A stretch of DNA of 64,000 nucleotides from Pocillopora damicornis (GCF_003704095.1 NW_020845300.1:1054001-1118000); one strand, 5' to 3'; counted from the first letter of the stretch, positions 1 to 64,000 are shown. Notes: generated by a model not told the origin, from the letters alone. Numbers and translations are program-made.

Positions 1-117
1 CAAATGCTTTTAGCCTGGATTGACCAAGGAAAGACTGCAACATTTGCTCATCTTTCAGTGGCACTCCAGAGTCATGGAAAAAAAAGACTGGCAGACAAAT
101 ACTGTGGCTCATCATGA
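1..117 (+). CDS. 3' end of a death-domain-containing protein gene (truncated by the window edge)
   Basis: Frame 1 reads QMLLAWIDQGKTATFAHLSVALQSHGKKRLADKYCGSS*, matching the death-domain helix 4-6 pattern ML..W....AT...L..AL...G...LA. TGA at 115-117; ATTAAA near 455. Confidence 0.65.
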   Translation, partial: QMLLAWIDQGKTATFAHLSVALQSHGKKRLADKYCGSS

Positions 118-546
118 GTGCATTTCATGACAGTTATAAAGAGATGTTAAAGTAGTAGCTGAAATGTCTAGAACAATATATTTTTTAGCCAGTGTCAACT
201 TTTTTTTTATTCTTTTTTACCAAAAAGATGTTGAAGTACTTAGACTGTTAATTTCAAAATTATCTTGTACAAGATCAATTTTTTTTACAAGCATTGCTGT
301 TACATCTACATAGGTCCTATTGCTTTCATGTTCTTTAATATGGTCTTTTTGTATTGTTTGACTGTAGTTTTCAAATGTGTATATATGACTGTGAATACTG
401 TATGATAGAGATCTTATAGAGAGCTTTTAACAAGATATTTATTGAACCATCTATATTAAAAATTATCTGGTTATGGTGAAAGGCTACAGGGCTGAACAAA
501 CAGTTTATAGGATCTTGCTACACATAAACCTTCTATATTGGGATAC

Positions 547-710
547 TTTTGGTTTTATCAAATGAGTTGATAAATTCGCTCTGACAAAGGGCTAATGCTC
601 AAAATGTTAACTTTGAAATTCTTGGCCAATTTTCTTTCCTGATAAAACCAAAATTATCTTGTTATACTCCCCACTGATGCAGCACCACAGTTTCTTAGAA
701 ACTTACACCC
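547..710 (+). mobile_element. Degenerate Penelope-type terminal repeat with a decayed hammerhead motif
   Basis: cgctctgacaaagggctaatgctcaaaatg...gcagcaccacagtttcttagaaacttac is the same family as 27403-27555 and 34689-34845. Short inverted arm ttttggttttatca/tgataaaaccaaaa. Confidence 0.6.
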
Positions 711-936
711 ACAACCCTGTATATGTTTGGGCTCACCATTACAAGCAAAGTTAGGTAAAAAATTACAGGACAAGAATATTGTTTGTCATGGCCTACATAG
801 ATATATGCCATGAGATTTAACATGAAGATTTGTAAAGCTGTATAACAAATATATACTGTCTATCACCAATTTCTTATCGCTTAAAATTGCAAGTTAGTTC
901 AGACACCCCTCCCACCTTTGTCCACTTTCACCTCAA

Positions 937-1135
937 CCCTTTACCTCCCAGATCACATTTGTAATTCTCCTCACTGTCAACCAATTCCTATAACGTTAGT
1001 TCAGAGAATTCAGTATTGGATCAACTTATTACTTCCAAATTGATATTTTTCTTTATTCTTGTCACTCATCTGGTTGATATTGTATTGATATTGTAAGGAG
1101 AAATTCTGTCTTGGTCGCTCATAGGAGGTAAAGGG
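937..1135. mobile_element. piggyBac-like MITE (~200 bp, TTAA family)
   Basis: TIR ccctttacctcc/ggaggtaaaggg; flanks tcaa / ttaa. The internal sequence recurs about 10 times in the window. Confidence 0.75.
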
Positions 1136-1376
1136 TTAAATCAAGCATTGTAGGTTGAATAAACAACTGTGAATTTGTTACGTTAACTCGCCATAATAAA
1201 AGCTAACCCCCCAATACCCATTCTCTTACATTTCGTCAAAGGCCGCGCAGTTCGTCAGGACACATACAAAGTACTTAAACAAAGTAAAAATATTCTTAGG
1301 TGGTAGTCCGCTGGTCACTCTACAGCTCTTCAGTCGTCTCAAACTTTCCAAGAAGCGTAGTGAAACTGAAAGTGTC

Positions 1377-4300
1377 ATGAAAATACTGCAACGTGTGCTG
1401 GTCTTAAGGTGAGTGCAGCTTTTTAGAAAGATTTTTGATGGGTTGAAGATATATCAGTGAAATTTTTGTCGCGTAAGTTCAAATTTTGCTCTCAAATACT
1501 CTTTTTAGTGTACTGCCTGTTGTGTTAGGCTTATGTTTGTGCTGCTCGTCTTTAATTTTACAGCCTATCTTTCGTTTATTTCAAAATTTACGAGCACGCA
1601 ATACCTCACTAGGTTAAACATTTTTATAGTGTATTGTTTGCGTTGCCATTACCTATGAAGAAACTTTGAAAATACGGTTTAAACGTCATTAGCTAATATC
1701 ACTCTTAAAATTGACGAGGAAAGATCAAATTACAACATACTTCGTTGCAGATCAAGTGTGATTTCAAGATGACTAGATATGGTCAAAATATTTCGTTAGT
1801 AATATATGTATGTATGCAATTCAAACGTGTTTATAATTTCTGAACGAACTCAGACGAGAATAGATGAAATTACAATATACATGTACATATTAGCTACAGA
1901 TCAAGTGATTTCAAGACGACTTAATATTGTTCATTTTATTTCCTCATTCTGTTTGTTTTTAAAAACGTACATGTTAGAAAAGAAAGAGGCCAGTATCCAC
2001 TAATTAATATAACCTGAAAGATTGCACAGAAATAATTTGCCTATTTCTTCATGTAGAGCATGCAATACCTAACAGATAAGTCCAGCCGATCTTGCATGTT
2101 ACCATATGACCTTTCAGGACAAAGGGTCTCTTTTATCTTGCCTGACCACTCACGATGCCATCCAGATTCACAATCTTACAGGAAATGTTTTCTTTAATCA
2201 GGGTTGCAAATTATGAAGTTCGTTTCAGTTTTGTTGGTCAGGGTGAAATTGATACTAATATTTTCATTTTTCATCTTCTCTGTACTCTCTTATTTGTTCA
2301 GATTCATTCCAGGATTCAAAAACTGGAATCAAAATAAACTATCCAAACATTGTGTTTTACATTGGAGGACTAGAAGTTATTGCACATCCTCAAGTAATGT
2401 GGTAAATTGTATTTTCACTTAATAAACTGTTTTGCACATTTTAATTCAGAGAAGATAGATAGGATTGGTTTAATTGTCTCAACTGTAATTTCCCCCTGAA
2501 GCAATACACTATAAGGTGTGTGAATCTAAAATATCAAGCTGTTATTGTTTTTTTTTGTACAAACTTATGCTCATCCACTCTAGAAAATAAGCCTGCCTTG
2601 TTTTTAAGTTTTGAAGAACCATTTGATTTATACCAAAATAAATTTGATAATTGGCTCTCAAATTCTGTGTGACAGTTGTTTTGGGCTTTGCCCTCAGCCA
2701 TTGTCATGCAACATGACTTCAGTTCAAATTGAATTGTTAAATAAGCTACAGTGTCTTCTTTCACAATGGAATATAGACATTTAGCTCTCTATAATATGAT
2801 TTTCCAATTTTTGCTTGCGGGTCTCTTTTTATTGTCAGGTTCACAATGTAGAGTCCAAGTGGCTCAGGCTGTTATTTAAGATGGCTGACAGCTCTCCACC
2901 ACATGTTGAGGATTTTCCATCCCAGATGAGGATGACACAAATACGTGAAATAATGAGTAAAGCAGCAAGAATGAGGAGAACAGACTCAGGGGGTGATCTT
3001 ATGCCAAATGTAAACAATTGTCTAGTACTCAGCTAGCATATGAAGCCTTATGAAGGCATGCTGCCTGTTCAAGCTGGCTTATTAAGGCCAGAGCCAGGAC
3101 TATTGTTACTCTCCCCTGGAAAGGATGTTAGTTCATCCTGGCATATCCCCACCCCCAGTCCTCCTGTCATCTTTTCAGGTTGGGGAGGGGGAGGGAACAA
3201 TTTCAGAATTATTCTTCCTATCATGATGTTGCAAAAAATTGAAATGTTGCAATGATTTAGATCTCAACTCTCATTTTTAGCTTTACCAGAACTTTTCCTA
3301 AGGCATAGATGGACATATAGAGCTGCAATTCCACTATGCTGCGATATGCTATTGGCAGAAGGGTTTAAGGTTTTTTTTTATTCAATTGAAATGTAGGCTG
3401 TTGCCAAAGAAATCAAACACTTCTACAGTGGATTGTCAACAAAGGTGAGTTAGTGATGTAACCGATGATTTAAATTTACTCATAAGCTGAGAAATTCTTT
3501 TGCTTGAAAATACAGAAAGAAGCATGTTATTTTATCAGCTTTACAAATTGTTAACTCCAAGGTGAACTAGCTTGGCTGTGTAGGAATTATACCCTTTAAT
3601 TAGCAGAGATTTTTTTTCATTAGTTAAATGATGAGAACCTTTTTCTTTTGAAAGGCTGAGAAATTGGAATTTTTTTTGGTTCTGGAACGAGATCTTGGTG
3701 TAGACCACAAGGATGTTGTACAAGTCGCTAACAGCTTGGCAAACTCTCAGGTAGACTACAATATGTTTTAATGCAATTTAAACCCAGGTTTTCAGCACTA
3801 ATGGTGTGAGGTATTTGTGCAACTGCCATGAGTGGTCAGAATTTAAGTGGATTACCGTAATTTCCGGTCGTTTACCCGCACGGCCGATTACCCGCACCGG
3901 CAAAAAAAAAGTCAACAGATAACCCGCACTGGTGGATAACCCGCACGTTGTTATTCAACTTTTTGGTGGCGAAAACGTGACATTAAGGTGATACATTTCA
4001 GTCTTTTAAAAGTTGTCTGATCCAACTTTCGAAAACTTGAAAGCGTCTTTGTCGAGTTTAAAGGTCAAAGAAATTCGGACGCGTGCACAATTCTGTGTCA
4101 ATATTAGCATGTACTTTATTGATAAGATTATACAGTAAAAACACTAGCGGCACATGCCCAAATCTCAACGTTTCATACTTGACAGAATGCAAATTTGTGG
4201 CCACATTTTGTGCGAGCGATCGTTCAGCGCCATGTTGATTTGTTGAAAAAAAGCTGGGTAAGTATTAAAACTTGAATTATAAAGTACTGTCGGCGATTTC

Positions 4301-7300
4301 TGAAAAAATCGATATCTCCCGTTCTATTGGGCCTAACAAGTCCCTTAAAACGGGAAAATTCTCTTTAGCTCAAGCTAGTGTTTAATGGAAATTTGTTACT
4401 GATGCGCCGGATATCTTTGGATAATTTTTGTCAACATCAAGGTTTTGTTTTCACGCGTGCCGATAATAATTTGTTCGTCGCGCAACTAGTTATGCGTGAA
4501 TTAACTCCAGTCGGCATCATGTTTTCGTGCCGCTTTGCGGCACTATTAACACAATAAAATTTACTTGAGAGGTGGAAACGCGTGTTGGTGATATTTTTTT
4601 TCAATTCAACTACCACTGGATTTTAAAATTGTCACATAACCCGCACCTCCCTATTACCCGCAGTGGCGCGCGTTAAATGCAAAATCAACAGATTACCCGC
4701 GGGTAAACGACCGGAAATTACGGTATATTTCTTTATATTTCCTAGAGATATGAAAGGACAACATCTGGAACAGTTTTAAAGAAACGAATAACAATTTTTT
4801 TCCAATAGCAATGTTGAGCCATTTTTATCCCTCTTGTATTAAATAGTTGGACAAACCACCCTGCTATTGACAGATATATTTCTATAGATGAACCTTGGCT
4901 ATATCTCTACTTTTGAACAGGATTAATAATTGGTCTGAAGCCAGTCCCTCTCTTTAGTAACCTACAAACTAATTGTCCATACAGTACCAGTTTATGGTCA
5001 ATTAGAAAGGATTGTAATTAAAAACTAGTTATAACTTGGAGCTGTTGTTTGATTTGTCAAAAAATAATTATTGGACTGGACATTAAAAGAAAGGGCCAGA
5101 AGTAAGGAGATCCTTGAAGTGAAAGGGCTAGATAACTGGTTAGTCTGAAGAACCTTTGCCTCCAGGCAAATTTTAAATTTTACTAATTGCCATTTTTCAT
5201 GTTTTATTCATAGGAAAATGGACTTCCAGCCATTTTAAAAGCAGAGGAAAAGTTGCGACAAGCTCTCGAACCAGCTCATACCCAATTACTGTCCCAGATC
5301 AGTAAGCTACCAGGAGGTGTGAAGGACATTGTTGACATGAGAGGTGACTTGTTGGTGAGTAAGAGCTGTCTTCAGAATGGGAAATGGCCAGTTTCCATTA
5401 AAAATATTATGTTGATTTTGTTAGTGCCCTTTATTTGCATAGTAGTGTGTTAAAATACTCTGACTGTGGTATTTTACATGTGCAAAGAAGTAGACATAAG
5501 TATTTGATATAAATTTCTTGCAAGGAAGGGCTGAATGAAGAGAAGGATCGACTTGCCAGACAGGAACTCCAGGCTCTTAGTTCATCCATCAAGAATCTCT
5601 TGGCTCAGTGGTTTGCTGTTGGATTACTGGATCTCAGACAGGTCACCTGGGAATCACCTGGTAGTATACTAGAAAAGGTGTTTATTGGCAAGCAGCACGT
5701 AATTCATACCTTTAACATAATTACCAAGTCAACAGGAGTATCTCTGTTTCTAAGATCTCACCTCATCATTCTTTCGCAAAAATTTGGATGATTTCAATTG
5801 AAAGATTGAGCTTCAAATCTCCCCATATAAACCCATGTGAATCCATGAGTAGGTGACACAATATCATGCTTCCCAGGGGTAAAAATAACGGCCGGTGACC
5901 AGACAATGTCCGGCCTGATTGGGGTTTGACCGGTCAAAGTTTCGATTCGGCGGTCATGTTGAACAGTCACATTAAATGACTGAAAGTCAAACGAAAAAAA
6001 GGAAGCTGAACAACAACAACAACAAACAGCAACAACAACACAACGCCATAAAAACTAAACGAGAGGCTACGATAGAACAGTTTTTAATTTCCTCACAAGT
6101 TTATTTTTATTTCAAATGCTATGCCCCAACGATATGTTGACTCAAAAAGGTGGTGCGAAGTGTCGCGCCACTACTCTGCCGAACTCAGGAATTAGATCCA
6201 ACTCACCTAGAAGGTAGTGGCAGTGCGTTTGAAACGATTTATTTCCAGGTAGACTGAATTAAGTTCGGCGTGACTACTCAGCGGGCAGGTCTTTCCATAC
6301 CGCTCGACACTTAGGCCGCACAATAATGACGCGATTAGAGTCGGTAGAATGATTCAGAAAAAAAAAAAGTTTCGTTAGCATATTAGGGGCAGGGTTGACA
6401 AAAGCCGGTGACAAGTTCATCTCCAAAAAAGGGTGTCAAACATTTCCTTAATTAGTCGAAATGTACGGAAAAAGTAAGACTAGAGTGTGTAATCCATCTT
6501 TCAACGAGATATTGTCTGAGGAGAATGAAACAGAAGATAGAAAAAAGTGCACTTCGAACTAGAAGCTCGAAGAAGCGCTACAGAAATGACCGAGGTAAAC
6601 TTTGTTTTGCAGGTCATTTTGACTGGCGACCGTACCGCTGTAGTAGACCGTACTGTAATTTTTAGCCCTGCTTCCATGCTGAAAATTGAGCCAAAAATAA
6701 TTAGAGTAGCTGGTGTGTTTTTCAGGGTGGACGGTGAATTGCGCCGGTATTTGGTTTTTTTGACAGTCCTGCAACTGGTTAGCAAAGGCTCTCAGTAGTA
6801 AGGGGGAAATTGTCCCCTAGGGTAGAATTTCAACCTTACCTTGAGTGAGAGGTTTATGTTGTTCTATCTTAAGCTTGTTTTGAGCAGGGTCTCAGTGTCC
6901 CTGTAAATTACAAAAAGACTGATCCTGAAATTTGTATTGAAAAGAAACTGTAATATTCCTGGTTGTTCCATGTATGGTGATGAGGTAACTATGTTATACT
7001 TTCTGTAACTCAGGTGTTGCGTTATGAGGCAGTGCATTCAATGTCTGGCTGGGAAGACCTGAAGCGGCGACTTGCTCCTGACAGGAGATGTTATATTTAC
7101 ACACATCGCTCCATGCCTGGTGAACCTGTGGTAGTGTTACACACTGCACTGGAATATGAAATTGCTGATAATATACAGGTGGGTTGTCATTCAGAAAAAA
7201 TCTGGAAAATGGTTTGAATTTTGTTCACAAAGATACAAAAGGATTCTGTATGTAGCTACCTGACTAGGACTGAAGCTTTTCATTCTTAAGGGTACTTCTT

Positions 7301-10300
7301 GAAAACCCAAAATGATTTTTATAATGGTCAAGGTGTTATCATCAACTGATTTCTGTTCCTTAGTCAGTATTTTACTGCAGTCTCTCTTTCAATCCAGGTT
7401 ATCTTGAGTGAACCGGAGGTGGATCGAGACGCGTGTGAATATGAATTAGAGAAAAGAACCGCAGCAGTGTTTTATTCTATCACTTCGACACAAAAAGGTG
7501 TGTTTTGAGGCAATGAAGGATAGGTGTCCCATAAACATTGATACTTTTATTTTCTGCATGGGTTAAGGAGAACTCTGGTCTGTGTGTAATCAAATCCTTC
7601 CACCCCCCACCTTCAAAGAAGAAATGGATGCATGTGCGTAGGCTAGGGGTTTTTTTCAATAAATAAATAACTGAATTTAAATGGCTACAAGTCCAAGCCA
7701 CAGCCATGCACTGTCATTTAGATTAAAGGTAGGAAGGTTATTGTAAGTCTGCAATCGAGCCAGGTGGCTTACAGTGTAGCTGCACAAGCCTTACCTGGTT
7801 TACGTAGCATGAAGTAACTAGAAGTATTACTGTTCCCCGTGGATAGGATGCCACTCAGTCCCAGTCTACTCCCCAGCTTTTCGTTGGGTTTTCTTGTTCG
7901 TTGGTACCGACTTGTATTCTTGGGTGGAGCGAGGTCGTATGATAGTCAAGCTTCATGCGCAAGAACATAACCTTATGATCCGGCCAAAGGTCTCTCTCGT
8001 CCCGAATTTCTCTGCCTCTCCATTACAATATGCCACATTGATACTCTTGTCATGACATTCAGATTGGCGATGAATTTTGCCAAAATTCTTATATCTAGCG
8101 TTGTTGACAAGAGCGCCTGACTTTGTAAGGAAAAACTTTGTTTTAAATACAGCGGAGGTGTTGGTTAGGAAGTGTTATCTGTGATGGACAAATATGCGTA
8201 AGGAGATTCAACTAGTGAACAACTGTAAAACGGTTTGGATGAGTACAGATAATTTCTCTTCCCTTTTTGTAGGACTTAGTGGCGTAGATCTGGGTAATTT
8301 TCTGATTAAGCACGTCGTGGAAGAGTTACGGCACGAGTTTCCAAACATCACGCAATACTCGACACTGTCCCCTATCCCTGGCTTCAAACAGTGGCTAAAG
8401 CTGCAGCTATCGCACGCCCTGGAACAGCAGGGTAAGAAACGTTACTTTGGAAATACCAGCTTAATGGTAGGGGGGGGGGGGGGGGAAATGTCCCAACTAG
8501 GAAGAAAAATGAAGGAAGAAATAAGTTAAATGAAGACTAGGCATTCAGTAATTTTTGCCTTTTCTCTGAATGGATTTCTCTTCTTTACAGAAGGCAGTGA
8601 AGACGAGTAAAAGTTTGAATCTCAGTTGACCATTTGGAAGCCTTTCTTCAGTTGCCCGCGAAAAAGTAGCCTATCCGCAGGGTGTGCTATCAACTAAGCT
8701 ACCATCTAAGCTACCATCTAAGCTACCATCTAAGCTACCATCTAAGCTACAGAGAATTCGATGGCGAATGGGTTCATAATTAAAGTAGGTTCAGATGTAT
8801 TCGTCGAGATTGTTGATTTTTATTGTTTTACTTGCTAGCAAATGACGTTCCCCAAACGCTACTTTTGGAAGATGAACAGGAAATTATCCAAGGCAGCCAC
8901 TCAAATTCGGAATTGTCTCCGCTCTCCTTGTTTAAGGTTGGTGTATTCCGTTATTTAGATGGCTTCAGCGCCAAACATAATTAAATTTTGATTTCTTCTC
9001 ATTCTATTCATCGTGTAGCCTGCTAAGCAGGTGCTTCGATGGCAATTATCAAGCGATTGATTTGCAGAGAGGTGCGCAAGGGAAAAACACATCTGTTTAA
9101 GTATGACGCACCAATTTGAAAAGTTTGTCTTTCTTGTTTTGGTTAGCGACTGAATGTAAAATGGCCCAGAATGCAAAAATCCAAGTGTTACTATTTTTCC
9201 TACTGGTATTAAAATGCCTAATAAAATTGTTAATATTACTATTATTGCTATTATTATTGTTATCAGTTTCCCACGAGAGATATTGTTTTTAGTTGTACCA
9301 TAGCACTTCGTAAAAAGCACCAGTTTAAAGAGAAGAAATTTGTTTCGGCAAGCTTCGACGGGATATATTCGACGTAGTTTTCTTAGCTCGCGTCTTAACA
9401 TTTCGAATTCAGTCTTTCTAATATTTCTATGCTAGAAGGTATGCAAATCGTTATCTGGCAATGACGGAAGAGAGTTTTGCAGCCCATTGTCCTTAGGCAT
9501 TTTGGAAAGTTAAAGTAGCTTTAAGCAACGGATAATCAACTGTCTCTGAAAAATGCATTGTTTGTCTATTGTCAGAACCTTTTAGAAACCAGCGATTGGC
9601 ACCTTAACCCAAGTATAGCTGACTGTCTAAGGAAACCATTAGTACGCCTCTGTACCAAGTACGTACCGTTATTATTTTTAAATTGTGGGATATTTAGGGA
9701 TTATGGTAATGGGAAGATGGAACAAAGAGGAAGGTTACTTGAGGACATGGGCTTGTTTATCGCCTACGTTATCAGTTACCAACCGGTGATTACTCAGTTG
9801 GGAGATGTCGATGAAATTTTAATTGGGTGTCATTGAAAGTTGTCCGTGGTTGGATGAATTTTGCCTCAACGCGCTGTGTGATTGGTCCAGAAAAATCGCG
9901 CCACCCTTTCAACCAATCAGGGCCCAATTGTTCGAAAGCCGGTTATCGCTAATCCAGGGTTAAATTTTAATCCAGGTTTCTACATTTCTCTGATCAAAAG
10001 CCGTTTTGGGATTATTTTCCAAATTGTTTTTAGAGCATGAAATCATAAAATTGTAGAACAGTGGAATTAAAATGGATATTCTTTAAAAGCTCACAGATCT
10101 GAAAATAGATTTCACACTAATCCTGAGTTATCTCAACCCAGCTTTGAACAACTCGGCCCAGATGTTAACTCTTGGATCCCCAAGGGTGACTAGCATCTAA
10201 TTTCTCCTTACAATATCTCCCCTGAATCAAACATTAGGTTTATGAGAATAATAGAAATGATCAACAATTACAGAAGCTCTGGATTGTTAAGCTAATTCTC

Positions 10301-11085
10301 CTTGTCAGCACCATAGGAAATGTACAGAGAACAGTATGGAGAATATGCATACTGATGTTAGGGTGTAAAGGGTTAAGCTTGGACCAATCCTGATTTGGTC
10401 TCTTGCGTCTTCGGGCGCTCCATTCTCGTTCCCAAGCTCCTCTCTCTTCCTCCCTCTAAAAAGTACCCGTGTACATTCGAAGAACCCTCTAACACAGTTA
10501 CGTATCAAACTTTTCTCCATTTCTGATCTTTCCAGGTATTTATACAAAGAGAAAAGGCGAGGATTTGTCATGGATCCAGTTGGTAAGTGATTCAAGAGAT
10601 ATCAGCAAATTCAAATGGCAGAATTTTTACTATTACAATGTATCTCTGACCTTTAAGGTTGATCACTGCCGGGTTTTCTCGATTTCTCGCCGAAAATGAC
10701 AATTTAACCATAAAACCCCTGAGAGTAACCAGCATCTTACCGAGGTATGGAGAAGGTGAAAGAGATTGTACTGACGCTAGGCTGGCAATGTGCTCCTCGC
10801 GCGTGAAGTTACGCGCAGAAATGAGGCGCTATGTATCAAAATGAGTTTAACTGAAATGTGTTCGTCGTCTCTTCGCCGTCAGGTAATTTTCACATCAGGA
10901 ATGGTGCGTGGATGTGGAGGTTAAACTGGTTGGCGGATGTGAGCGCACGAGGAATGGATAATTCCTTTGGACTGATGATGAACTATAAATATGTCCTAGA
11001 AGATGTGGATAAGAACAATCAACAGTATTTACTGAACGGTACTGTTGCTGCATCGCCACAGTTTCTGGAGCCATTGCGGGCGTGA
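1377..11085 (+). CDS. MLYCD: Malonyl-CoA decarboxylase, ~531 aa, 14 coding exons
   Basis: Exons 1377-1408, 2302-2401, 2839-3009, 3397-3444, 3655-3750, 5214-5354, 5525-5677, 7014-7178, 7398-7497, 8273-8431, 8839-8936, 9576-9658, 10536-10582, 10883-11085; all GT-AG and phase-consistent. Motifs LPGGVKDIVDMRGDL, YEAVH...DLKRRL, FYSITSTQKGLSGVDLGNFLIK, TLSPIPGF, DPVGNFHIRNGA, GLMMNYKY. Exons 1-2 (transit-peptide-like) are less certain. Confidence 0.93.
3855..4723. mobile_element. Non-autonomous Tc1/mariner-superfamily DNA transposon (MITE), 869 bp
   Basis: Perfect 25-bp TIR ccgtaatttccggtcgtttacccgc; TA on both sides (3853-3854, 4724-4725); subterminal acccgca repeats; no ORF. Confidence 0.88.
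5874..6670. mobile_element. Non-autonomous hAT-like element with a 5-bp TSD, 797 bp
   Basis: Imperfect TIR caggggtaaaaataac vs cagggctaaaaattac (reverse complement of the right end). cttcc is duplicated at 5869-5873 and 6671-6675. Confidence 0.75.
7745..7990 (-). mobile_element. SINE-like repeat
   Basis: The reverse complement resembles the 3' SINE segment at 49823-49910 (gtaatact..tagt..cttcatg..ac...aaacc) and has a ccacccaag...ggtacc core-like segment. A degenerate copy lies near 3060-3150. Confidence 0.5.
8694..8750. repeat. 12-bp tandem repeat (ctaagctaccat) x ~4.7
   Basis: Directly visible in MLYCD intron 10. Confidence 0.9.
9921..10158. mobile_element. PIF/Harbinger-like MITE
   Basis: TIR ggcccaattgttcgaaagc vs ggccgagttgttcaaagc (reverse complement); 3-bp TSD cag at 9918-9920 and 10159-10161. 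Confidence 0.75.
10169..10372. mobile_element. piggyBac-like MITE (TTAA family, subfamily B)
   Basis: ttaa at 10165-10168 and 10373-10376; ends ...taaaggg; close relative of 47204-47407. Confidence 0.75.
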
Positions 11086-12048
11086 CATGGTCATCTTGAC
11101 CTTTGAGTGATTTAGAAGTCCCCCGACTAGACCATCTTAAAACTTGCAGTGCATATATGGACATAGTAATGGATGGTGCATGTGGGAACGCTTACATGTC
11201 ACTGGAAACAAGCCAGTATGAAATAAGGAAAAAACAAGGGATTGGCCTGCATTCTGTCAGTTTAGCGTCTTAGAGATACAGATGGAAAGAGTTCAGAAAC
11301 CCTTATGTTGAAAGTCCTTTCACCACAAGCGCGCATTCATGATTTGGTTTCATATAATAACTAAATCATGTTTAAAAGATTCTCGTGTTTTAATTTTTTT
11401 TTAAATAGCAAAATGAGTTTTTTTTTAGATGTGTTAAACAACCAGTTAGGGGTGGCCTGTACAACCCTGTTATTTCAAAATACTCGCGAACGAATTCGAT
11501 GTTTACAGGAAATTTGAGAAAGTTGACCGAAATTCCCTTTTAGTTTTCTTTCTACTCCGTCACTAAACTGATTTACCTCCAGGAATACTTGTATAATTTT
11601 TTTTTTCATCGAAATTAATTCTTTCCCTCGATCTCTGTGAGAATTACCTGACGCTTTTTTTAACCAATTTTTGAGAAACCTTCTGTGAAAGATTGAGTGG
11701 CATCGCTTCTTACCCACATCACATTATTTCCCGATATGATTAACCAGTGACACTCGATTTCCCTTACAACCTCCCTTTCATTCAAAAGGCAGTTTACAAG
11801 TCTCCGACAACAGTACTTAAACATCATTCAGCAGTCGTACACTAATTTCACTTCTGTTGGTACATGAAGTTGCCATGAAGTGTAGAAGGCCAGCTCTATA
11901 TCACTGAATGACAAAAATACTTTTTAACTTTATTTCAAATCAGTTGCGCTACCCAAGAAACGGCTTATATTTCAAACCCCCCCCCCCCCCTTCAAGAAAG
12001 CGACCAAGTAGACACGGCGCACTTAAATACAATGATCAGCCACCTTAA

Positions 12049-12198
12049 CCCTTTAACTCTCAAGATCCGATGTTAACTCTCCCCGCTAGTAGCTAAACAG
12101 ACAAGTCTAAGTATTATAATTACCTCTACTGGAAAAGGTCTGGATTATTATAGGGAGAACTTACGAGTTTACTTATATCACTTCTGGATATTAAAGGG
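12049..12198. mobile_element. piggyBac-like MITE, internally deleted
   Basis: ttaa|ccctttaa...ttaaaggg termini. Confidence 0.6.
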
Positions 12199-12950
12199 TT
12201 TTAAAAATTGCACTAGTACCTTTTAAGAAATGGGCAAAGTTCAAAACAGATTTGTTCGCCTTCATGACGGTTTTGAACGCTATCCTAAATAGGACTGACC
12301 CTTCAAACCGCGTTAAGACTAAACAAATTAGGTTTTGGCTGGTCGGCAAACTTTTCGCGCGGAACCGTGTTACTACTTGAGCTCCACGTCAAATAACTTA
12401 CGCAATTCTTGAATGCGGAAAAACTTAAATTAATGACCTGTGACTCTCAATTTTTTCCGCAACTTATTTTTATGGTCCGGAGTAAAAGTGGGCCTAGCAT
12501 TTTAATGAAATGTTACTCATACCCCGTCGTTTTTCTTCGATAATAATGTGCCTTTTTCATCCTGATGGTCTTGATATGTCTCTTAAATCTCCATAAAAGT
12601 TAGCCTTACTGCGTAATCCAACGAAAAACATTGTGGTCAGCGCTCACGTGGAATATTGCATTAATTATTTCTATTTTTGGCCTCCAAATTTTTATTTCTG
12701 ATGACCATATTTTATTGAAGGTCAAGCTTGAAACCCTGAATTATTGTTGTTTTTGAGAGACTCTAAAAATCGCTCCAACTGAAGACTAATTTGACTACTA
12801 AATTTTATTTATATGTAAATATGTATATATAGGAAGTCCGTGTTTCGATTTTTCCGTAGTACAGTGCTCGCTTCATAGAAGTAGAGCGCGATATGTATTG
12901 AGATTGGCTTGATGAAAGGATGTGCCATGAAAACAAATCTGTACTCTAAA

Positions 12951-13197
12951 GACAGTAACATTGACCACTTAATATCATGGTACATCCTTACACCCTACAG
13001 CAGCGCAAGTAAAAAATGCAACCTCTGTGTTAAAGAAAAATTAATGAAGCGTTGCTACGTGATAGCTGAACAGAACATCTGAATTTACAGCCACGCCAGT
13101 TATGCAAATTTTACAGTGTATCAACGATGGTTACGAATATTCTTGTCATTAAAATCCCCTGAAGAGTGAGTTAATTACGAAACTGGCTTCTCGGGAT
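12951..13197 (+). mobile_element. Penelope-like retroelement 3' remnant: endonuclease C-terminal fragment plus degenerate type I hammerhead
   Basis: From 12951 reads DSNIDHLISWYILTPYSSASKKCNLCVKEKL (W.IL...PY....KxCxLCxxEK, resembling PLE GIY-YIG C-termini). 13154-13197: atccc-CTGAAGA-gtga/ttac-GAAA-...-tc-gggat. Confidence 0.65.
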
Positions 13198-13204
13198 GAA
13201 AGAG

Positions 13205-13260
<56 letters not shown>
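13205..13260. repeat. Compound microsatellite (TACA)n(TA)n(CA)n
   Basis: Directly visible. Confidence 0.95.
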
Positions 13261-13481
13261 TAACTCTTTTTATATTTACGTCATTCCTTTCAAATAGGGT
13301 GGAAGAAAACGGAAAAAGTAAGAAATGAGCATTCTGCCTAAGATAATAAAACCTGTGTACGCCTTGCGGTCCCCACTTCTCTATTGCCATCCGGGTTCTG
13401 TATTTACATATCTCCCAGAAGCGTTTGCGTCAGTTGTGTATGTTATTCCAGTGGATTACAAGAAACTATTAATGAAAATGG

Positions 13482-16400
13482 ATGGCTGACGGGAGAAGGA
13501 CATTCATGAAAAGATTAACTAAAGTAGTTCGGTCTGGGCATGGGGGGAGAATGGGTAGCATCAGTGCCAAGGAAGAGCCTGTTATAACAGATCGTTTGAA
13601 GGCCGAGGACTTTGTTTTTACAAAGGTTTGTACCGGTATCACTGATCACGATAGTTTGTTAATAAGCAGTCAAGCACGAACGCAGAGTTCAACAAATTTA
13701 ACACATCTTTGTGTTTGATTTTTATTTTTGCAGACTTTTCGTTATGGCTTTCCGTATCAACCAACTTGTATTGCATACGATCCTGTTCAGAGTATTCTCG
13801 CTCTTGGAGCTTTCGATGGCTCTCTTCGCCTGTATCCTTATATACTGTAATTTATCTGCAGGACGCTTGCTAGCTTGACTTAATTAATTTGCTGACGTAC
13901 GTCGCTTCAGTTGAACTTGTGAGGTTTAAGGCTTTGTACATCTCTGTAATAAATAGCACGTTTACTAAGTGTGTTTTCTCTTTTTCTTATCCAGACTACA
14001 AATGTTTACATGTATAATCAATGTTTAAAGAACAAGTTTACGAGTTTGTTTTTTGGTTTATTTGTTTCTATTTATATTCAAAAGATGTTACGTTGTCGAC
14101 TTCTGCGACAATTACTAGCCGGATATAAGCTTTCATCTGTGTTGCCATTGTGAATGCTGCACGTCGTGATATAGTTCATGATTATTTTTTCTTGGTAGCT
14201 TTTAACTGAGGCAAGGTATAGATTTCTCAATGCTTATGTGTGATAATTTTCTTTCATCAAGCATAGACCATGTTTTCAGGCTAAACTTGTTCATCCCATG
14301 CACCGATTAAATATTAGGGCAAAGAATCGATTCGCGCCTTGCATTATAGTTTTGGAACGTTTCTCATTTATTTTTGTTACGTTGCTTGTCTCCTACTTTA
14401 TGGTCTAGTCAACAGACACACTACCAAAACTGAGGCCAAAGACTCATCGCTAGTCCTTGACTGTTTCTGAATTAGATTGGGACGAGCTGGTGTGGAATGC
14501 CACGTTCAACATGACAGTAGTGCCGCTGTCCGAGAACTTATATTCCTCATAAATGAGGTGATAAATACTTGTTCTTCTTTATTTGTCGATGACACACTGT
14601 CGTTTTATCCTAAAAGTATCATGCTCTTGCATACATTCTTTAGATAATTATCTAAAATAATGTGTCTCAGACACAAAGGTATCATCATGCATGCGTTACT
14701 GCTCTGCATTTTAAGCAAGTTTAGTAAATTTTGCAGTGAATTTTGGTTCAGTGAGGATGACAGTCCTTTTTCATCTTGTATACTGATGTCCTGCACATTG
14801 AATTTCATCCTTACACTCTTAAAAATAATTAACAGGAAAGTTTGTTTATTTCCATTAATATGCATAAAAAAAATTTCACGCATCTTATTGGCTAAAAAAA
14901 AAATGCATTTTTAGGTAACATGAGTGCAGTTTTAACACCAGTGCAAATAAAGTCAAGATTGATTCAATTTTAGCACACTTGCTAAAATTTCATTTGTCTT
15001 GACTGTCTGTGATGCATTTTTCATTTAAATTAATAACAAGTAATAACATGATTTCTTGTATAATTAAGCACTTGTAAATCTTTCAAAGACTTCAAATTGC
15101 ACTTGCCCTTATTACTTGCGCTTATTAACACCAATTTTCACCAATACAAACTGTTGTCTGTTGTCCTAACTATGTAATTAAATTGTTGGGCGAAGTTACA
15201 TTTTTCACTCACCTCTCCTAAATGTTAATTTTTATCCCTATAACTTCCATGAGTGACCAAGACAGAATTTTCCCTTTAGATCAAACAGAATAGTAATGAG
15301 AATGAAGTTAAATATCAATTAGGAGGTTACTAGTTGATTCAATATCAAATTCTCTGAACTAACAACATAAAAAATGTACATGGCAGATAGTAAGGAGAGT
15401 GGAATGGGTGATTTAACTATGAACATCACCATGGGAATCTATGTGGATCCCAAATTTGAGTCAATATATTTGTACTGTCTAGATCTAATTTAATTACGAA
15501 CTTTTTTTGTTTTTGTATTTGACTTAATTTTCTTTTTTTCCAAGGGAGCTTTGATAAGTCTTTGTGAAGATGACTACATTCACTTGTGGAATTTGCGACA
15601 AGCCCAACCTGCCCTTGTGCAATCCTTGCGGTTTAATCGTGAGAAGTAAGTTTACAAACTTGTGTTAAAGACAGTTTCAATTTCTGTAATAAATCTATGC
15701 TTGCATGGTAGAACAGAGGGAGAATATGGGCTCTTGGTTTTTCTTTGCATGAAAAGATGGTAGTCAAAATTTATCATGTACCTCATATATGCTTGTGTAA
15801 TGATAGCCTCAAAGAGGCAAGAGTTTGATCAAGGGTTGGGCCTAAGTACCATGCATGGACACTTAGGGTCCCTTTGCACTTTTGGATCTGCTGGTGAATT
15901 AGTAAGCTTGCATACATTGTACAATCATGTACATCCACAAATGTGAAGAGAATGGGGTATGTATTATGTATTTAGCCAGAATTTTGAGGAAAAGGAGGTA
16001 ATTTTGAGATGTGGAAAGCACCTGTTGTCATGGTATGTAAAATGACCCCCTATATGTTAAATTGTTTAACCCTTAACTTCCAAGATCTTATCATTAACTC
16101 TCCTTACTCTCTTCCACAAAATTCCTATGATGTTTGTCTTGAGAATGTGGTATTGTATCAACTAGTCCTGAATTGATATTTTTCTTTATTGTTATCACTT
16201 GTCTGCATGATATTGTATTGACACTGTGATGAGAAATTTTTTCTTGGTCACCCATGGGAGTTAAAGAATTAAACCTGAATGTTAAACATGGGAATCTTGT
16301 AGTGTCATGCCTAAGTTTAGATAGAGTGTAACCCTTCCACAATGTTCTTGAAGTGCAAAATGTCCTGTGTTGTGATTTCAGAACAGTTGCTAATTTTGTT

Positions 16401-19400
16401 GTTTCTTCCATGTTCAGATTAACGTGCATGCACCTTCCATTTTCTTCAAAGTGGCTGTATGTTGGTACAGAAAAGGGAAATATTCATGTTGTAAATATTG
16501 AGAGCTTTGAGCTATCAGGATACACAATAAATTGGAATAAAGTAATTGAAATGTGAGTACTGTTACACTTTAAAAAAATTACAGAAACAATAGCACCTTG
16601 AATATTTCAGGTTGGTTATAATTCCAAGTTTTGAATTGGTTTTCTGTTTTGGTTGATTGGTTTGTTTCACTATGTTCATTGGCTGGTTTTAAGAACTTAA
16701 ACTACCCTTGTAAATAGAATAAAAAAAGATGGTATTATGTTTTAAAGCTTGGTAAGAAATAGTGAAAGATATTTTTTGTCTTGTCACAAGCATAGGACAA
16801 AGACAAAATTCTAAGTCCTCATGAGGAACTGGAATTCTGGAATTCTTAGTTTTCATTGGGACTCTATTTTTTTCTGTCCCACACTTGTGACAAGATGAAA
16901 AATATCTTTCACTATTTCTTACTGAGCTCAAAACTTACCATCTTTCCTATTCTGTTTACAAACATGACGCTATGGACATTGCTAATCCAGCAGTATGCAG
17001 GATGTGTGTCATATGAACCTCATTATAGACCTCCTTCACCATTGAGTCCTTCTGGCTCAGTGGTAGAGAATTGGAGACCTTAAATGTGTGATTCAGGTGT
17101 GATGTCATAATTGCTCATGCTTCGTTAATTTTCAAATTATATGGAACAAAGTAAGAAACAAATAGAACTTGTTTCAGATTTTGACATTAAAGAGAGGCCA
17201 TTTATTTGATTTTATTTTTCTGGAATGTCGTTTGTAGAAAATGTAAGTCCCACCCAGGTCCAGTTGTACATATAAGTGGTAATCCAGTGGACCCAAATAA
17301 GGTAGGAGCCAATGGTCAGTTACTCTCTGCAGCCCTACTACATCACAGAATTCATGTAGTCAAGGAAGTAATACTTCTCATCATTTCACTCTATTCAAGG
17401 AACTACAGTCTATTAGAATGTTTATGGTACCCTTCCATCAACAAAACACCCCTCCTCTTCAACAAAAAGATATCTCTGGAAATTCCCCCCTGCCATTGCA
17501 CTAATTCTTTATCAGGGGATGTGGCATTTTGTTCATGTACCCACAATTAGCATCAAAATTAGAAGACACTTCATGTTTAAAGAGCCCTATTTAGGTGTAG
17601 AGTAACCCTCCTGTTTCTATCACACTCTAAATCATTGACAAGACCCCTCCTACTCCAATCACTGTTACCTGTGGAGTGTGGTAGGAGCTAAAAGTTCATG
17701 GAATCACAGTGCAACATTGTTTTTGGGGGATGAGGCGGCAAGCTAATTGGGGGTCAAGAAGGTCAATGTGTCAACAATTTTGCTGCCAGTTGTAGATAGT
17801 AATGGTGGGGAAGTGGCGACAGGAAAGGTTTATTTTTCAATTAATTTGCAATAGTAGGTTACTTTCAAGCAAGTGTCTCAAACATTTCTGTCAAATGTTC
17901 TGGACTAGTAGTACATGTATATGGATTGTATGCTGGATCTAAAGTTTTAATGTTTAGTTCATTTATATGTACTGTTTGATAGATTCATGCTACAAATATT
18001 GATCCCTTTTTGAAATTTGTGTATTTTTCAGTTGCTTCTAGGTTTTGAGTCTGGCACTGTTGTTGTTTGGTCCCTCAGAGGGAAGGTTGTAGAACATAGA
18101 TGTGTCTATTCTCAGGTGAGTTGTTAAGGGTGAAACTAAGTTAGGATGTTTCAGTTGGGTAGATATTTAGAGGAAATTACATATACCTCTTCACCTTGTT
18201 TCACCATTAGCTAGAGGGTGCTTACTAACTTTTGATCTTAATGTTTGATTTAGGAATGATATTATAGGAAAAAACTAGATCCTAATCACTGGTAGGGCCA
18301 GGTCAAAGGGATAATATAATATGTTAGAAGAAGAAGATCTCTGCCTTCATATGTGTCAGGTTGAGAATTTAACTGCAATGGTTTAGGCTGTATATACACC
18401 AGATACCTTACTCAGACACTGACTACCTCACTTGCACTAAACAGACTTAAAATTTTCTCTTCCATTCTTTTTCACTTTGTTTTCCTCAATGCTGTAAGCT
18501 TTGCTCTACTGCTGCAGTTTTTTAATAACTAATTTATCATGAAATATGGCATGTTTTTCTTTGATCCAAATAGCCAATGACCTCAGCATATTGGTTGAAT
18601 GATGGAAAACAGTTCATTTGCTCTCACGGTAATGGTACTTTAACAGTATGGAATCTCAAAAACAGTGACAAACCAGTTGAGACATTAACTCCACATGGTA
18701 AGGAATGTTTTAGCCAGCAGGCACGTTTAACAACTTCTAAATGGGCAGATCAGTCAACTTCCACAAAACCCACCTGGTCACTGTTTCAATCCTGTATCAG
18801 AAGATAACCCGCCCTCTTATTTAAGCTTAAAATCAGAGGAAAAATCCAAAATACCCCCTGAAAATGCGAGCAGCCACCCATGAGAGTGTCCTTGTGTAAG
18901 AATGTGTAAGTTTGCTCAGAGTTTGTTATGAAGTTCCAACCAGCTGCAAGTTAGAAGCTCACTGCTTACAAGAGTGTCCATTGAGAGAGCTCTCAGATGT
19001 TGATAAACAAAGCCTTAACAATAAATCTGAAGTCATAGTTTGTGCACAGAAGTTCTGACATCTTTTAAACCAAAAAAATTTATTGTCTTAGGTAAGAGTG
19101 ACAAAGGAAGACCATGTCAACCCATTTTCAAGGTGCAGTGGTTGGCAGTCAGTTCAGGGTATGTGCTTTATTTAACCCTTTGGCTCTAAGAAGGTGACAT
19201 TGGTACTATATGAAACAGTCCTTGACAGTGACAATAAAAATGTAAGCAGACAGTTGATTAGAATAAAGAAAATTATCCACATGCAATTATGAAATGTGTG
19301 GCTGGAAGCTGAGGTTTAATTAAGATGGTTCTCCCATGGTGAAATCAGATTATAAATGATAACAGAATTGTAATATGTAAAATGCTTTTCTAAATGAATG

Positions 19401-22400
19401 TGCCTACAAATGGGTAGTGTTCAAACAATGGTTGCAATTTTTTGCAATGTTGGAAAAAAATGTAGTAGAACACTGTAGTACGAGTACAAGGTTTTCAGAA
19501 AGATTAAACTTTATATTTCTGTTAAGAATTACTAGATATTATACTGGAAGGCACTCTTTCTCACTTGGTTGTGTGGTGTTTTGGTTCTACTTGCTATGCA
19601 TTTTTTTGTCAAATTTGGCTTGGATGTCTCCCTACTATCCATTGAAAAGTTGAATTTTCTTTTTGTAATTGAAGATATTTAATGTTTGTATTTATAATAC
19701 AGTTTGTGCCTTTGATATCCTTTAATTTTTTAGGTCTCTAGCATCATATCAGCTCAATTCAAATTTGTTTGCAGAGACCCATTGATGATATTCTCAGGAG
19801 GGACGTGTAGCAGCAAGAAGAAAGCACTGACATTAATGCAAGGAAGTCGCTCCATAAAAGTTCTGTGCACAGACACTGTGGTGGACTTTGTTTGTATCAA
19901 TTCTACTCCATGGGGAGAAGGTAACTTGCCTAAGCTTCATGCATTATTGATAATATTGAATTCATCAAAACATGACTGATACTAACAACAGAATTCAAGA
20001 TCATGTTTTTTCCTTCTTCAAAATGTTGCTACAAAACTAACTGTTAATTAAAAACAAAAAAAAAAACAAACCCCATTTTCAGTACTAATTAAAAGAAGTT
20101 ACTGAGGCTTCCTTCTTAAAAGATGTAACATTTTTAAATAACCTTAAGTTAGTCACTCAGTATTACACAGCTTCCCACCCAAACCCCAGCCATTACCACA
20201 ATGGATTGATTCCAATTCTGTGATCAGTCTCAAAGACTAATAAAAACAATTACATGTGTACTGATAGTGCCAGGTCTTTTTCAAAGATTGCACAAAAACT
20301 GCATGAAAGTATTGAACATTGTTACAAAGTGTCTTAATGGAGACTGGCTGAAATTAGCACTTGAACTTTTAAGAAAATAATATCAAGAAAATTACAGCAG
20401 AGCTGGTGTGGCTTCTGCGTGAAGGCTTCATTGTACACAAATTCAATATTTTTCTGTGATCATTCTGACTTTCACTCATGAGGTCACCTTCCACTTTACT
20501 AACCTTTAAAATAAGATTCTGCATAAGTTTTTTAAGGCTCTGAGTTCAGCATTTCAAGAAAACTCCTACACTCCTAGTGCCTTCTTCTTTCTATTGCAGA
20601 TGTACAAGATCCTAAAGCTTTGGTTGTGTTAACTCCTGTGAAGCTGATGGTGTTTGACTTACTCTCAAGTTCTGCAAAGTATGTTATGCACATTAAGTAT
20701 TAATTGGGATGGAAACTTGCTGTCAGTAGTTTGGAGTGGCTTAAACCTTTGCACGTTAGCATTAGTATGCCTTCTCCAAACCCTTCTCTATACGTTACCT
20801 GTGGTACTGATGAGGAGAGAACTTGTTCAGCTACTTGGAGCTTCAAATTGGTTGATGATTGTTTCCTTTTAATTATTCTTGTGGCCCTTGTCCCTTTTAG
20901 CTGCTACACATTTCCTTGTATATTGGTTGTGAACATTTGTCCTTAGAAGGGGAAAACAACTTCTGCATCATAAGTTTGAGTATTCTCATCACCTGTTTGC
21001 TGGATATTGTATGGATATTAAAGGGAGAAGTTACATTTTAATCACTTGTGGGAATTAATGTTTGATTCTACAATGATACAGTAAGGAGATGCTTGCCTCT
21101 CTCAGGGTAAAAATATTTAACACTGTTTTAGAAAAATGATCAATCACATGCAACATTTTTTTGGGTCCAATTTTCCTTAGTCAGAAACTGAATTTCCTTT
21201 TGTGGCAAAGCAATGTAGAAATAATAGGGGAGATTCTAGGCTCTTAGAACTTGATTTCTCTTACTGGGCATATGGCTCTAATAGGCAGTATAGATGTGAC
21301 ATAAATCATTCCCACTAATGTAAATTTAAACTGGTTTTACCCTCTTGTTGTGTGGGTAAGTTGGTTTTTAAGATGACAGCCCTTTTGTATCTTGAAGTTG
21401 CAATGAAATTCTCACTTGATTTTGGGACAATAAATGTTACAGGTCTGCTGCAATGGAAGTACCTTACACATTCAACATCCATGAGTCTCCAGTCACTTGT
21501 ACACAATTTTACAATGAGTGCCCAAGGGACTTAATTGTGGCATTGGGGTCAACAGCTAGCAGTCGCACACGAAAAAGACAGTTGCAAAGGGGAGAAAGTA
21601 CTCAGGTTTGTACCTGTTTTTGTGATAATCTAGTGCCCTGCATTTTGATCATATCCTATGTTTTCTTTCAACTTTACATGCTCTGCTGCTGCTGAAAGTA
21701 ACAATGACAGTGGACAGAATCTTGGTTTAGTGATCAGAAGCTATCATAGTGAATAGATAATGAAAGATGGTAGTTTCAAGAAGCAAAAATGTTGTTCAGT
21801 TCTCATAAGTGTGGGACAAAGACAAACGCCACAAGGACTTGCACTTTATACAGTTCAATACTCTTTACCACTGATCCACAGAGGGTTTTTTCTAAGCTAG
21901 GCCATATTTGAGGTTCATGCAAGCATCTTTCATACTTCTTGGATCGGCAATATTGAAAATGTCTTGACTGTAAATTAATAAAGAAAAATACTAACTATTC
22001 AGCTGATTGGTTAGATGATATTTGTCTATTTCGTCATTTAGTTTAATTGTAAAGTTATAACATGCAAGAAATTAAAACACTCTCTACAGCTATCTCTTTG
22101 CATGTTTAACGAGGTGTATAGGAACTGTATTTATATTATATCCAGGTATTCCTGAGGTAAATCTAAGTGTTCTGATGGGTTCTTACTTAGTCCATAATTT
22201 GTCATATGGACTGTTTCCACAGGAACGGTCATAAGCCATGTATTTTGGTTGTGAAAGCTAGCATATTCAAAAGAAACATGTTTGGTCTGATTGCCATGTA
22301 CTAAACTGCTTAATAACCTTGCTTGCTTGAGCCGATTGAGGAAGATTGGTCCTTGGTTGTTTTTGTACAAACTTCACTGCACTTGGTCTGTACTGCTGCA

Positions 22401-25400
22401 ACTTTGGGCCAATATTCCCCAGAACAACCATTGCACTCAGTTAATAAGAAGTTAATCAAATCAGTCCACATGTTAAATTTTTTTTTTGTTAAGGCCTGGC
22501 CTATAGCTGGAGGTCTTGTGGGAGAAGCTCCAGAGAAGAGCACCACTGAGCTCATAATTACTGGGTGAGGATTTTACTTTCTCTGTAAATTACATTACAT
22601 TAAATTCTTAATTTTTTCTAAAAATGAATTGAATGTTGATGACTAATCTCTGAGACGAAGTTCAGGAGATTATTTCACAACATTCACTTAGCCTGAACTG
22701 AGGCTCTTAACTTTTTTTGTGTAATTGTTTGCATGATAAATAGTGTAAAAACATGAATTTTATTAAATTTTCTGTTCATTGCACTTATCATTTGTCAAAA
22801 AAAAAAAAAAGTTTGGCAGAAAGATCATGCAGGTCTGTCAACTGGGAATGACAGAAGCAAAAACTGAATGAAACTAGATAGTTGCAGTGCTTGTCTCAAC
22901 TTCAGTTGGAAGGAAGTGTTGAGCAGGGTTTAAATGTCTGAAGAGGAGCTAATTGTTACCACTTTAATCTGAAGAGTTTAGCCCCCCTCCTCTATTATTT
23001 TGTGTGGGGTGATTAGAGAGAGATGTGACAGAATTCTCAACCAATCAGTTGAGAGAATGTCTAAAATCACTTGAGTAATCATGATATGATATTAACTTTA
23101 CACATGACCCTCCCTCAATTGCAAATGGTTACAAGTATGTAATTAATTCTTTGTGGCACTGTTTTTGTTCCATTTTGTTTGGTAGATAATACAAACCTTG
23201 ATCTTGATAACCCTTGCTATAAATCAAAACTTCATCCAAGAAAATTGCAGTTATTCACATTCTATAGCAGTATGGTTATTTATCATAATAAAAAATAACC
23301 TTCATTTGTTGTAGTCATTCTGATGGATCTATAAAGTTCTGGGAAGGTTCATCAGGTTAGTTTTACTCCATTTAACTATATAATATTGTCATGATACACT
23401 ATAGCTTGGCTGGATTAATTTTGCTAAACTCAAGTGATTGCAATGGCCAATCAGAACATAGAAAATAGGACAAGGAGCCAATGAGAACTCATTTAAAAAC
23501 AAGCTAAAGAAACAGGAGTGATCAAGCAGGACTGTTTCTGTTTTTTGTTTTATCTGATTGGTGGAAAGGTTGTCGCTAGTTTCTTGGTCATTCTTAGAAT
23601 GAAGTAAGGAAAAAAACCGTTGCAATCCCCTATTACTTGAAACACACCCCTTAAAATTTTCTCGCTGACTAATGAAAGGAAGAAGGTTTGGGAGGACAGT
23701 ATGCTGCTTTGGTGCTAAGAAAGTTCAAGAGTGGGGGAACAAACATATATGGCCAATGCATTGCATGTCAGCTTTCAAATAGTGATCTCATCTTTCTGTC
23801 CTGTTTACTCCAACAGCGGTCTTAAAATGTCTCTACAAACTTTCAACAAGTAAAATTTTTGAAAAGAGCACAAATGCAGTCGAGAGCGGTGACGCCAATG
23901 GCCATTCTGAAGGCAGTAGTAGCGGTGAACATTCTCCACCCTCCGTGGTCGACATTGATTGCTATGCTGTCAACATGGTAGAACTGTGTGTTCGAAGTCG
24001 GACACTTCTGGTGGCTGGCACCAGCCATGTTATAGTTTATCAGTTCAGCCTTGTTGAAGAGACATTAGAATTAGTGGTAAGGTTTTGTCTGATTTACTTT
24101 GCTTACATAAGCTTTTAAAACGTTGATTAACTTAACAGTGTAAAAGCCACACAACTTTGATCGACTTTTTCTTATTTGGTGAAAACAACGAGAAAGTGCG
24201 TAAGGGATTGCAAACTGAGTGTCAAGTTTGTGCAAAGCAAGAAACTTTACAAGATTCCGGAACTCCAGGTTATATTTAGCATTGAGAGGGATGGTAATCA
24301 ACAGTAAATGGTTAGAACTCGAAGAAAGAGGGTCTACGATTAACCCAAAATGACACATCGTTTAAAGGAAAAATTTTCATAGTTAACTTATTTTACGACT
24401 TACAGTTAAAATAATAAGTCAATTTTTACGCCCAACAGCTAAATTTTTTCGACCGTTTTACTGCAAAGGTTACCCCATCGAGATCCACAAGGAACAGTCC
24501 TTTCTGCGGTGTTATTGTCACCTGAAGGAGGGGGGGGGGTGTTGATTGTGAAAACGTGTAGCCCCTTTCTCAGAAGACAGTCAAATTTGAGACTTAATTT
24601 GTTCCCTCAGCTGTTTACAATCACTTTACAGGATTGAAAGCCAAAACTTTTGGCCTTGAATAATTACTCTATATGAAGGTGCAATAATATTAATGAAAAT
24701 TAGACTTCATACAGATTATTCTTAGCATTTGATTTAGACAGTGCAAGTAGACTTATGTATTTTGTATGTTCTGTAAATGACTTTAGCAACTTGACGTCAA
24801 TCTTCTGTTTGACACGGGTATGGATGGGTCACCAGACTCCGACCTGTTCAGTCCTACTGAAGATAAAGGAGAGGGACAGGCACACAGTCCTACGCCACTC
24901 TCTATGACTGTGAACTGTCCCACCCTAACTTGCAAAACTGGTTTGTACAAGAGATCGCCAGGATTCCAACCCACACTCTGTTGCATGATTCCATCAGTGA
25001 GCTGTGATATCGTGCCTCTCAGCAACATGGCAATTAGCTCAGAGTTTGGAGTGTAAGTTGAAACAAACTGTTTCTTTACGTAAGAGTTCATTCTTGAATA
25101 TCTTGTGGTTGTCTGATGCATTCATTAACGATTTTTATCTTAAGGTAGAAAATAAGTGATTCTAAGTGAACTCTAATGTTCCTTTTATCGTATTCAGTTT
25201 GAGTCTCCACAGGCGTAAGAGCTGGCAGAGGAGTGGTTAGAGGGTGGAAATAGTATAAGGAGATACCAGATTTTCTGCAAAATCTTTTAAATTTATGCTA
25301 CAGAGACATTCAAGTTTGTAAAAGTAATTTTGAAAAAATGAGCGAAGGAAACTCTTCTCATTTTATCACACGACATATGACAAAACATATATACCGCAAA

Positions 25401-27510
25401 GAAATCCAACTCATGATCGAACAATGACTTCCAAAAAGGAGAAGTGGACAAAATACCGGAAATATAGTGTAGCTCCTTTAAATGCTTGTCACATTTCACT
25501 TTGAATTTTACAGATTTGAAAGTCTTCATTTTAAATGGGACAGCTGATAGATCTCAAAATACGGATAGTGTTGTAATTTTGCTATATGTTTTGAATCCTT
25601 TACAGCATATCCATCAGCAATGGGCCGTCATTAGCACTGGTTGACACAGTTCAAAAGAAACTTATTACTTTGTTGTCAGCTCAAGACATGTCTGGTAAGG
25701 AAATCTTCTGAGTCATATAATGTTTACGATATTATTGAGAACACAAAATGGTTTTCACTTCCTGTGGTAAGATTTTATCAGTCTGTGTCTTTTCCCACCT
25801 TTTTTTTTGTTTTGTTTGTTTATTTTTTCGATATTTTGTTTGTTTGTCGAAAAAAGCTACGAGCTTGTATACGCTGAGAGGAGGCCGCTTGCCGAGCGCT
25901 TGGTCCTTCGCTATTGTTCTGCGTTCGAGAAATAAGTCGTTTCCTCGCAACTGTGCATCGAGGTCCTTGAAAAATTTTTTGAGCGTCTCGAAAGTCGCTT
26001 TTCGATTCTCGAAACTTGAGCGTCGTAAGTCACGAATCGGGTATCGGGATAAGACTGTCAGCTTACCTTTGATCGGTACTGTATGTCTTTTTGTAAAAGT
26101 TATTTTTAATTTTTTCTGTTGTTGAGAAAGCTACGAGCTCATAACTACTGGGAGACCCGTCTACTGCTCAGTACATGTTATTTGCCCCTTGCATTATAGT
26201 TTCCTTCTTAGGCCTGGTTTGGTCGCGTCTCGCAGTGAGAGGAAAATTAGATTCAGGTTTGGGAGGACAGTATGCTGCTTTGGTTTGTCTTAACACTACC
26301 AATGGCGATATTCCTCAGCCTGACATGCTACATGGGCCAATGAACATCTATGTATACTTATCTTTTTTTTTTCTTTTTTTTTTTTTTTTTTTTTTCAGCT
26401 GTGACAGAATCGCCATCGTCATCTGCCAATTCTGTTACAACTCCTGTGACAACTGGCACCCCCATTACATTTACCATGAACACTGATGGTTCAGGGGGGG
26501 AATTCCACGTAGATCTTAGTTCAAAATCAGAGAAAAGGAAGAGCCGTCCTCCTCGCCCACCTCCCCTGGCGAGGCGGCTCAGCAAGCCTGGTGGTGACGG
26601 ACAGGGCGAAAGTGATGCTGTCGATGGGATTCGACAAAGATCAAGTAGTGTTGCGAACATGGATAGTGGCCCCCCTGACAGCATCAGCTGTGTGCGCTTT
26701 GCGTGCACTTTTACCAGAAAGAATGGTAAGTAGAAAACTAAACGGACAAGGTTCTCAAACAAAAATTTATAATGGTAATACGACTGAGTGGAGGTTAATT
26801 GAGCCTTCTTAAGAGCCATTCCTTGGGTCATTTTGTGGTAAACTGCGGATGTTTAGCCAGAAATTCTTGACGCTTGCCGTCCCTTCTTAGCACTTCGAGA
26901 TATACGCACGGTTCATTTTTGACGAAAGATATTCCTGCTCAACGATGATATACAGAAACAATAGAGTATATGTTCGCAAGCGTCATAATTTTTTTGGGCC
27001 CAACTCAAAGTCATTTTAGGCGGAACTGCTGACCGAGGGTTAAAATGATCTCCGGGTCGGGCCCCAGAAAATATATGTGCCAAGAACACAAACTGTATTG
27101 CTATTGTTATCACTTTGGAGGGCATTAGAAAATAAAAACTGGTAAAAATGACGACAAAACAGTCTGAACAATCGCGAAAGCGTGCGAGCGTATTTTAACT
27201 GGAAACTGGAAAAAAAGGAATGGAATCGTTTAAAAAAATAGTTGGTAATTTAGTGTTAACAACGGAGTTGAAAGCGTAAATTGACCACCGTAAAGAGTAA
27301 AAAAGCTGACGTTTCGGGCGTTATCCCTTCGTCAGAGCGATTGACGTTTCGAGCATTAGCTCATCAACCTGAGTATTAGCTGACGTTTCGAGCATTAGCC
27401 CCACGTCAATCGCTCTGACGAAGGGCTAACGCCCGAAACGCCAGTTTTTTTACTCTTTACGGTGGCCAATTTACCCAGTTGTTAACACTAAATTATCTCT
27501 TATACTCTCT

Positions 27511-27553
<43 letters not shown>

Positions 27554-30500
27554 ATTCGTTTAAAATAATAGTTGACCTAGCCTCGATCGTGTCTCCGAGA
27601 CTGAGAGAACACTTTCGCTTACAGCGAGGTAACAAGAACCAGTTATAATGAAGAGTGCTGTATTTTCGGCCTTTTTAAATACGTTAATATTCTTTTTTGT
27701 TTTTGTAGACAATTTGATCAGCCCCTGTCTGTGGGTTGGAACAGCCCTCGGAAATGTTTTTGTTGTTGTTTTGAACTTGCCCGTTGGAGATCAGAGAGAG
27801 TCACAGCCGGTATTAACAATTACAACAGGTAACAGAATATTCTGTACTGAAATAAAAGCCTAAAGGGATGCACTCGTACGTGGCCCATACGTTGGCCATC
27901 AGGCGTCATTGCCATTTTCACAACAAGATTCCATGTTGAAGTGTGTCTGTTCAGTAACAGGTCACAAATGACGTTACACTGCGGTAAGAACAACGGTGAC
28001 CTCATCTGTGCGTCAGTTCTCCAATAGATCATTCTTAAGAACCAAGGCGTGTACCAATCAGCTAATCATTTCATTGAGATTGCGATGAGATTACAATACG
28101 CATGCGTAGTCCTTATTAACCATTCTCCATTCTTCTGCAGGAACGCTATGTCAGCCTAAAGCCGGTATGATCCTGAGCATAGATATACTGGATGGCCAAG
28201 GACATCTCTTTCCATCACCATTTCATTTCTGGAAGGAAAACGATTCACACCATAATAAGAGTAAGAGTTGGAATTATTCTGCTTTTTACTTCCGTAAACC
28301 GTGACGTTCTGACAGGCTCCTTATCTAGTGCTTCAGATTTTCGAATAAGCCTTTCTCCAGCGTACTCCCGAAACATATACTACAAAATTTGAACATAAGA
28401 AAAATGAAATGCTACAGTATGCCACACTTATACTTTCCGGATGTTATTCGATTGGGTTTAAAAGTTTATTCATGAAAGAGATTTTTCAAAGCCTGCTTTA
28501 GTGTTTGTAGAGAAACATTTTATCCTAATTCATACAGTAGTTATAGTGCGTTCCACTTCGCTGTAATTGTTTCGTTGCATTGCATCGTGGCTACTTTTGA
28601 GTGTGGGAAATGGAAGGAATGCATTATTGGTTTGGGAACACATTATCTTGAAAGTTTTATCTTTCGTATAGAAAAGTGTATGAAGCCTGGACTTCAAAAG
28701 TTACCGTAATTACTCTTCTTTACCACTAGGAAACTCTTTGTTAACAAGAGAAGTTTTCGATAGGCATTTTGTTGCTATCTGTACAGAAAGAGAAGCCAAG
28801 GTTAGTACTGGTATATTTTAAAAAAATGTCAACAGTTCAGTAGACTCTTTCGCTTTGAAGTTGCATCTTACATTTTTTTAGTATAATATTGAAGCGGTTG
28901 CCACTATAGATCATTCAAGGAATGTCACGTTTCTTTTAATGTTAGCGGAGATGATTCAATGTGCCCTCATACGAATATTGGCGCAATTATATAGATATTA
29001 ATCCCAACCATTACAATTTTTCCAAATTTGATTGATGCATTAGCTGCTTTATTTTTCACTTATTATTCTGCAGAGTTGTAATCGGACAGTGTAATCGGAC
29101 CGTGGGCAGTAATCGGATAGTCAAAGCAGCCAATCTTACTAAGTCCACTCAGCTAAATTCACTAATCACAAAATTGATCTCAACAACCGTAGTAACAACC
29201 ACTTACTCTAAAGTTGCAATTGATATTTCGTGAAAAGTTTGCTGTGTTGCTGCAGACGTTTGGGAAGTGAAGCTTGATTCCGACTCAAGCAATGCCTGTT
29301 CCTTTAAAAACGTTCTAAGAAAGCTTTGTCTTAAGAGTGCTAAACTGGACTATGCTTAATGCAACTCAGTTGTGGCGCATCAAAAGGGCGAGACAGCGGG
29401 CAGGAGAATCGGCTAGCAAAAACAATTTTTACCTAGTTTTCTGCTTGTAGATACTTCACTTAACAGTTATTGTCACACAATGTTCCCTAGTGGCCTGCGT
29501 AGAAGTTTTTAGGGACCCATATTCGTAACGTCTTCGAAGGAGGAAACCAAGCCACAGTATCTTAGAATTAGTTGTTGGCGGGAGGAAATATTATCCTTTG
29601 TTTAATCTTCAGGTTTACTCTTTACCCACGTCACATACGAATCCAAAAAGTTTCTCTGAGGCAAATCTAGTCGAGGACTTGGCAGTGTTACTCAAAGCAG
29701 CGGCTGTTGTTGTTCAAGGTAAGTGAGAGTTTTGTGCAAAGTTGTTTTATCAAGTCAGGTTATTCAATCTTATTACTTGCTGGTGTAGTTACACGTGGCG
29801 CTTTGAAGCCTTTTTGAGAGAAGCAATAGATCCTCGGATACCTTTCTGTAATCTTGAATAGAAGACAGTGGTTATAAGGCCTTCGCTGCCGCGAAAAGGA
29901 ACTTTTCTTTCCCCTCCAAATTCACCTCGTTTCGTCTCTGCATATTTCAAATTTTTTCTGGTTTTACGTGGACTTGTTTCAATGTATCACTGCTATTTAA
30001 CCTTGAATATAGCGAACTATTCGTCATATCAAACCATAGCTGCTGGAGGCTTGACGTCTTGCCCTCTACCTTTTTTTTTTATCAAAGGTAGCAGCTGCTT
30101 ATTGTGTCTGAACAGTCTTGGAAAGCTGCTTGCTCTGAGTCTGCCCAACCTGTCACCGCTTATGGACGTGGAGTGTTCGTTTCTTATGAAAGATTACAGG
30201 TAGGTCTGGTGCTGTAAGACTGCGTGCGTGCGTGGATGCTTGCAGATGTATAATCGAGCGTGCTACCTCGTATAGTACTGCAGGTCAGGCCTGGCGTTTA
30301 GAGCCACTGTGACCTTGCGTATTTACAAGTGAGATAGAACATCCATGTAACACTATGATGGACTACAAAATAGATTTGGTGCTAGGAACTCATGTAAGAG
30401 TAGGTGTCAACGCGTGCGCTTGTGGGCAATTTTTTTGTAGCATGTCAAGCTACAGGACTCTTCGCGGGCTCGCAAGTTTTTCTGTAGTATACCGTAGAAT

Positions 30501-32174
30501 GTACCATTGAATGTTCTTTTAATATTTTAAATACAAGCTTACACTTGTTTTATTTTGTTTCAAGATTTCTTAGGACGCTTGTGTTCTCTGAGGACGCTCA
30601 AGCAGTCATTTTGTGCTCCCCGTTTGAAATTCAAAGGCTCTCGATGTTTGCCAGACCAGGGTGAGTGTTAAGGTTTGAACAGATCAGCCTGGTTATAACC
30701 TGAGTGCTGAGTTAGGCTCAAAGTGTTTGCCCTTGGTTCTCGTGGTCCATGAACAAGAGTTGTGGCAGCTGCTAGTATAGAACCATTCTACACTTGGATG
30801 TGAGCTATATCATTTTGATATTCCTATTTCTTGTTTGTTTGGGGGAAAAAATGATCCTAGTGAATGGCAACGGGTTAGTAAGCCAAGTGACGTAGCCGAG
30901 GGTCTCATAGTTGTTAGCTCTGCGTAAGTTTCTTGATTTAAAATTTGGTTTAATGCAATGAGAAAATCGCTCGACTTCAGATGAAAGTGAGAAGGAAAAC
31001 AGGAGTTTGGTGATATTGTAACTGGAGGCTACTTATTGATCAATTGTGGGAGTTTGAATAGGCTTCCTGTGAATCCAGTTCAGTAATCATTTTGTATCTT
31101 TTCCAGAATGTTAACAGAAAATCAGGGTTCGTTGTTCCGTGCCATGGAGACACCCGAACCCCCAAGTAAAGGTTTCTTCAGCAGCTTATTCAGCACTGCT
31201 GTATCACCTCTTGATAGAGAACAGCTCTGTAAGTATTTCACATCCACGACATTCAAGGTTGTTGAATGTTGAGGAATGTAAAATTCATCGGTCATAAGCG
31301 TGACACGAAGAAAACATTTGAGTTTCTCCAATGGCACCTGTTAACTCAATATTACGGGTTGGTTACTTTACTACTAGAGATCGGTAGCCTTATGGGCTAT
31401 ATCATGCACTTATTGAATGAGTGGGTAGGCCAACACGGGAGATATTTAGCTCGAGATCATGACGTACATTATGTCGTTAAACTCTTTAATTTCCTTATAT
31501 GGAGTGTCGATTCTGTAGACGAGTAATAGAGAAAGAGAACCTACTTTTTATTTCTCACCAGTTGGAACAGCCAGCGGGAGTGCGTCCCGCAGTTTGACCA
31601 ATCGCTTCCATGGGCCAGGAATGGAAAAACTGCAGGAAACGTCTAGTGGATTGGCTGGTGTTCTGGCTAAAAACAAACAGGTTTGTATGAGATAGGGAGG
31701 CAATGATGGATCAGTAGTTGTAGCATGGAATTTATTTGGGAAAGACGTAACTTACCACTTGAAACAAGAACAGGTACAGAGAAAATAGGGTGTATTCTTC
31801 CACCCGCTTCTTAGTGATATTAGAAGTTGTACGTTTACGAGGAAGGAACCAAGAGATCCTGTTGAAAGACCGTGGCAGATAGGATGAGATCCGGTTGTAA
31901 GGCAATCCCCTAATGACTGCACATTAGGAAATCTAATCCCTCGCGACACTGATAAGAGGCGAAAGCTCTCATCCCCTCCACTCTCTTACGATGACTCTTT
32001 CTCCGTTTACCCTTTTTAATACCTTCCGTTTTCCAGGCTCTTACAGAGCGGGGTGAGAAGCTTTCTGATCTCGAGATGAAGACTGCTGAGATGAATGTGC
32101 GAGCTAAGGCCTTCGCGGACGCTGCTCACCAACTGTCACTCAAATATAAGGACAAGAAATGGTATCAAGTCTAA
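13482..32174 (+). CDS. STXBP5: Tomosyn / syntaxin-binding protein 5 (WD40/Lgl-type body with C-terminal R-SNARE), 27 coding exons
   Basis: Exons 13482-13625, 13734-13831, 14476-14557, 15545-15645, 16418-16552, 17238-17301, 18032-18115, 18574-18697, 19092-19158, 19775-19920, 20600-20678, 21443-21605, 22494-22564, 23315-23355, 23817-24076, 24787-25052, 25606-25694, 26399-26725, 27709-27828, 28141-28260, 28730-28800, 29613-29718, 30088-30199, 30565-30660, 31107-31228, 31562-31680, 32037-32174. Motifs YGFPYQPTCIAYDPVQ, WLYVGTEKGNIH, IHESPVTC, ITGHSDGSIKFW, PEPPSKGFF, LDREQLFG; R-SNARE ALTERGEKLSDLE...KYKDKKWYQV*. Confidence 0.95.
13832..14475 (+). other. U12-type (minor spliceosome) GT-AG intron, tomosyn intron 2
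   Basis: 5' site GTATCCTTA; branch site TCCTTGAC at 14454-14461, about 15 nt from the AG; no polypyrimidine tract; the frame joins as SLRL|LGRAGV. Confidence 0.9.
16070..16268. mobile_element. piggyBac-like MITE (TTAA family)
   Basis: ttaa|cccttaacttcc...gggagttaaagaa|ttaa. Partial copies also at ~15236-15397, ~18230-18310, ~19175-19290 and ~20980-21060. Confidence 0.7.
16709..17075. repeat. Foldback of two inverted copies of a tRNA-related (SINE-like) repeat
   Basis: Arms ~16709-16824 and ~16852-16960 are reverse complements. A-box-like tggctcagtggtagag at 17053-17068. Same family at ~21770-21990 and ~48915-49050 (aggaattgaacctc, B box on the minus strand). Confidence 0.65.
26204..26349 (+). 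ncRNA. Candidate intronic H/ACA-type small RNA (second, degenerate copy at ~23647-23765)
   Basis: Hairpin 26204-26266, then ACAGTA (ANANNA H box) at 26267-26272, hairpin 26280-26340, and ACA at 26344-26346. A 30-nt stretch is identical to 23684-23713. Confidence 0.35.
27246..27555. mobile_element. Inverted pair of Penelope-type terminal repeats carrying minimal type I hammerhead ribozymes
   Basis: Arms 27246-27347 and 27403-27495 are reverse complements; hammerhead motifs at 27305-27338 (-) and 27412-27445 (+). Confidence 0.8.
27305..27338 (-). ncRNA. Minimal type I hammerhead ribozyme motif with an intact core
   Basis: Minus strand GCT CTGACGA A GGG-ataacg-CCC GAAA C GTC AGC: stem I GCT/AGC, CUGANGA and GAAA boxes, palindromic ACGU helix III, GUC cleavage triplet. 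Confidence 0.7.
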
Positions 32175-34688
32175 GAATGCCCTCGCGTGTTTTTCACGCG
32201 CTCGTCCGTGTTCGTCACGTGGCTACATAGCAGTGATGCTGACCTTTGGATGACATTAGAAATTATTTCCCTGCGCATGTTGGAGGCATAAATGTTGATA
32301 GATGATTGCATGAATACAAAGAAATCGAATTCTTTGCGGCGCCTGGAGAGTTCGATTGAAATAGAATTTACACACGTGCGTAAATAATTGTTAACCTCTT
32401 TCGAGTTATCGGGCAAGGAGAGAAGCAGAAGACTCGCTTTAGAAATATTCAAACCATTAAGAAAATTATTTAAATGAATAATTAATCGTGTATTTTTGTA
32501 GTGTTTAAAGATATAAAAGGGTTGTAAGCATTTTCATCAGTTTTTAGTCAACAGAGTAAACTTCTTGGGGCATCGTCCGAATTTTGTCATTGGTATGAAA
32601 AACTGAGAAAAGGTGTTGAAATAGAGTACCAGATATTCAAAATTACAAGTAAACAAAGATTAGCGCAAGAAATCCTCGTTTTTGCCACATTATTGGTGGA
32701 ATGTCTTCCCCAGTTGTAAGCCATTTGTCTGTGACAGTTTTTGCAATCTACGGTACTTGGCATCACAGTTTCAACGCCAGTTTCGAGCAGTTTTTATTTT
32801 AGTGGTCAATGTTCGATATGTACGAAGACTGTTCTGTAAGAACTTGAATTCATTTGTGGAAACTGCCTGTAATTGATTTTGTTTTGCAAGCATACGTTCC
32901 TGGATTGAGGCTTGAAATACTTTCCAGAAAGTCCTGCGAAAAAAATCCCTTTTTATCTGCTTTCTTGAGGCGTGATAAAGAATTTCGATGCATAAGATAA
33001 ATTATTTCCCACCCGTTTATTGTATCTTCCTGATTTCCTTCAATTTCCTGCAATGGAAATTTATCCGTTGTGTCTGGTAGTTTTTCCGCCACGTTCCGAT
33101 CGATTACCGAACTAATCATCGTGCTTCTTTCGACTCCCATTGATAGAAGTTCCTGGACAAACAGCTCCTAATCGGATAGTTCTTCAGTTTGCATTTAACG
33201 TTGAGAAATATGAAATATCAGCTTTGTTAAAAATCAGTTACATGACTGTGTACCATGCTCTTGGTGTACGATCTGTAATATTGGTTTTCAGTCCTAGAGA
33301 CGTTTTCTAGATAGGCGTGTAACATCCTCAACGCACAAATAACAAGTAATCGTTAAATTTATAGATTGGGGTAATATTTGTTTACCTATTGCTGCACGTC
33401 GCTTCATCGTATCAAAATTTTCAGGTATGTTTCCACAGTGAGGCCACAAACGGACCGTTTGTTTCTTTGGACTTCGAGTAGCGTCGCTCTATCTGCACTT
33501 AAATGGGTGTCCGTTACCAAACCCTTGAAATCGCTCGAATTCGCCGTCTTCTGCCACAGAAACGTCACATAAAACGATTTGGGTAAAGTACATTTATGTT
33601 GATGTTAGATGAGAATATTCGTCACAATATAAAGCGCCAATATGAAGCTTTATTGTGTTCAGTTCGCATACACTTTCTTCAGGATCAAATCTAAAAACAG
33701 TTACACTGTTTATGTGGGTGCTCTGTTATAATTCATCCGAAACTAGAGCGGAAGATAGAGAACCTAAGCGTGACATACACATCCTAAATTGTACCCTCCT
33801 TGATGTAGATCGAAATACTGTTAACCCTTTTAATGTTGCATTTAATAATGCTTAAAGTGCATGACGACCATACGTACATCTGGACATATTGTAACTTGCA
33901 TTTCTCGACAAGACAAAGTGCTGTAATTCCAGAACTCCAACGTAACATTTAGCCATGAATCAAAAGCTCTTATCTACCCTCGTCAACTGGACCTACAAAT
34001 GTAGAACGAACTTTCTGCTGTTAAAGTGATTTCTTTGTAAAGCTTTTAATCTTTATACCGATGCAAAAGCTCCATGCACCAGAACGTATCTACGACAATT
34101 TACAACATTGTCTATTGTTATATACATGTACATGACTTTATTATTAGCCATTAAAAAGCGCAAAATTTTTCAGTAAGGAAAAGAAATGATTTCGTTCTAG
34201 TTATGGATTATAGTAATTGGTTATAACGATACAGATCAAAATTGTTTTTCTAAGAGATATTGAACAACGATATTTTGACAAGAAATCGGTGAGATTTGTG
34301 ATAAAAAAATTATACACTATTTACACATTCTTTTGTCTCCCAAACGGCGCTGAAAGAGACTGCAATCATATAATCTCATATTTGAACCAACTTTCCATCT
34401 CTGCTCTGAGGATACGAGCCATACCGACCGCTCTGCCCTCTTTTTTTTTTAGGGTCAGTAAGTGAAGCTTAACCCAATACAAAAGAACTTGTGTTTTATA
34501 ATAATAAAAAAAGCTTTTAAATCATTTAAGCTTACTTTGGCAAGCAGGAACGAAATGAGGAATAAATGTGACGCATAAATTCCTTTAAGTGTCTCAGAGG
34601 CAGAGTTCTCGAATTCCGTACACACTCAAATACCTCCCCCCCTCCCCTCCCCCTCTCCTTCACCCTTTCCCTGACTTAAAACTCTAAA

Positions 34689-34845
34689 TCAATCGCTCTG
34701 ACGGAGGGCTAACGCTCAAAACGTCGGCCTTTACACTCTTTACGTTGGCCAATGTACGTCTTCAACTCAGTTGTTAACACTAAATTACCTGTGATACTCT
34801 CCCACCGACGCAGCACTAGTTTCTTTCGAGACTTACCCCCTTTAT
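34689..34845 (+). mobile_element. Penelope-type terminal repeat with a mutated hammerhead core
   Basis: cgctctgacggagggctaacgctcaaaacgtcggc...ccgacgcagcac...acttaccccc; both catalytic boxes are altered. Confidence 0.7.
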
Positions 34846-35140
34846 CTAAGTAAAAAACATTGGGTAAAATAGTTATGTTACAAAAACTCCATGCAAATTA
34901 TTATATTTGTATTTGAAGGCCTTCAGTAGTTTCCTGTGTAAATTCTGTGGGTTCCTAAACCAAAGAATCTTGTACCGTTTAAAAGCTGGACGACATTTAG
35001 GCTGAGTTTTAGCAAGACAACTCCTATGGTTTTTCCCCCTTCTGTTGTAAGTTCCCCGTCTGAAAGAACTAGAAATTCGGGAGTAGGGATCAAGAGAGTA
35101 TCAGAGCATTTACGGGAAAATCGATAGTTTGGTGACATTA

Positions 35141-35487
35141 GGGAGTTAAAGAAAACCACGACGGCAACGACAAAACGTTTCATGAGCAGAACAATGGCTG
35201 TGCACGTGCGTAAAAATCTTTGTAAACTTCTTTGCGTCCTCAACAACAACAACAACGTGAAATGACCAAAGTTTGCCTTGTCTGTTGAATGTGAACGACG
35301 ACGGCTAACGTTTTGAATTTCTATCTCTAATTTAATGCTGTGTTCCATATTCAGTTTAGGGATAGTTTTGACGGCGAGAAAAAAAACTAAATGACTTACG
35401 AGTATTGCGAGATTCGTGGGTAAAATTTAAGTTCATTTCTTAACCGACGTTGTCCACGGCGTCGCCGTCGTCGTTTCTTAAACTCCC
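35141..35487. mobile_element. TA-flanked MITE, 347 bp
   Basis: TIR gggagttaaagaaaaccacgacggcaacg vs gggagtttaagaaacgacgacggcgacg (reverse complement); TA at 35139-35140 and 35488-35489. Confidence 0.8.
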
Positions 35488-36452
35488 TATTGATTAGATG
35501 CACGGTCACAATGAAAAACCGTGTACAGTCCTCGCAAACAGGCAACGAGAGCGGTACGAAAGTCCTTCAGCCTCCAGAAGAATATGAAAGGATTTATAGC
35601 AGCACTCAGCGTCGTGAAAGCTAGGGTGACTTTTACGGCTCGCTTAAAAGACGGCGAACTCGGCGACATTACGGCAGGTAGGATCATAATGGGCGCCCAA
35701 CAGAGCAGAGTGGCTACCAGTGTCATGGAAATCACTGTGGTGGACTTGTTCCAGACGAACAACACTTGCTGCTTAACAACGGGATACTGACGGGCAATCC
35801 TCCGCTGATGTTGCTGAGCGGCGCAATACATGGAAATGTGGAGAGAAGCGAGACCAATGACGATGACTGCGACGTAAACTACACTGAAAACAGGCCTGCT
35901 TGTCAGAAAGCTAAGCAGGGTGAGCAGTATTGCATTGAACCACTGAATAAAGAACGCGGACAGAACGACAAACCTCGTATTTGTCAAGGCAATATACTGG
36001 TAAGGGTAGAAGATGTTGATGAAGCGGTCCAGCGTGACGGTCAACTGACCGTTCAACGATGCCAAGAGAAGACAGAATCCAAGTCTGTAACGGACCTTCT
36101 CCATGACAGCACTAGATCCATGATTAATGTCGTAGATATACATCGGTTCGTAAACCGCACAGATGATGGTGTCTGTCACCGACATGCTGATCAAGAAAAC
36201 CGCCGTATATCTCTTTCGCAGCTCTCTCGTCAGAAGACCAGCGATCGTCAAGAGAACATTCGAGAGCGTTCCAATCATACATACAACGCAACTGAATGCT
36301 GTCAGGGACATCACTTCTATCAGTGTCATTCCATAGTGGTCAAAGTCACCCTTTTTTGCCAACGACGTATTATAAGTGTCGTGTCCGACGTGCATTTCGA
36401 ATGCCAGTTTTAGTGCGATTACACGAGTTGACCAAGTTAAGTGTGTTCGCAT
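35487..36452 (-). CDS. Class A (rhodopsin-like) orphan GPCR, single coding exon
   Basis: Seven hydrophobic segments: TM1 GTLSN, TM2 SMSVTD, TM3 LDRF, TM4 W, TM6 CWAP, TM7 INPFIF, helix 8 DFRTA. Splice acceptor ttccccag just before 36506. First ATG at 36452, alternative ATG at 36395 (MHVGHDTYNTS). Confidence 0.88.
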   Translation of the reverse strand: MRTHLTWSTRVIALKLAFEMHVGHDTYNTSLAKKGDFDHYGMTLIEVMSLTAFSCVVCMIGTLSNVLLTIAGLLTRELRKRYTAVFLISMSVTDTIICAVYEPMYIYDINHGSSAVMEKVRYRLGFCLLLASLNGQLTVTLDRFINIFYPYQYIALTNTRFVVLSAFFIQWFNAILLTLLSFLTSRPVFSVVYVAVIVIGLASLHISMYCAAQQHQRRIARQYPVVKQQVLFVWNKSTTVISMTLVATLLCWAPIMILPAVMSPSSPSFKRAVKVTLAFTTLSAAINPFIFFWRLKDFRTALVACLRGLYTVFHCDRASNQ

Positions 36453-49722: not shown

Positions 49723-52700
49723 NNNNNNNNNNNNNNNNNNNNNNNNNNNNNNNNNNNNNNNNNNNNNNNNNNNNNNNNNNNNNNNNNNNNNNNNNNNNNN
49801 NNNNNNNNNNNNNNNNNNNNNNGGTAGTAATACTCGTAGTAGCTTCATGGCACAGAAACCGGGATGAGCTCCAGCTTGATGGGTCACTGGGCTCGAGTGT
49901 AGTACCTTTTATTTACAAGTAACTCCGTCAGATTTCCTGAAAGTCTACCGGTTGTAAAAATGAAGTTTTCTGCCTATGAAGTCAACACAGTCCTTTTTGC
50001 CTGGCATATTTTCAACAAAAAGGGTAGCTTCGACTTTAGCCACATGGTTTCTCACTATAATATACCCGTTTCAGTAACACTACGCTTCGAGCCAATGGTA
50101 CAGAAGGTGGTTTATGCAAATCGAGATTAAAATTTATTGCTCGGTTTTGAATGCTTTGGCATAAAACCCTCATGCTTTGGCTAAAATATTAATACATAAG
50201 CTAGCATAATTGATATGTCTTGCGATTTTTCATGACAGGAACAGAGACAAGCCACAAGGGAGAATGTTGAACGAAAGCAAGCACGCACGTCCGATGAATT
50301 GGAGGTAAATGTTTGCGCTAAAAAATTAATTTTCCATTATATGCGAGTAAAATCTTGCCATTTGGGTTCTTCTTCTACAAAACTAAAATATAAATAAGAC
50401 CGTTCTTATTTGTGTTTTAACTTTATTAAGCCATCTTTATTAGTGAAATATTTGGCTATTTTCGGTCCGAGTTTCGTAAAAACCTAAACCGAAGTTGTCA
50501 CACCTTCACCAACAAGAAAAAGGAGAATCTCGCCAGGAGCCAATGAGAACTCGAAGAAAAAACAGGGAACTTATTGAAGCGCGAGAAAACGTGGGTGATT
50601 AAGTCACCAATGGTTTTCGTTTTACATCTGATCTGAAAGTCAGTCCAAATTAGTCATGACCATGGCCAGTATGGTCAAGGTTATCCTTGCATGTTCGAAC
50701 TAAAACGTGGATCACCAAGTCATGATTTGTTTGAATCTGATTTGTTGACAGGGCGTTTGTAGACCAATAACAGTGCACAGTGAAGTAAAACAAGCACAAC
50801 CCAGATTACATTCTGCTCAGTATAAAATTTCTTCGCAAATTTACAGCATCTTAAATGTTTTTCAACAGGAAGAAGAAGAGCATGAAGAGGGCCACGAGTC
50901 AGATTCTGATGATGAGGAAACCGTCCTTTATAATCCTAAAAATTTACCTCTTGGATGGGACGGAAAGGTACCTCCTTTGCCTCACATCTGGGTTGTGCAT
51001 GATGCTAAACTCTAGACTACTCTATGAACGTACTGACGGTGGTGTTTTCAATGTTTTTATTTTCTAGCCTATTCCATATTGGCTGTATAAGTTGCACGGG
51101 CTGAATATAAGCTACAGTTGTGAGATATGTGGCAACTTCACTTACAGGTTTGAGCAACGTGCAATATTTGAAAATCAGTGGACGTTGATTTTTGATTTTT
51201 GATTTTATGCGTAGAGGAGTTTTCCGCTGAACATTTTTCTTAATATACCATACAATGTGTCCTACCGAGTTCAAAGGGGTGAAATAGACGTTTTCCACGG
51301 CAAGAGTGCACAAGTTGTTCGAGTTAAAACAAAGTTTGTCGGCAGTTATCCCATGTTTACTATATTTTTATCATGTGTCACTTGCCAATATTGGAATAAG
51401 AATTTTTGTCTTTTGCTTAGTTAGAATTTAGGAATTTGTCATTGTAGATGTTCCATTTTTAAGGAAGCTAATGATAATATTTGTTCGTTGCAGGGGTCCA
51501 AAGGCGTTCCAGAGGCATTTCGCGGTATGATGAATCTCTTTTAGCGTTACTGCAAGCTTTATATTTGCACTAGAGCTCTATGACGGTCTTGCGGTATTTC
51601 TTATTTTTTTATGTAATGTCAACGTTCGCACCAAGTTAAGTCGTAAGAAAGGTTAAGGTGCATTTATCGTTAAAAACCAAAACCAAATGAATCACAACGG
51701 CCTATCAGAACACGATGGCAACGTCACGTCAAGCCAATGAGATTTCAAAGTGAAAATATGTAACCCGCGTGAAGCGCGCGACGGGAAAAGGCGAGTGATC
51801 AAATTACGATTGGTTTTACATGTTATTGTTATAGATTATGGCGCGAGTTTTCTCGACCAATTAGAGAGACGATGGGGAAAAATCATTACAATCCATGATT
51901 TATACTTTCGACACTAGTTTGAAAATTGAGCCCAGCTGGAAGACTCTATAGCGTTTTATAATTTTAAATTTGTCGTTTATTACATAGGAATGGCGTCACG
52001 CACACGGCATGAGATGTCTTGGAATCCCAAATACAGCGCATTTTGCCAACGTCACTTTGATAGAAGATGCTGTTGCATGTAATGATCGATTTCTTCCATC
52101 GTTTTTAATGATAATTAATAATTATTTGTAGGGTGCTCATGAACGCTTGTTGCGATGAGTCCATCGCAGTTTACATCGTTTAAACCGTGTGTTTGTGAGT
52201 GGTGCTCGTGAGTGAGTGGGGAATAGGGGAACATTTATACAGGAATGCAAAAATGCTAGCGAGACATTGAGGCATAGAGTGTGAGCGTCCGCATCCAGCA
52301 GAGTGTATTTTGTTATCTGTACACTCAACCGTAGTACAGTAAAACGTACCAGACCTTTAATTTTGTGGGCTTTAGTAATGGTGAAACATAAACTGCATGG
52401 GACTTACTGTCGGAAGCTCTAAGGCGCAGCTCTCTAGCTTGTCAGCTTGGAGATAAGAATCACTATGAAAGACACATACTCTTCTTACTTATACCACAGA
52501 TGCCTGGGTTTTTTATTAACACTAAGCTGTAGTTGTCCAAAAGTGCCTCATGTTCTTCCCTTATTTTTGCTGTAAACGCAACTTGTTTCTTTTTCATTAC
52601 CGTTTTTTATTTTTTATTTTTTTTATTTTTTATCACAGTATGGCATAAGTTGAAGGCTGTGAAGGCCAAAGAACGTTGGCTTCCTGATCAAGAGGTAAAT

Positions 52701-53396
52701 TCGTCCAAAGTTTCGAGTTTTGCTGACTTTCCTGTCTGTCCGTTGTTTAGTTACGGAAACTCCTTTCTTGGTAGATGCAACCACTGTTTTGATTCAGTGA
52801 AATTGGTATTGATAACATGCCCACATATGGTCTTTTTTGGTTGTGGTATTTTTATTTCTAAGACACACACAGTGGCAAAGGAACACTGAAGCGTCATACG
52901 ACGACCCCTTATGCTAACTGGTGTTTAGGCGTGTATTTCATGACCGATTCCGCCGGGTGATCTGTGTGATTATTGAACTTGAGAAGTTATTTATTCGTGC
53001 GATAAGACATTGGACAGAAAAGAAATTTTCACCTTATTTCTCTTGAGAAGTTTTTCGAAAGCCTCCACTAAATTCACCTAGTCTTCGTGGTTCCCATTCG
53101 AACATTTTAATTGTGGTGAGTGTTTAATCTTATGGCAGAGTGAAGTAACTTTTGATAATTTGAAGATGATCGAGTGATGACTTGGTCTGCTTTCCACCTT
53201 TCCTTTGAGATGTTATGAAACGCTTAGCCCGTGACATCTCAAAGAGCAACAGCGAAGGGGACTGGTGATAACGAGCGATTGCAAGGTCTTAATCACCTTA
53301 CTTTGATTCTGTTTGTAGGAAGAATACGAAGATTCTCTTGGAAATGTTGTAAACAAACGGACGTTTGAAGATCTGAGTCGTCAAGGATTGTTGTGA
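44383..53396 (+). CDS. SF3A3: Splicing factor 3A subunit 3 (SF3a60/PRP9); internal exon(s) lost in an assembly gap
   Basis: Exons 44383-44478, 44888-44935, 45793-45845, 45957-46062, 46483-46555, 46737-46828, 46979-47061, 48018-48090, 48466-48531, 48797-48865, 49349-49416, [gap], 50239-50304, 50869-50967, 51068-51147, 51494-51524, 51988-52078, 52639-52694, 53319-53396. Motifs [103 protein letters not shown]. Confidence 0.96.
47204..47407. mobile_element. piggyBac-like MITE (subfamily B)
   Basis: ttaa flanks; the body matches 10169-10372. Confidence 0.7.
49676..49822. repeat. (ATT)n microsatellite running into an assembly gap (N 49723-49822)
   Basis: Directly visible. Confidence 0.95.
50505..50830. 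repeat. Dispersed CCAAT-rich interspersed repeat
   Basis: The units agccaatgagaactc / gcgcgagttt / ccaatca recur at ~9866-9920, ~23430-23605, ~51670-51930, ~54700-54890, ~54935-55167 and ~56045-56290. Confidence 0.6.
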
Positions 53397-53701
53397 AGAT
53401 GTCACATTCCTCGTTTATTTCTCCTATTCTCAAAATTTGTATTTTTTAACGTAACGAAGCAGTGTCATTCTCTTAGTTGTTTGGTGTGCATAGCGATAAA
53501 CACTTTTATTTCATGGAAATTCATCTTATGTGTCAAGTAACTTACAAATTACGACTGTGAAATGTAACACTTTTGCGTGGTCTAAAGCAAGATAAAAAAA
53601 GCTTCAATTATTACATGTAAGTGGTGATTACACAAACTGTGTCTGGAACAACACTCAAAAGACCTTTTAATTCAGTGTTACAAAGTAAAAAGCAAATGCT
53701 T

Positions 53702-56700
53702 TTAATCTTGCGCCGAATTCGAGATCTTCTTGGATTCACTTGTTTTGATAATGACATAGTCTTGGTGGAAAACTCCCCTCACTCCGTCACACGTGCCCTA
53801 CGAAGAAATTAAGATATTTTGTGTAAAAGAATTATTGATGGTGCTGTTAAAGAAGGGTTTTGCGCGCCCTAGTTATGCGAAATTTTGGATGACATTCCTC
53901 GAGTCACCGACATTCTGGTCTTCTTTCTTTCAAAATGAAATTCCATGCCTTCTGGACACGAACACGCGTTTACAACTACTCTTTCTTGATGTTAATGAAG
54001 CTGGAAAAAAAAATAGGTCAGCGAGAGAAAAAATTGTCATACAAAACTTTGCAATTCTCTACCGCTTGCTTGCTTCTTTCCTTAGTGGGCGATGAAAAAA
54101 GAAAGACGAGAATAGGCATTGATCGCGTGTGATAGGATGCCAGTATCAAAATGTAACTTTGGGAAGGTAATTTAAGCTTCTGACTTGCTTGGACCGACGG
54201 ATTCTTTCCTTTATCAATGTGCCTCCAGATTTCTGACATTGGCTGAATCAGCTTATGCTGATCTGACATGGAACGTTTGGTGCAGTGTGGGAAAGTGCAA
54301 AGTGCACTTGATAACATTTCAGTTTGTCCAATTTTTACCTCGTACCACCCCTCCTTGTCGTCGACTCTAACAATATCTTGCACGATCTGTCCCTTTGCTA
54401 AACAAAGCTCGTTGTCATTGGTTGGTTCATAAGATGTATGTATGTAGCCATGAGAATTCCGTCGCCAGAATCTTTCGACAGTGATCCCTGAAAAACAAGG
54501 AAATAATTATGACGAGTGGGAATTTGTTTGCTAAACTGCAGAGAGTAAAGCTTTGAGACTGGGCCTCTAAGATGCCCTGTGACACAAGTTATTTCCAGAT
54601 CACTGTGGGTTACGAGATGTTCGAGTGAGCCTGAAATAACAGATCCCTTGTCACTAATTTTAGTCCCGTAGATACTGTGAGCTCTAGAGAGCCTACAACA
54701 AAGTAATAACAACGGCCAATCAGAAGACAGGAAAAATACTTCAAAGAGGCAATAAGAACTAGACACTGAAGACAAAAAGTATTGCATCTGATTGGTTGAG
54801 AGAGTGGCGCGAGTTTCCTTGAACAATCAGAGCGAAGTGGAACAAAACCAATGAAATCTTGGATTACTTTGGACACAATTGAAAATTTCTCTTAAAGCTT
54901 GAAGATAACGCCTTAGGAATACTACCTAGATATCTCATTTCAATTGCGAGTCGTGGAACCAAACTAAAAGTAATCATAACCAATTAGAAGAAAGAAAATT
55001 AGCATAAGGAGCCGATGGAAACCCGAAGAAGAATTCAGGAAACTGCCTCGAGCGCGGGATAGGAAAGGTGAGAGATTATCTCAAATTTTTAAGGCCAATC
55101 GTTCAAAGAAGTGAAGCAAACTCAATGCAATTTCGGATTACTTTGGACACCCGATTGAAAATTGCTTTATGAGGATGTCAGTCCCTTGTCTTTTAGAGGA
55201 GTATGCGTCTATTGCAATACTTACAAAGTGTTTTGAACGTTTGACTCACGCGCCCTACACTTCCAGTCCCGGCAATGAAACAACTCCATATTATCAGCAG
55301 CCAGCCAATCAGAAGGGTGAAACCCATCACCCCCAAACCCTGATTGGTCAGTTAAGAAACCAGTTCTACTCAGTGAAGAGGAGATGATAAGATTACTTCA
55401 TCTCGTCTCGGAGGCAGGCATTAACAATTAATTTCTGTGAAAATTGATCTTGGAGTCAATTTGATTCTAGGTAACGATTAATTCTCTGAAATAATCAGGC
55501 CCTTAAATTTGACAAATTGTATCGACTAACTCACAGATTAAGTGAAAGTGAATCGGGCCTTCGCTGTATCGAACTAATGTTATGTTAGATTTTGAGTATT
55601 TCCTCTCCATCTGGATGATTTTTACAATAATGTCGTGAGAAATTCCGTCGAAATGAAGTGTTTTAAGGTGAAGGATACAGCTTGCATGAGGGCTCTTTGA
55701 TAAGCCCTCTTTGATTTCTCGATCTTTACATTACACCAGTCGTAGATATACCGCAAGTCTTTCTTTGGCACATTGTTAGTCTTTGTCTTCCAGCCTTCGT
55801 TGCAAACACAAACCGAACCAACGCGCCGGCCGTGATGACAGTTGAGTGGCACCTGTCAATCAAACAAACACTGTCATTTTGATAGATTGTCTCGTGCCTT
55901 GAAGTTAAGTTTGGAGGATAAATCGGAAACAGAATACTCAGTAGAGTGTCTTGGAAACACATGGGTTGAAGGCTTCAAGATCAGACTACGCCCTGTTGTC
56001 GGTGAGGGCCATATCCAGTCATTATCTCCTTGATAGAGTAATTTTCGATTGCGGGTCAGACTGCATTGGTTTCTTTTTTTAATACGCTATGTGATTGGTC
56101 CAAAAATTTTGCGCTAGCCTCTCAACCAATCGCGAGTCGGTTATCCGTGTCATCCCGCCATCCTCTTAAGAAATCATGCATGCATAAACCAAACCGATCA
56201 TCAGGACTTGCTTCTCTGCGTTTTTCTGCACTCGAGGTTGTTGACATTGTTTCGTTGACCGTTTTTCTTTAACAACCGCTCTGATTACTTTGTGAGATAA
56301 AGGGGTTCAAATATACCGGACATTCTGAGAAAATTAAAATTTTCAGCTCACCGGGTTTATTTCTTTGATATCCTCTAAGGTAAACTTCAATTTCGCCAGT
56401 TTGCTTCTCTCCATGTTGTCATAGATCTGCTTTTTCTGCTTTTTGGTCAGCGTAGGGCTTACCAGACTTTTGCAGTCATTATAGTCTTTGTCAAATGCCT
56501 GTTGCAACGTAAAACAATATCAAGCAAATTATGCCACGCTTTCTTTTAAGTCGCCCTTAAATCCTCCCCAAAATGCGTTGAACAACCCGGGCGAGTGGTC
56601 GTGGGCTTGACGCGATGGAAAAGTTTCCCAATGCTTTCTAGTTTTAGTTTTAGTTTTTCGCACGATTTAAGGACTGCGCCTTTCCTCTGCAATACTGCAT

Positions 56701-59629
56701 AAATGACGCACTTACAATTTCAGGTAGCTCTCCTTCCTTGCCCTTTGTGTAGCACTCGTGAATAACTTCACACTTTCCTGTCGAGTTTTTGAAGAAATTT
56801 CTCCATCCATTGTACTTCTCAACGCAGTCCACAGGCTCACAATTTTTCCTGGGGTCCTGGTAACAAAAATCATCACGATGTTAGGAATTATCCTCTAAAT
56901 CAGCAGGTTTCAGACGGTCTTATTCCTATTAAGGTGACTAGATTCTGCTAAATCCTCCCTCTTCTCATTGCGTACTCAAAAAGCATCAAGAAAAAGTCCA
57001 TCATTAGAACTGTACGGTCATTCCGGTGGATTTAATAGTACCGGAGGAAGAGAAATTGAGAAGACCTGTTCATTTAATTTCCGCTTTTTGAACTTTTTCG
57101 ACGGTCATCGACAAGGACGGCTGAAAAAGGACGGTAGAAAAATTCAAAAGAGCTTGAAAGCAAGTAATGAAGAAACATAACAAAAGAAGAGTCCAACAAA
57201 GGGAATACTTTATCGAAATGTACTAATCACGTGTGTCGTAAAACACATTAATACATTTTTAGTAAATGGGAGTTATTTTCATCTTTTTCGTTAGACCTAC
57301 ATTAACCTTTGAAGAAAGATAAGTGAGACCATACGTAGATTTTTCGATTCGTATTTTCAGTGGACGCGCTTCTAAACTATATATTTCACAACTAGAAAAA
57401 TCTGGACATCCTTGTAAACTAACCCTATCAACTCCTCGGCATTTTCTGAAACTGTCACCTCCAAACCCGATAACTGTAAAGAAAAAAAGCACTCTCTTTC
57501 ACTTATCTGATACTTCTTATTTACTTCCCTCTTTGCCTGAAACACAAGGTTTCCGAGTCTGAAAACACTATACAGCTAGAGTGTTGCTATTTTAGGTGAA
57601 CTATTTTTCAATTAATTGAATGTTATTTATTCGTTCTGCTGTGATGGTTCAGTGACTGGTTGGGAACTGTAACTTATTTTGTAACATATTTGAGGACCTG
57701 TAACTCATTTTATTTACTAACCAACTTACTGATGGGTAAAGGGCAAATGTGGAATAGTGTTAACCAATGACTACAAATTGATGCTGATATCCAAATTTTT
57801 GAGAAATCTATGACCCTGAGTTTAACACAGGAACTTCAGGAAAATGTCAACATAAAGTTTTGCCTTGGAGACCTAAACTCAAACAAGAGCTCTATCCAAC
57901 ATGATTCTAGGTAACAAATAATTCAAATTCTGTTTCACTCTAACCATATGAATAAATCAGGAAGAGATTTACCATCTAACCAAGATTTTTTCTTTGGTTC
58001 TGTGGTATTAAATCTGACTCTGTGTCGAAGCTGTTTCTCCCCAGCCATGAAGGTAAAGTCACAATTTCCAATTCTGTCCATTGGGTACTGTTGTGAGACA
58101 GGGCAAAGAGTATTCATCACATTGTACAGGGCAGTTTCTTCAGATATTTCAGTAGAGCTTATTGTTACCTTCCCATCTCCAGTGACTTTATTATCAAGCA
58201 TTGCTTCTAAAGGCACTTAAAATACTGAACAAGGCTTAAAAGAGCTAATTTTCTCTGATTGGGAGGTCGATTCCAAGCCAATAACTTACATCAAAACAAC
58301 AAAATTCAAGTCAACCTAGGGCAGACTCTCAACCAATAAACATATCAAAAAATTGAGTGAAGTCTTGCCTGACCCTTTAATTCCCAAGATCTCATTAGCG
58401 ATTCTCTTTGCTATCTGTCACATAATTCTTATGATGTTAGTTCTGAGAATTTGGTATTGGATCAACTAATAATCTTCTAGTATATATGTTTCTTTATCCT
58501 CATCACTTGCCTGCTTAATATTGTATTGGTATAGTAAGGAGAAATTCTGTCTTGGTCACTTGTGGGAGTTAAAGGGTTCATGGATGATTTTGTGTTTGTG
58601 TGGTGCTTTGTGTCCCTTATCACCAAGTCACACAACACCTGATTGATGTACCTCTACATTAAATTATTTGTAAAATCGACTTTTGATCCTTCTGTGTGAA
58701 TAAGAAAAAACAGGTAAACAAGTAAACATTCATCAGTGAGGAACTTACTTTGTTTGGAAATACATACGAGATATTTTCGCGTTTCAGTGATGGAAGCTGT
58801 ATTTCATTGCCACCTATAAGCTCCATGGACTGATAAAAAAAATAAATGAAAAATAGTTAACAGATATTTGAAGTTGTATCCTATCACTCATCAAAGAAAC
58901 GGTTTTCTCAGAGGTTTTATAAAAATATTCCAACCTTACAATCTAGGTCGTTTTTGTCAACTTGCCAACAACATCTCGGTTTTTTCGGGGTTATTGTGAG
59001 AGTTTTCTTCGCATCGTTGGCAAGTGTTATGTCTGAAGAGAAATAAGATACATCGTGACAAAAACACATCACATGATCGCGATAAATCTTCTCTCATTTC
59101 AAATGGATTGCAAACGAAACAGAGTCACTCGACGTTTTGTGTAAGTAAGGCCATGATCAGTTTTGTAGCTACTTACAGAATTGGATTCCAAAACTTTTAG
59201 GATTTACTGGAAAGACACCCGAACGCTGAAAAAAAAATTACTATAATAAGAAACATTTTTCGGTGGGGAAATTAACCGTATTACTGGTACGGAATAATTC
59301 AAGCAACTGGCGATGGTTAATCATCAGGGATCATGTCAATAAAGGATCATGTCAATAAATGAAGACCCAAACCGCAAAATTCACGATTTGCAGAAATCGG
59401 GAGTTCACTTCTTTCCAAAACGATGAAATAATCTCATTCTTTCACCAGCTGAAGTTTTCCGATTAAAGATAGGCCTCTGAATCAAAAGCATATATAGCTT
59501 AGCCTGTGTTAATTCTTAGCGGCTGTTTGAACAATAATGAACTTACACGTTACCGCTTACCTCTACATGAATTTTACCTAGTATTTGTGAAAGAAAGCAG
59601 AGCCAAAATATTCGAAACACAGTTTTCAT
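53702..59629 (-). CDS. Uncharacterised type I membrane protein, ~427 aa: signal peptide, Cys-rich and EGF-like ectodomain, TM helix, cytoplasmic SH3 domain; 12 exons
   Basis: Exons 59629-59561, 59225-59177, 59032-58935, 58829-58749, 58087-57973, 57473-57424 (alternative donor at 57307), 56856-56716, 56498-56352, 55852-55679, 55339-55225, 54487-54339, 53797-53702 join into 1284 nt with no internal stop. Signal MKTVFRIFWLCFLSQILG; EGF-like CHHG...CVCNEGW...C; TM GLGVMGFTLLIGWLLIIWSCFIAG; SH3 HTSYEPTNDNELCLAKGQIV...EGWYEGTCDGVRGVFHQDYV. The 5' exons are less certain. Confidence 0.75.
55340..55678 (-). other. U12-type GT-AG intron in the EGF-TM-SH3 gene
   Basis: Minus-strand donor GTATCCTTC; branch TTCTTAAC (55358-55351) about 12 nt before the CAG; phase-0 join MQA|GLGV. 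Confidence 0.82.
58373..58576. mobile_element. piggyBac-like MITE (TTAA family)
   Basis: TIR ccctttaattccca/tgggagttaaaggg; the body matches 937-1135. Confidence 0.75.
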
Positions 59630-60608
59630 CTCTCTAACGTTCTGAGCATTGAAGAAGAAACGTAAGCTGTGAAAATGAAAAGTTTGCGAGGTTTTTTCCT
59701 TCTCGTTTAACACTCTGTACTTCACGCGCCATTCTCGTCCCCAGAGCCAATCGTTTCTCTTAGTTGGGGTAGGCTCTGAGTACGAGGGATGCATGGATTA
59801 CGTCTTTGCAAAATAACTCAGGTTTACCTTCCTCTTCCCTCACTTTCCTTTCCCCACCCCCAAAATGATTGTATTCATATCGCTGTTTGAACAAGCGAAA
59901 TGTTCTCAGCTCTCCGCTTCCCCCCAAATGCCCCAGAGCTCTCTTGGCTCCAATTATCGTGGCACATTTGAATTGTAATAGATAATGAAAGGCAATGGGG
60001 GCTTCAGATTCATGTTGGACATTTTGAAGAGTCTAGATAGTAAGGTCAAATCCTAAAATTGATTATTTAATCTGCTTACTTTGCAGCACTTTTGTAATGT
60101 GGCTAGCTTTATGGCCTGAATTCCAACTGAGGTCAACCTCTTAATTAAGAGCACAGGGTTGGGTAAAGAGATTACTGACTCTGGGTCTTTTAGGGGGCTA
60201 AGAACCATTTTCAGGCTCAAATAACCAGACGGATACCTTTATTATAATCATCCTTGTTGGGGGTTGGGGAGGAGGGGAAGGAAAAAAAATAAATTAAAGG
60301 AAGGAGAATGAAAAGCAACAAAGTTGACAAAGACATGACAGAGATGGTTTTTTTATCATTATGGGGCTGGTTCCATCATTGACTACTTCTGTAACCAATC
60401 ATAAAAATCATGCAAGGCAAACAATTAAAAAGGAAAAATTGGCAAAAAAAAGTGTGTTATTTATTGAATAAAAAAGTTTATGTCATACCAAATATCAAAG
60501 ACATGTGGCACTGACATGGAAAAGTTTTTCATGATGAGAAAAAAGCTGCAGACTTGCAATTTATTGAATTCGTTTTCAGTTCTGTTTATTTTCTAAATAC
60601 CTAAATTG

Positions 60609-62264
60609 CTATTTTTGTTGTTGCTGTTGTTGATGTTGATTATATTCATCCTCTAAAGAAGGTTCATTCTGCTGATTGACTTGTTCTTCATTTCCTTGTA
60701 CACCCTCAGAATTAGATTCTTGCTGGCTTTGTTCTTGATGTTGTTCTTCTTGTTGCTCCTGTTGGTCTTCCTGTTCATGTTGTTCATTCTGTTGGTTTTC
60801 CTGTTGAGGTTGGTGTTGCTGTTGATCTTGTTCTTGGTTTTCTTGTGGTTTATTTTCATCCTGTTCCTGATTATGCTCTGAAGACTGTTGATTTTGTTGT
60901 CGTTGATTAAATTCTTGCTCTAGAGATGATTGTTCCTGTTGCTGTTCTTGCTCTTCCTGGGTTTCTTGTTCTCCCTCCTGAGGCTTGTCCAGGTCTGTCA
61001 TGAATGAGTTTACTTTTGAGTTCATCAGCTCAATAAAATCAATCATACCATCATCATCTCTGTCGTGTTTCATCAGAAGTTCATCTACAATGGTTTCTGC
61101 TTCATGCTCAAGGAACATGCGCCCTCCTTCTTTGAATTCACCTTTGCTATCATCTTCTGTGTGAAAATCTGTCAGTGCATTCATCCATTCTAAGCCATCT
61201 AGCTTTTGATTGTCATCATAATCATGAAGCTTGAAGAAATAAAATATACCTGCAGACAATAATAATCATAATGTTAACCCTTCCTTGCTGTTCCCCTTTT
61301 TTGCATACATGCATGCATTACAAGCATTACTCAGGGAAATCTGCCATCATGCCCACTGCTAAAATCCATGGTTTACTTTTTCACTCATAATCTCAAATTT
61401 TGAGCATCCTTCCAGGTGTATCTTGTGGTTAATGCACTTCTACATTGTTGGTGCTTTATTCTGGTTCTCTTTTTTATTGATTTAGTATTGGGTATCATGA
61501 TAAGGACCTATTCCTTGTTTCCTGTGTAACAGAGACAACAAAAAACAACAACAGCAAAAAACATACAAGAACTTGGAATACTCAGAGTCATCCTTCAATA
61601 AACTAGATAGTTCTCAAGGGGAGTAGGAAAAGTTTTCTTGTGGAGGGTTTTCAAATGCAATGTTGCTGAATCCTTTAAACCCACATAGTAACCAGCATCC
61701 AGTTTCTTCTAACAGTAACACTTCTTAATCATTCATTAAGATCACGAGAATAAAAGAAATGGTTGTCAATCCATGAGGCTTTGATTATCAGAAACATTCT
61801 CCTTATCAGTGCCAATGGAAATGTGTAGAGAAGAGTATAGAGAATATCAATACTGTTGTTACAGTGTAAAGGGTTACAATTTGGTCTCAACAGTACCTTT
61901 AGAATTGTCACCATTTTGCACATCTTTTATTTCTTGGTCTTGTCCAGTTACTTCCCCTAAGTGTTTTTTTATATGTCTGCAACATAACAACAGCAGGTAT
62001 GAGAAAACAAGAAGCAAAAGGGAAGGAAGGTAATATGAAACAATAATTATTGTTGAAATGCTACAGGGCAATTGTATTTCCTGGGAAATATGTTTTCAAC
62101 TGAGTCTATATTTTTCAAATCAAGTTTTAATTTACAAAGTAGATTTTAATGCTTTCTTGTGTAGGAGCCTTTAACAATATGAAAAAATTCTAAAAATAAA
62201 AGTGAAATACCTCAAACCTTCTCCATCCAGATCCATTCTGTCAGCTAGATGAGCAAGTAAATGT
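60609..62264 (-). CDS. MCFD2: MCFD2-like secretory-pathway EF-hand protein, 3' portion, with a long Gln/Glu-rich tail
   Basis: Last exon 61249-60609: YFFKLHDYDDNQKLDGLE (EF1) and IVDELLMKHDRDDDGMIDFIE (EF2). Upstream HxxxHL exons at 62264-62218 and 61976-61897. The start exon was not identified (gap at 62651-62750, or beyond the window). Confidence 0.8.
61671..61873. mobile_element. piggyBac-like MITE (subfamily B, diverged)
   Basis: tcctttaaac...gtgtaaaggg termini; the body resembles 10169-10372. Confidence 0.6.
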
Positions 62265-62650
62265 CTAAAATGATGGAATTGATAAATTAAGTAAATAATT
62301 ACTTTTTTAAAAGACAGCTTCTAAATGGTTCAGCCATATCACTGTTGACAGCAATCAGAGTTCTGAAATTGAAGTAGCTGAAGAGTAGAGAGAAGTTGCT
62401 AAAAATGCCTGGGGTGTGTGTTTGATGGCTCTTTTTCCATGATCCCCAATTATGTACTTTGGCATAATGTGGAATAGGTGTATTATCATTTATGCAGCTG
62501 TTTTACAGAATAAATATGGGAAAGAAAACAGACTTTTCTAAAATTAATTCCTCATTCAATTTAACTTGAATATTATACACACCCGCTCTCAACAGTCAGC
62601 TTTGTATCAACATAATTTACTGATTAAACAAATTTTTTTCAATAATCTTA

Positions 62651-62750
62651 NNNNNNNNNNNNNNNNNNNNNNNNNNNNNNNNNNNNNNNNNNNNNNNNNN
62701 NNNNNNNNNNNNNNNNNNNNNNNNNNNNNNNNNNNNNNNNNNNNNNNNNN
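62651..62750. other. Assembly gap (100 N)
   Basis: N run. Confidence 1.
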
Positions 62751-64000
62751 TTTCCTCTACAAAAAAATCTCAGAAATTTGTATTTATCTTCTGGCATTCT
62801 ATAACAAATGCTGTAATCCGTTTGGCTACAGTACTCCCTATCTGTCCCCTGATATATGGCATGATTGATTTATATCATCATGCACAAATAAAAATGAGCC
62901 TGTTGTGATGTTAATTCTTGAACAAATAGTAGAAATATGTTAAAACAATAGTCCATTTTACTGTTGGGTGCTTGGTTGCCAAGCCTTTTAACAGGAGTGA
63001 GGCTAGGGGTGACCTTGTTATGATACAAACTTTGCTGCTTTTTAAATGTAAATTTCTCTGTTATTATGCTAACTAGATACTGGTCTCTGTCATAACAAGG
63101 TCATCTTCAGCCTCACTCTTAATCAAAGGCTTGGAACTAAGTACATAACTGTAAAATGGCTTATTACATCATTCCCTTTCAACTTCCATATATCAAGTGC
63201 AATACTTAATTCTGAGGTCGCCCTCATCAACTACCATGGGATAGAAATTTCGCATTCACAATCACATTGTTTCATAAAAGTTACGTCCAGATACGTACAG
63301 TATTTAAGTTACAACGTGGTATCAAGAAAGCTGAATACTTCGAAATCTTATCTCTATGGGAAGCGTTGAGTTAAGTTCTACGCATTAGATAGAATAAACA
63401 AGCAGTCTTCATATTGGAACTGAAACTTAAGAAAAAAAACCCGTTTGAAGACCTCATATGAAATCAGAAGAAATTCTCACTGAATTGCAGCTTTTCACTA
63501 GACTGCACACATACAATTGCTCGCTAAAAATGGGCCACTTTTATCAATGAAATTGTCACTTCGCTGACCTACTCCTCACATGTAGTTTGATTGAACCGTT
63601 AGTTACGATATTCTTCGCCCTGACAGATAACATACAACATGAACTTGGAATTTTGTACATGAATTCCTACCCGTCTTTCCGTGCGAGTAGCTTCCAGAGA
63701 TGCCACCAGAGTGAACTGATGAGAAATCTCCCGTATCGGATCTCCAGACATTCTTCAAGATGTTAACAACATGTTTACAAATCATCTGAGGGGCCATTTA
63801 TACGTTACCTTCGTAGAAGTAACTCCAAATTCAGCCATATCCAAACTTGCAAGGCGTCGATGTTTTGTAGTCCCCAGATCCTTTCTCATGAACTGCGCGA
63901 AATTTACCCGCGAAAAAATGCCTTCACTGGGGGGGGTATGGGGTGACATTTGGTACTCTCGTTATTTCGTGACGAAGAAACAGTGGCAGCAGAAACTTTG

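Follow-up and report, generated by a model that had tools for sequence, protein, structure and literature searches.

The region between positions 59629 and 53702 of the window (the whole stretch of 64,000 nucleotides of Pocillopora damicornis DNA that was analysed) is one expressed protein-coding gene, LOC113671876, with 12 exons, one U12-type intron and a type I membrane protein of 427 residues as its product. Sequence comparison places the protein in an old animal family that is unnamed and unstudied, and we think it probable that it unites a single-pass receptor and an SH3 adaptor in one chain, with a role in adhesion or recognition.

The gene and its transcripts

The 12 exons, all on the minus strand and rebuilt here from the sequence, are 49-174 nt in size and join into an open frame with a coding length of 1284 nt that ends in a TAA codon at 53704-53702, with GT-AG borders at every intron. 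The annotated product of the locus, XP_027043934.1 ("uncharacterized protein"), is identical to the rebuilt model across all 427 residues, and a transcript-derived 427-residue ORF, P0044, matches it without gaps at 98.4% identity. The original prediction of a hidden 12-exon single-pass receptor is therefore right in its exon model, which has an open frame and RNA-supported junctions, but the gene is not hidden, being already in RefSeq. That RefSeq model has 482 residues, as it takes in an upstream in-frame stretch of 55 codons (59630-59794, minus strand) from an ATG at 59794. Because the other Pocillopora models and P0044 are 427 residues long, and because all orthologues start at the signal peptide, this extension is probably 5' UTR rather than coding. 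Exon 7 and exon 11 are each single copy in the genome. Search queries were single exons or database proteins, and the joined translation was compared by local scripts.

Assembled RNA contigs from three coral runs, each from an independent study, cover the splice junctions: 11 of 11 in X1, 11 of 11 in X8 and 9 of 11 in X12. The transcript occurs in coral-sample metatranscriptomes of several studies, where the contigs report presence only. Exons 7 to 12 are joined on one contig of X8 (record 20) and exons 9 to 12 on one contig of X12 (record 7). Since single contigs span the transmembrane (TM), ectodomain and SH3 exons, the SH3 exons (54487-53702) belong to the same transcript, and not to a separate one, the outcome on which the original prediction would have fallen. 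The chance that the model has merged an ectodomain-TM gene with a separate SH3 gene is negligible. Such a join would suit the current NCBI annotation of Lingula, which divides the locus into a 318-residue and a 136-residue gene, and the Acropora and Montipora models, which end after the TM helix, but in Pocillopora the TM exon and both SH3 exons lie on single contigs from three studies with exact GT-AG junctions, 427-residue models exist independently in three species (P. verrucosa and P. meandrina among them), and the reading frame is uninterrupted. For the Pocillopora locus, the contigs that span the TM and SH3 exons refute it.

The ectodomain, the transmembrane helix and the family

The order of domains, as predicted from sequence, family alignment and AlphaFold, is a cleavable signal peptide, a beta-sandwich, a 6-Cys domain, a spacer of helices, an EGF-like module with four cysteines, a TM helix, a basic juxtamembrane helix and an SH3 domain. 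The predicted type I topology, with the ectodomain following the signal peptide and a cytosolic SH3 domain after the one TM helix, is based on hydropathy, cysteines and the logic of glycosylation. It agrees with the earlier description, in which a Cys-rich ectodomain and a single TM helix precede a terminal SH3 domain and there is no catalytic domain, and all of the motifs quoted with that description are found in the rebuilt translation. The whole-protein AF2 model is of middling confidence (pLDDT 70, pTM 0.42).

Exon 1 (59561-59629, residues 1-23) opens with the ATG at 59629-59627 and encodes the hydrophobic signal peptide MKTVFRIFWLCFLSQILG, after which the mature chain starts; its junction, 59561|59225, is present in RNA contigs, and orthologues begin at the same signal peptide. 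An Ig-like or PapD-like beta-sandwich with four conserved cysteines follows at about residues 19-130. Its first strand, with a conserved SGxxPV motif, is encoded by exon 2 (59177-59225, 49 nt, residues 24-40), the junctions of which are seen in RNA. Exon 3 (58935-59032, 98 nt, residues 40-72) carries the CC-x9-C motif (C60, C61, C71) with nearly invariant cysteines; its donor, GTTGGA, is weak, and the junction 58935|58829 is present in X1, X8 and X12 contigs. Exon 4 (58749-58829, 81 nt, residues 73-99), again with its junctions in RNA, contributes an SMELIGG motif and the N91 sequon, and exon 5 (57973-58087, 115 nt, residues 100-138) the YPMDRIGNC motif with C108, an FNTT sequon and the end of the sandwich, the AF2 strands of which extend to residue 126. 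The motif FPNKYPMDRIGNC occupies residues 96-108. N-glycosylation sequons lie at residues 91 (NIS), 126 (NTT) and 178 (NST).

The 6-Cys domain (residues 149-212), which matches neither a Pfam family nor a fold in the PDB, begins in exon 6 (57424-57473, 50 nt, residues 138-154), where its first cysteine, C149, and D153 are invariant. Exon 7 (56716-56856, 141 nt, residues 155-201) encodes the core, DPRKNCEPVDCVEKYNGWRNFF...C...C, with invariant C160, P162, C165, K168, Y169, G171, R173, C183 and C189. The quoted Cys motif runs from C149 to C189. The last cysteine of the domain, C210, is in exon 8 (56352-56498, 147 nt, residues 202-250), together with a K/E-rich helical spacer for which AF2 places low-confidence helices at 220-245. 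Exon 9 (55679-55852, 174 nt, residues 251-308) encodes a module with four invariant cysteines (C255, C265, C267 and C290, within residues 253-292) and a basic pre-TM segment. The four cysteines that had been described as an EGF-like module are there, but the evidence of kinship to EGF is weak: Pfam hits have E-values of 0.02-0.08, the best scoring 15.2 bits where the cutoff is 24.3, and the structure matches epiregulin and HB-EGF at a Z of only 2.6. The CxC-GW spacing of EGF-like and teneurin-type modules is represented by C265, C267, G270 and W271, and the weak hits are to EGF_Teneurin, EGF_2 and EGF_TEN. An EGF domain, however, has six cysteines paired C1-C3, C2-C4 and C5-C6, whereas this module has four and every score falls under the curated thresholds, and we call it EGF-like and not an EGF domain. 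The only hydrophobic span of the TM type, at residues 309-331 (Kyte-Doolittle peak 2.28), is the helix GLGVMGFTLLIGWLLIIWSCFIA in exon 10 (55225-55339, 115 nt, residues 309-347), which also starts the juxtamembrane segment. Between Pocillopora and Nematostella no segment is better conserved: 16 of 23 residues are identical, compared with 48% identity overall and 42% in the SH3 domain.

Searches with exon 7 retrieved a family whose ectodomain is found in sponges, cnidarians, a brachiopod, chelicerates and insects. Its members include LOC5503128 of Nematostella, LOC110251858 of Exaiptasia, LOC106153895 and LOC106153904 of Lingula, LOC130645058 of Hydractinia, LOC100640200 of Amphimedon and LOC143228183 of Tachypleus, and the family profile matches P0044 with an E-value of 3.5e-183. 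An alignment of 22 sequences, from sponges to arthropods, has 14 conserved extracellular cysteines, 10 invariant and four nearly so, arranged as C60, C61, C71 and C108 in the first group, C149, C160, C165, C183, C189 and C210 in the second, and C255, C265, C267 and C290 in the third; the motif P-x-x-C-x-x-K-Y-x-G-x-R is invariant or nearly invariant. The Cys framework, several invariant non-Cys positions and the position of the TM helix are common to the coral protein and the rest of the family, and in Lingula, the member compared, the intron positions agree as well. Homologues are without exception labelled "uncharacterized", "hypothetical" or "SH3 domain-containing", no Pfam family or PDB sequence matches the ectodomain, and none of the literature searched mentions the gene identifiers. 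The first reading had recognised no animal receptor family with this architecture and would have given way to an already characterised orthologue; none was found.

The SH3 domain and the age of the fusion

Exon 11 (54339-54487, 149 nt, residues 347-396) encodes a basic amphipathic juxtamembrane helix, with RFWRR at residues 352-356, and the N-terminal half of the SH3 domain, and the coding part of exon 12 (53702-53797, residues 397-427 and the TAA) encodes the C-terminal half and a short tail. Because an intron divides the domain, leaving half in each exon, exon 11 alone scores below the Pfam threshold (SH3_1, E 0.0015, 18.5 bits). The full-length P0044 is above it (SH3_2, 33.0 bits against a cutoff of 21.8; SH3_1, 26.1 against 22.9), as are nine family members. 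The terminal SH3 domain first read from the sequence, at residues 359-414, is borne out by its fold as well: AF2 models residues 358-414 at a pLDDT of 80-85 as the five-stranded beta-barrel typical of SH3 domains, and the model superposes on the SH3 of CD2AP (rmsd 0.9 A, TM 0.85-0.92 in Foldseek) and on that of DNMBP (Z 9.7, rmsd 1.1 A in VIA).

The domain resembles the CD2AP/CIN85/SH3D21 type. SH3D21, CIN85 (SH3KBP1) and CD2AP are its nearest PDB sequences (E about 1e-7, 31-38% identity) and among its nearest folds, with a common core GW(W/Y)EGxxxGxxGxF, but these are soluble adaptors with several SH3 domains that are recruited to receptor tails, whereas the coral receptor bears a single SH3 covalently. 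Alignment with SH3D21 and CIN85 shows the ALYDY-equivalent Tyr (SY), the first Trp (GWY) and the last Tyr (DYV) in the coral domain, but His in place of the Pro conserved in the FPxNF motif, in the 3-10 helix. Canonical ligand-binding residues differ between orthologues: for the key Trp, Exaiptasia has Met and Lingula has Leu, and the Tyr positions vary too. Binding of proline peptides is therefore not assured. Yeast Fus1 and Sho1 are also membrane proteins with a C-terminal cytosolic SH3 domain, which recruits signalling or polarity proteins. Fus1 is single-pass and type I with a short O-glycosylated ectodomain, Sho1 has four TM helices, and neither has a sandwich, 6-Cys or EGF-like ectodomain. 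Their likeness to the coral protein is architectural only; the coral family is from animals, with no fungal protein among the results of the family homology searches.

In the lineage survey, which followed the ectodomain from sponges to arthropods, the SH3 domain occurs only in hexacorals other than Acroporidae and in Lingula. Homologues in Acroporidae, an octocoral, hydrozoans, sponges, chelicerates and insects lack it, their tails being short, acidic or Ser-rich. The coral and Lingula proteins align collinearly over residues 20 to 419 (E 3e-43), and in Lingula, which has two tandem copies, the ectodomain, TM and SH3 exons are all on one strand. The intron within the SH3 domain has the same position and phase in coral (YE|G) and Lingula (WE|G). 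Intron 9 (55340-55678, minus strand), which precedes the TM exon, has GT-AG borders, the donor GTATCCTT and the branch site TTCTTAAC 11 nt from the acceptor. These agree with the U12-type consensus (donor /RTATCCTT, and TCCTTAAC as branch site at 10-15 nt from the acceptor), by which the intron, whose splice is seen in RNA contigs, is classed as U12-type and would be removed by the minor spliceosome. A U12-like intron with TTCCTTAAC and GTATCCCT precedes the TM exon of Lingula at the same place. As hexacorals and Lingula have in common both the position and phase of the SH3 intron and the pre-TM U12-type intron, the fusion is ancestral, and these gene structures date it to at least the cnidarian-bilaterian ancestor. 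The SH3 domain was lost repeatedly within the family. The secondary loss in Acropora is shown by synteny, since no SH3 exon was found at its locus, where the terminal exon of SF3A3 lies about 220 bp past the TM exon; in the Pocillopora window the two are separated by 1.8 kb that holds both SH3 exons.

Proposed function and other readings

In the reading that we consider probable, the ectodomain would bind a ligand or counter-receptor outside the cell, the conserved TM helix may pack against itself or a membrane partner, and the SH3 domain would recruit proline-rich cytoskeletal or endocytic proteins, possibly of the PxxxPR type, directly to the receptor, so that receptor and adaptor act as one chain in adhesion or recognition. 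Instead, the ectodomain and TM helix may do the main work as an auxiliary subunit or co-receptor of a membrane complex, with the SH3 a degenerate, lineage-specific accessory that lacks classical binding of proline motifs. This is a tenable but rather unlikely account: the superior conservation of the TM helix, the absence of the SH3 from many lineages and the drift of its binding residues among orthologues speak for it, but the domain and its intron have been retained since the cnidarian-bilaterian split, nine members pass the Pfam threshold, the coral SH3 folds confidently, and its first Trp and ALYDY-equivalent Tyr are kept.

Nothing supports the roles in gamete recognition or fusion and symbiont sensing that the original prediction had offered beside adhesion. 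It is very unlikely that the protein serves in the recognition or fusion of gametes as a relative of HAP2 and the fusexins that has kept a sandwich like HAP2 domain III, a stem rich in Cys and a TM helix. The sandwich, which like HAP2/GCS1 domain III is Ig-like, of similar topology and N-terminal to a membrane-proximal region and TM helix, does match that domain and archaeal Fsx1 in fold (5ow3, Z 10.6; 7p4l, 10.4; 7lr3, 10.1; 7s0k, 9.3 with 20% identity). A distant relative of 711 residues, P0078, also has a 340-residue N-terminal extension before the same module. However, GH2, transglutaminase and PapD-like sandwiches reach the best Z of 10.8, level with HAP2, and the match is therefore one of generic fold. 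The coral protein is without domains I and II and fusion loops and has no sequence or profile similarity to HAP2: the Pfam HAP2-GCS1 model (PF10699, 515 positions) matches none of 22 family members at E <= 10 and P0078 not at E <= 1, although it does detect the coral's own HAP2 gene elsewhere, on contig C517, which has no tblastn similarity to the ectodomain family. Assembly of the transcript from coral-sample metatranscriptomes of several studies also weighs against this reading. That the protein senses dinoflagellate symbionts or microbes in the coral host is hardly credible. The symbiotic habit of the coral and the nature of the protein as a surface glycoprotein are all that suggest it, but Nematostella, which is non-symbiotic, the deep-water coral Desmophyllum and Lingula, a brachiopod, have orthologues of the same architecture; sponges, horseshoe crab, scorpions and insects have the ectodomain too, and the gene is single copy with no lineage-specific expansion.

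A separate observation concerns the receptor-adaptor reading that we prefer: the SH3 domain is dispensable in many lineages, which counts against it.

Gene model and transcript evidence

The receptor gene lies on the reverse strand at 59629-53702, where 12 exons of 69, 49, 98, 81, 115, 50, 141, 147, 174, 115, 149 and 96 nt, separated by introns that are all GT-AG, join into 1284 nt encoding 427 codons and a TAA stop. The use of other plausible donors closes the frame, and the 12-exon set alone leaves it open. The encoded protein has 18 Cys residues, three N-x-S/T sequons, a hydrophobic N-terminal leader and a single strong hydrophobic span at residues 309-331, and every motif quoted in the original prediction, which was made from the sequence alone, is found in this rebuilt frame.

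We compared window positions 53650-59640 with RNA contigs from four runs in four studies; these contigs attest to the presence of junctions and carry no information on strand, expression level or transcript ends. All 11 junctions are found at their exact modelled positions in runs X1 and X8, including that of exon 3, whose GTTGGA donor is weak, and contigs of run X12 contain 9 of the 11. Exons 7 to 12 are on a single contig (X8 record 20), exons 9 to 12 on another (X12 record 7) and exons 10 to 12 on a third (X1 record 1), and exons 1 to 7 are linked by further X1 and X8 contigs. The SH3 exons therefore share a transcript with the transmembrane (TM) exon and other upstream receptor exons in three runs, ruling out a separate SH3 transcript, the alternative raised in the original prediction, and with it the reading of this locus as an ectodomain-TM gene followed by an SH3 gene. 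Publicly available RNA runs of corals and marine metatranscriptomes contain about 0.21-0.25 of the region's words, a share equal to that expected from exons alone, and an Rfam scan of the receptor gene region gave no match.

The rebuilt model and the RNA contigs together confirm the original sequence observation, and they confirm the exon structure of the gene independently of its annotation. The description of the gene as hidden did not survive: it is already annotated as RefSeq LOC113671876, so what we describe is not a hidden-gene discovery but an annotated gene whose function is uncharacterised. With exon 7 as query, an exhaustive phmmer search gave 39 relatives, and from its matches we reached a Pocillopora cluster whose members include P0044, a 427-aa transcript-derived ORF that is 98.4% identical to the window model with no gap. 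The four named entries of the cluster are XP_027043934.1 of Pocillopora damicornis ("uncharacterized protein LOC113671876"), RMX46005.1 (pdam_00002087), XP_058950624 of P. verrucosa (427 aa) and CAH3120599.1 of P. meandrina (427 aa). XP_027043934.1 is 482 aa long: all 427 residues of the window model, unchanged, are preceded by 55 residues that start at an in-frame ATG at 59794. Individual exons and database proteins were the search queries, with P0044 and XP_027043934.1 (P0047) standing in for the spliced protein. Starting at this upstream ATG (59630-59794, reverse strand) leaves the signal peptide of the RefSeq protein buried. All orthologues start at the signal peptide, which makes translation of the 55-residue extension improbable. 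The genome (234,350,878 bases in 4,393 contigs) contains one copy each of exons 7 and 11, and neither exon revealed a paralogue there.

Domain architecture and family

The sole domain that Pfam finds in P0044 is an SH3 (SH3_2, 33 bits with a cutoff of 21.8; SH3_1, 26.1 bits with a cutoff of 22.9). Single window exons give half-SH3 and weak EGF matches, and exon 11 alone does not reach the SH3 threshold, since the domain is divided by an intron. The closest solved sequences to the SH3 are SH3D21, CIN85/SH3KBP1 and CD2AP, with E about 1e-7. We modelled P0044 with AlphaFold from a 22-sequence family alignment (mean pLDDT 70), and the predicted chain runs from a beta-sandwich (residues 19-129, pLDDT 81-90) through a small disulfide-rich region (149-212), low-confidence helices (220-245) and a small beta module (255-292) to a long TM helix, a juxtamembrane helix (339-354) and an SH3 barrel (359-414, pLDDT 80-85). 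In Foldseek and VIA-align comparisons, the predicted SH3 superposes on those of CD2AP, cortactin, beta-PIX and DNMBP with rmsd of 0.9-1.1 Å and Z of 9.7, and the predicted sandwich has tied matches, with Z of 10.8-9.3, to a wide range of Ig-like sandwiches, among them GH2 domains, transglutaminase barrels, PapD/ASH domains and HAP2 domain III.

The Cys-rich middle of the protein was tested without the sandwich using a model (pLDDT 79) of the natural fragment P0012, whose cluster includes a Dendronephthya protein. For this 6-Cys and EGF-like region, Foldseek found no match at E ≤ 1 and VIA none at Z ≥ 5; the 4-Cys module alone touches epiregulin and HB-EGF at Z 2.6 in VIA. Because these searches were empty, the 6-Cys domain is one without a detectable family or fold in the searched libraries, which falls short of proof of novelty. 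An ESM Atlas look-up of the ectodomain gave no usable match. The domains and predicted structure support the architecture first proposed, a Cys-rich ectodomain, one TM helix and a terminal SH3, and the protein very probably consists of a glycosylatable, disulfide-rich, signal-anchored ectodomain, one TM helix and a cytosolic C-terminal SH3.

All relatives are annotated as "uncharacterized", "hypothetical" or merely "SH3 domain-containing", and literature searches on twelve gene identifiers of the family and on its architecture found no relevant paper. The family is unusual, deeply conserved and wholly uncharacterised, and is not a member of a known family. Ten extracellular Cys are invariant in the family alignment and four are nearly so, and several other positions are invariant or nearly so, including the core motif P-x-x-C-x-x-K-Y-x-G-x-R. 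Identity to the Nematostella protein is 48% over the whole length, with 47% in the beta-sandwich, 59% in the 6-Cys domain, 68% in the EGF-like module, 70% in the TM helix and 42% in the SH3; conservation of the TM helix above the protein average suggests intramembrane contacts.

The SH3 is present in members from Pocillopora, Porites, Desmophyllum, Exaiptasia, Nematostella and Lingula (in an older 464-aa model). It is absent from members in other cnidarians (Acropora, Montipora, the octocoral Dendronephthya, Hydractinia and Clytia) and in other taxa (Amphimedon, Oscarella, Ephydatia, Tachypleus, Centruroides, Hermetia and Acanthoscelides), and a 351-aa Oculina model with no Pfam domain on record also falls in this group. 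Taxa were sampled by a one-exon search and by three word-based searches, two of which used family queries and one the distant relative P0078. None returned a vertebrate or other deuterostome member, and searches of this extent do not establish absence from deuterostomes. P0078 is a 711-aa intronless ORF (L010 973-3108) in a compact, eukaryotic Logan contig of SRR28798987, where a UCH (ubiquitin hydrolase) gene adjoins it. It has the sandwich, Cys-rich, EGF-like and TM module of the family after a 340-aa N-terminal region. Sequence searches found no PDB or database relatives of P0078, and its N-terminal region has no detectable relatives and no usable ESM Atlas match.

History and possible role of the SH3 fusion

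The alignment of the coral protein with that of Lingula is collinear over residues 20 to 419, SH3 included, with E of 3e-43. In Lingula anatina LFEI02000400.1, the orthologue unit occurs in tandem (L009 6846-11439 and 13927-18494), and NCBI currently annotates the first copy as two genes on the same strand, 348 bp apart: one of 318 aa for the ectodomain and TM helix, and one of 136 aa for the SH3. The intron within the SH3 has the same position and phase in both animals (...WE/G... in Lingula, ...YE/G... in coral). Coral intron 9 (55340-55678, reverse strand) is a U12-type GT-AG intron with donor GTATCCTT and branch site TTCTTAAC. Its splicing is seen in RNA, and Lingula has an intron at the same place, its TM exon being preceded by a U12-like intron (TTCCTTAAC near the acceptor, GTATCCCT donor). 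Two gene models, P0042 of Desmophyllum ('VSFIIQ') and P0040 of Nematostella ('VSYKKLLLGSG'), appear to run through intron 9, which looks like a typical minor-intron annotation error. Because coral and Lingula share these intron positions, convergent fusion is unlikely, and the receptor-SH3 architecture is most likely older than the cnidarian-bilaterian split.

No SH3 exon is detectable at the Acropora digitifera locus, where the terminal exon of SF3A3 lies ~220 bp past the TM exon; in the window, SF3A3 ends at ~53406, and both SH3 exons lie in the 1.8 kb that separates this end from the TM exon. Comparison of the two loci indicates that the SH3 exons were deleted in Acropora digitifera within a conserved syntenic frame. 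The Acropora TM exon occurs twice in DF970805.1 (L002 13299-13367 and 14321-14389), ~1 kb apart and with identical translations, through either local duplication or assembly artefact, and no SH3 exons follow either copy.

Single-pass receptors normally recruit SH3 adaptors via proline motifs in their tails, and CD2 or nephrin with CD2AP are bilaterian receptor-plus-adaptor pairs made from two proteins. The coral receptor bears its own SH3, in an arrangement that appears to have been retained, with its introns, from before the cnidarian-bilaterian split. The closest relatives of its SH3, those of CD2AP/CIN85, read PxxxPR motifs. We tentatively propose that the ectodomain would bind a ligand or counter-receptor outside the cell, the TM helix would mediate oligomerisation or contact with a partner, and the SH3 would draw in proline-rich cytoskeletal or endocytic proteins; as a joint mechanism this is conceivable, though short of probable. 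The main rival explanation places function in the ectodomain and TM helix and treats the SH3 as a variable accessory. Repeated loss of the SH3 within the family favours it, as does drift of the canonical SH3 binding residues, with Pro replaced by His in coral and the Trp not kept in Exaiptasia or Lingula, and we regard it as unlikely.

Kinship to HAP2/fusexins was tested because the matches to HAP2 domain III and the originally proposed role in fusion suggested it. The structural scores are no better than those of the tied unrelated sandwiches, the 515-position Pfam model HAP2-GCS1 (PF10699) matches none of the 22 family members, nor P0078, and the coral's own HAP2 gene (contig C517) has no similarity to the family. 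On these three counts the kinship is rejected. A role in gamete recognition or fusion is not supported. Symbiont sensing, also suggested originally, is not supported either, and conservation of orthologues in non-symbiotic animals argues against it.

The family ranges from sponges through insects, and none of its members has been named or published. That it represents an ancient, unrecognised metazoan surface system absent from vertebrates, with a new disulfide-rich fold and an ancestral fusion of a receptor to a CD2AP-type SH3, seems to us unlikely. If true, the ancestral receptor would be a one-chain version of the two-protein pairs exemplified by CD2 or nephrin with CD2AP, and the family would define a previously unknown early-animal pathway for adhesion or recognition; members that naturally lack the SH3, such as that of Acropora, could serve as comparators. 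The family is tractable because Nematostella, Exaiptasia, Hydractinia and Clytia have orthologues; it could serve studies of cell-surface signalling in early animals, and it gives databases a new domain family.

Features around the receptor gene

SF3A3 exons are found at 45951-53406 on the forward strand, convergent with the receptor gene, and the last matched exon (~53313-53406) is about 300 bp from the receptor stop codon. This SF3A3-receptor neighbourhood is syntenic with Acropora digitifera. The X8 record 20 contig bridges both genes, extending ~1.8 kb beyond the receptor stop; the two 3' ends therefore probably overlap, and because this extension overlaps the 3' end of SF3A3 it is not readable as a receptor 3' UTR.

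Intron 4 contains a ~207-bp interspersed repeat (about 58372-58578) for which the genome has >3,000 first-look candidates; the scored copies are 85-87% identical. It looks SINE- or MITE-like, matches no Rfam family, and is the reason for RNA word depth of up to 141,000 and for many loose ends in its bin. In intron 10, RNA depth is also high at 54650-54850 (about 90-1000), where all four runs show loose ends; this second stretch is probably another dispersed repeat. Runs of 100 N, which are assembly gaps or masked sequence, occur at 37699-37798, 49723-49822 and 62651-62750, all outside the receptor gene. Upstream of the gene, an ORF on the reverse strand at 60609-61259 encodes 216 aa, of which the N-terminal part is EF-hand-like (DDNQKLDGLE..., DRDDDGMIDFIE) and the tail is long and Q/E-rich; it probably represents the final exon of a gene for a secretory-pathway EF-hand protein.
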